From the human T2T-CHM13v2.0 reference genome, Homo sapiens: DNA of 64,000 nucleotides. The position numbers were made by a program, and so were the translations under genes. Numbering within the stretch: position 1 is the first letter of the stretch; every line of letters begins with the position of its first letter. The stretch is from assembly GCF_009914755.1 (NCBI RefSeq), contig NC_060928.1. The stretch is one strand, 5' to 3'. The notes beneath the pieces are model-generated. The model made no database searches, was not told where the DNA came from, and saw only the letters and a list, made by a program, of their open reading frames with translations. Below, piece after piece: positions 1-64,000 of the stretch.

Positions 1-490
1 GTTTTTTATTGCTGTGAAAATTTAACGCAGAGTCAGTGGCTTAAATTCACATGGAGTGTGTTATCTTATAGTTCTGCAGGTCAAAAGTCTGGTACAGGTC
101 CTAATGGGCTAAAATCAGGGTTTCAGCAGGCTTGTGTTGCTTTCTGGAGTCGCTATAAGAGAATCCATCCATTCACTGGCCTTTTCCAGCTTCTAGACCA
201 AGCTCGCATTCTTCAGCTCCTAGCCATTTTCTCCAACTTCCAAGTAAGTAAAAGTGCATTAAGTCTATCTCACATCACATCACCTTGACCTTCTCTTCAG
301 CTTTCCTCTTTCACTTTTAAGACCCTTGTGATTACATTGGGCCTACCTGGATAATATAAGATATTCTTTTCATTGAAAAAAAAAAGCAGATTAGCAACTA
401 TAATTCCATGTAGAACCCTAATTTCCCTCTGCCAGATAACAGGGATTAGGATGTGGATGTCTTTTGGAGACTGTTGGTCAGCTTCCCACA
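1..490 (-). mobile_element. MaLR LTR, MLT1C/D-like
   Basis: Typical MLT1 antisense blocks: 'ttatcttatagttctgcaggtcaaaagtctg', 'aagacccttgtgattacattgggcctacctggataat', 'ggattaggatgtggatgtcttttgg'. Confidence 0.75.
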
Positions 491-792
491 TTTATGTATC
501 TCTTCAAGAGTGTTGCCTCAACTCCATCAGTTTCAATCCATTCAACATAATATCTAACATTCATTGAGTGCTACCATATGCTAATCAGTGTGCCAAACAT
601 GTTATGAATTTAGTAACCATATAGAAAATGTGTGTGAGGAGGGAGAGTGGAAAGGGATTTCAGCTTGATTTTTATTCGTCTGAAACTTCCCACTCCTATT
701 TCATCTCCGCATGCAGTTCACTCCGTTTCCCTTCCTGCCTTCAGGGTTTTTGGCCAAAAGAAAATAATGTTCTTCTTAGAAACAATCTATGA

Positions 793-1213
<421 letters not shown>

Positions 1214-3288
1214 TAATCTGTTTTTTAAAGAGTAGTTTGCTCTATAATTTGATTTTAAAAAAGGTTTTCATACTCTAGAATTTAATTTGAATACCTTCAT
1301 AGGATTGAACTGTGTGGCTGCAGGACCATGCTTTTTTATGGTGTTTTCTATTTCTGTTTCCAGGTAAAACTTTATTATTATTATTAATGTTGTTTGGTTT
1401 AAAATATCATTATGACCATAATCTGAAAGAAAAAAGGGAGAAAAAGTTGGAAGAAGTGGGAATCTAACCTTATAGCAAGACGTAGATGTTAAATACATTT
1501 TTTTCATTATTCTTCCCTTAACTCCTTTCTTTAGTTTCCTTTCTTACCCTCTTTTTTTCCTTTTTTTATTTCTTCCCTCTTTCCTTCCTTAATCAAAACA
1601 TTATCAAAGCCCTCTTATATTCAGAGCTTTTAAAATTCTACCCTTCTGTTTTGAGAAACTTGTAAAAATAAGAACATTTTGTTTAGAAAAGTTCTTAATA
1701 AAATAGTAAACTAAACAAAGAGGTCTAGAAATATTTTTCTACATGTTCAGATTATGGTCATGATGGTATTTAAATTAAAACAGCATGCACAAATTCTATT
1801 CCAGTTCAAAGACATAGGAAATAAATATTTTATGTAAAAAATATTAAATTTTAAAAATGGATATTTACGGTCTATTACATAAAATTTGAATTTAATGGAA
1901 GAATTGAAAAACAAGGACTAAATCAAAGTAAAAGCTTTTTACCATTTTTCCTGGCAGTAAAATGTCTTTGTCATAAAGTAATCAGAGTCTTGAAATTCTT
2001 TCCATTTTCTGAGATCAAGCATTCCATTTAAGCACAGACTTCTTTCTCCTAAGGCTGTTAATTATTACCAAGAATAAAGAAGTTATCTACAAATCAGAGA
2101 TGCACATTGGCACAGAGGACAAAATTTTACATCAATAAATTAGATATGAAGCAAGTAACAATGACTTAATATTTATTTATTTTTCAAACCAAATAGAATT
2201 GGTATTATAAAACAAAAGGTCAGTTTTTTATAACAACCAATACAGTACCAGACATTAAGAAGACTTTCATTTGATTTGATGTGTAGGTATTATTTCATTC
2301 TGTTGTACAGCAATTGCAAAATCTATTTATTTCTGGAGTTGCCCTGTACTTACCCTCCAATCACAATGCAGAGAACCCCAATGCTTGGTTAATCACTCAT
2401 GACTCCCCAGAGGCCAACTTTCAGTGGTACTAAGTGCTGCTTGCTTGTAATGCCCCACTTTCTGTGATTTCTCTCCCTCCCACCGTCTTTTCCCACAAAC
2501 ATTTCTTGCTTACCTGATCCACATCAGGAGCTACATGCTGAGGATTCAAATGTAATAAGGCTGTAAGAAGACTGGGCTCTTTCCCCCACAGAGTTCAGTC
2601 AAATGGAGAGAGAGAGACTTACAAAGTGGTAAGTGGTTTCCTACAATGTCTTTCCAACTTTTTTGAACACTCTCCATAAAAAATAAAAATAAAAATAAAA
2701 CATTGTTTCAATATTGTAGATACCTGCATCAGGATAAAAAATAATTCATAAAGCATTATTTACTATTGTTATGCATGATATGATATCCTCTATTTTATTT
2801 TTTCTATCTCTTTTCTTCAAGCTAACCAAAACTTAGGAAATTGTTTTAATGGCCCACAATGTTACAACTCAACATTAGAGAAATATGGCTCCAGAAGATG
2901 TATGAAGACAAACAATTCCAAAAGACAGAGATACAGTATATTGTATTTACCATGGCAACCCCAAATGTTTAGCAAACTCTGTAGCATAGATTAGCTATCC
3001 AACATCCACTAGTTGAATGGATGAATGGATGAATGGATGGTTGGAATAAATGTTTTAATCACTCCGAAACTCTTTACAGGTCATCAGGAAAAGTTTTACT
3101 ACAGAGGGAAGACTTGGGTAAGATGTGAAAGATTAGCTGTATTTTTCAGAGAAAACTATTACCTAACTGCCTATAATGGTGGAGGTATGAGAAAGCATGG
3201 AATGTTTGAGATGTAACAAGTAAATCAGAATGACTACTATTTTCCAAGGTGACGAACTCATTCAGCCCTTTAGCTTTAAAAAGCTTTA

Positions 3289-3598
<310 letters not shown>

Positions 3599-3609
3599 TA
3601 AATTTTATC

Positions 3610-4900
3610 CATATCCTGATGATGCCAAATTTATTGATTTAGTCCTCACCTCGCCCTGAGCACCAAACATTTATTTTTAATTATCTTCTTAAACTCTCCA
3701 CTTGGATATCCAATGGGCATGCCAAACTTAACATTTTCCAAGCAAAGACCCTTTATTTCCTACTTTTCCCAACTTATTTCCCTCCCACCTGATATTTCCC
3801 ATCTTAGTTAATGGAATTGACATCTACACATTCAGTGAGCAAAAATTAAGTCTTCATTAATAGTCTAATTTCATAATCTATTCTTTTCATTGATCAATAA
3901 ATCTGTTATCTTTACCTTCAAGATACATATGAATTTAACAAATTCTCATAAGCTTACCTATTACCATTTAGTCCAAATCATGACCATCTTTTGCCTGAAT
4001 GACTGCACTTGTGCTTTAACCGACCTTTCTGTTTTCATTTTTGTAAGCAAACCCCCTTCAAACAAACACACAAACTATCTCCTACATAGTGGCGAGAGGG
4101 ATCTTTTTCAAGGGTAAATTACATCTTATCTTCCTTGCTTGCTACTTTGCATTAGCTTCCCATTACATTTAGAAGAAATGAAAATACTTATTTAGTCTGA
4201 TAAATTCCTACATATAGTGTAGAATGATGATTACAACCATAGATTCTAAAGTCAGACTGCCCGTGGTAGTGACAGATTTAATCATTTACCAGCTGTAAGT
4301 TTTACTATGTGATCTTAGGCAAGCCATTAGTTTTCTCTTTGCTCCATGTGCTCACTTGCAAAATAGTGGTTAATAATAGTTCCTTTGACACACAGATATT
4401 GTTAAGATAAAACCAGTAAATGCTTGTTTGAAATAGTGTTTGGCATATTGTATATTTATTATTATTACTGTTATTGTTCTTCTTGCTAATAGAAAAGTTA
4501 TTGTTATACACTACCTGGCCCTATTGACTTTTCAATTTTACCTTAAACCAACTCTCTCCACGCACCCCTGACTATGTTCCAGCCACTCTGAAGGTTTTAT
4601 TGTTTTGAAGGTCTTTCCACATGTTGTTCTCTTTTCTTAGACTTTGCTTATCCCAGCTATTTGTATCGATGAATTACTTCAAGTCTGAGTTCAGATATCA
4701 CTTCCTCTGGAAGATCCAGCCTACCTAACATAGGGCTTATTCCATCTCTACACTTTAGTCACTGTACTTCGTATCATCTTTCATTTTCTTCAGAACATAT
4801 TACCATATTTATTATTTTATTGAATTGGTGTTTGTTGTGTTTTGTTTTGCTGCTGCTGTTTATTATTCATCTCTGACCATGGAAATGTAAGTTCCTCTAA
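3610..4900 (+). mobile_element. L2 (LINE-2) relic interrupted by a MIR at ~4215-4470
   Basis: L2-like 'ctctccacttggatatccaatgggcatgccaaacttaacat' and 'ctatgttccagccactctg'. MIR core 'tgtgatcttaggcaagccattagttttctct'. Confidence 0.6.
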
Positions 4901-5635
4901 CAAAAAATGCAACAGGTGTTCAGAAAGAATCTGAAAAATGACTATCTATGTGTATATATATGTATGTATAATTTATATCTTATATATGTATATATACACA
5001 TTTGCATATATACATATTATATATATGTTCCACATTCATTTTAAGTAATGAGAGAGAGTGGTAAGAACCATGGCTACACAGGTTTATGGCTTTTGAAAAT
5101 AGATTTTGTTGCATTCTTTGTCTTGGGATACCACTGAAGGAATTAAAGTACTAATGAACCTTAATAACCTAATCAGACTTTCCAGTTTCTTTTTTCCTGC
5201 TTGTTCATTTATTGGAGTTTGGCTAGGTTTCATCAGGGTGAGAGAGGTGAAGAGGAGAATTAAATAAACCAAGAGAGGCTGGATTACACTATTTAAGAAA
5301 AATATAGAAGGAGGTGATGAGGCAGACAGGAGCAAGTGGGAGCCTCCTTTCCTTGAAAAATACAAAGACATGAGATCATGAAGCTGGGCCTTAGAAGATG
5401 TGTCATTTTTGATCTTTCTTTTTTTATTATTATTGTACTTTACGTTCTAGGGTACATGTGCACAACATGCAGGTTTGTTACATATGTATACATGTGTCAT
5501 GTTGGTTTGCTGTACCCGTTAACTCATCATGTACATTAGGCATATCTCCTAATGCTATCCCTCCCCCATCCCCTCACCCCATGACAGGCCCCGGTGTGTG
5601 ATGTTTCCTACCCTGTGTCCAAGCGTTCTCATTGT

Positions 5636-9455
<3,820 letters not shown>

Positions 9456-9518
9456 TATGATGTTAGCTGGTTATTTTGCTCGTTAGTTGATGCAGTTTCT
9501 TCCTAGCATTGATGGTCT

Positions 9519-10542
9519 TTACAATTTGGCATGTTTTTGCAGTGGCTGGTACCGGTTGTTCCTTTCCATGTTTACTGCTTCCTTCAGGAGCTCTTGTAAG
9601 GCAGGCCTGGTGGTGACAAAATCTCTCAGCATTTGCTTGTCTGTAAAGTATTTTATTTCTCCTTCAATTATGAAGCTTAGTTTGTCTGGATATGAAATTT
9701 TGGGTTGAAAAATTCGTTTCTTTAAGAATATTGAATATTTGCCCCCACTCTCTCCTGGTTTGTAGAGTTTCTGCCAAGAGATCCGCTGTTAATCTGATGG
9801 GCTTCCCTTTGTGGGTAACCCGACTTTCTCTCTGGCTGCCCTTAATATTTTTTCCTTCATTTCAACCTTGGTGAATCTGACAATTATGTGTCTTGGAGTT
9901 GCTGTTCTCGAGGAGTATCTTTGTGGTGTTCTCTGTGTTTCCTGAATTTGAATGTTGGCCTTCCTTGCTAGGTTGGGGAAGTTCTCCTGGATAATATCCT
10001 GAAGAGTGTTTTCCAGCTTGGTTCCTTTCTCCCCAACACTTTCAGGTACACCAATCAGACATAGATTTGGTCTTTTCACATAGTCCCATATTTCTTGGAG
10101 GCTTTGCTCGTTTCTTTTTACTCTTTTTTCTCTAAACTTCTCTTCTCACTTCATTTCATTCATTTGATCTTCAATCACTGATACCCTTTCTTCCACTTGA
10201 TCGAATTGGTTGCTGAAGCTTGTGCATGCGTCACGTAGTTCTCGTGCCATGGTTTTCAGCTCCATCAGGTCATTTAAGGTCTTCTCTATGCTTTTATTCT
10301 AGTTAGCTATTCGTCCAACCTTTTTTCAAGGTTTTTAGCTTCTTTGTGATGGGTTCAAACATCCTCCTTTAGCTCGGAGAAGGTTGTTATTACCAATCAT
10401 CTGAAGCCTTCTTCTCTCAACTTGTCAAAGTCATTCTCCATCCAGCTTTGTTCCATTGCTGGCGAGGAGTTGTGTTCCTCTGGAGGAGAAGAGGCGCTCT
10501 GATTTTTGGATTTTCAGCTTTTCTGCTCTGGTTTCTCCCCAT
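9519..10542 (-). pseudogene. L1 ORF1 (RNA-binding protein), disrupted
   Basis: ATG at 10542, KRPNLCLIGVPE...QENFPNLA..., TAA at 9521-9519. Frameshifted. Confidence 0.93.
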
Positions 10543-11118
10543 CTTTGTGGTTTTATCTACCTTTGATCTTTGATGATGGAGACATACAGATGGGGTTTTA
10601 GTGTGGATGTCCTTTCTGTTTGATAGTTTTCCTTCTGACAGTCAGGACCCTCAGCTGCAGGTCTGTTGGAGTTTGCCGGAGGTCCACTCCATCCCCTGTT
10701 TTGCCTGGGTATCACCAGGGGAGGCTGCAGAACAGCAAATATTGCAGAATGGCAAATGTTGCTGCCTGATCCTTCCTCTGGAAGCTTCGTTTCAGAGGGT
10801 CATCTGGCTGTATGAGGTGCCGGTAGGCCCCTACTGGGAGGTTTCTCCCAGTTAGGCTACTCAGGGGTCAGGGACCCACTTAAGGAGGCAGTCTGTCCGT
10901 TCTCAGATCTCAAACTCTGTGCTGGGAGAACCGCTACTCTCTTCAAAGCTGTCAGACAGGGATGTTTAAGTCTGCAGAAGTTTGTGCTGCCTTTTGTTCA
11001 GGTGTGCCCTGCCCCCAGAGATGGAGTCTACAGAGGCAGGCAGGGCTCTTTGAGCTGCGGTGGGCTCCACCCAGTTCGAGCTTCCTGGCCACTTTGTTTA
11101 CCTACTCAAGCCTCAGCA

Positions 11119-11382
11119 ATGGTAGGCGCCCCTCCCCCAGCCTGGCTGCCACCTTGCAGTTCGATCTCAGACTGCTGTGCTAGCAGTGAGTGAGGCTCTG
11201 TGGGTGTGGGACCCTCCGAGCCATGCGCAGGATATAATTTCCTGGTGTGCTGTTTGCTAAGACAATTGGAAAAGTGCAGTATTAGGGTGGGAGTGTACCA
11301 ATTTTCCAGGTACCATCTGTCACAGCTTCCCTTGACTAGGAAAGGGAATTCCCCCACCACTTGCACTTCTTGGGTGAGGTGA
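11119..11382 (+). pseudogene. L1 antisense ORF0 remnant with premature stop
   Basis: MVGAPPPAWLPPCSSISDCCASSE*, then VGVGPSEP...IRVGV..FSR in the same frame, matching primate L1 ORF0. TGA at 11191-11193. Confidence 0.8.
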
Positions 11383-14300
11383 TGCCCCGCCCTGCTCTGT
11401 GGGCTGCACCCACTGTCCAACAAGCCCCAGTGAGATGAACCCAGTATCTCAGTTGGAAATACAGAAATCATCTGTCTTCTGCATCACTCATGCTAGGAGC
11501 TATAGATTGGAGCTGTTCCTATTTGGCCATCTTGGAACTTCCTCCAGACTTTCAAGTTTTAAAGACAATTCTGGAAGCAGAGTTAAGGATGGTTTGGAAT
11601 GGATAAGATTGAAGAATGTTTTATCAGTTATAAGTTTTTTGAAAAAAAATTTGAGAAAAGTGTCTAAACTACAGAAATGGTAGTAAAGATAAAATCAAGA
11701 ACAAGTATAAGAGATACTTAAGTGTAATTGCTGAATTCTCATCCTCAATTGCCAATAAGTACAAATGTGTGACATTTATGATAATATTTCAAATCTGAAT
11801 GCTTCATAACCTCTGTGCTGACTCATTAAATACTATTCCCAAATATACCTTACTCAAACCCAGAGGTTCAATAAGAGTGCATATGGCAATTAAACATGTA
11901 AATTGACTGCAACATGGTAATTTTCCTTTTAAGAATCAAAGGTGAGGGCATATCAATTAAACCAAAGCTTCTATCTTTTACTGTCATTTTTTATCAGCAT
12001 CATTGAACACTATTGTTCTACTCAGTCTACACTCTGCCTTCTGTAAGAAGTGAAAAGGTCAATCAAGCAAGGAATATGTTGAGCACATTTCACATTATAA
12101 ATGTGACCATGATTCTTTGACACCCTCTGGCCTTGCCTCTCAGTATAGCACACATTGCACAAATTCTAACTTATTTATCATGATTTATTTTACAGATCCT
12201 CTTATTTATCTCTTCAATTCAACTTTCACTGTCCCCCTCCCCATCATCTATCAAACAACTCTGAAATTCATAGTGGACCATGTTCAAATTATTTTTCATT
12301 AGACTTTTCGTCCCAAACACGTTATGGAATGGGCTCAGCTTGTGTTTTACCATTCGTGTCAATGAATAAGATACAAAATGTAAAAAGCTGGTAGGTCCAG
12401 AATACCTTGAGAATCTTTAAGGAAGACAATGTTGCCTAACTCGTTATGTTGGTCTCTCAGAGTCTCAGTGTAGGCGCTGTCAAAGTACCACTAAACTGGA
12501 TTTTAAAAGTTGGTGCTGGATTCCCATATTTTTGGCTTAAGTGATTGGATGGAGGGTAGAATCATTCACAAAGAGGTAATAAAGGCACAGATTTTTAGAA
12601 GATTTTTTAAACATTTACTCTCCAGAAGACTTAAGATTTCTCTGTAGAAATACATATCTCATCTTTTCAAAATAGATTTACAAACATGTGATTTGTCATT
12701 TACAAAATCCCTATGATGTGGGCTTCAAAGCTGTTACATATCATTCCTACTTTGTAGGGGAAAATCAACGCAAACTAAATGTCAACATTTTTAAGTGTAC
12801 ACTTACAGTTAGAAACCAGGAGTTTTGCCTTGTACTGTAGGTTTTTTTTTTTTTTTTTTTTTTTTTGCTTCTACTATATCATGCTGGCCACATTTAATCT
12901 CACATACCTAACTTTCACATTTTCCTCATTTACTTTCTAAACAATAGAACTTCTGATTGTCCTCTATCATGACTTTTTTTCAACAAGAAGGCAGTGTATG
13001 CAGGGTTAAGAGAATAATAGGTAAAGTGCAAGAAGAACAGAAGTGAAAGATACTCAGCCCCACAGACTGCATGAACTCTTCACGCTCTGTCTCTTGGTCT
13101 CATGAAATACTGTAAAATATCCATTATTTTTAATCCTATAAGTTCTACTTTTTTGTCTCTATACTCATAATGTCTTTACTACAATTTCCTTATAATAATG
13201 GATAATGCAGTGAGATCTTAACAGTTCTATATTTATTTTTGGCACTATTGATATTCAGACAAAATCCCAATCATAGGTCATAAGAGGAAATAAAAAAGGT
13301 TCATGAACTTTATTTCATGAGACATATATTTAGATGCAGACATTTTCTGTGTAATCTCTTAATATAGATTTGGAAAGAATACCTGTAAGGCCACCATATG
13401 TCTCTCGCCTTCCTCTGGCAGTCACTGCTTCAGGGATGATCTCACTCTTAGCAGTTCCTGGAAACCATCAAATGCAAAACCTGGCAGAGAAAGAGACAGT
13501 GCACTCATACCTTATAGAACAGGGGAAACAGCTTAGAAGAGTTGAATACTAGTTCATCCCAATGCCTAGACTAGTAAAATTAAGTTATGGTTAGCAAAAA
13601 CTGTCTTTTTTTGAAAGCTATTGCCAAAACATCTGGAAACTTAATAGAAGTTCCAGAAGGCTTTGACCAAATGTAGCCCTTTGTAGCTACAAAAAGTCTA
13701 TCATGAGCCTTTATAAATGATATATTAGGCTGACGCTTAGCAGTGAAAAGTTAGGATTGGTTGTGAAGGAGCCTTGCTCCTTTGTGGAGGTGCACATTTC
13801 ACTCCGCAATATCTGACTGCCGCTTCCTCCCTGAAGCTTCAGATAATAAAGAGTCCATTGTATACCTTGTGACCAAATTTAAAACAAAATAAAACAAAAC
13901 AAACATGCATATGTTCAAGCTCATCAAAAAGCATAAACACGTGCAATTTTTCTATATCAATTATGCCTCAATAATATTAAAAAACAAAAATATTCTCACA
14001 TTTGCATTTCATATTTTACCACCTAGAGCCTCATGGGTATCTTTAAATTTTGTCCACTGAATATTATGTATATATCTTCTTTTTAGAATGGTTAATTATC
14101 AATTCTTAACTTGTTTAATAAATAAATAAATACTAAAATATAATGCTAAAACCATTGTAAATCTTTGTAGAATGTAATGCTGGAGTTCAAAAGTTGAATC
14201 AATCAACTGACCTTGAAGTCATGTTTCTGATTCTCAAAACATGCATTTGATTATTATGAACCTCAAATTTCACAAGTTTGTATGTGAAAGAAATCAGATT

Positions 14301-14699
14301 TGCTTCTTCTCTAATAGAACACATTCTTGACTCAGTTCAGAGGTTGTAAGACTGGTTTTGCCGCCAGAAAAATAAGGGAAGAATTAATAATAAATATATT
14401 TTCACAAGAATTTATAATGTAAATTTTCTCAGTTGATAAAGTGTATTAAGTACTTATTGTGTGCTAGGCACGAAAGTTTATGTTATCCTCATTCTATTGA
14501 CAAGGAACTGGAGGCTTAGTATGAAAATTTCCCCAGGTTATTCTAAGAGTAAGTGGCAACACACAACCTACCACAGCTGTCTTTGGGAGTTGGAAGTAAG
14601 TCTTATGGAACATACCCACATAATCCTATACAGGTAATCCTGTACATCTTGTCATCTTTGCTTGATTCTTAAATTAGTATTTTTTACTTTAGCCATTCA

Positions 14700-16890
<2,191 letters not shown>

Positions 16891-16897
16891 CACATTT

Positions 16898-16995
16898 TGT
16901 GAAATCATTGAGTTTTCTATTGTGAAATCATAGAGTTTTGTGAAATCATAGAGTTTCACATGAGTTTTCTATATGAAATCATAGAGTTTTCTATT
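16898..16995. repeat. Irregular tandem repeat of tgtgaaatcatagagttt(tctat)
   Basis: Four near-complete copies (16898, 16921, 16939, 16972) and one partial copy. Confidence 0.85.
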
Positions 16996-17139
16996 TCTTG
17001 ACAATGGGAGGGTGATTCTGGTCTTCACAGGTTTGTCATGAATGAAGCACATCCTGCATCATTTCTGTCAGAGGTGGTGGAGGGCACACAGACTCTGGAG
17101 AGAAATGGCATACATTACCATTTCAGATCCACAGAACAG

Positions 17140-17888
17140 TGTAATCACCCAAGGGTTCATATCGCCTGCTGCCCTGAAAAGCCACCGTACTGAGAACAGG
17201 TTTTTGCAATGGAGAAAGGGTTTAATAAATGCAGAGCCAACTAAGCAGAAGGACAGGAGTTTATTATTACTCACTCAAATCAGCCCCTCTGAAAATTCAG
17301 AGGCTAGGGATTTTTTGAGGACAGTTTGGCAGGCAGAAGGCTACAGAATGGGGAGTGCTGATTGGTTGGGTTGGGGGTGAAATCATAGGGAGTTGAAGCT
17401 GTCCTCTTTCAGAGTCAGCTCCTAGATGGGGACCACAAGACCAAATGAGCCAGTTCACTGGGCTGGGTGGCACCAGCAGATCCAACACAACACAGGGTCT
17501 GAAAAATACCTCGAACACCAGTCTTAGGATTTACAATAATGATGTATCCATAGGAGCAACTGGGGAGGTGAGGAATCTTGTGGCATCTGGCTACGTGGCT
17601 CCTGAGCCATAATTTCTAATCTGTGACTAATTTGTTCATTTTACAAAGGTGGTCTGGTCCCCCAAAAAGGAGGAGGTTTGTTTTGAGAAGAGGCCGTTAT
17701 CATCTTTGTTTCAAAGTTAAACATAAACTAAATTCCTCCCAAAATTAGCTTTGCCTATGCCCAGGAATGAACAAAGGCAGCTTGAGAGTTAGAAGCAAGA
17801 GAATCAGTTAGGTCACATTTCTTTTACTGTCACAATTTTCCTATGTCAGGTTTTTCTCACTTTCACAATATTTGCAAAAGCAATTTCA
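17140..17888 (-). mobile_element. ERV1 solo LTR, LTR8A/LTR8B-like, inserted into a MIR
   Basis: TG...CA ends. The minus strand reads tgaaattgcttttgcaaa...cttgcttctaactctcaagctgcctttgttcattcctgggcataggc...tttgggaggaatttagttta, as in the LTR8 family. Confidence 0.8.
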
Positions 17889-18065
17889 GTATTAATTCTG
17901 GGAGCTTAAGCAACATATTAACCTTCCTGTGCCTCAGTTTCTTCATCTGTAAAGTAAAGGTGGTAATAACAATAACTACTTCACGGATTTGTTGTTATGA
18001 TTAGAGGATTTATTATGCACCAAGCTCTTAGAAGAGTGGGTAGCATAGTAAGAACTATGTAATTG
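17889..18065 (+). mobile_element. MIR (3' part)
   Basis: MIR core 'ttaaccttcctgtgcctcagtttcttcatctgtaaagt...gtaataac'. Confidence 0.75.
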
Positions 18066-20004
18066 CTGTTTTTTACACAGGCTACTTCCTCCATTCCTTG
18101 ACGTAGTTTCCCAGAATGATTGCTTCTCTCTTATTAAAGAGAAAGTAATCTGCAAGAATTGACAATAAACTTCTTATTGCAATTATGCCTGGGGGAGGGC
18201 TACAAGAAAATGTGGTAGTGATCAAAGAGAATTTAACTTTCATTTGTAATGTTTTAATTTTTTTCTGAAGAGAATATATGTTTCTGTTAATTTTGTAAGT
18301 AAATATGCTTTTAAAAAGAAGAAAAAAGCAACAATATTTCTTCCATATTAGAGACTGCTAGTGATTACCAAACTCCAGGCTCTTATCTTTTTCCTGTTCA
18401 CACATCGAGATTCTATTTCCCAGCCTCTTCTGTTATTAGATGTAGCCACAGGACTAAGATCTAGGCAACAAAGTTTTACTGAGTGTTCCATGCTCTACTT
18501 CTGAAACTATACTTTTTTAGGGCTAAAGAAACCTAAGGCAATGTTTGGTGACTTAAGATCAGAGGGAAACTATCCCTAAAGTGATAGTCCTATTAGATAG
18601 ATCCTGTGAATTGAGAGTTCATTTGGAAAAAATATTTGTATTTTAAAACGTTAGCCCCAACTTTCAAGTTGCGTTACTGCTTCAATCATATTGCTAAAAC
18701 TCTGAAAACAAGAACACCATTTGTTCTAATATTATTTATCCTCTTGGTATTTGGCAAAATGTCAAGGACATCAGAAGCATACATATAACCTTCATGTTGT
18801 TTTTTTATTTCCTCACATACCTATTTCACTGAGAATGAAATATTTTGAGGATTATTCTCTTGTCATTTTTCTTTATGTTTAAACCTTAGCTCCTTAAATT
18901 CAGAGTGTTCACAAAGGATAGCCTGCTACAAATCGCCAACTGCTTCCAAATCTCAATTGCATATATTTTTCATTTTATTGTTTAACACAAGTTTAATTAT
19001 CATAACCTAAACATGTCTTTTACTAGAACAATGAAATATCTCTGATGGCCAAATCATTTTCTCTACCATTAAAGATGGATGGGGAGACTACCATATAAAT
19101 AAGGGAGATTTAAAACACCATTAAAATCAAAATTGCTTCTTATTTCTCACATGCAAATAGTGCATTTCTCTCTTGGTTTCATGCAATCAATTGATTAAAA
19201 ACAACAAGATAAGGAATTGAGAAACTAAAGGCAAAATATTATAAAATTTATAAGCATGTAAAATATAATTAAGTAATTAATTTAAACATTTAAGGCAGAA
19301 GAATCATGGGGAGATTAAAGGAGAAAAAAGAGGTGGTGTGTTATTTTTGTTTCAGACTTTTAGAATGAACGTATTTGTTCCAAATATAATTTTCAATTTT
19401 GCCAGCTTAAAAAAATTTCATCAAGGCCAGAAAAATAACATGTTAAGGAGGCATACTCTTTGTGAGACTGGGAGACGATATTCATTTAAAAAGAAATATG
19501 TGGGCTAATAAAAAAATCCAAACCTCATTTATACAAAAATTGCCAAAAACTAACCCATTATGTTGCTTATGTGATATTATGTAAAATGGAAAAATCTTAA
19601 GGACCATGGTGTATTATTTGCCCGTGAAAACCCACAACAATAGAAATTGGCAAATATTGAAAACTTGCATCTTTAGAGACTCTTTGACATCTGTTACTTT
19701 AAAAGCTTCTCTTTATAAAATGACTCTGGAGCTTAATTCTGTGTTTAAATCCATATACCCAGCCACTCTCAAAATAAAATTAAAGTTATTTATATACAAA
19801 ATCTATTAGGAAATGTGTCAATGTTTTCCTGTCATTTATTTGCTAGTTTCACTGTGAATCTTAATGCTTCTGCTGCATAAATGCTATGAGGAAAACAGAC
19901 ACACATTGACAAATGAAAATAATTATTTCATAATTATTTCAATAATGTATTATGAATTTAATGTTATTATAGAAAGTCATTTCATCTACCTGGAAGCTAT
20001 TCTT

Positions 20005-20921
20005 CTTTTTTTTTTTTTGGAGTCAGATAAACCTGCATTTATTTTTTTATTTTTTTTTAGAATTGGTTCATGAGTTTAATTTTTTTTATTATACTTTAAG
20101 TTCTAGGGTACATGTGCACAACATGCAGGTTTGTTACATATGTATACATGTGCCATGTTGTTGTGCTGCACCCATTAACTCATCATTTACATTAGGCATC
20201 CTCCTAATGCTGTCCCTCCCCCATCCCCCCACCCCACAATAGGCCCCGGTATGTGATGTTCCCCTTCCTGTGTCCAAGTGTTCTCATTGTTCAGTTCCCA
20301 CCTATAAGTGAGAACATGCGGTGTTTGGTTTTTTGTCCCTGCCATAGTTTGCTGAGAATGATGGTTTCCAGTTTCATCCATGACCCTACAAAGGACATGA
20401 ACTCATCATTTTTTATGGCTGCATAGTATTTCATGGTGTATATATGCCACATTTTCTTAATCCAGTCTATCATTGTTGGACATTCGGGTTGGTTTCAAGT
20501 CTTTGCTATTGTGAATAATGCCGCAGTAAACATACGTGTGCATGTGTCTTTATAGCAGCATGATTTATAATCCTTTGGGTATATACCCAGTAATGGGATG
20601 GCTGGGTCAAATGGTATTTCTAGTTCTAGATCCCTGAGGAATCACCAAGCTGACTTCCACAATGGTTGAACTAGTTTACAGTCCCACCAACAGTGTAAAA
20701 GTGTTCCTATTTCTCCACATCCTCTCCAGCACCTGTTGTTTCCTGACTTTTTAATGATCGCCATTCTAACTGGTGTGAGATGGTATATCATTGTGGTTTT
20801 GATTTGCATTTCTCTGATGGCCAGTGACGATGAGCATTTTTTCATGTGTCTGTTGGCTGCATAAATGTCTTCTTTTGAGAAGTGTCTGTTCATATCCTTT
20901 GCCCACTTTTTGATGGGGTTG
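20005..20921 (-). mobile_element. 5'-truncated L1PA4/5-like element with extended (transduced) 3' tail
   Basis: ORF2 C-terminus (…[13 protein letters not shown]…SLIGGN) and 3'UTR at 20088-20921. Three T-tracts at 20006-20087. Candidate TSD attctt at 19999-20004 and 20922-20927. Confidence 0.93.
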
Positions 20922-21019
20922 ATTCTTATTGCTGGTGTTTCGTTTTTATCTGCAAACTGGATAGTCATAATTTAAAGGACCTCTACAAAAGATAATTTCG
21001 TTGACTACAGTTAATTTTG

Positions 21020-21515
21020 ACTGTGTTTCAGTCAGCTAACTACATATCAATGTGCATCCTTTCCCTTAATGGTATAGAGATTTTACTTGGAAATTAGTTA
21101 TCAAGCCAGGAACTACATTCCCCAACATCACTTGCCTCTGTGAGTTTTCACATGAGACTTGCTGTTGCCAGTAGAATGTGAGTGAAGGTGAGAGGTACTG
21201 TTTCCTTTCCAAAGAGTTCTTTCCAAAGTGATCTTTCCAAAGCATTTCTTTCCAAAGTATTCTTTCTTTGTGCTCTTTTTCTGCTCAAGGCAAATGACCT
21301 CAAAGGTGTGGGGGAAAGTGAATCCGTAAGATGAGCAGAGCCTGTCTCTCTAAATCACTAAATGGAAGAGCATCACCTGCTAACCAGGAACACCTACTTA
21401 GGACTATTAAGTGAGCAATAAATAAATTCCTTTTTTGTTCAGGCCATTGAGCACCACTGGATATTCTTTTTGCAGCTCAAAGTATTTGTTATAGAAGCTA
21501 AACAATATAGTCTTA
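21020..21515 (+). mobile_element. Old MaLR LTR (MLT1H-J-like)
   Basis: 'aactacattccccaacatcacttgc', 'gccagtagaatgtgagtgaaggtg', 'tttgttatagaagcta'. Confidence 0.55.
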
Positions 21516-22647
21516 CTATAATAATTGAAAACATTGAAGCCCAATGTCAATTTTCTATCTGGTAAGAGAAAGCACCTGAAGGAAGACCTAAAATGACATG
21601 AGAGATCAACCTGACTCTAACATTTGTCACCAGTAAATTGCTAGAGTGGATCTGACTACTCTGTCTACCTGGTTAAACATCTCTCCCTGCATCCTCACTA
21701 CTCCAAACATGCCGTCCACAAACCATTTCTGTTGAAGATGATCCCCTAATAATAGAATTATTTCACTGGTGAAGAATATAAGCAAGGTAAGTCTACCTGT
21801 TTGAACTTTTAAGGATACAGAGCACATAAAATAACAGTATAGAGTGAGAGAAAGCAATCCTTGCTAACTAGAATCCTACTAAAAAATATAGTGTCATAGG
21901 CCAAAACAGCTATTATTAAATCATGTATAAAGACACTCAGAGGTTGATGTCAAAAACAACATAGCTGCTCAAGGAAGTCATCAAAGGCCAAAGCACCTTT
22001 TTTCCACCTACACTGCCATCTTTGTTTGTGATTGTCATATGATTGTTTCACATACAGATATCAAGGCATTCCAAAGAAAGGAATGAAAAAAAGGTAAATG
22101 ACAAAAGACATGCCCATACTGACTGTATGCCTTTATTTTGATGAAAGCAATAACTTTTCTGGAAATGTATGTGGTAGACCTTTGCTTATATTATGTTAGC
22201 GAGGACTGGTTGCATAGCTACTCTTAGCTGCAAGGGAGACTAAAGAGTTGACGGTAGGCACATTCTCCAGAATGTCTGCCCAGATAATAATTTCACATTT
22301 TTGTGTATATCACTTCCAATTTAAAGCTTATCAGAAACAAAGTTTTAAGATCCAAGTTTCATTTGTTGTATGTATTTGTCAACATCTTTTTTAGCTAAAG
22401 TATACATTTGTAAAAATTTATAGAATATGATGTGTGGAAATAACTTTGAATAAGAATACAAATACAATTTAAGAACTACAGGAATCATATAATGACATTT
22501 TAATAAGCACATGGAAAATTAATAAATGGATCCCAGAATCTAAAAGATGCCTCCTATATATTACTAACCCTACAAGGTTTCATGTTATTGCATTAAAAAT
22601 AACTGTTTCTTAAGATCCTAGGGTGATAGTTACACACATTCATATAC

Positions 22648-22677
22648 GTGTGTGTGTGTGTGTGTTTATGTGTGTGT
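22648..22677. repeat. (TG)n microsatellite
   Basis: Direct reading. Confidence 0.9.
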
Positions 22678-23869
22678 AGGCATTTTACTGTGTCTTAATT
22701 ACATTTAAGATATTGGTCTGATTATAAAATGTAATACATCTAACTTTATGCTGTTTAGTAGATTTTTGTCACATAACATTTAGCAACAGATTACTGATAT
22801 TTAGTTGGAAATGACTACATTTTAAAATTCTGCACATTACTATATTGAGCAAAATCAAGTATATGTTACTAAATAAGGGAAAAGGAATATTGAGTATGTA
22901 ACTAATTATGTGGGCCATACAAACCAACCAAAATCTTTATGTTCTTAAAGAAATTTTCTATGGGCATTTTTAATTACATAAGATAGATTTTTTTAAACAT
23001 GATGTTGTGAATCCTTCAACCACAAATATAGTTTTAAAATTGTGGAGCCCAATTACTATATCAACATAAAAATCTAAAGTACTCATAAGCAGCAGTGTGT
23101 TTCATTTACGTTGGTTCAGCCTGTTAGTTACACAAACTATCAGAACTGTGTACTTTAAATGATTTTAAGTTGATACGCATTCTAGTCACAGTAATGAGGA
23201 TTGAAGACAAGGCAGAATACAGTTAAGAATATTAATTCACCACATTTTAAATGCCAGTCCAGGATTTATTTGTTCCTTCTGTTAGTTAACACCTATTACG
23301 TGAGTCAATATGGTAATAGTAGTAGCTAATATTGTTGCCAAAGATTCTACATTATTTTTATCATCACAGCAATTGTGTAATCTATTAATTCCTATTCATG
23401 TCACATATTTAGAAAGGTTAAGTTGCTTTACCCCAGATTACAAGAGAGAGGGCATAGCTTTTATGTGCCTAAAACAGGAATCAAATGCTGGCCCTTTTCT
23501 CTGATCCTAAAGAATTATAAAAACGATTAAATCTGCCTTCCCTAAACTTGGGAAGGCAGCCTGGGACAGGTGATGAGACATAATGAGGCAAAAAGAAGTA
23601 GCATATTACAGAAAACCCGATCTTATTAAAAGATTGCTTGAAAATCACTTATTTTAGCTTTGAAAAGTTTTTACTTCAAAATTATGAAAGGAAACTGATA
23701 CAGGGGTGTGTTTATTAGAAATATTAAATAACTTTTCAGAAATTTTTAAAACTACAGGTGAATACAAAGTAAAAATGGTTAAATAAGCATTAGAAAATAT
23801 GAGGCCTTTTGAAAACATATTTTTGAAGGCATATTGTTTCTGGAAACGTAATTTCATGGGTGATCTTCC

Positions 23870-24628
23870 TTCTTGTATATGACAGCAAAAGAAAAAATAA
23901 ATAAACTAGACTTTATGAAAATTAAAATCTGTTGTATATAGAAAGACACAATCACCAGAGTAAAAAGATAACTCAAAATGTGATAAAATATTTTCAAATC
24001 ATATATCTGGTAAGGAACTGATATCCAGTATATATATAAAACTCTCAAAACTCAACAAAAACAAATAATCTGATTCAAATATGGAAAAGACTTGGATAGG
24101 CATTATCTAAAGAATATATACAAATACTAATAAGTGCATGAAGATATGCTCAACATCATTAATCATTAGCGAAATGTAAATCAAAATCACAATGAAATAC
24201 CATCACACAACCATTAGGATGACTGCTATCCAAAAAATAAATACATAAAAACAGGAAATACCAAGTGCTGGCAAGAATGTGGAGAAATTGGAATCTTGTG
24301 TGCACCATTGGTAGAAACGTAAAATGGCGTAGCTGATATGGAAAACAGTACAGCCATTCCTCAAAACAAATAAAATGAAATTATCATATGATTCAGCAAT
24401 TTCTCTTCTGAATATATACCCAAAAGAACTGAAAGCAGGGTCTCAAAGAGGTATTTATACACCCATGTTCACAGCAGCATTATTTACAACAGCTCAAATG
24501 TGGAAGCAACCAAGTGTCCATCAATGGATGAATGGAAAAAACATATATATATATATCGCATTTCCTATATATATATCGCATTTCATATATATATATATCG
24601 CATTTCATATATACATATATATCGCATT

Positions 24629-24659
<31 letters not shown>

Positions 24660-25018
24660 GGAATACTATGTATCCTTAAAATTCTGACACATGCTGCAAC
24701 TGGATGAACCCTGAAGATACCATACCAAGTGAAATAAGCCAGATACAAGAAGACAAATACATTATGATCCCACATCTATGAGTAGGCAAATTTATAGAGA
24801 TGGAAAGTACAGTGGTGGTTACCAGGGATGAGGTAAGGGAAAAGGGAATTACTGTTTAATGGGCACAGTTTCTGTTTTGCAAGATGAAAAGAGTTCTGGA
24901 GATGGATCATAGTGATGATTCTACAATAATACGAGTGTACTTAATACCATTGAGCTGTATACTTAAAAGTGGTTAGGATAATAAACTTTATGTTGCATGT
25001 ATTTTAGAATAATAAAAC
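23870..25018 (+). mobile_element. L1MB-like 3' fragment
   Basis: ORF2 C-terminal remnant (YDSAISLLNIYPKELK…MFTAALFT). 3'UTR 'gcaagatgaaaagagttctggagatggat…ctttatgttgcatgtatttta'. Confidence 0.85.
24543..24659. repeat. Compound (TA)n/(tatatatcgcatttc)n repeat within L1MB
   Basis: Four copies of 'tcgcatttc' separated by (TA)n tracts. Confidence 0.9.
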
Positions 25019-28000
25019 CTGTTTATTAAACATGCATATAGAAAATATAGGTGTGGCGAAGAATATAAATAAAAGAGATTTATCCAAGAAAGTTAAAAAT
25101 TGAGGCAAAATGTTTAAATGATAATAATTTTACTCAAGAAATGTAAATACATCTGTGCATGGAATCTGACTCTAAAATCTCAAAGTTTTTTAATCTCAAG
25201 CCCTTTCATCTCTGTGTTCTATGTATGAGTTCCTCAGTCACAGAATTGATTCAATTTTCTTTGAAAATAAGCATTGGTCAATAATTATTGAAGATATTAA
25301 TCAGATAGGCTTTCTCCATTTGGGTTTATTAATTATCTGCTTTTGAAACTCAAATAATCAGGGACCTAGGAGTGCTTATTAAAATTAGTAAAAGAGGAGA
25401 GGATTCTGGGATATGGGGTGACCAGAAGATAGCTCCCCTCTCCTGACCCCCAACCCCAAGCCATCTGTCACTGCTGATCAAAGCTGCTTGGGACCTATGA
25501 GTGACGGAGCACAGGAGAGAGGATGCCTCTCCTGGATTCTATGGAGGACTGGAGTAGACCTTTTTTCTGAGGGGATGAGTAAGTTTCTAGAGAACAGGTT
25601 GAAGTGTGGAGAAAGGAATATAAATAAAAAAGGCAAATTCGTAACTCTCTTACAAATAAATGTAAAATGAACATAGGCCAAGGCCTGCCTGCCATAACTA
25701 TTACTAAAGTAATTAATGAAGAAAAACAGACAAAAGTGCCACAAGGGTTAAACAGCTAACTCAGAGTCGCATACAACATTTATAGTCAGATAAGGAATGC
25801 TGAAATGTTATTTACACGGGAATGAAAAACTGGCAAAACTAGTCAATATTCTCAGAGCAATAACTAATTGCATTTCATCAGACACAATTTGCATTTCTAT
25901 GGACAGAAATCATTTGCATTTCTCTCAGTTTTCTACAAATTATCATCTATCTCTATAAAGTTATGAAACAGCCTAGTCAAAGACAAAGGCAGAGATAACT
26001 CAGATGGAAGAGCTTGTCAGGACACCCACCACGTTTCAAAGTCTTTCACAATTTTTCCTCACAGTATATAGATACAAATAATTAAATTTGAAAAGGAAAA
26101 AGATGGACTATCTGGGAATGGGTGACGCAAGTTTAAATAAAATCCTTGAAACAGATGAAATATAGTGTAGTGGAAATTCAAATAATAGCATGGAACTAAC
26201 AGCATAGAACCATTTAAAACATAAAGGATTGGAGGTTTGGGGGTAGATATATAAGCTGTCTCAATTTGTCCTCAGGAGGAAAGGCAGGAAGAAAAAAAAA
26301 CATAAGTGAACGTATTTTAAAGATCTCAGTATATAGAGTTGGGGGTATATAGGGCACAAACGGAGCATCTTGCTTGAGAAAACACAAGTATCTTTGTGGG
26401 TGGTTGCTATTTTCTTTCCGAATAACAGTAGAAAATTATATTTGGGGTACTGATAATAGAGAGAAGGAAAGAAACTAAAAGCAGGAAAGACAGACGATGA
26501 TTCCAACTTATTTTTTCTCATTATCACACATAGACCATCACTTAGCCGTAATGTTACCAATAGGCTTAGCTCTAAGTTATTGATACATTCTCTTCAGAGC
26601 ATATACTGAAGGAGGAGTTTGGAGCTTGGTTTTTTTTTTATAACATCTCTCCTGAAGTGCCTTATAGTGAAGCTAGGATTTTTTTTTTCAGTTGTTTGAT
26701 TTGGTTTGGTTCTTTGGCTCAAAGATAAAGATATTCTGACATGAAGAAAATGAATAAAATATGCCTATCATAGTATGTCTTGATGTTGTTTATCTTCTGC
26801 TTACTATTTACACCAATTAGCTTCCAGGTCATCTGAGGTGTAAGACCTTAGAAAGTGAGACTAATTATGGTATAGATGGTCGCACAAAATAGACAAGGGG
26901 AATTTGCTGGTACCTGTGAGATTTGGGAGGAAACAGTGTAGGAGAACTCAAGAAATATAAATAGTGGTTTTAGGTTTACAGCTAATGCAAATTTGTATAA
27001 TTTGAGTTCAGCTTCTGCAGTTTGAAAGATGCCAATATTGAGTGCTATGGCATTTAACATCAGGAAAATGAGACTCGGGCACAGATGGGTGTTCAGGCTT
27101 CAAGGGAACAAATCCTTAAATTTAAATAACTGTGAGAATAATTACATAGTTTTGTTGCAAGTTAGAAGGAATACATCACATTCTTTCAAATAGAGCTTTT
27201 TGTTTTCTATAATTACACCTTCTAGAGAGTGTTGCAAAAAATACTGAAGCACATCTTCCTCAATCGGCATGATCATCATAAACATTGAAGTATATTTATT
27301 AACGCTCTCGTGTGGGCTTCTGTGAGAAGAACTATTCAGAGCTACAGAAATTGGGGCTGTCAGTGTTTAAATTTTCCCATATAATTACAAAACTTGATAT
27401 TTAAAATTTTCAGCAATGAGAATGAAAATAATTTATATATAAATTTTATATAATGCATATCACATATAAATTATATGTAAATGATACGTATCAATCAACA
27501 CACATTAGCTCTAATATTTTTCTACCATTAGTTCATAAGGACAAGGTCAGAATAGATGTTCACTTTCTCTGGGAAAACACTGAGGGGTGTACGGGGGCAT
27601 CTGGAACCCAAAAAGTGTGATTAAGCCATGAATGTTATTCTGCCCCTAAGCAAGGAGAAGGGAAACTTCTGAAATTGAAAAACTGGAATAAGATTTTCCT
27701 CTACAGTTCTCTATAAACAAATTTCCTTTCCCTCCAACTGGAAATCCAATAAAATACCTCTTTAAGTTTTTTAATCTGTTGGTTTTAAACAATTTTATTT
27801 TAAAGACAGCACCTAATCATTAATTCTCTCAAGAGACAAAGAAAGTGAGGTCTAGGAAGATAGATCCAGGGGAAGATCCTACAAAGACTCAGGAAATGTG
27901 CTCAAGGCTCTTTGAGTAGGAAATTCCAAGATTCCAGAACCAGGAGCATGATCTGAGGAAATGGGGGATGGTAATAACAGTGCAGACACATCCCTTTTGA

Positions 28001-28130
28001 CATACAGATTCCCAGTGAAGTAGGCTGTGGTCAATGAACCTCTAAAATGTGGGGTTCATGGAAGGGATCTCTGTGGCAGAGTCTAAGGATGGTACTGCTA
28101 ACTACAGTTCCTACTGGAGTCAGTAGACTC

Positions 28131-28570
28131 CTCCTAGTCCATTTTCTGTTGCTTATAACATAATACATGAAATTGGGTAATTTGTAAAGAAAATAAAGAA
28201 TTTCTTATGGCTTAAAGGCTGAGAAGTTCCAGGTTGAGGGGCTGCATCTGGTGAGGACCTTTTTACTGGTGGTGACTCTGCAGAGTCCAGGGGCAACACA
28301 GGTATCACATGGTGTGGGGGCTGAGAGTTCTAGCTCAAATTTCTCTTCCTTGTCTTATAAAGCCACCAGTCCCACTCCCATGATAACTTATTAATTCATT
28401 AACCCATTAATCCAGTAACCTAGTAACCCATGAATAGATTAATTCATTTATGAAGGCAGAGCTCTCATGACCCAATCACCTCTTAAAGGCCCCACCTCTC
28501 TCAATACTGTCACATTGAGGATTAAGTTTCAACATGAGTTTTGGATGGAATAAACAATCAACCTGTAGCA
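28131..28570 (-). mobile_element. MaLR solo LTR (MST/MLT1A type)
   Basis: 'gcatctggtgaggacc', 'ctcatgacccaatcacctcttaaaggccccacctc', 'gattaagtttcaacatgagttttgg'. 5-bp TSD gactc at 28126-28130 and 28571-28575. Confidence 0.85.
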
Positions 28571-28789
28571 GACTCTATACAATTATTTTTATTTTTGTGA
28601 ATTGCAACTAAACTACAAAAAATATTTTCAAACAGAACAAAAGTCATTTTTTATAATTTCTTACATATTTTACAAATATTTCAGAAAACATTCTATCAGT
28701 AAAATATATATATATATGGAAACACATTCATTAACATATTTGTACATTCTTCAGAATATTATGTTGGTCCACTATATTAATGACATCAC

Positions 28790-29395
28790 GGCTTGACATG
28801 GGAGTACCAATCAAAAATGGACTGTGGCTTCACTATGCTATGGCCCCCTCCCCAGGTGAACGACAACAGCAAAAGTAAATCTTCCCAATGTACATAGCCT
28901 TGATCATGTAACCTAGTCATCCACTTTGTAGAAAGAAAAATAGCCTGCAGGATAAACATATGGCTCAAAGGTAGTGCTTAATGGCTTGGCTACTGGATAG
29001 GTGCCTGAAAGAAAAAGAGTAGAATATCAAGGCAAGGATGAATGATGCGTGAGGATGGCCTTAAACAGGTGGACATGAAGTATAAAGATCTCATATCATC
29101 CCCCCAAAATGCATCTACCATTGAAGGGGCATTAAACAACCCAGTAAACAGAGTGACCAGGGCTAGTTCACATCACTCTCCCTGTGCCATTGAAATTCCA
29201 ATGCTGGCACAATGGGAGTACCATGGAGAAGCCATGGTGGCAGGAATGCAGGCCATGCATTACAGTTTAACTTCTGCCTCTCCCTAATCCCACTCCTCTC
29301 TCTCTCTCTGTAGTGTTGAGGGCATTCCTCAAAGCATTTTCTGCAAGCAAATCTCCATCTCAGAGACTGTTTCTATGGTAATCTAGATCAACGTA
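28790..29395 (+). mobile_element. ERVL internal fragment with LTR16-like 3' end
   Basis: 'cttaatggcttggctactgg' (ERVL pol-like) and 'ctgcaagcaaatctccatctcagagactgtttc' (LTR16-like). Heavily decayed. Confidence 0.45.
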
Positions 29396-29598
29396 TCACT
29401 CTTCTGTTCTCTTCCTTCTTCTCTACCTTTTTCCCTCCCTCTCTTCTTTCCTTTCTTTCTTTCTTCTTGTGTGTGGAACACCATCTCCAGACTATGAGGA
29501 GTGGAAACCTACTGAAAAATGCCTGTGTCCAGTAAGTTTATGACATTAACTGCCCAGTGATGTCACACTGTGTAGAAAAACTTACATTCTTTCAGAGC

Positions 29599-29815
29599 AG
29601 AGATGGGCAAATTTTTATTTGTTAAGAGACAGATATTAATATTTTAGGTTTTGTGAGCCATATAGTCTCTATTGCAATTACTCAATTCTTCCACTTTAGT
29701 GCAAAAGTGGTCATAGACAACATGTAAACAAATGAACTTGATTGAGTTACAATACAAGCTTATTTATAAAAATAGATGGCAGGCCAGACTTGGCCCATTA
29801 ACACAGACTTGTTTA
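29599..29815. mobile_element. MER58A-like hAT-Charlie DNA transposon
   Basis: 'aatattttaggttttgtgagccatatagtctctattgcaattactcaa…catagacaacatgtaaacaaatgaac…ggcaggccagacttggccc'. Confidence 0.8.
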
Positions 29816-32800
29816 AAAGCATTCAAGAAAGAGTAGGAGTGTTCACAGTGCCTTGTGGAGGTCAGTTGAGAGAGTGGGTTCAACATTTATGATACAAGTC
29901 CTAGAATCTTCTGTGTATAGCATGAGACAAAACTTTATTGGTTTCCTCATGTCTCTCTAGAATTCACAGCCATTAAACAGAGACATTTCCCCATTTTCTT
30001 CACTTTCTACTGTCACTGCCCTGACTCAAGGCTGCTACATCCCACCAGCCAGCATCTCCTCCCAGTTGTAGGAAAGTCACCGCCTTTTTAACAGAGCTAA
30101 GGCTGTGACCTAGAGTAGTCTCATTTCCACCATGGTGCAGCACAGAAACTGCCACGCCATTGTTTCACAACATTGTAATTGCAAATAGAAAGAACAGTGT
30201 AAGAAAACAGAAGATCGGGTCTTGTTAAACAGTCCATGTATTGCTTTACTAATTTTTAATTATTTGAATAGCCAATACATTCCTATAGATCCAAGTCCAG
30301 AAGATATAATCAGCTCCATGATAAAACGTTTCTTCCGCCATCCTTTCCCATTTCTGAGGAGTTCCCATCCCCACACCTCATTAGGTAAACACTGTTCTTA
30401 GTTTCTGAGGTGTCCTTCCAGTGTTCCTTTATTTTGACTGGGTTTTAATTAACCTGACTATTGTTACTTTGTGCTCACTACTTCTAAGGTAATGACATTT
30501 TCATTCTTCTCATTCCTGTGGCTGCATTTAAAATTTACAATTTGAAAGTGCTCTTTCATGTAATGGCACTCGGGGTTCTCATATGAAATGAGAACTAAAT
30601 AAACACCTGGATATCCAAAACATGTCTGTCAGAGGTAAAATTTTAGGTATTTATATTCATAGGCCATATCTACATGAAGCAGGATCATTTGATTTCCTAT
30701 GATTAGAAAACAAATTTACTTAGCTCTGCAAATGTGGAAGGCCTAGTTGAGAAAACCCAGAGTTAGAATAATTAAGAGTATGGACAGCTGTACAGCAGTG
30801 GATTCAAGAGACAGGTTTATACATGGGGGTAAGATGAATCAAGGCAAACAATAGAAAAGAAGACAGCCTGAGGTGACTGAGTGAGAATATAAGAGATGAT
30901 TTTCTCCTCAAGCACTGAGCTCAGGTCTACGCATTAGTCAGGAAAGCAGGAGCATTATCATCTCTTTAAAGAGGCCTTCAAAAGGAAAGAAAATTATGTT
31001 GGTGACTGGTTTCTCTATGTGGGACTAGCCCAAGTTCTACAGACTTAGGGTGGGGTAACACCAAGCATAGTAATGTTTTTGCTTGTATTTTTTAAAGTCA
31101 GTTGATTTATTTATTGCATGGAATAAATCCAAACTAAATAACTAATAGTTGATAGATTTTATTCGTTTCTTATGAGTTTTAAAGTGGTCTTCAAATTTCT
31201 ATTTAAATATCTGAAAAACAAAATACTCTGCTTCTCAGAAAAATTATTTTAAAAAGGATGGAAGGCAATAAAAATGATAATCTTCAAGAAAGTCTGTGAG
31301 ATAATAAGACACTTTTTCTGGCACTCAGCTCAAGATCTTAATGTTGATGAGGATTTGCCTTAGTGAGGTGGTGGTTGAGGTAATGGGTCCAATAAGAAAA
31401 TCCCTGCACTCATTCAGACAGGCATTGGCCAAGACCAAAAAAGAAAAATGTATATATCATATTTTTTTTCAAGGAAAGGGAATGCAATTTGATGATGAAC
31501 TAATTTAAGGTGGTCAAGTTTGTTTTTTGTTATTTATAAGTACAAATGAATTGGTTAAGGAGATATCTAAAAATGCCTCCTTTCCCTGATAGATTTGCTG
31601 AGAGTGTGTTGGGGGATACCTTAGCAGCCAATCAATAAGAAAAAACACATCTATAATAAATTGCTAGATGATGCAAATGGTATTATGCTACATATTATTA
31701 TTATAAACATGTATAGACTTTAATATGAGATTTTTTAAATTCTAATTTCTCTTCCATGTTATATATATTTCTATTTTAAAAAAATAACAGTCATTTCTTT
31801 TTAAAATTTTAAAATTGTTTTTAAAATTTAAAAATATAAAAATTTTTATATTTTTAAAAATATAAAAGAAAAGTCATTTCTAAATGATCCAAGAATACCA
31901 TATGAATTTAATTTCATTCATGTTACCTGGATCAACTTGATTTATTTTCCTGTTCTCAGAAATACCAGTTGATTGTCACTTGTAGAGTACACACAATTTA
32001 GAAAATCATCTTAAGAGTTTTTTAGTTAGTTTATATTTGACAATTCAGAAAAAAATACGATTTTATATGGCATCTCAAAGCCCTTAATGTGATTGCACAA
32101 ATCTGATAACACAAAAATTTCACACTATGTTCTATTACCAAGAATGTTGATTTAATCTTCTGAACCTGATTAATAGTTCTTTTCTGTCATCTGGAAGGTA
32201 CTGTGTATTCGGAGACTAGATAATAAATCAAGCCTTCTTTAATTTCTGTTCTTGATGACACAAAATTGGATGTGGAGGGAATTTCCACAGTTTTTAAATA
32301 TGTTGGGAAAAAAATCCTGACTCAACTTTTTTCTTATCACTTCATCTCACATACCTCTACTCTCTTCCTGAAGATAAACTGTTGGGGCCATAATGAATTA
32401 TTGTAAATGCCTCCCTAGCACTGAATTTTACTGAAACATATTTTCTTCTCAACTAAAACTAAGGCAGTCTGGGCCCTCTTGTTTCCTTCCCAGCTGTTTG
32501 CTCATCATCTGTTACCTTTTCTTTCTCTAATGTGGTTACATTGGATGCTATAGATACTTAACCATGCTAATAAAACTGTCTCCTAAAAATATTAAGATAT
32601 TTTAAATTGTATAATAAACTAATTAATTTCCAACTAAATGTAATGATATAAATGGCACTTCAAACAGGCACAAGGGTACATTGTCAACATAATATAACAT
32701 TTTGTTCCAAATATTTCTATAGTTTATTAATGTTACACCAACATTAATAAAATTATGTAGCCAGTCATATGACACATCTTTCTTAATTGAGGAATATGCC

Positions 32801-33173
32801 TTCTAAAGAAAGTTATGAGCTGAGTTCAAAATATAAGAAAAAAGTTATTCTATGAGGTGAGGAGGACTAAAAGCAAAATATATCAATAACTATATTAAAA
32901 TATATTTGAAGTCAGACTCTTTATTATATGGGTATTCACTTAAGTCTAGAAAGCATCCTCTAATTACACCAATTTATAAATAAGTTATCTATTGACTCTC
33001 CCTCCAGTTTGTTGTACTAAATTAACATTGGTCTGATGTTTTTGAAATTCTCTTGGCAAGATTCAAGATTTGCTCTCTATGGTTAAAATGCTAATAAAAA
33101 TACTTAGCACACTACTATTTCTAGTTGTTTTCTTTTCCCAGTATACTAGAATCTGGATATATTATAGAAATTA

Positions 33174-33518
<345 letters not shown>

Positions 33519-33984
33519 TCAGCTTCAAATATTCTAAGACTACAAATACTATTACTTATTTACTAATGTGGAAACAATTAAGTTTCTTAAAGAAGAATCC
33601 TTGTGATGATGGTAGTCACAGAATATAACCCACCTTTCAGGCTGATGAGTTGCCAATTAATGTATAATTAGCTTAAAATGTCCTTTATATTTTAGTGACT
33701 CCCATAGGGAAACTCTCATTCTCTTTCACATACTATAGCTTGTGACTTTTTACTTATTGACACCTACTGCTAAGACCTTCCTGAAGTCATTTTTTTTTTC
33801 AATTTTTGTCACATTTACCTCAGACTGGTTTAAACTTGTCATATTTTTCTAACTGATAGTCTGGCGTGTATCCCTACTGACAAAGGGAAGAAAAGGGTGA
33901 ACATCAGTCTGCATTTCCTCATACACACCCTGCTCCAAAAACACATATGCTTCCCATATCCCTCACCTTTTAAGAAGATAATCC

Positions 33985-34340
<356 letters not shown>

Positions 34341-34739
34341 TTAAATCACAATGTGCTTTGAAATATAAATGAGTCTTATCACATGTGTTTATGTCTATGA
34401 AGGATATCATTATCAACTTAGTACATCTGCGCCTTTTGCTTAATGTCTAAAAAGAAAGAAAATTGAATGTGTTAGGAAGGGAAATGATGAATATCAATAG
34501 GCAAAAATAGGGGTGGAAACTTATAATCCCTTATCTGTTTTTATTAGTTGTAAAAGATTTACTATTCCAAAACCTATATGGCTTATGTGCTTGCTTTAGA
34601 AATCAGAGAAGGTTAAACGTGGTGATTTCATTTTGTCTCTTGGGCCAAAGGAACCTATGAAGCTTATGAAATCCATCCATAACTATGAAAATCGTATAGC
34701 TTTTAATCCACAAGGGGACATTTTTAATAGAGGGGCTGT

Positions 34740-35250
34740 TTTGTAAGGTCTAAAATCAAGGCTCAATACTACATGTTACCTTGAAATCTGGTGAAATTGG
34801 AGGGCAAGGGGCATAACCGCAAGTTTCCCTACTACTTTGCTCTCTTGAATCAAGTACCCTCGCAGAACAATTTTTATTAGGGGGAACAGGAGCACTTTCT
34901 GCTTATGCCTGAGTGTCAGGCTTCGGTTCCCTGCCAGTTTGCAGAATTTGATTCAAACAATCCAATCACATCCTTCCTTGGGAACCAGACAGCAACCACC
35001 CTCTATATACTACAAAGCTTGCTTGCCTTCCATATCTCTTGACTGTTCACTCTGTTCCCAAGTGCAGGCCCGTGTAGTTCTGCATAGCATGCCATGTCCT
35101 CCTCCCCCACCGAAGCTATGAGTATATATAAGTAAAATATTGCTATCAGTCTCATCTATCCAGCGTCAAGACTGTGGATTTGATACACATCCCCATAACC
35201 CTAGGATGGAGAAACCTTCTCTCACCAGTAGGGTGAACAGTGACAACAGA
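34740..35250 (+). mobile_element. ERVL-type LTR, MER73/MER74-like
   Basis: 'ctaaaatcaaggctcaatac…ccttgaaatctggtgaaattggagggc…taaccgcaagtttccc', recalled from the MER73/74 5' region. Confidence 0.5.
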
Positions 35251-36016
35251 AAAAAAAAGAGGGGGGACACAGTAAGAATGGCTGAGCAAACTGGAACATA
35301 TGGTCAACCTAGTTAGAACATTTGTCCCTGGGAACTTAAATCAATAGAAAGAAGAGGAAGGAGTTGAAGGAGAATAAATTCTTAATCTATAAGCACCAAA
35401 AAGAAAAGATTTATTGCTTTATTTAGCCTGCAACTACAAACTAATGCTTTTGTCTGACTGTTCATTCACACATTTACTTATTCATTTAATAATTTATCTA
35501 TTTCTTTGAAATATGTATTGATCATCTATTTTGTATTAGATACTTTGGTAGAAATTGATTTTATACAATCTATTTCAGGAAACAATGCACAATTTTTTTT
35601 ACAAGTAGTTTTAACATGTATCTTGCAACTGAGCAAAGCGATAAGGGAAATACCAATATTTTACTTTAAAATTTGATTTTTTTAAACCAAACGAAACTAC
35701 AGCATTGCTTGCTATGATTGAAACTAATTTTTCGTGTTAGCTGAAAACTTTTCTTTGATAGATATATAAAATGTTGAATATCCATGCCAAAAGTTTAATA
35801 TTTTAGGCCACAAATTGGTAACATTTCTTTTTCAATTTAAAAATCTTCTGATACAAAATGTATCCAAAGTATTAACTGGGCATTGTTTCATACCACATAA
35901 ATCATCTAAAAGTTTTTTTAAAACCTTATAATTTTCTAAATGTTGAAAGAAATGATATTTGATACTGGTGGAAATTTTTGTATTCTAAAGACAGTGGCCT
36001 AAAGATCTTCAATTTT

Positions 36017-36182
36017 TTGCTTGCTTCCCCTTCGCCTTCTGCCATGATTGTAAGTTTTCTGAGGCTTCCTTAGCCATGCCTCCTGTACAGCCTGAGAAAC
36101 TGAGTCAATTAAGCCTCTTTTCTTCATAAATTACCCAGTCCCAGGTAATTCTTTATAGCAGTGTGAGAATGGACTAATACAC
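36017..36182 (+). mobile_element. MSTA/THE1-type MaLR LTR, 3' half
   Basis: 'cttccccttcgccttctgccatgattgtaagttttctgagg…aattacccagtc…gagaatggactaataca'. Confidence 0.9.
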
Positions 36183-36754
36183 AAAAATCACTCTATATTC
36201 TGTTCAATTATTTCTTGCACAACAAACATCTTTTTAATTTTGCTTCATCACAACAAATTGAAAATGTTACTTACTCTGCAGTTTGCAACATAGTTTTTTC
36301 CAGTTTCTCTTTATCTATACAGTTCCATAGCAGTTGTACTAGTATCTCTCCTGGATTCTGTATCAATAGCATACCTTCATTTTTAATTTGAAATTTTATC
36401 CGTACTTATTCTTTTCAACTGGCAAGATATTTTATATTATAATTAAAATAATAATATGTATTTCAACTTAATTACCAATCCTAACTTACACAGATATTAC
36501 TACAACTCATGCTGTCTGCAGAAAATATTCAAAAAAAAGTTGCAATGTTACAGCAATCATTGAAAATAATCATTCAGATTATTCAATCCATTGAATATAA
36601 CTAGATTGGAGATGTGTTTGCCTGCAATCATAGGAACAACACGTAGATCCAACGCACGCACACTCCAGGAGAATAATGCAAAGGTAAAAGTCAAATATAG
36701 TCCCACTCAAACAATAAAATTAGTTAAATGGAAAAATATTTCATGCTACTACAA

Positions 36755-36925
36755 TTTTTATATTTAAATTTTAGCTAATTAAGTAAATCAGATATTCAAT
36801 TCTTCAATCATAGCAGCCACATTTTAAGTGCTCAGTGGCCACATGTGTCTAGTGATTACCACAATGGACAATGTAGATATGAAGACCTTTCCATCATTAC
36901 AGAAAGTTATTTTGGATAGTACTGG
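36755..36925. mobile_element. MER3-like hAT-Charlie element
   Basis: 'agccacattttaagtgctcagtggccacatgtgtctagtg…tttccatcattacagaaagttattttggatagtactg'. Confidence 0.75.
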
Positions 36926-38080
36926 TCTGGAGTATAAAAAATATAGAAATGATAAATTATATAGGATTTGGGGGGAGTTGCAAAAACCGAACACCATGAA
37001 TAATATAATTTCCATGGGAAAAATGTAACCCTCACACAACTTTTGTCCAAGACTGGAGGATTTCCTAGATTATCCATTTTAATATCATTTCTTGGTGTGA
37101 TTACTTAATAGAATAGTAATATATATTTGCCTAGAAAACTTAAATAATGTTTTTGAGAGCTACCTGTTCTTTTTCACCATTTTTTATTTAACAACATAGG
37201 ACCATTTTTTCATACCATTAAATATTAGTAACAATATTTGAAACAACCTATTAATTATCTTTGTTTACATTATCTAAAATAATCCACAAAAATAACTTCA
37301 CAATATTTTCACTTTCAGAAAAACAATACCAGTTTTGATCATTTCTGTTTTCTTTCAAACTTACACTAAAACACCAATGAAAACCCTATGTATAACCTAT
37401 CAATATTTCCAAAAAAGATCCAGTCATATAGGGAATTCAAGCAGCATAAAACAGGTAATAATTATATTTATCCACTGTACTACAAGTAGTAGATACCTAA
37501 TAAGTTTCTGATGAACCTAACTGATCTCTTGCATTTAAAATAACATTTTAATAGGAACAGAAACTATATATTTTTGTAAAACTAGGTACTTAGCTAAATT
37601 GCCAGCTTATTTTTTGGACAAAAGTGGTAACTTTTAAGTTTTATCTAAGTTCCCTCCAAAAAGCATAATCATTTCCTATAATGTATAGAAATACATTTCA
37701 TTTTTAGTGATATAAACATTATTTATTTCACTTTCTTGCTGTGTAGATCATATTGAAAGTAAAGTAGACAATTAAGGCAGGTATCAGTATCATTTGAAAA
37801 CAAAAACAAATCATTTTATTTATATGTACATAAAATTGCAGTGAAAGAAGTTTTGAAATATTAGTGTTTAGTTCCATCACATATACCCTGTATCCAGATG
37901 AATGAACTGAACTAGGCAGAAGGACTTGTTTTGACTGAGTCATTCCTGTTAGACTAACCTACAGACAGATATGGAAATGTGAGCAAATAAAAACTCCCAG
38001 AGTCCTGCAATTTCATTTCTTGAATCGTGTTGAAATTTATGATTAAAATTGCTTCTCACTGTAAAATTTGAAAGAGGTGA

Positions 38081-38463
38081 TGTATTAGTCTGCTCAGGTT
38101 TCCATAATAAAATACTACAGACTGGGAGGCTTAAACAATGGAAATTTATTTCTAACAATTCTGTAGACTAGAAAGTCCAAGATCAGCATGCCAGCATGGT
38201 TGGGTTCTGGTGAGGGCTTTCTTCCCGGCTTGTAGTCAGCTGCCTTCTTACTGTTTCTTCACGTGGCAGAGAGAGAAAGAGAGCAAGTGCCCTGGCATTT
38301 TTTCTTATGATGGCAGTAATCCTGTCATAGGGTACCATGCTCACGACCTCATCTAAGTCTAATTATCTTCTAAAGTCCCCATCTCCAAATATTGTCACGT
38401 AGGGAGTTCTGCTTCAACGTGTAAATTTTGAGGGTGAAGGACAACACAGTTTAGTCCATAACA
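38081..38463 (-). mobile_element. MLT1A-like MaLR LTR
   Basis: TG…CA ends. 'tgtattagtctgctcagg…cagactgggaggcttaaacaa…agtccaagatcagcatgccagc…ttagtccataaca'. Confidence 0.85.
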
Positions 38464-39190
38464 AATAACCAAGCTGAACCAATGTAGTTTTATTCATGTT
38501 TGATAAACATGGGCTGTCTTCTCTGCAAGCATGTGTCTGTGACTAAAGAGCAGTCAATAACATGGGATAACCTGGATCGATGACTGGTTCACTTAATTAA
38601 CAAGAATATTACTTTCTACTTCCAGCCATTCATACAAATATTTTATTTGTTTGAGTCATTTAGCACTAAGAATGATTAGATTCTAATTTCTAGAGTTATA
38701 TCAAAATATATAAAGTAGTGTGTAGAGTAAATTGTTTACAACTTATGACCTTGTGCATTAACAAATGCCTAAATAGGTTTTTTTCTGCAGCTAAAAAATA
38801 TGTAGAAACTATTAGAGGTCCAATGTTTGTAACTTTCCAAGATTAGATTTGATATGAATTATATTCATCTTGCTTGGAGGATTCTCCTTCCACACTAACT
38901 AGTATGAGTGGAAAAAGAAAAAAAAAAGCTAGGTTAGTATTCTACCCACAGAAACTTCTACTTGGAAGATTAAATTTCTCAACATGACTGGTAAACTATT
39001 TTGAGCAGTGAACACTCGAAAGTCTTAATTTTCATTTTTACTTGATGGATTTATTTTCTCTTTGCTTTTAACCACATGTTGAGAAATAATTGTCATCACT
39101 AGAAATTATTGGGATCATCTCTTATGAGAAAAAGTTATAACATACAGAAAAATAATTTCCAAATACTTTTATTATAATTTATGTTAGGTT

Positions 39191-39742
39191 ATTTTTTTTT
39201 ATTTCCATAGGCTTTTGGGGAACAGGTGCTATCTGGTTACATAAGTAAGTTCTTTAGCGGTGATTTGTGAGATTTGCTGCACCCATCTCCTGAGCAGTAT
39301 ACACTGAACCCATTTTGTAGTCTTTTATCCCTCACTCCATTCCCACCCTTTCCTTATGAGTCCCCAAAGTCCATTGTGTCATTCTTCTGCCTTTGCATCC
39401 TCGTAGTTTATCTCTCACTTATGAGTGAGAACATATGATGTTTTGTTTTCCATTCCTGAGTTACTTCGCTTAGAATAATAGTCTCGAATCCCATCCAGGT
39501 TGCTGCAAATGCCATTAATTTATTCCGTTTTATGGCTGAGTAGCATTTCATCTATATACATGTGTGTGTGTATATATATATGTATATATATATATGTGTG
39601 TGTATATATGTGTGTGTATATATATGTATATGTATATATATGTGTGTATGTATATATATGTATATGTATATGTATATATGTGTGTATGTATATATATATG
39701 TATGTATATATATATGTATGTGTATATATATATATATATATG

Positions 39743-39791
<49 letters not shown>

Positions 39792-41404
39792 GTATATATA
39801 TATCACAGTTTCTTTATCCCCTCTTTGGTTAATGGGCATTTTGGTTGGTTTCATATTTTTGCAATTGCGAATTAACCTGCTACAAACATGCGTGAGCGTG
39901 TTTCTTTTTTGTGTAATGACTTCTTTTCCTCTGGATAGGTACTCAGTAGTGGGATTGCTGAATCAAATGGTAGTCCTACTTTTAGTGCTTTAAGGAATCT
40001 CCACACTGTTTTCCATTTTGGTTGTGATGATATGATTCCATGCATAGAAAACCTTAAAGACTCCTCCAAAAAGCTCCTAGAACTGATAAAATATTTCAGC
40101 AAAGTTTCGGTATGCAAAATGAATGTACACAAATCAGTAGCTCTCCTATACACCAACAGTGACCAAGCTGAGAATCAAATCAAGAACTCAACTCCTTTTA
40201 CAATAGCTGCAAATAAAATAAAATAAAATATTTAGGAATATACCTAACCAAGGAGGAGAAAGATCTCTACAAGTAAAACTACAAAACACTGCTGAAAGAA
40301 ATCATAGACGACACAAACAAATAGAAACATATCCCATGCTTCTGGATGGGTAGAATCAATATTGTGAAAATGACCATATTGCCAAAAGCAATCTACAAAT
40401 TCAATGCAATTCCCATCAAAATACCATGATCATTCTTCACAGAACTAGAAAAAAAAATCCTAAAATTCATATGAAACCAAAAAAGAGACTGCGTAGCCAA
40501 AGCAAGACTAAGCAAAAAGAACAAATGTGGAGGCATCACATTACCTGATTTCAAACTATACTATAAGGCCACAGTCACCAAAACAGCATGGTACTGGTAT
40601 AAAAATGGGCACATAGACCAATGGAACACAATAGAGAACACAGAAATAAACCTAAATACCCTAAATACTTACAGCCAACTGATCTTCAACATAGAAAACA
40701 AAAACATACATGGGGAAAGGACACCCTATTCAACAGATGGTGCTGGGATAATTGGCAAGCCACATGTAGAAGAATGAAACTGTATCCTCATCTCTTACCT
40801 CTTGCAAAAATCAACTCAAGATGGATACAGGACTTAAATCTAAGACCTGAAACTCTAAAAATTCTAGAAGATAACATCAGAAAAACCCTTCTAAACATTG
40901 GCTTCAGCAAGGATTTTATGACCAAGAACCCAAAAGCAAATGCAATAAAAACAAAGATAAATAGCTGGGACTTAAAGAGCTTTTGCATGGCAAAAGAACA
41001 GTCAACAACAGACAACCCACAGCTGGGAGAAAATCTTCTATACATCTGACAAAGGACAAAGAAAATCTATACATCTGACAAAGGACTAATATCCAGAATC
41101 TACAATGAACTCAAACAAATTAGCAAGAATAAAACAAATAATTCCATCGAAAAGTGGGCAGAAGACATGAACAGACAATTCTCAAAAGAAGATATACAAA
41201 TGGCCAACAAACATATGAAAAAAATGCTCGACATCACTAATGATCGAGAAATGCAAATTAAAACCACAATGCAATACCACCTTACTCCTGCAAGAATGGC
41301 CATAATCAAAAAATCAAAAAATAATAGATGTTGTCATGGAAGCAGTGGAAAGGCAACACTTCTACACTGCTGGTGGGAATGCAAACTAGTACAGCCACTA
41401 TGGA
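39191..41404 (-). mobile_element. L1PB-like element with 5' inversion (3' part on minus, 39191-~40025; inverted ORF2 part on plus, ~40026-41404)
   Basis: L1PB-type 3' end. Strand switch at ~40025. TSD aatttatgttag(g/t)tt at 39176-39190 and 41405-41419. Confidence 0.93.
39553..39803. repeat. ~250-bp (TA)n/(TG)n/(TATG)n microsatellite expansion inside the L1
   Basis: Direct reading. It explains the YI/CV-rich ORFs. Confidence 0.95.
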
Positions 41405-41825
41405 AATTTATGTTAGTTTTGATACCAGGACAAACCAACTTCCTTTTCTTTAAATTTTAGAATGATACAGACCTTTTAATGTCCAGTTCACTGACTTGTG
41501 TGTCTTATCACTGCTCTTTAAAAGTAAAATTCTACACACTACAGAGAAAGCAGTAAGTCAGGGCCCCACCTAATTCCAAAAATGATGCTTTGGAAAAGGA
41601 CAAAAAGGTAATACGAAAAATCCCTTTATATTGAGAAATCTGGTGAGATACTTTTAAAAACTTTCACATGATATGGTTTTGGTAGTATATGATTTAGGCC
41701 TGCTTTTGAGTATGATATGAAATCAATCATGTAACTTCGGAAAATGTTAAAACTAAAATCACAGCAGATTTTAAAGAGCATACCCTTGTCAGAATAAATG
41801 ATAAAAGTTGGCATATAAATTACTT

Positions 41826-42161
41826 TAGGAGTCAGCAAACAGGGTACATGGGCCAAATCCTCCCACTTTCTCTTTCTGCATGGCTCATGAGCTAAAAATG
41901 GATCTTGCATTTTTAAATGGTTAGGACAAAAATCAGATGAATAATATTTTGTGGCATGTGGAAATTATATAAAATTCAAGTTTCAGGGTTCAAAAATAAA
42001 GTCTTACTGAAACACAACCACACTAATTTATTTACATAATGTCTATGGCTAGTTTTGAGCTACAAGGACAGAGCTGAGTCACTGTGGCAAAAACTTTATA
42101 GTGCATGAGGTCTAAAATATTTACTATACAGCGGTTAATGAAAAGACTTTGTTGACTCCTG
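41826..42161. mobile_element. MER58B-like hAT-Charlie element
   Basis: Terminal inverted repeats (t)aggagtcagcaaa … tttgttgactcct(g). Internal 'catgagctaaaaatggatcttgcatttttaaatggtt'. Confidence 0.85.
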
Positions 42162-45100
42162 ATGATCCTACATTTAGAAATATATTTGTTCCTACATTTA
42201 GAAAAATACATTTATGTCAATATGAACAAAATAATAATGTTTTATAATATTTCATGTACAGTTTTCTTTTTAGTCTAGCTAACCTTGAGTATTTACCTCC
42301 AAATTAGCTACTTAAATAACCAGTAGTCAACTACTGTAAAGCCAATATGTTTTAGTTCTTTAGTTATATACAGATTTGTGTGAGAGTATTGTAAATATAA
42401 TCTTATACATGGGTAGGCAATTGTTTAATTTTTCCAAAGCATAAAAATAATCACTAGAAGATACATCCTTTTCCCTTTCTCTGACTCTAGCCTCTGTCTC
42501 TTATAGTAAATTGTATTTTAAGACATCAGGAAAGTTTAATATATAATATATGCTTGGAAAATAAGAGGATTCTATTTCATAAATAAACAAATTCAGACTA
42601 TTAAAAGAGATCGTTAGTGGCATTCTAAAGGACTAGAAGTGTATATTCAACCGCATACTACTATAAAGGTATATCATGAGCTGTGAAAACTATGGTCACA
42701 TTTGCAAAGATTAAAAGTGGATGGGGATGCCACCATTAATAAGAAAATGGTGGAGAGATAGAAAAAGTAATCTAAGCTGTTTCAAAACCTCTCCTCTTTT
42801 TGCTTTTGTTTTTTCAAATTCACTTTACCTGAAAAAAAAAAGATCAACTAGAATATTTTATGAAAATGCTCCCTATTTTACTTATATAAAAATAACCATG
42901 AAAAGGCTTTGATATAATTACTTGGATAGATTTTTATGTGGCTTATGATGTACATTGAGTCCTGCTATAACATTAGTCATTTGCATGGTACATTAGAATT
43001 AAGTACTATTTAACACATAGGTCTGCAAAATGAAGTGGCCCCTAAAATGAAATCTATGAACAAAGAGAAAAAAGTAAAAATGAAAAAAACACTGAGTCAG
43101 CCAGGGTACAAAATTTCCATATGTCTAAGCATCCATCCCCTTGAGATAAATGCCACTAAATAAGACAGTGTTTAGGTTCTTCCTGAACAACTGTACTCCT
43201 ACAGAAGACCTCATCTGTGTTTTTCTGAAGTGAAGAGAGGGGGCAATGTTGGGCCTCCAGGTATCATCCTAACAAAATATGTGTAACATTCCCAAAAGAC
43301 TAGCCCCAATCCGACTCTAGGGTTCAGATCTATTAATACCACACAGCCCCTGTCCAAACTAAAAATAGCTTCTCCTTGGTCCCTCCTCCCCTAAGGTATT
43401 TCCTAGGTTGGAAGCTTCTCTTTCCTTTTCTCGTAGCCTCCTAAGAGGCAAGCAGAAAAAAAGTATGTGGGATGGATATGTATGTGGCAAGTGTGGAAAA
43501 GGAGATGTCTAATTATTTTTGGTTCAACTTTTCTATTAGTTAGGAAGACAAGCATAATGACCTGATGCTGTCATTTTGGCTGGTACAAAGTTATAATCTG
43601 ACTCTTGATATGTTCATGATTAAATGTAAAAACAGACTAATTTTCTAGACTCTAAGTATGGAGTTGGTTCTGTTTTCAAGGGCAGAGAAACATCTTCAGA
43701 AATAAAATCCCCAATCTTCCTCCTTCTTATATTTATTTTTTATAACACACTGTAAAGATTAGCTAATCACAAAACCACTCACAATACCTTTTACAATACC
43801 ACAAAGGTATATATTTTTAAATTATTATCACAAAGTATGCCTATGTGGAATTAAAAACCAGAATTTTTAGAACTAATACTAAATTCAGACATTTATAGAA
43901 ACATTTCATTAAACAACTGGCTCTTCAGTGGGCTCTCCTTTACCTATTTTCTCAGTTATTTAGTTCATAAAGTACACGCATGGAGACTGAACTACTGGAT
44001 TTGATTTGGTCTTTGGAGGGATTTTAGCCTCCTATTTATCATGTGCCTGTGTTAGAAATCATACTAGATATTTTAAAAATCTATGTTTAAAAGTTTACTA
44101 AGGAAAATATGGTATCAGTAGTGCCTGTGGGTGTTCAATAACTGTTAAATGAATGACAGTGTGATTGAATGGACGTTCATTAAACAAAATCTCAATTCTA
44201 TTATAATAATTTAGTTTCACTATTTTAGTTTTATTTTTGTTTTGGGAGCAGAGGTTGATGTGAGGATTAAGTATGGTAAAACATTACAAAAGTGCATGTT
44301 TAAAAACATCAAAACTATTATGAGTCAGTAACAACATCTACATATAAGAAAATGTTTAATGTTTAATATTGGAATCACACAGTAACCCATTAAATATCAA
44401 ATCTAATGTCTTCCTACTTGACAGTGATATGCAGAGCCTAATAACTTACACTTAGTCTAAATGAAAATTTATTGTGAATGATACGCAACCAAAAGTCATC
44501 ATGAAATTTCATGAAGAATATAATTATAAAATGATTCAGGGTCTATAAAGTGATGGTGAGTTTTAGCTATGATTAAGAGACACCCAGACTTCCCTTTACT
44601 CACTTGATTTAGATTCATTGAAAGGATGTTGTCGGGGGCTAACCAAGAACAACGACCAAATCATTACAATATATGTGTTTCTTCAGCTCCTTTTTATTAC
44701 ACTAAAAACATAAAGTTTACTAAATTAGGCAATTCATAGTCAAAGGCAGTCAAGCCTCGCTTGATTCCATAAGCATGGGCTTGAGAATCTCTGCATAGAG
44801 CAGGATTGCATTTATGTGCTACGATTTTCCTTCAATTGAATGTTTCTTTGTTTAGATTTTTGAATGTTCCTTTTTTGATCTTTTATATCAGTGTATCTTG
44901 ACTATATAAGGTTGCTTTTATAAGAACAGATTTGGTATGGAAATTGCTTCAGAAAAATGTTTCACTCTATTGCAAGTTCAGTGGTCTCATGTTGATTCAT
45001 AGAGTCATAAATTCAAAAGCATGATATAGAACATAATTAATTTAATACTTTAGTACTTTAATATAAAAGATGACTGGCTTGAATATGCAAAGAATTTAAC

Positions 45101-46948
45101 ATTTCTTATGTAAGATATTCAGAAAATGTTAACCTAGTTCCATTTGTTTTCAAGACTCATGACCACTCATATCAGACCAGTCTCACATTAAGACATCCAG
45201 GATACAAGAGCTGTTGAAAATTGTGGAAGTCCTGCTTAGGAGACCATGTGATACATAATTTGTAGAAAAACATTTTATCAAAAGGGAAATAGACAAGGAA
45301 ACTGACAATTTAACTTTCTCTCTCTAAATATGCTCTGAAATTCATATACAATGCAACACAATCATTTTTGGTAGGTTTGTTTAGCTGACTTAACAGTTGT
45401 CAAAAATCATAGCAGGGTAACATGACTCATAAATTATGCTATCTGTTAAAAATTGAATTCATGCCTAAAGCAATATAGTCGGTGAAGCATGTGCAAGTTT
45501 GAATAGTGCATCTCATTAATGATGAGACGATACTGTGGCCAAAAGTAGGAATTCTCTTGAGATACCAACTGAATTTTCTTTGTCATCAGCCACCCACATA
45601 ACCTCTGGTGGTTTATTACCCAGCAGAAAACAAGTCTGCAAAATGTCAGTGTCACCAAATTGTAACAATGATCTATAATTTTGATAAATAAGGTTGATAT
45701 AATGGGCTTATTGTTAAAAATCAACTAGAAGTTAATATATAAATATAATCCAGGTAAAATTATCTGATAAATAAATACCATCATTAAATAGTATTGGGAA
45801 CATGATCCATTATGATATCATCACGTTTCCGTCCCGGTTGACATTTAATTGGTGTTTGCAGATAACAGTAGCAAAAGCTTATTAAAAACTGAAAGTATTT
45901 CCACACATTGCTACAGTTGTTCCTTTTTCTTGATTTCTAGAGAATGCTCCAAAGTTTAGGAGAAGATGGAAGAATTGGGGAGTAGGAGACAGCAGCAGAG
46001 ACATCCTGGAAAGGTTGGAAAGGACTGGCTAGAGAATTGCAATCATCATGGATGACTGAGGTGGACATGCCTAAAGTTATGGAGAAAAATACTTAGAAGA
46101 ACTTTTAGAGAAGTAAATAACAGCACATGGTAATTCAGATACAGCAGAAAAGTTAATGTCTGAGAAGTTTCTCTACAGCAAGGGTACTTGACAGCAATGG
46201 TGCTAATATACATCCCATTTTTTTTTTTTTTTTTTTTTTTTGCCTATAAAGCTCCTGCCTACAGAAAGAGAATAATTCAGAAAGCAATGTAGTCTACAAT
46301 TTACCAAGAAGAATTGGCAGAGCAAAGACAGAAGCCTCACCAAAATGATGACATTATTCACATTAACACATAATGGCTCTGTGTGTTATTATCAGACAAC
46401 CTATCTCTACTGAAAGTGATGCTCATTGATAAAAACTAAATTAGTAAGCCAGCATACTAGTTTGTGTTTCAAGCAAGCTTTATAAAACTTTTATTTGGTC
46501 AAAGCTAGTATAAATGTTCTTATCCAAGTCAAAGAATTTTGGAATTACAAATAAAAATCCCTACCTTAAGTAAAAATGTTTAATTGAATTAGTTTTATTT
46601 AAATATTTATTGCTAGCAATTTTATAGGAATGATTCTCAGGCATGTACAATTGCATTAAATCACCATACCAAAGTTAGTTTTCTGTCATATTTAAACAAG
46701 TCTGCCTTTGAAAATACATATATTTCAAGAACATTCCTTGAAGTTCCACGTATTTATGGTAGGCTTTTCAAACTATAACATTAAAAAGTCTATATGTATG
46801 TATTGGTGTGCTTAATTTAATCACACCTGAACAACTCCAGCACGCAAATAAAAAACAAAACTGTTTTAAAGGTGTATTGATTAATGTTAGTTTCAGCTAT
46901 GAATACTAGAAAACTTAGATACTATAGCTTTGATAAGTTAGAAGTTTA

Positions 46949-47819
46949 AGCCCCATTAAAAAAGTAGGCAAAGGATATGAACAGACACTTTTCAAAAGAA
47001 GACATACATGCGGCCAACAAGCAAATAAAAACAACCTCAATGACCACTAGAGAAATGCAAATCAAAACCATAATGAGATATCACCTCACACCAATCAGAA
47101 TGGCTATTATTAAAAAGTCAAAAAATAACACACGCTGGCAAGGTTGTGGAGAAAAAGGAATGCTTATACACTGTTGGTGGGAGTGTAAATTAGTTCAACC
47201 AATGTGGAAAGCAGTATGGCAATTCCTCAAAGAACTAAAAGCAGAGCTACCATTCGACCCAGCCATCCCATTACTGGATATATACCCAGAGTAACAGAAA
47301 TCATCCTATCATAAAGACACATGTACGCGAATGTTCATTGCAGCACTATTCATGATAGCAAAGACATGGAGTCAACCTAAATGCCCATCAATGACAGATT
47401 GGGTAAAGAAAATGTGATACATATACACCATGGATTATTATGCAGCTATAAAAAAGAACAAGATCATGTCTTTTGTGGGAAAATGGATGGAGCTGGATGC
47501 CATTATCCTTAGCAAACTAACACAGGAACTGAAATCAAAATACTGCATGTTCTCAGTTATGAGTGGGAGCTAAATGATCAGAACTCATTAATACAAAAAA
47601 CAGAACAACAGACAGTGGGGTCTACATGAGGGTGAAGGGTAGGATGGGGAAAAAGAGCAGAAAAGATAAATATTGGGTACCAGGCTTAATACCGGAGTGA
47701 TAAAATAATCTGTACAACCAATGCCTGCGAAGCAAGTTCACCTATGTAACACAGCTTCAGATGTACCCCCAAACCTAAAATAAAAGTTTTAAATGAATAA
47801 ATAAAAAATAAAAATAAAC
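46949..47819 (+). mobile_element. 5'-truncated L1 (L1PA13-16-like)
   Basis: ORF2 C-terminus [10 protein letters not shown]…[11 protein letters not shown], 3'UTR and A-rich tail. TSD aagttagaagttta at 46935-46948 and 47820-47833. Confidence 0.93.
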
Positions 47820-50765
47820 AAGTTAGAAGTTTAGTTTCCCTCTGGATTTTCACAGTTTCAGGGCAAGCAAAACAGCCTGCAATGCCCTTTGTAGTCCTAC
47901 AAAGCTGACAAAGGAGTTCTGAAAAGTCTTCAGACACTGGGACTTGTTACACTTTTCTCTTCTGTTATTTTAGGATACAGCCCTCACAATCATACTCCAA
48001 GATGATAATCCAGCCATCACATCTATGTTCCAAACCACAGGATGGAAAAGACAAAGACCAAAGGGCAAATATGTGCACCAGCTGTTTCTGAGGGGATACT
48101 TCTAGAAACTGCACAGATCACTTCCATTTATACCCTATTGGCTAGAACCCAATCACCAGCCCTCACCTAGTAGTAAGGGAGAAGGGAAAATACAGTTTTT
48201 GTTTTGAAGGCTGCATCCCTTGATAAAATTTCTATTTCTAAGGAGGAGGCAAGAGATACTGAAGAACAACTAGGTTAGAATGACTTTTCCCATATTTCCA
48301 AGTAAGGGTTTTGCCCGTTTGATAAGACCATGATTTCCTCGCTCTAAAAATGCAGTCTCATGCAGAAATGAGAGCATCAGATTGCTGAGCTGGATAAAGA
48401 AGTTGCACAAGAAAATTTAATAAAAAAAAAAAAGATAAAATTAGCCTGACATCCTGTTTTAAACCAAAGCAGCTTAACTGGCATTTTTTGCCTGAGGGGA
48501 AGTTGGACTACAGTCAATACTGAATTACCTTTGATCTATGGAAAACTTGGCCTTCACTCAAGGCACAGATTTGACAGCTTTTAACCTAAGTTTTGAAACC
48601 ACACTCCAATATTCTATATGCAAGAGTCTTCCCCATTGGCAAATACCTTCCTTAGAGAACAGCATTAAGGTGAGCATGACAAGAGGATTTTCAAGTGCAG
48701 AGATTTGGAGGGCTGAAGCCTTGGATGTCATTCATTGATGCATTACTAAGGTTAAGGCCTAATGAGCAGACAACTGTTGAGCAATTAAATCAGCTATTTT
48801 TAGATTGTGCTACATATATCAAAGGCTGAAGTCTATCTAAGCTTTGGGATAATTATCAAAACCCATTCAACAGCTTCTCTTTCTTCCTGATAGCTACCAG
48901 GCCTTTATCGCTGATTTACACTGTCATATGCAGTTTTAAAACACCAGGGAAAATTTCCTTCCTTTTATGCAGCATATAATTTCCCACTATTCAACCCTAA
49001 GTCTGTATTCAGTTTATGGTGTTATTTCAATAAAGCTCACCAATGACTTCTATATGGTGTTCATATTCAGCAACAAGTAGCTTTAATACTTGATGACATC
49101 TCGGTAGAGACGGGGAGAAACTGTATATTTATAGTACCTTTCCTCTCGCCTTCACTTTCCGCTATGGTAACAAAGGCTGGGGTGGTTATTTTTCTCATTA
49201 TTTTCCCACTGTGACTGTGAGCAAAGTATCAGACTCTGCAACTTGAATTCAAAGACATTAAACTACTTCCTAAGTATACCCAAAGAATGTCTAATAAAAA
49301 CCAAAAGCTCCACGAATCTGGTGAGGACTGTCTAACAACACACAATCTGATGAAACTCAAAAGGGCAAATATTCAGAAAACAGAGTGGATTCTAAGTACA
49401 AACAAGCAAATGAAGTATTTTCTTGAATGATTGGAAACCATATCTATGACTTATCTCCAAGACTGGTTGGCAAAGTAAAAGAATTTTACCTACTCAAAAG
49501 CAAAATACAAATCAAAAGGTAAAAAAATCCATAAAATAGGAAAAATAACATAGACATGGTACCCAACATTACTGAAATCAAGTATACAGTTTCACCAGCA
49601 CTAACAAAACAATTCGCATCAAGAAGGGTGGGATTTGTTAGAAACATGATAAAACTTCCTACTTGTTGATATTTTACTTGGTCCCAGATGAAACATTTAT
49701 TTTCCTTTAAAGTCATGTATGCTATCTATAATCTCAGGATGCTATTGAAGTATTTATTAATAATTCAATACACTCCAGCATAAACCCTGATATACCTTAC
49801 TCTTTCCTGTTTGTTCCCCTTCTTCCCACTGTAGTATCATGTATCTTTTTACAGTATTCCCAAATATATATCATTTCTCCCTTTACCTACAAGACTTAAA
49901 AGGTATATAATGGTGACTACAATATTGCATTTCTTTTAATTGTTGCTTAACTAGATTTTACATATGAAATTATGTGCTTTTTCTCATGAATCAATACTTT
50001 TTGCCTGTTGATGAAATCAACAGCAGTGTTAAATTATTAAAATATATTGAGGCAAACTTGAAGTTGCATAATTTAACACTATTTCCATAAGAAGCCAATA
50101 TGGGCTACTGCATCATGCTTTTCAGGGACCTGAGTTTTACAGTAGTGACTGCCTGAAAACATTACGCCAGGTTAATAATGTTCAGGGCTTTTTCCTGAGG
50201 CAATTTAAAATGAGAACATTTATTTTTATTCTCCCCAATGGAGCCAGAATTACATTAGGCATACAGCTGTAACTTTTTATTCTCTTTTATCCTGACAGGT
50301 GGGGTGACAGTGGCTACTTTCCTCCCAAGTAAATCACATTTGACTATAAACTAATGAGGTGATGAAGGCTTTCTCATCAACACCTTTCTGTTACGTAGCA
50401 TCAACTTGGCGTGTCCTGATGAGCAAAAGTTAGATGGGGGAGAAAAATACACCTTGAGGAACAACCAAACAAAATATAATTTCCAATCTACACAGCCTCC
50501 TTGAAATAACAAAAGTAGTCAAATTTTCTTTCCAAAATTAAAAAAGAAGCAAAAAAGTATATAACTTCTCTAAGAAAGAAAGGCATTTCAAATACCTTAT
50601 TCAACTTTTACTTTCATTACTTATTTATTTCATTTTTAAATAGATGATGATAAAGAAGTATGCCTACTTTGAAGGACTGCTGTGAGAATCAAGTAAGATC
50701 ATACATTAAAGTTCTTTATGAAAGTTAAAGTACTATGTACACATTAAATTAATATTATTTCATTA

Positions 50766-51230
<465 letters not shown>

Positions 51231-52363
51231 TTAGTATTCATCATGAATGGCTAGAAATAATCCCACTTGTCTATCCCATTACACATAGTTTATATGGTTT
51301 CTTTTGTTTGTATTTAGGTTCCCAGGCCATGTAAAAGCTTCTCAAAATCAAGAAACATTATATATCATTTGTATATACAACTGTATATCATTGGACTGCA
51401 TGGCATGCACAAAATCAATTCTCATTCTGTCAATAAAAGCGGCTACACAACATATTTCTTTAACCATATATCTTTATTTCAGAATCCAAACAGTGTAGCA
51501 AAAATATAACTAAGCTATAAAGGATCAGCCCCTTCTTCAGCCTTGATGTGCCATGTTCTTTCTACTTGTATACTCTTGATTCGTAGCACAATAGAATATA
51601 TGTTGTTTTTAGGGTAGTAATGTCCTTCCCCTTACAAAAAGACAAACTCTTTTAGTATTACAAGTGGATCTTAATAATGGAAGGATGATTTTAAAACCAC
51701 CTGATATTATAGTGCCATTCATATAACTAAAGCTCTCACTCCAGTAATATCCCATAACTTTAGGTTGTAGAGAATCAGGCAGATTAATTCTATTTCTTCC
51801 AAACTCTACTCTTACTTTCCATGTAACTTTAATGGCCCATTTATAATATGAACTTTTCAGAGAACTAATGAGACCCTGGTGATGTTTACTTTATTTAATT
51901 CTGATTATCACATTCAATAGCACTTATAAGTCATTTCACATTTATTAGTGACTAATATATACTATGCATAGATATTTAATGTAATATGTCATAAATGTCT
52001 AACATATATTATTAGTAGCTGGATTCCCCAACTGAATTCTGTATAATGAAGTAACAAGGTGTTCCGTGGCTTATTAGTAGTTCTTTACACATAAAATATA
52101 CTCAGCTAAAGTGTGTTGGTAAAATCCATGATGCTGATAATATGTTTCTTTTTGTTTGGTTGATTTTTTCATGTATCAGTTATTTAACTATGTTACTGGT
52201 AAGAAATTTATAATACCAATTTCTAAGAATAAGCTTCGTTTTTCAGGCCAAACAGGTTGCAGGTATCCCTGGAGCTGAGGAATAGCTTTGGTTTTTGGTA
52301 AAATTTGCGGGTCCACAGCTGCCTGGTCAACCTTGCCCTGCTCTGTCATCTCATATTTCTTTC

Positions 52364-52662
<299 letters not shown>

Positions 52663-53339
52663 TTCTCATATTTCTTTCTTTGTGCCAAAGACGTCACCAT
52701 CTGTTGTCTGGGCTTCCACAGCTGTTTCTTCCTGAAGTAAGCCTCAGTAAGATGTTTTGAGATTTCCACATTGCTGATATCAATTTTTGTGGTGGTGGTG
52801 ATGACAATTTCTTCAGTGCTCTACACAGAGGAACTTGATTGAGGATCCAAGTTTCAGTCAATAACAAGCAGCAAAACACTGCTCAGCTGCTTCAGGAAAA
52901 CCACCTGTTTGCTTCGATGGCACCCAGTGAAGATGAGCAGAATGTTCCCAGGAGAGATGATGGCTCACAGTTTTCTCATATGCTGACTGGAGTGTTTTTT
53001 ACCATGGCTCAATAGCCCTAAAGGCACATCATCTACTGATGTGCCTAGGCATTTTGCAAAGTTTAACCACATGGGTACCACTATTCTGGTCACTACCAAC
53101 TGGTTTTGTAACCATAGCAAGGACCTCCTTCTCTTTCTTTTTAATCCTGGATTTATCGGCTGAGTACTTCCTTTTGCCCATGGCCTTTCTGGAATACATA
53201 GCAGATCAGGAATACCTGCGAATTCCCCTGAAAAAGGCAAGATCTCAGTTGCGGTGGGACTTTGCCTTCTTGGGCATTTTAGCCTTGAGGTCACTTTTTT
53301 CAACCTTCCCACTGCCATCAGCCTTCTTGGCTTCAGGCT

Positions 53340-53569
53340 TGTTTATAAATAAGCTATTTTCCAGATGTTCCAATAAGACTCTTGAATATCTGGGTAAAAA
53401 GGAGATTAAAGGCTGGTAGTCACAGGACAGAAGAGCAAAATATAAAGGAACATGAACTAAAATTAATGGCATGCTTCTTTTCCCTCTACTTTCACAGACT
53501 TTCATTAATGTAAATAAGAAAGTGTTTTTAGCTTCTTTTAAATAAAGATATTGGTCTATAAAAATAATT
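53340..53569 (+). repeat. 230-bp dispersed duplication, inserted copy
   Basis: Matches 56348-56577 with 4 substitutions and no indels (offset 3008). Confidence 0.97.
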
Positions 53570-54748
53570 TTCCTTAGTATCCAGCTTCTCAGTTGTTTCC
53601 ACAACCATCTTGCAAGATGGGGACGGGCCTGATAATATGCTTAAAAAACAAAAAGAAAGCTACTAATATAACCAAAACAAAAAAAACAAATACATGAAAA
53701 AATAAATCCAATCTAGTCCATTTAACTTCTATGTAAATTAAAAATAAATGTAAAAATGGCATGTGCACAATTCAGCCCCCTTGAAAATCTTATCACTAAT
53801 TTTCCTTCCCCTTAATTGATATTTTAAAGCCACATAAAGTCATTCTATTTTCAAGTCTTTCAGAAGACTACAGAATTTTGACCTTTCTACCTTGAGTATC
53901 TGTTAACCAAAAGAACAGAAGATGAAAATATTTATTGATTACATTGACTTTATTTCACTTATGGAATATACACTTAAATATTAGCTGCTATAATTCTTCT
54001 CCTATTCTCTTACTGTTACTATTTTTAGTGTCTAAGAAGCAAATTTTGCTTTATTTCTCTTTTCGTTTCCTCCATTGCCTCCATAGCCACAAATATAACA
54101 GATTAGAAAGTAGTTGATTTAGTTAAATAATCCTCAGTTAAAGGAATCCTTATGTGCAGAAAAGCCTTCAGCAAGAGATTTTATGGCCTGGAAGGCATCA
54201 GATTCCTCATTTACTTCCATATACAGCCATAAACTAACAGATCTCAGTCATGTGTTATCATACTTAAAGTTTCACTGTTGCAGGTTGATTTCTTTAGTTT
54301 ATCCATTGCCTTTCCAGGCATCCCCTAATACAGAAAACAAACTAAGGTATAACGTTATTTCTTCATACTTTGCTCAAAGAATGCCAAGTCTACCACCTTC
54401 ATGTGATCCCTAAAGCAAGTGAATTCACTCTTAACTGTCACACTGGAGATCTGTATAACACACCCAGGCCAGAGGGTAAAATATCCAACTGTCCACTGCT
54501 AGAAATGTTATGAAAAGCCAATTAAGAAAAGTAATATGTATTGAGGTTTCTTAGAAGACTTAGAATCTACATAGACTCAATTATTTTCAGGGATCAAACT
54601 GAGCCATAAGAAAGTTGCTCAACTGGGCCCTATTATTTTGTCCTCTACAGAATCACTCCCCCTTAAGTTGTGTGTTAATGTAGGCTTTGGATTTCATCAG
54701 GAAGCAATACCAAGAATAGCCTATCAGAACCAATATATGTATTTGCTA

Positions 54749-55010
<262 letters not shown>

Positions 55011-55527
55011 ATGTAGATGACTTCTTCTATGTTTGCTTTATATAAAGTCCCATTAAAACAAAACAAAACAAAAACACATTATTTTAGAATAAGTACCAGG
55101 AAAAATTTTGCTTCCCTTAAGAAATGTTATACATTTTATTCAAAGACATGGAGAACTATATAAACAATCATTTTGTCTTATTGCTTTAAGACTTAGATAA
55201 TCAAAGCCAAAATCTCAGGGCAGAAATAACACCTGCATGAAACTTTATGTGCTGAATAATATATATTCCATTTTTCTTCCATGCCATGTTGACAATCTAT
55301 TCTACTTTCTATTTTCTATGGTTTTCTTCACTGCATTAATTTTCAGTTTCCCGTCTCTGTAGAATAAAGCAAACTATATATTTTTTAACAGCAGACAAAA
55401 TAGGATTATTTATTTCTTCATGGGAATTATACAGCCAGTTGTTTTGGTTTTGTTCCTAATAAAGATTCTGCATGTGAACAAGTTAAGAAACAGAAAAATG
55501 GAAAGTGAAAGAAATGAACTTGGAGAA

Positions 55528-56082
55528 TACAGCAGGCAGCTTCCAACATGACCCCCGAAACTTCCCTTCACTTCCTAGTATTCATACCCTTACAAAATCT
55601 CCTCCACCTGAGTCTGGGTGGAACCTGTGACTTGCTTTTAACAGCATATGGCAAAGATTGTGGGATAGCATTTCTGTGATTAGGTTACATAAGATAGTGA
55701 CTTCTGCCTTTCTTACAGGCTCTTTCTCTCTTACTAGTTTGATGAGGTAAGTTGCATGTTCCCACACTGCAATGAACAAAAGGTGGTTGTGGTCTCCAGC
55801 CAATAGCCATCAAGAACTCAGGCCCTCAGTCTCACAGTCTTTGGAAAATTAAATCCTACCACAACCATGATAATAAGCTTGAAAATTAATTTGTCCCCAG
55901 TCAAGCCTTCAGATGAGACTCCAACACTGGCCAACACTTGATCACAGCTTTGTGAAAGACCCTGAACAGAGCGTTCGGTTAACCCATTCCCAGATTCCTA
56001 ACCCTCAGAAATTATGAGAATGAATTTGTGTTGCTTTTAGCCAATGAGTGGTAATTTGTTATACAGCAATAAGAAACTAATT
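55528..56082 (+). mobile_element. MLT1E/F-like MaLR LTR
   Basis: 'ctgtgattaggttacataagat', 'ccccagtcaagccttcagatgagact', 'gtggtaatttgttatacagcaata'. Confidence 0.85.
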
Positions 56083-56347
56083 GGAAAAATGCCCATATAT
56101 TTTACTTATTTCATAATTTTACTCGTGACCAGCCTTGCTTTGTGGTTATATTAACGCATTAGGAAATATGTTGGGGTGAATAAAAAGTGAATAATTTACC
56201 CTTCTCTTTTTTTTCTATCAATCCAGAAAGTATTATCAATTATTTTATCAATTTATTTTTATAAATCACAGTAATGTCACTCCTTTTCTGTTTTTTAATT
56301 CCATTTGTAAAGCTATATCTTATAGAAGATTATAATTCTTAAAATCA

Positions 56348-56577
56348 TGTTTATAAATAAGCTATTTTCCAGATGTTCCAATAAGACCCTTGAATATCTG
56401 GGTAAAAAGGAGATTAAAGGCTGGTAGTCAGAGGACAGAAGAGCAAAATATAAAGGAACATGAACTAAAATTAACGGCATGCTTCTTTTCCCTCTACTTT
56501 CACAGACTTTCATTAATGTAAATAAGAAAGTGTTTTCAGCTTCTTTTAAATAAAGATATTGGTCTATAAAAATAATT
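56348..56577 (+). repeat. 230-bp dispersed duplication, presumed donor copy
   Basis: Same sequence as 53340-53569, embedded in unique AT-rich DNA. Confidence 0.95.
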
Positions 56578-56784
56578 ATATTTCTTTGATAATTAATACA
56601 GTCTTTGAGTCCTAATATTACCACTGGAAACTCTTTTTTGCAATGCAGCATAATTGAAGCATGCATGTTGTTAAATCTGCAGGAGGTTAGTTATTTTATT
56701 ATCTAATACTGTTCATTATACATACTATACTTCTGAAAAAATGGTTATGTTGTCTGCTTCTGTAATACTTTTTCCAAAAGTTAG

Positions 56785-57222
<438 letters not shown>

Positions 57223-59879
57223 TGACTTCTTCGGTCTTTTTACAACAGACTTCAGATTGCAATGCAGTTAAAATTAATTACTTAGCCAAACAAGATAGGA
57301 GTTTGACTCTGTGTTCTTTGCTCTCCTTTTCAGCCTCTGTGGAAGACTTGATAACTTCTGTGCTCTAGAAACTTCTAATTGAGCATGAAGAAAGCTGGTA
57401 AATCACTGCACTGTAGCAACAGCAATCCAGTGTTTTCTCTGCCTAATGATCCTAAAGCTGATTCAATATATGTTCGTCATCAGAAATCTTTACAATGTTC
57501 AAGGCATATTTATCAGAATTTGGAATAAGCTTGCACAAATTCCCTCTTGCAACATTCTATAGCTTAGCTCAATTCCTTTCTCTTTGTATAGATCAGTGAA
57601 GTGCCAGAAGATTTACTATGAGTAAACAACTTTAGATATAAGATTTGCAGGACTTTAATATCAGACACCTGCTGGTCATATAATTGAAATTATCTACACT
57701 GAAGTAGAAACTAGTTTACCAATTATGTTTCTTTTTATGGTCCCAAACCTCATACTCATCTATATCTATATTACTAGTTTGCTAGCTAGCAATTTCTGCT
57801 ACTCATTATTTCTATCCTGCTACTTTCATAAAAGTTTGGATTGATTTCAGAGCAGTTACACCAACAAATAATGATAAAGTAGAAATATGTGCATTGGGCA
57901 GCTTCTGAGATTGAATGTGCTCACTAAATCTTTGTAGAAATCTTCCTGGATTACCTATCTACCCTTCCAATTATTCTCTATTACTGCACCTGTAACTTTT
58001 CAAAACCCAGGATTACAACAGTTATTTATCTGCCAAATTTTGTGTCTCCCCTTCAATGTAAGTGCCATAAGTACAAGGACTCTGTGTTTAGGTATGTGTG
58101 AGCTATTCACAATTATAATGGAACAGTGAGAATAAGTCACTAAAGATATCAGTGTCTGGCATGTAATAATAACAGCAGATCAGTCAATATGTTATTAAAT
58201 ATTTAAACTATGGGGAAATGGGAAAAGAGAAGGCTATTGCCTAGGTAAATATCAGTGCCATGATGATGGGCCATGGTAGCTTGTTTCACTGGCACATGTT
58301 TCATTGAACCAAGCTTCTGCAAAGGCTTGGTCTCAGCACCTGGAAAAGCAGTCAATTGAAAAGATATAGTGGTGGTGTGGGTGCTGCAGGAGATGTCACT
58401 CTAGAGCTTGCAAACAGCAAATGGCACCACTGAGGCATCCATGCCACGTTACCTGGTACTCAGATTCACTGACAATAGAAAACCTTCATAAAATCACATC
58501 TAGAGTCTCCAAGGTTAGCAGTAGAAGATGAGTAATAACATGGAAGTTAAGATTTTATTTTCCTAACAGAAATCATCAAGGAAGTTCTGAGGTTGAAGAG
58601 ATATTCTTAAGAGACAAATATATCTCCATGAAAAAAAATAAGACTTTGAGGCCCATTTCCTCTTCCTGTCTCTGCTGCAAACCTTGATGATTAAAATATT
58701 TAGGAAGTAAAAGATTTCACGACTGTGAGACTTCTTGATGACCTATGAAATCAAGAGCTCCGAGAGCTAAAGAAAATTTAAAAATCATGTCTTGCATCAC
58801 CTGAAGGGTGTCCTCCCCACCCTTTAACCCTCAATGAGATCTTGAATGCTAGCTAGAGTTTTAAAAATTGGTGGATGGAGCTGTGTGTTGTTTCATCATT
58901 TGCACCCCAACTGTATATCCATCTGATGAAGCTTGGAAAATATACTTGTTAAAAAAAAAGAATTAAATCAAGAGACACATAAAATAAAATAGCAGAAGGC
59001 CAGGATAGAGAACAGGTAAAAGCAATTGTTGCAATGCCTATATAGTTTTTACGGCTGCAATACAAATATGTCTCCGAGCTTCCAAACAGCTAAAAAAAAA
59101 AAAAAAAACCTGTCTTTTTGAGAAATAAAAATAACTCTTAAGAAAAAACTGTCTTCCAAACACTTAATTTTATGTAACATATTCATGGAACAAAATAAAA
59201 TAAAAATCTTACCCTTTGCTTTATTTACTGACTTTCAACTGTTTATACTAATCCTATTTTTTCATTGAATTATTCATCTAAAAACAAAAGTAAATTGACA
59301 ATTACTACCCAAATTTGACTTAGGTAAAATCAATACATGCTAACAAATAACTATGCCAACATTTTCTTTTATATAACTATACCAAACAATGCTTTGTACT
59401 GTCGATGGAAGTTTTCAAAAGAATGATTTTCATCATGTTGACCTTTGATAGCCACAAAATTCAATTAAGCGATGAAAAACTCCAGTATCATGTAATCATA
59501 AGACAGTCAGTGACTTTAATAATCAAAAGAAGTCTACCTTTACCTTTCTTTTTGATAAATGAGTAGATGGTCATAATATGGTTTTCTTCAGTATTGTTTA
59601 GTCAGTAAATGCTAAAAAGTTTTTCCTCCTTTTTCATAAACTATAAAAAAATTGTGTTTGTTATCCATCTAGTCAAAATGCCAGATAATAAAGGTCCTTC
59701 TTAAAATGGGTAAACATAAGAAACCTCAGAATTGTTTTATTGGGTTCAGTGAAAAAGAAACATAAACAATCTTAAAATGCCAGTTAGAGTATGGGCAGAG
59801 AGATGGGCATGAATTGAAGGCAACATGAATTACTGATGTCAGTACTACCCCTTCTGGCATTTAATCGTGCAAGAACAGT

Positions 59880-60095
59880 CACCATGGTGCTGTGGCTAAG
59901 TGCATAAGTTCTGGGGCCAGTGTCTAGGTTTGACTTCTGACTTTACTAACTGGCTGTGTTGCCTTGGATAATTTAATGAATCTCTCTGTTCCTCCATTCC
60001 CTCATTTGTAAAATCAGCATGATATCAGTACGTCACAGAGGTAGAGGTAGTTAAGGAAGTAATCACTTATAAGCATTTAGCGTAATGCCTACTTC
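59880..60095 (+). mobile_element. MIR
   Basis: 'actggctgtgttgccttggataatttaatgaatctctctgttcctccattccctcatttgtaaaat'. Confidence 0.7.
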
Positions 60096-60405
60096 AAGAG
60101 ATAGAATGATTATTTCTACCATCTTGCCTTTTCTCTAAGCTTGTATGTATTGTATGCTTTCACCTGAATTGAAATTCTTGTTTAATATAAATATTTTAAA
60201 ATGTCTGTAGCCCCCAGCACAAAGAAGATGCATAATTAAAACTCTGAATTGTATAAATACAATATTATATCTTATGAGTCAATGTCTTTTTACTTAAGAA
60301 ATAATATTGACGATGTAAAAATGACAGCTGACTAATGATACATAATAAATCACCTTTCTCCAAACTAATTTAATAGGGAACTCCACCTCCAACATGTATA
60401 AACAC

Positions 60406-60452
60406 ATACACACACACACACACACATCATCATCATCATCATCATCATCATC
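60406..60452. repeat. Compound (CA)n(CAT)n microsatellite
   Basis: Direct reading. It explains the DDDDDDDDDVCVCV ORF. Confidence 0.92.
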
Positions 60453-62687
60453 TTTGAAGCCACTTATGTAATAGCAGCAAGAAAACTTATGGATTAGAAT
60501 TGGTTCAGCTTTAATATTATGATGACTCTTTTCAATACCTGACTCTTTTAATATGAATATAGTATACATGAGCTACACTGGAATTTTAAATTCATAATAT
60601 TTTAGTTATATTTTTCAAAAAAACATAGGTTGACAATTTGAAAATTGTGGAAGCTGTATATTTAAGGCAATTTATCCAAATATAAACATGACTTGATTAT
60701 TGGATTATTTTGTGTATTTCAATTCCTTTGGCATATTAAGTGCTTATATATCCCAAATTGTTTGGGGTGGGGGCACAAGTTTTTAGAATCACTAGACCTC
60801 AAACATTTATGTTTTGCCTAATAGCCTTAAAATTCTGCCTTCCTTTTTTTCAGGAAATAGGTTGTTATTTTAGAAATTTAAAACAAACACACTAACTTTG
60901 AAAGTTACTTTTCCAAGCCACTAACACCTTGATCCCAGAAAAGGTAGAATGTACAACCGGCTTTGCTTCCCTGGCAAAATTATTTCAACAATGTTTCCTA
61001 CTTACTGTGGAAAAATAATCAAATCCAGCTGACAGTCACTGAATGGGCAGCCTAGGAAATATTTTCTTCTAAGAGATTTCCGCTACGTAAATAGAAAAGA
61101 GTTATGAAATTGTTCAGAAAATTATAAGTGAACTCTTGGAAAATAAAGCTCTTAAGTATTCTTTCGAAAGGGAATGAAAATATTGTACATGCTCTTTTAA
61201 TTAAGATTCTGGTTGATATATAGTAATGCTTTAGATTTGTTCAGTCAGCATGATTCTTGATTGAAAAACACACGGGAGAGGTAGAAAATATTTCCAGAAA
61301 ACTACGATTGAGAGTCACATTTTACAGAAAGATAAATTAGGATTTGTTTTTATATATTGCCAAATGATTCTTTACTTTGAAAGTAATTTTCCACAGGATT
61401 CTTTAAAAAAAAAAATTAACTGTTTGGTTCATGGGACTGTTTTTAGATTGTTTACTTGCCAGGCAGAAAAACCTTGGAGCTAAATGTTAGGAATCACTGA
61501 CAAACAATAAAGATAAACATCTCTAAAATTTTCATAAAAGTCAGTAAAAAATATGACTTCATTCACAAAAAAATCAATTGACAGACATCTTTTGAAGAAT
61601 ACAGCCTTGACTTAAAACAAGGAGCCCATAGAGTCAAATTCCTTTTTATTCTTGCTTCTTCTTAAATTTTAAACATTCTGGAAAATTTTTCTAATACATT
61701 TTTTCAGTAATGTCCAGCAGTATCTTAATTTTTAAGTAATGACTGAATTAAAACTGCAAACATATAAATAGTTTAAATACTAATAATAGGAGCTGCTATT
61801 TATTTCTAACAATACAAGTCTTTTCACCAGATTCCTTTGTAAGCCGTAAAAAAAGTCATCTTTATAGTTTTCTCAGACATATGCTGTACTAAAAAATGCA
61901 AGTCTTGATGCTAAATATACATTTAGAAACTGGGAAATTTCTGAATTTTAAGGGTGATAAAGCATAACATATCAGTTACAAAAAAAAATGACTTGTACCT
62001 TGGGAAAAAACAGAAAAGGAAATAAAGCATTTTTATTAAGATATATGACTTCATCTTGTTTTATGTGGTGAATTAAAACAAAATCACTTAAAACAGTAGA
62101 AACTCTGTTGCTATCAATGACTTGTTCAAAAGGAAAATAATTAGATCTCTGAACTATTCATCAGGGAAAAAGGAAAAAAAAATCCTTCAATTATCTGAAC
62201 CCCATACCTAGACTCTTATTATAGCAAAAAGTAACAGAGGAAATAATTCAAAAGGTTGGAACTACGTGATTGGAAATCAGTGATTGCAAACCACTTAACT
62301 ATTTATTTATATTTTCTCAATTTTTTGTAGATTTTCAGAAATTCATTTTGCACTGTTGAGCATTTCCAAAAAGTAGAGAAAAAAAAAACTTCTTAAAATT
62401 GCCGACTTAAATAATTTGTTTCTGTCCCTATAAGTCACTCTATAAAATGCAAGAATTTCCATTTCAATTCAGTTTTGGGGCATGTTGAAACAATCCTTCC
62501 TTTTTTCCCTCACCTTATTACTGAAATGAAATGTGTATTCGCACTATAATGTGTTTTCTTCTATCCTGATTGTCTCTATGGCTTTTATCTTTCTCTTTTT
62601 AACAGTGAGTGGCTAATGGGGGCGGTGGGGGCGTGCGCGTGGGTAAGAGAATGTTCTTTGTTAAAGACTGTTTTCTTCCCTATACTC

Positions 62688-62706
62688 CATTGCCCTCTAG
62701 TGGCTG
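62688..62706 (-). promoter_or_regulatory. Candidate CTCF binding site
   Basis: Minus strand CAGCCACTAGAGGGCAATG closely matches the CTCF core CCAC(C/T)AG(A/G)(G/T)GGC. It lies in non-repeat DNA. Confidence 0.65.
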
Positions 62707-63289
62707 AGACCTAAATATCTGGAAGCTTCCATCATCCGCAAAGCAAGACACCATTTTACGCTTCACTGAGAGACTAGGGATATTCCTGCTGCTAACACAG
62801 TGATTTTTCTCTCACCATGAGAAAACATAGGCTCTGAATTTAGCCAAATTTTATATGCTTTCTGCCTGAACCATTTAAAAGTACCTGAAAAATTTTATTG
62901 TATGCTTTGTTTTTTACTGCTTTCCATATTCCCTCCCTGCCTTTCTTCCTTCTTTCAACAGACAACCTAATTTTATTTAGCAAAAGAAGGACTTGTAGAA
63001 TGTGGGTATTTAAAATCCATAATTAATTACAAAATTGCATTGCTTGTAGTAATTTCAAATTCCTCCCCACAAAAATTTCAGCTGACATATTAAATCTAGG
63101 CATTAGGTTGGACAGTCTGTGAATGCAATCCCTGGGTAAAATTTTAAAGACCATCGGTCACTTCTCTACAAAAAAAAAAAAAAACAAAAAACCCTCATAT
63201 TTGTGTACTGATTATTTCTGTAAAAGTAACCAGAAAACCAAAAGACAAAGGATAAGAATAATATACTCCACTTTATAAAAGAGAAACCA

Positions 63290-63380
63290 GCTTAAAATTC
63301 TTTTGGTGAGGTTTTTAGCAGCACCCTCTTTTTGTTTTCAAAGGAAATTGGTTTGTTTGATAAATTATATGGTCACCCTG
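63290..63380. mobile_element. MER94-like (hAT-Blackjack) end
   Basis: Minus strand 'cagggtgaccatataatttatcaaacaaacc'. Confidence 0.5.
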
Positions 63381-64000
63381 GTTAGCAACTCTCAGATCTT
63401 ACTATTTAAATACTCTAATAGCAAACAGTTTCCTCTCTTTCTTCCTCTGGACGTTTTTAAAGTATCAAAATACTAAGACAAAGAGAAAAGCCGATTACAA
63501 ACTATCACCAACCATGGTCATTTAATTCATTTTACTGTTCTACATTAAAATATTCTTTATGAAAACATTGCATTACTCTAGGGTAAAAGACCCTAGAATT
63601 GATGCTTTAACAGTACGTAACATAAAGCACCACCCAATTATAAGCAATGTGAATTACATCTATATAAATCAGTGCTCTATTGTAAGCGATATAAATTTTC
63701 ATCTTATACACTTTAAGTACCAGATGAGCTTGAAAAGATGGGGGTAAATGGGGGAGGCAGGGCTAGAGTATGGTGAGCTTTGTAGGTTATCCATATTTCT
63801 GTAACTGCATTGATCCATGTTCAGCTGACTTGAGATATACATGACAGGAGGGACCATTTCTCATTCAAGACCATGTCACCTGTCCCCAGAAATGGAGTGC
63901 TCACAAACATCACCACCATCTCTCCATTAATGATACAGCCACACTTTCATAAATTCTGACATGTTTTCTGAGAAGCCACCATCCCTGGGAAGTAGAAACC

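What the first reader, a model, noticed from the sequence alone, without database searches (positions are those of the whole stretch)
5174..5414. Hidden ~220-bp 3' transduction carried by the full-length L1
Seen: there is no TSD next to the L1 poly(A) at ~5415. The 5'-flank sequence cagactttcaagttt (11545-11559, followed by a TTTT/AA site) recurs as cagactttccagttt at 5174-5188 (14/15 match). It is followed by a second T-tract (5190-5195), and a minus-strand AATAAA (tttatt, 5208-5213) lies 12 nt from that tract. Joining the outer flanks gives continuous L2-like sequence (ccactgaagg…aatcagacttt…ttttaaagacaattctggaagcagag…ggatggtttgga). Inference: 5196-5414 is foreign DNA copied from downstream of the source L1. 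It looks like unique local sequence but is a tag identifying the progenitor element.
Basis: partly seen in the sequence, partly recalled or inferred. Interest (0 to 1): 0.7.

Follow-up and report, generated by a model that had tools for sequence, protein, structure and literature searches.

The report
L1 copy tags a vanished parent
This full-length L1 jumping gene carries 223 bases that match one spot 135 Mb away on the same chromosome; no parent L1 sits at that spot today, so the tag likely records a parent element that was lost, an ordinary and known kind of event.

Summary
Window 5196-5418 (223 bp) lies between two poly(A) tracts, inside the L1's target-site duplication (14/15). It matches one other CHM13 locus, chr4:26,497,423-26,497,645, with 13 ungapped mismatches; no sibling was found. 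The twist: the donor holds no young L1. Homology stops at a TT/GAAA endonuclease-type site, and an older repeat runs unbroken across that point, so the donor is an intact empty site and the window holds the copy. The donor has AATAAA and a GU-rich downstream tract. Tag divergence (5.4% non-CpG) matches the L1's distance to its kin (6.0%). Most likely a source L1 sat there about 22-30 Myr ago (assumed clock), read through, spawned this copy and never fixed. Three more traced tags on same-age L1s also lack a parent (one less secure), so this is ordinary. 'Parentless' transductions are described in dogs. The claimed L2 continuity could not be confirmed. Verdict: real; new member of a known kind; interest 0.27.

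The parts
5174..5188 (.). Target-site duplication, copy at the 3' end of the insertion (to 5189 if 16 bp)
   Evidence: 14/15 match to 11545-11559
5190..5195 (-). Outer poly(A) remnant (A6), added at the downstream cleavage site
   Evidence: Sequence; donor reads differently here and homology ends
5196..5418 (-). Transduced segment, 223 bp, copy of chr4:26,497,423-26,497,645
   Evidence: 13 ungapped mismatches in 223; only other match in CHM13
5208..5213 (-). AATAAA poly(A) signal, intact in the donor too, 12-14 nt before the cleavage point
5399..5418 (+). First 20 bp of an older dispersed repeat that continues at the donor but is cut off here by the L1 poly(A); fixes the direction donor to window
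5419..5425 (-). Inner poly(A) remnant (A7), the tail of the inferred source L1
5426..11544 (-). Full-length primate L1, 6119 bp, 5' UTR 1002 nt (ORF1 ATG at 10542), reading frames broken; L1PA4-6 class, L1PA5 plausible
   Evidence: Colinear with full-length kin at 91-92%; longest stop-free stretch 224 codons; ATG position; subfamily label recalled
11545..11559 (.). Target-site duplication, copy at the L1 5' end (to 11560 if 16 bp)
11557..11562 (+). TTTT/AA L1 endonuclease motif of the insertion site
   Evidence: Sequence

Best explanation
Window 5196-5418 is a 223-bp copy of chr4:26,497,423-26,497,645 enclosed with a full-length L1 in one target-site duplication, likely carried as a 3' transduction from a source L1 that likely never fixed and is absent from that locus today. 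Shown: the TSD and TTTT/AA site; the order L1, A7, 223 bp, A6; one donor locus in the same orientation; AATAAA and a GU-rich tract at the donor; homology starting at a TT/GAAA site; an older repeat intact across that site; equal divergence of tag and L1. Inferred: (1) a source L1 inserted at the donor's TT/GAAA site on the minus strand; (2) RNA polymerase II read through its weak poly(A) signal and the RNA was cleaved 12-14 nt after the flank's AATAAA; (3) the RNA was inserted full-length by target-primed reverse transcription at chr4:161.27 Mb, about 22-30 Myr ago on an assumed clock; (4) the daughter fixed, while the filled donor allele was lost by drift or selection and left the ancestral empty allele. 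The tag has no proposed function; it is a fossil marker.
For: One donor at 94%, with homology ending exactly at the two poly(A) tracts. No L1PA at the junction: the only L1-like DNA in 19 kb is a truncated fragment at 67-69% identity more than 600 bp away. The junction is TT/GAAA; TT/RAAA occurs at 0.23% of positions in donor regions. The older repeat is unbroken across the junction: 13 of 25 copies examined align across it, 9 with no length change, 3 with -1, 1 with +5. Divergence: tag 12/221 non-CpG (5.4%), L1 to 9 kin mean 6.0% K2P. Controls: tags on L044 and L048 trace to single donors (93%, 94%) with no young L1 and junctions TTTT/GAAAA and TTTT/AAAA; L046 gives a less secure fourth, TC/AAGA. 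In dogs a parentless transduction was resolved to a dimorphic source L1 (PMC13103737, passages).
Against: The source L1 itself is not seen, and no other primate genome could be searched. No duplicated TSD trace lies at the donor; this fits a never-filled allele but equally a precise excision. No sibling insertion was found. The TSD has 1-2 mismatches and both poly(A) tracts are short. An A-rich start would also favour a template switch. The tag's divergence has a wide interval (about 3-10%).
Confidence: 0.8

Rival explanations
1. Same transduction, but the source L1 did fix and was later removed precisely, by recombination between its TSDs or by gene conversion, in the human lineage.
For: A precise excision leaves the same clean site that is seen.
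Against: Precise loss of fixed elements is rare (recalled), yet 4 of 4 traced tags lack a parent (one less secure). Loss of unfixed alleles explains that more simply.
Confidence: 0.07
2. No L1 ever sat at the donor. Reverse transcription began on a cellular RNA that ended at the donor's poly(A) site and then switched, or the RNA was ligated, to the poly(A) of an L1 RNA.
For: The donor has AATAAA and a GU-rich downstream tract, so it could end a cellular transcript. The cDNA end is T-rich and could pair with poly(A).
Against: The passages I read on L1 chimeras describe the cellular RNA 5' of the L1 part (10.1101/2025.02.02.635956); here it is 3'. A switch does not need pyrimidines just outside the junction, yet TT, TT, TT and TC stand there in the four traced cases.
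Confidence: 0.08
3. Reverse direction: the 223 bp are native to the window, and the chr4:26.5 Mb copy is an orphan transduction from this L1.
For: The window has an L1 next to the segment and the other locus has none.
Against: The 26.5 Mb locus has no poly(A) tract at the boundary, its older repeat continues across the junction, and the window's displaced TSD would be unexplained.
Confidence: 0.02
4. A small DNA-level duplication (repair patch or segmental duplication), with the L1 inserted separately.
For: Both loci are on chromosome 4.
Against: Homology is bounded by an endonuclease motif and a poly(A) cleavage site and does not extend into either flank. No TSD lies next to the L1's own tail.
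Confidence: 0.03

Closest known systems
'Parentless' LINE-1 3' transductions in dogs (PMC7980453; PMC13141329; PMC13103737; review PMC13756887; passages read)
   Same: The tag maps to a locus with no adjacent L1 (17 of 18, and 24 of 27, in the dog sets); explained by a source allele that is not fixed; one case resolved in another dog's assembly.
   Different: The dog cases are dimorphic and recent, and the parent may still segregate. This one is about 6% diverged from its donor, so the parent is probably extinct.
Human L1 3' transductions and transduction families (PMC9311842; PMC6425141; Hoyt et al. preprint 10.1101/2021.07.12.451456; passages read)
   Same: Read-through to a downstream AATAAA with a GU-rich element; length near the reported mean of 206 bp (PMC9311842); TSD around L1 plus tag.
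   Different: Those catalogues trace tags to existing or polymorphic sources. Here no source is present and there is one member only.
L1 chimeras with U6, Alu or mRNA (10.1101/2025.02.02.635956; passages read)
   Same: One retrotransposition event joins L1 and non-L1 sequence within one TSD.
   Different: The non-L1 part lies 5' of L1 in those; here it is 3', after an internal poly(A).

Membership tests
L1 3' transduction | One TSD encloses the L1 and the extra 3' sequence | tested here: met
   14/15 at 5174 and 11545; score 12, reached by 0 of 150 random stretches
L1 3' transduction | Endonuclease motif at the insertion site | tested here: met
   TTTT/AA at 11557-11562
L1 3' transduction | Poly(A) after the L1 and a second poly(A) after the extra sequence | tested here: met
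   A7 at 5419-5425 and A6 at 5190-5195, both short
L1 3' transduction | Poly(A) signal shortly upstream of the cleavage point, downstream element at the donor | tested here: met
   AATAAA 12-14 nt upstream; GU-rich tract follows in the donor
L1 3' transduction | Extra sequence maps to another locus, with homology limited to the tag | tested here: met
   chr4:26,497,423-26,497,645; 13/223 mismatches; no extension
L1 3' transduction | Whole block absent at the orthologous site in an outgroup | not testable with these tools
   No other primate genome is held
Transduction with a traced source element | Related L1 directly upstream of the donor segment | tested here: not met
   Only a 67-69% truncated L1 fragment more than 600 bp away
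Parentless 3' transduction | Donor not adjacent to an L1 and in pre-insertion state | tested here: met
   TT/GAAA junction; older repeat intact across it in 13 of 25 copies examined
Parentless 3' transduction | Source allele found in another genome | not testable with these tools
   Needs ape and monkey assemblies or a human pangenome
Transduction family (several members) | Sibling insertions share the tag | tested here: not met
   2 matches only, self and donor; the search gives lower bounds
L1PA5 subfamily | Length, 5' UTR and divergence typical of the subfamily | tested here: inconclusive
   6119 bp, 5' UTR 1002 nt, 2.9% non-CpG difference from most kin; fits L1PA4-6 by recall only
L1PA5 subfamily | Diagnostic nucleotides against a subfamily library | not testable with these tools
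   No repeat library held
U6-type L1 chimera | Cellular RNA lies 5' of the L1 part | tested here: not met
   Extra sequence is 3' of the L1
L2 host element at the insertion site | Outer flanks align colinearly to other L2 copies | tested here: inconclusive
   No usable matches

The most novel reading that the evidence does not exclude
Fixed, 20-30 Myr old full-length L1s carry tags that point to empty endonuclease sites: 4 of 4 traced here had no parent. These tags would form a fossil map of extinct source L1 loci. A genome-wide census could measure what fraction of active ancestral L1s never fixed, a direct test of purifying selection against active elements in ancestral primates, and could name sites where apes or monkeys still hold the parent.
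Probability: 0.3. Interest if true: 0.5.

Novelty: new member of a known kind. Interest (0 to 1): 0.27.

Why it matters
For this locus alone, little: 3' transductions are common (about 10-15% of L1 insertions; PMC2768975 and PMC10883270, passages) and the tag has no proposed function. It does give the address, strand and rough age of an L1 that is no longer in the reference genome. Pipelines that demand a visible parent miss such cases. If the 4-of-4 pattern holds genome-wide, old tags would let one count source elements that were active but never fixed.

Tried and rejected
Sibling search with the tag and with 1 kb of further donor flank: only self and donor. L2 continuity of the outer flanks: genome searches returned only the window; nhmmer on 287 kb of held sequence found nothing better than E 2.7; left open. 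Residual TSD at the donor: only a chance 8-mer 51 nt apart, not abutting the junction. The old L1 fragment near the donor as source: rejected, 67-69% identical, truncated and not adjacent. Closest kin as parent or sibling: no pair among 10 elements stands out by shared changes (at most 7 sites; 4 for the window element). Controls: 12 kin were fetched; 3 (L050, L053, L055) were dropped as rearranged or incomplete; 9 were scanned over 765 bp; 2 had a clear displaced TSD, 1 a weak one, 4 an adjacent or post-microsatellite TSD candidate, 2 were unresolved. Gene context of the donor was not examined. Szak 2003, Pickeral 2000, Khan 2006 and the journal version of Hoyt 2022 were not held. Earlier scan findings were not open.

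Full report
Observation. The stated features are in the sequence. On the minus strand the order is: TSD (11559-11545), full-length L1 (11544-5426), A7 (5425-5419), 223 bp (5418-5196) with AATAAA at 5213-5208, A6 (5195-5190), TSD (5188-5174). The TSD copies match at 14 of 15 and form the longest repeat between the two ends. The 5' copy ends in TTTT/AA on the plus strand. On its own the TSD is only suggestive: it scores 12, and of 150 random window stretches none reached 12 but 5 reached 11.

Donor. A search of the CHM13 genome with 5190-5420 gave 2 matches: the window and chr4:26,497,419-26,497,645 at 94%. Without gaps, 5196-5418 differs from chr4:26,497,423-26,497,645 at 13 of 223 positions, and identity falls to background on both sides (its list of 14 includes position 5419, outside the segment). 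A search with 1028 bp of donor flank again gave only these 2, so no sibling was found; the tool warns that its counts are lower bounds. In L1 sense the donor reads AATAAA, 12-14 nt, then a GU-rich tract. That is a complete poly(A) site, and the copy stops there.

No parent. There is none. The only L1-like DNA in 19 kb is a truncated fragment at 67-69% identity, more than 600 bp away. The shared segment starts at CTT/GAAAG in L1 sense, a variant of the L1 endonuclease motif (motif recalled). TT/RAAA occurs at 0.23% of positions in the donor regions. An older dispersed repeat, LTR-like by recall, begins 20 bp inside the tag. One search listed 36 other copies and I examined 25; 12 of these I chose because their match began near the junction. 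Of the 25, 13 align across the junction: 9 with no length change, 3 with -1, 1 with +5. The donor is therefore an intact ancestral site, and the window, which has only the first 20 bp of that repeat, is the copy.

Age. The L1 is 6119 bp, colinear with full-length kin at 91-92%, with a 1002-nt 5' UTR and broken frames (longest stop-free stretch 224 codons). Its mean non-CpG distance to 9 kin is 6.0%, and the tag differs from the donor at 12 of 221 non-CpG sites, 5.4% (interval about 3-10%). Tag and L1 are of one age. At an assumed 1.0-1.3 x 10^-9 substitutions per site per year (recalled) that is about 22-30 Myr. L1PA5 is plausible but untested. L1PA5 was mobile in the macaque-human ancestor (PMC9341517, passages), so macaque may share the insertion.

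Controls. Of 12 kin fetched, 9 were usable. L044 (chr1:198.9 Mb) and L048 (chr12:99.3 Mb) have TSDs displaced by 256 and 132 nt. Their tags trace to chr14:36.82 Mb (228/244) and chr2:84.84 Mb (120/127). Neither donor has a young L1 at the junction, and the junctions read TTTT/GAAAA and TTTT/AAAA. L046 has a weak displaced TSD; its tag is mostly a multi-copy repeat, with a best donor at chr6:29.02 Mb, no L1 in the 3-kb locus and junction TC/AAGA; this case is less secure. With the window, 4 of 4 traced tags are parentless, 3 at TT/RAAA. This supports the mechanism and also shows the finding is ordinary. The sample is small and was picked by 5' UTR similarity to the window element.

Mechanism. 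A source L1 most likely inserted at the donor site, was transcribed through its own poly(A) signal to the flank's AATAAA, and the RNA was inserted full-length at chr4:161.27 Mb. The daughter fixed; the filled donor allele did not. The anatomy, donor and direction are shown. The source L1 and its loss are inferred (0.8). Precise excision of a fixed source (0.07) leaves the same site but is unlikely four times. Template switching from a cellular RNA (0.08) does not predict pyrimidines outside the junction. Reverse direction (0.02) and DNA-level duplication (0.03) conflict.

What is known. 3' transduction is well described (PMC9311842, PMC6425141, PMC2768975, Hoyt preprint; passages). 'Parentless' tags are named in dogs: 17 of 18 (PMC7980453) and 24 of 27 (PMC13141329), with one resolved to a dimorphic source (PMC13103737); all read as passages. 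Ten literature searches were by concept, not by coordinates; their listings showed no census of parentless tags on old fixed human L1s. That is weak evidence: Szak 2003 and Pickeral 2000, which studied reference-genome transductions, were not held (recalled only), and Hoyt Table S13 is a closed preprint supplement. Any of these may already cover the class or this locus.

Verdict. Observation confirmed, apart from the L2 join (inconclusive). Interpretation supported, with the correction that the tag marks an empty site. New member of a known kind; interest 0.27.

Noticed in passing
L044:6264-6507 (chr1:198.91 Mb); donor L059 (chr14:36,817,585 onward): The closest kin L1 carries its own 244-bp 3' tag with a 14/14 TSD; the donor has no L1 and the junction reads TTTT/GAAAA.
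   Followed up: yes
L048 (chr12:99.289 Mb); donor L062 (chr2:84,836,297): A 127-bp 3' tag with a 17/17 TSD; the donor junction is a canonical TTTT/AAAA site inside an older repeat, with no young L1.
   Followed up: yes
L046:6272-6410 (chr1:208.244 Mb); candidate donor L067 (chr6:29,019,124): A probable 125-bp tag made mostly of the end of a multi-copy LTR-like repeat plus about 20 donor-specific bases; weak TSD; no L1 at the donor.
   Followed up: partly
window 5174-11559: The L1 and its transduced AATAAA lie in sense within an intron of the predicted lncRNA LOC105377509 (minus strand, exon at 13383-13480). The copy lacks the donor's GU-rich downstream tract, so it is probably a weak poly(A) site.
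   Followed up: no
L002:2330-3227 and L003:1300-2210: An old, 5'-truncated L1 3' fragment (67-69% to the window L1) lies over 600 bp upstream of the donor junction, in the same orientation as the inferred source.
   Followed up: yes
L049, L054, L055, L050, L053: Several of the kin L1s fetched have internal deletions or rearrangements relative to the window element.
   Followed up: no
window 4948-5026: A degenerate (TA)n/(TG)n microsatellite lies about 150 bp outside the left TSD and accounts for the top inverted repeats.
   Followed up: no

What the first reader, a model, noticed from the sequence alone, without database searches (positions are those of the whole stretch)
53340..53569. 230-bp locally templated insertion copied from 3 kb downstream into the RPL6 pseudogene
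Seen: 53340-53569 equals 56348-56577 in the same orientation, with 4 mismatches in 230 bp and no indels. It splits RPL6 between …DTKE and KPEAKK… with at most a few bases lost. There is no TSD, no poly(A), no TE hallmark, and only 1-2 nt of junction microhomology (t; tt). Because RPL6 is continuous across it, the direction of copying (56.4 kb to 53.4 kb) is clear. The copies are far closer to each other than the pseudogene is to RPL6, so the event is recent. Inference: a germline double-strand break patched by synthesis from a nearby template (SDSA, template switching or polymerase theta), probably hominid-specific. The direct repeats could also seed a 3-kb NAHR deletion. This is the most unusual feature of the window.
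Basis: partly seen in the sequence, partly recalled or inferred. Interest (0 to 1): 0.8.

Follow-up and report, generated by a model that had tools for sequence, protein, structure and literature searches.

The report
Local 230-bp copy inside RPL6 pseudogene
A 230-base stretch of unique DNA was copied from 3 kb away into an old, dead copy of the ribosomal protein L6 gene, most likely during repair of a break or a replication slip; it is a clean but ordinary example of a known kind of mutation.

Summary
53340-53569 and 56348-56577 are ungapped direct repeats with 4 mismatches in 230 nt. They are the only two copies found in the whole assembly.

The first copy interrupts the minus-strand processed pseudogene RPL6P11. 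All 29 other RPL6 copies examined read straight through the site. Only 1 nt is lost if the junction microhomologies (1 nt and 2 nt) are counted as RPL6, and 4 nt otherwise. There is no target-site duplication and no poly(A). An Alu in the same pseudogene does have a 16-nt duplication and a poly(T) tract.

The pseudogene is 18.9% diverged from RPL6 exons. The two copies differ by 1.7%. So the insertion is much younger than the pseudogene, unless gene conversion has homogenised the copies.

Best reading: a DNA-templated local insertion (dispersed duplication) made by template switching or microhomology-primed repair synthesis. Capture of a cDNA patch or of a free DNA fragment is not excluded.

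Lineage specificity could not be tested because no primate genomes were available. The kind of event is well described in print. The locus is neutral (a pseudogene in an lncRNA intron), so interest is low to moderate.

The parts
53340..53569 (+). Inserted copy of the 230-nt segment, inside RPL6P11
   Evidence: 226 of 230 identical to 56348-56577, with no gaps; absent from 29 of 29 other RPL6 loci.
56348..56577 (+). Donor (template) segment in otherwise single-copy DNA
   Evidence: the donor with its flanks (56100-56775) matches only itself and, over 56348-56577, the insert; the nearest multi-copy repeat is 55900-56086, which is 260 nt away.
53340..53340 (.). Left junction: 1-nt microhomology (T). 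It fits both the RPL6 Lys codon and the first donor base.
53568..53569 (.). Right junction: 2-nt microhomology (TT). It fits both the interrupted RPL6 Lys codon and the last two donor bases.
   Evidence: If these bases are counted as RPL6, only one base of the pseudogene (third base of the Lys codon) is missing.
53570..53627 (-). 5' piece of the RPL6 pseudogene: about 19 nt of 5'UTR, ATG at 53608-53606, then codons up to ...DTKE. It lies outside the RefSeq span of RPL6P11.
   Evidence: translation; alignment by eye to 29 RPL6 loci. The 5' end at about 53627 is my reading, give or take a few nt.
52680..53339 (-). Middle part of the RPL6 pseudogene, from KPEAKK... down to the Alu
   Evidence: 80-82% identical to RPL6 exons on contig 12.
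52349..52679 (-). Alu inside the pseudogene, with a 16-nt target-site duplication (52349-52364 = 52664-52679) and a poly(T) tract on the + strand. It serves as an internal contrast to the 230-nt insert.
   Evidence: read directly. One search found 12 nt of the TSD in a clipped window. Searches show Alu-to-Alu matches.
52164..52348 (-). 3' part of the RPL6 pseudogene
   Evidence: 193 nt at 81.3% to the last RPL6 exon. The start at 52164 is taken from the supplied RefSeq table.
53541..53546 (+). AATAAA hexamer 23 nt upstream of the insert's + strand 3' end (donor equivalent 56549-56554). It is the only hint of an RNA intermediate.
   Evidence: a random position has such a hexamer ending 10-30 nt upstream in 2.7% (+ strand) or 3.6% (- strand) of cases.

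Best explanation
A DNA-templated local insertion, that is, a small dispersed duplication. A break or a stalled nascent strand arose inside the old RPL6 pseudogene, in the Lys codon between ...DTKE and KPEAKK. A free 3' end paired through 1-2 nt with single-copy DNA 3 kb away on the same chromosome. It copied 227-230 nt, came off, and was rejoined to the other side through another 1-2 nt. One to four bases of the target were lost, and the donor stayed intact. This matches template switching of the FoSTeS/MMBIR type, or microhomology-primed synthesis-dependent end joining.

Shown here: the two copies, the direction of copying, the junction anatomy, the two-copy status, and the young age relative to the pseudogene.

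Inferred: that the template was DNA and not RNA, that the event was replicative or repair synthesis, and that it happened in the germline (it is in a reference assembly).

The insert has no evident function. It lies in a dead retrocopy within an intron of a predicted lncRNA.
For: Donor and insert lie on the same strand, 3008 nt apart, out of a 3.1-Gb genome. Such closeness is what a proximity-dependent copying mechanism predicts. It would be very improbable for a patch drawn from the genome at large.

The donor is intact and sits in unique sequence. The junctions are clean, with 1-nt and 2-nt microhomology and no filler bases. Target loss is 1-4 nt.

There is no TSD and no poly(A). The Alu 650 nt away in the same pseudogene shows both.

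Copy divergence is 1.74% (JC 0.018). Pseudogene-to-parent divergence is 18.9% (JC 0.218) over 778 nt. This separates the event from the retrotransposition itself.

Print: templated insertions are described as local or distant, from a few nt to over 1 Mb, with 0-20 nt of junction microhomology (PMC11724301, passages read). Template switching to a nearby template is described in the abstract starts of PMC8421209 and PMC7954356.
Against: The microhomologies are minimal. By the standard blunt-join expectation P(k) = (k+1)(1/4)^k(3/4)^2 (my calculation, no tool call), about 44% of random junctions show at least 1 nt and about 16% show at least 2 nt. The junctions therefore do not favour template switching over plain end joining.

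The MMBIR-type insertions catalogued in PMC8421209 are short, inverted and templated within 100 bp. This one is 230 nt, direct and 3 kb away.

The insert's + strand end lies 23 nt after an AATAAA, which is what an RNA 3' end would look like.

No outgroup was available. The four differences cannot be polarised, and error-prone synthesis cannot be tested. No hairpin or palindrome of note lies at the breakpoints (energies of -2.9 to -5.4 kcal/mol for the four 50-81-nt breakpoint stretches, z from -3.0 to +0.9).
Confidence: 0.65

Rival explanations
1. An RNA-derived patch, like a class 2 templated sequence insertion. A local + strand transcript ending near 56577 was reverse-transcribed, for example by L1 ORF2p acting without its endonuclease. 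The primer would be a broken DNA end pairing through the terminal UU. The cDNA was then joined into the break.
For: The junction features match class 2 TSIPs as described: no TSD, no poly(A), microdeletion and microhomology (PMC5110952, section 9). The insert's + strand end lies 23 nt downstream of AATAAA, which happens by chance in about 3% of cases per strand end. The region lies inside a predicted lncRNA gene (supplied table), so some transcription is plausible.
Against: Class 2 donors are described as distant genomic regions (abstract). Here the donor is 3 kb away. There are no untemplated A residues, although a cleaved RNA would normally be polyadenylated. The annotated lncRNA is on the minus strand, whereas the AATAAA is on the plus strand. 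No + strand transcript is known to me or listed in the table. With two possible ends, the AATAAA coincidence has about a 6% chance.
Confidence: 0.12
2. Capture by non-homologous end joining of a free double-stranded DNA fragment. The fragment would be a by-product of replication nearby (over-replicated DNA, or a long flap of about Okazaki-fragment size), ligated into a break in the pseudogene.
For: Microhomology of 0-2 nt and a 1-4 nt loss are typical of end joining. Passages in PMC11724301 describe templated insertions at breaks that rise when flap nucleases (Dna2, Rad27) are lacking, and link them to over-replicated DNA or long 5' flaps. That 230 nt is near Okazaki-fragment size is recalled knowledge.
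Against: In that work the fragments come from all over the genome, so the 3-kb proximity needs a further assumption. A free fragment has a 50% chance of either orientation, so the direct orientation carries no information. No sequence feature specific to this route exists to test.
Confidence: 0.12
3. The insertion is old, possibly close in age to the pseudogene, and the 98% identity reflects later gene conversion between the two copies. This rival concerns the date, not the mechanism.
For: Direct repeats of 230 nt lying 3 kb apart can in principle exchange sequence (general knowledge). The date rests on only 4 differences.
Against: Conversion would need to have kept the full 230 nt homogeneous right to both sharp edges, while the pseudogene flanks accumulated about 19% change. 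The differences are evenly spaced, giving identical tracts of 40, 42, 43, 61 and 40 nt, with no mosaic of old and young blocks.
Confidence: 0.08
4. An assembly artefact or a multi-copy repeat family.
For: None found.
Against: The copies differ at 4 sites and have unique, unrelated flanks. Only two copies exist in the genome. The assembly is a telomere-to-telomere one according to the supplied table.
Confidence: 0.02

Closest known systems
Local templated insertions / dispersed (non-tandem) duplications from template switching (FoSTeS/MMBIR) or synthesis-dependent end joining
   Same: The donor is intact and is duplicated to a nearby site on the same chromosome. Junction microhomology falls within the 0-20 nt range. 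There are no transposon hallmarks (PMC11724301 passages; PMC8421209).
   Different: The microhomology is at the low end (1 and 2 nt). The insert is direct, 230 nt long and 3 kb from its template. The catalogued MMB-TI events are short, inverted and within 100 bp. The event stands alone and is not part of a larger copy-number change.
Class 2 templated sequence insertion polymorphisms (Onozawa and Aplan, PMC5110952)
   Same: No TSD and no poly(A). Microdeletion and microhomology at the junctions. The donor is retained. It is read as the patch of a germline double-strand break.
   Different: Those donors are distant and are thought to be RNA-derived. Here the donor is 3 kb away, and an RNA origin is neither shown nor needed. 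Whether this insert is polymorphic is unknown.
Class 1 TSIPs / L1 ORF2p-mediated trans-insertions (processed pseudogenes, Alu)
   Same: An AATAAA lies 23 nt before the insert's end. The host pseudogene and the Alu within it are products of this machinery.
   Different: No TSD of 5 nt or more, no poly(A) tract, and no TTTT/A target. The defining features are not met.

Membership tests
Templated insertion (local, DNA-templated; template switching or repair synthesis) | The inserted sequence matches another genomic locus that remains intact | tested here: met
   226 of 230 identical, and the donor is present within unique flanks.
Templated insertion (local, DNA-templated; template switching or repair synthesis) | The recipient is continuous across the site apart from a small loss | tested here: met
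   29 of 29 other RPL6 loci are uninterrupted. 1-4 nt are missing in the window.
Templated insertion (local, DNA-templated; template switching or repair synthesis) | Microhomology at both junctions | tested here: inconclusive
   1 nt and 2 nt are present, but this is near the level expected for random joins (my calculation).
Templated insertion (local, DNA-templated; template switching or repair synthesis) | The template lies nearby on the same chromosome | tested here: met
   3008 nt away on the same strand. There is no other copy in 3.1 Gb.
Templated insertion (local, DNA-templated; template switching or repair synthesis) | Extra point changes made during error-prone synthesis | not testable with these tools
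   Three of the 4 differences are C in the donor and T in the insert. Without an outgroup they cannot be assigned to a copy or to the time of the event.
L1 ORF2p-mediated insertion (class 1 TSIP, retrocopy) | Target-site duplication of at least 5 bp at the junctions | tested here: not met
   the longest shared flank word is 5 nt, away from the junctions. 966 of 2000 random pairs equal or exceed it.
L1 ORF2p-mediated insertion (class 1 TSIP, retrocopy) | Untemplated poly(A) tract at the 3' end | tested here: not met
   the insert matches the donor to its last base, and RPL6 sequence follows directly.
L1 ORF2p-mediated insertion (class 1 TSIP, retrocopy) | Poly(A) signal 10-30 nt upstream of the 3' end | tested here: met
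   AATAAA at 53541-53546, with the insert ending 23 nt later. The chance level is about 3% per strand end, so this is weak on its own.
Class 2 TSIP (RNA-derived break patch) | Donor in a distant genomic region, with an RNA intermediate | tested here: not met
   The donor is 3 kb away. An RNA intermediate is not testable here, since there is no splice junction and no expression data.
Interspersed repeat / transposable element | Many copies in the genome | tested here: not met
   2 of 2 candidates. In one search, 38 of the 40 scored hits fall only in query 1-187, a different and old repeat.
Tandem duplication | The copies abut each other | tested here: not met
   2778 nt of unrelated sequence, including the pseudogene 5' piece, lie between the copies.
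Structured RNA gene | Match to a described RNA family | tested here: not met
   0 Rfam matches in 51500-58000.

The most novel reading that the evidence does not exclude
The insert is a cDNA of a local, unannotated + strand transcript that ended at a cryptic poly(A) site (AATAAA 23 nt upstream). It was reverse-transcribed at a chromosomal break from RNA still held near its own gene. That would make it a germline example of a break patched in cis from nearby nascent RNA, and not from a distant transcript.
Probability: 0.1. Interest if true: 0.5.

Novelty: new member of a known kind. Interest (0 to 1): 0.25.

Why it matters
The insertion is a cleanly resolved natural footprint of kb-range templated insertion in the human germline.

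- The direction of copying is fixed by an independent reference: the RPL6 mRNA sequence preserved in dozens of other retrocopies.
- Both junctions are known to the base.
- The same pseudogene holds a canonical Alu insertion for contrast.

Such cases help to calibrate how often, and over what distances, repair synthesis copies nearby DNA. Orthologous primate loci would date this one and polarise the four differences, which would test whether the synthesis was error-prone.

It also shows that the RefSeq span of RPL6P11 stops 5 nt short of the insert and so misses the 58-nt 5' end.

No gene or known element is affected, so no phenotypic effect is expected.

Tried and rejected
- Transposon or multi-copy repeat: rejected.
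- L1-mediated insertion: rejected for lack of a TSD and poly(A). The contrast is the Alu's 16-nt TSD.
- Co-insertion with the retrocopy through reverse-transcriptase template jumping: rejected on divergence, 1.7% against 18.9%, unless gene conversion acted.
- Homology-driven invasion using the two same-orientation Alus (52365-52663 and about 56776-57130): considered and rejected by reasoning. Synthesis primed from the Alu would run away from the donor, and the pseudogene between the Alu and the break is intact.
- Secondary structure at the breakpoints: nothing notable.
- RNA families: none.
- A protein search of solved structures with 53245-53339 used the wrong frame and gave only a chance hit. 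I replaced it with the DNA comparison to other RPL6 loci.
I dropped it, so the rarity of such events per megabase is not measured here.
- Abyzov et al. 2015 on templated micro-insertions is not held and is not used.
- 'RPL6P11' occurs in 0 papers of the searched library.

Full report
**1. The observation**

The sequence at 53340-53569 and at 56348-56577 was read directly and compared.
- The repeat finder reports one two-copy direct family of 230 nt at 98% identity, 3008 nt apart.
- A base-by-base comparison finds 4 mismatches and no gaps: 53380 T / 56388 C, 53423 C / 56431 G, 53467 T / 56475 C (the donor base sits in a CpG) and 53529 T / 56537 C.
- Forty nt beyond each end, the two places are unrelated.
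- In the whole 64-kb window this is the most similar repeat pair. The other 6 direct families and 12 inverted pairs are at most 93% identical and fall in stretches that the supplied table lists as masked repeats.

**2. Copy number**
- A search of the window's own 3.1-Gb assembly with the 230-mer gave 2 candidates. Both were scored and both are these two places (E = 4e-114 and 1e-108).
- With 676 nt of donor context (56100-56775) there were again 2 of 2 candidates: the query itself and the insert. The insert matched query 249-478, which is exactly 56348-56577.
- With 881 nt (55900-56780), 40 of 238 candidates were scored. Beyond those two, the other 38 all matched only query 1-187, an old interspersed repeat at 55900-56086 with 69-88% identity.
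- The tool warns that its counts are lower bounds and that very common words are skipped.

Within that limit, the 230-mer is not a repeat family and the donor lies in unique DNA.

**3. The host**

The minus strand around the insert is a processed RPL6 pseudogene.
- A 340-nt piece (53000-53339) matches 33 other places at 72-82% identity. These include two exons of the parent gene on contig 12 at 82%.
- I fetched the parent region. Five exon-level matches cover 196, 98, 116, 175 and 193 nt at 80.2-81.6% identity. Together that is 778 nt at 81.1%, a Jukes-Cantor distance of 0.218.
- From that sum I left out a 22-nt perfect match, a 43-nt second-site match and all the Alu-to-Alu matches.
- The minus strand reads M-V-V-E-T-T-E-K-L-D-T-K-E from 53608 down to 53570 and K-P-E-A-K-K... 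from 53339.
- By comparison with the 5' ends of other copies, the retrocopy starts at about 53627. The RefSeq span of RPL6P11 (52164..53334) stops 5 nt before the insert and omits this 58-nt 5' piece.

**4. The junctions**

I took the 29 other RPL6 loci (L004-L032, including the parent exon in L028) and printed the 70 nt upstream of the point matching window 53339. All 29 carry the RPL6 5' sequence directly abutting. Most read ...GATACTAAAGAGAAGA|AACC(C/T)GAAGCC.

The window reads GATACTAAGGAA, then the insert, then AGCCTGAAGCC. On the sense strand the first two bases of the insert (AA, the complement of TT at 53569-53568) and its last base (A, the complement of T at 53340) also fit RPL6.
- If these three bases are credited to RPL6, 227 nt were added and a single base, the third position of a Lys codon, was lost.
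- If they are credited to the donor, 4 nt were lost.

There are no filler bases. By the usual expectation for random blunt joins, microhomology of 1 and 2 nt is not clearly above chance (my calculation). It is therefore compatible both with microhomology-primed synthesis and with plain end joining.

**5. No transposition hallmarks**
- The longest word shared by the two flanks is 5 nt (CTTCT at 53323 and 53585), and it is not at the junctions. 966 of 2000 random flank pairs from 50-59 kb share 5 nt or more.
- The insert matches the donor to its last base, so there is no poly(A).
- By contrast, the Alu 650 nt away in the same pseudogene has a 16-nt target-site duplication (52349-52364 = 52664-52679) and a poly(T) run of about 24 nt on the + strand.
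- Rfam finds nothing in 51500-58000.
- DNA folding of the breakpoint regions shows only weak structures: energies of -2.9 to -5.4 kcal/mol, z from -3.0 to +0.9.

**6. Timing**

The copies differ at 4 of 230 sites. That is 1.74%, with an exact Poisson 95% interval of 0.47-4.45%. The pseudogene differs from the RPL6 exons by 18.9%. The insertion therefore came long after retrotransposition, which rules out a template jump by the reverse transcriptase during retrocopy formation.

By recalled species divergences (human-chimpanzee about 1.2%, human-gorilla about 1.6%, human-orangutan about 3%, human-macaque about 6%), the point estimate sits near the gorilla split. The interval runs from human-only to before the orangutan split. 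Gene conversion between the copies would bias the estimate towards youth. The evenly spaced differences (identical tracts of 40, 42, 43, 61 and 40 nt) and the sharp edges give no sign of it.

No primate genome is reachable with these tools, so 'hominid-specific' remains untested.

**7. Mechanism**

The most telling fact is proximity. Out of 3.1 Gb, the only other copy lies 3 kb away on the same strand. That points to a copying process limited by distance: a nascent or broken 3' end that switches to a nearby template and returns. This could be template switching of the FoSTeS/MMBIR type, or synthesis-dependent end joining.

The literature describes templated insertions as local or distant, from a few nt to over 1 Mb, with 0-20 nt of junction microhomology (PMC11724301, passages). 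It describes template switching to nearby templates as a source of rearrangements (PMC8421209, abstract start in the listing and passages; PMC7954356, abstract start only). The MMBIR-type insertions catalogued by PMC8421209 are short, inverted and within 100 bp, so this event is at the long, direct, kb-range end of the class.

Two rivals remain.
- **cDNA patch.** Class 2 templated sequence insertions share the junction features, namely no TSD, no poly(A), microdeletion and microhomology (PMC5110952: abstract, and sections 5, 8 and 9). The insert's + strand end lies 23 nt after an AATAAA, which happens by chance about 3% of the time per strand end. Against this, there is no A tail, the annotated lncRNA is on the other strand, and class 2 donors are described as distant.
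- **Free DNA fragment.** End joining may have captured a replication by-product (PMC11724301 passages on Dna2 and Rad27). Sequence alone cannot exclude this.

I put DNA-templated switching or repair synthesis at 0.65 and each of these two rivals at about 0.12. Three of the four differences are C in the donor and T in the insert. That might reflect error-prone synthesis or damage to single-stranded DNA, but with no outgroup and n = 4 it is only a note.

**8. Consequences and verdict**

The two direct repeats could in principle mediate a 3-kb deletion or duplication. With 61 nt as the longest identical tract, this is a weak substrate (the judgement rests on general knowledge). No gene or annotated element is affected.

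The core interpretation is the best-supported one, but neither the specific pathway nor the lineage is shown. The event belongs to a well-known class. 'RPL6P11' appears in 0 papers of the searched library, so this particular locus seems undescribed.

A planned calibration of how common such events are in the flanking 400 kb could not be run.

Interest: 0.25.

Noticed in passing
window 53570-53627 (- strand): The RefSeq span of RPL6P11 (52164..53334) ends 5 nt before the insert. It omits the pseudogene's 5'UTR, ATG (53608-53606) and first 13 codons, which lie beyond the insert. The retrocopy looks full-length.
   Followed up: yes
window 52349-52679: An Alu in minus orientation lies inside the pseudogene. 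It has a 16-nt target-site duplication (TCTCATATTTCTTTCT) and a poly(T) tract of about 24 nt. It is a textbook L1-mediated insertion next to the non-canonical one.
   Followed up: yes
window 53380, 53467, 53529 versus 56388, 56475, 56537: Three of the four differences between the copies are T in the insert and C in the donor, all on the same strand, and one is at a donor CpG. They cannot be polarised without an outgroup. This may be chance.
   Followed up: partly
window 55900-56086: An old interspersed repeat of about 185 nt lies 260 nt upstream of the donor. It is 69-88% identical to at least 38 other loci across the genome. The family was not named here.
   Followed up: no
window 5419-6280 and 20075-20936: Three collinear direct-repeat blocks (125, 300 and 200 nt; 90-93% identical; spacing 14655-14656 nt) lie within stretches listed as masked. 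They are probably two copies of the same interspersed element. This was not examined.
   Followed up: no
window 53541-53546 / 56549-56554: An AATAAA hexamer lies 23 nt before the end of the copied segment on the + strand. No + strand transcript is annotated here.
   Followed up: partly
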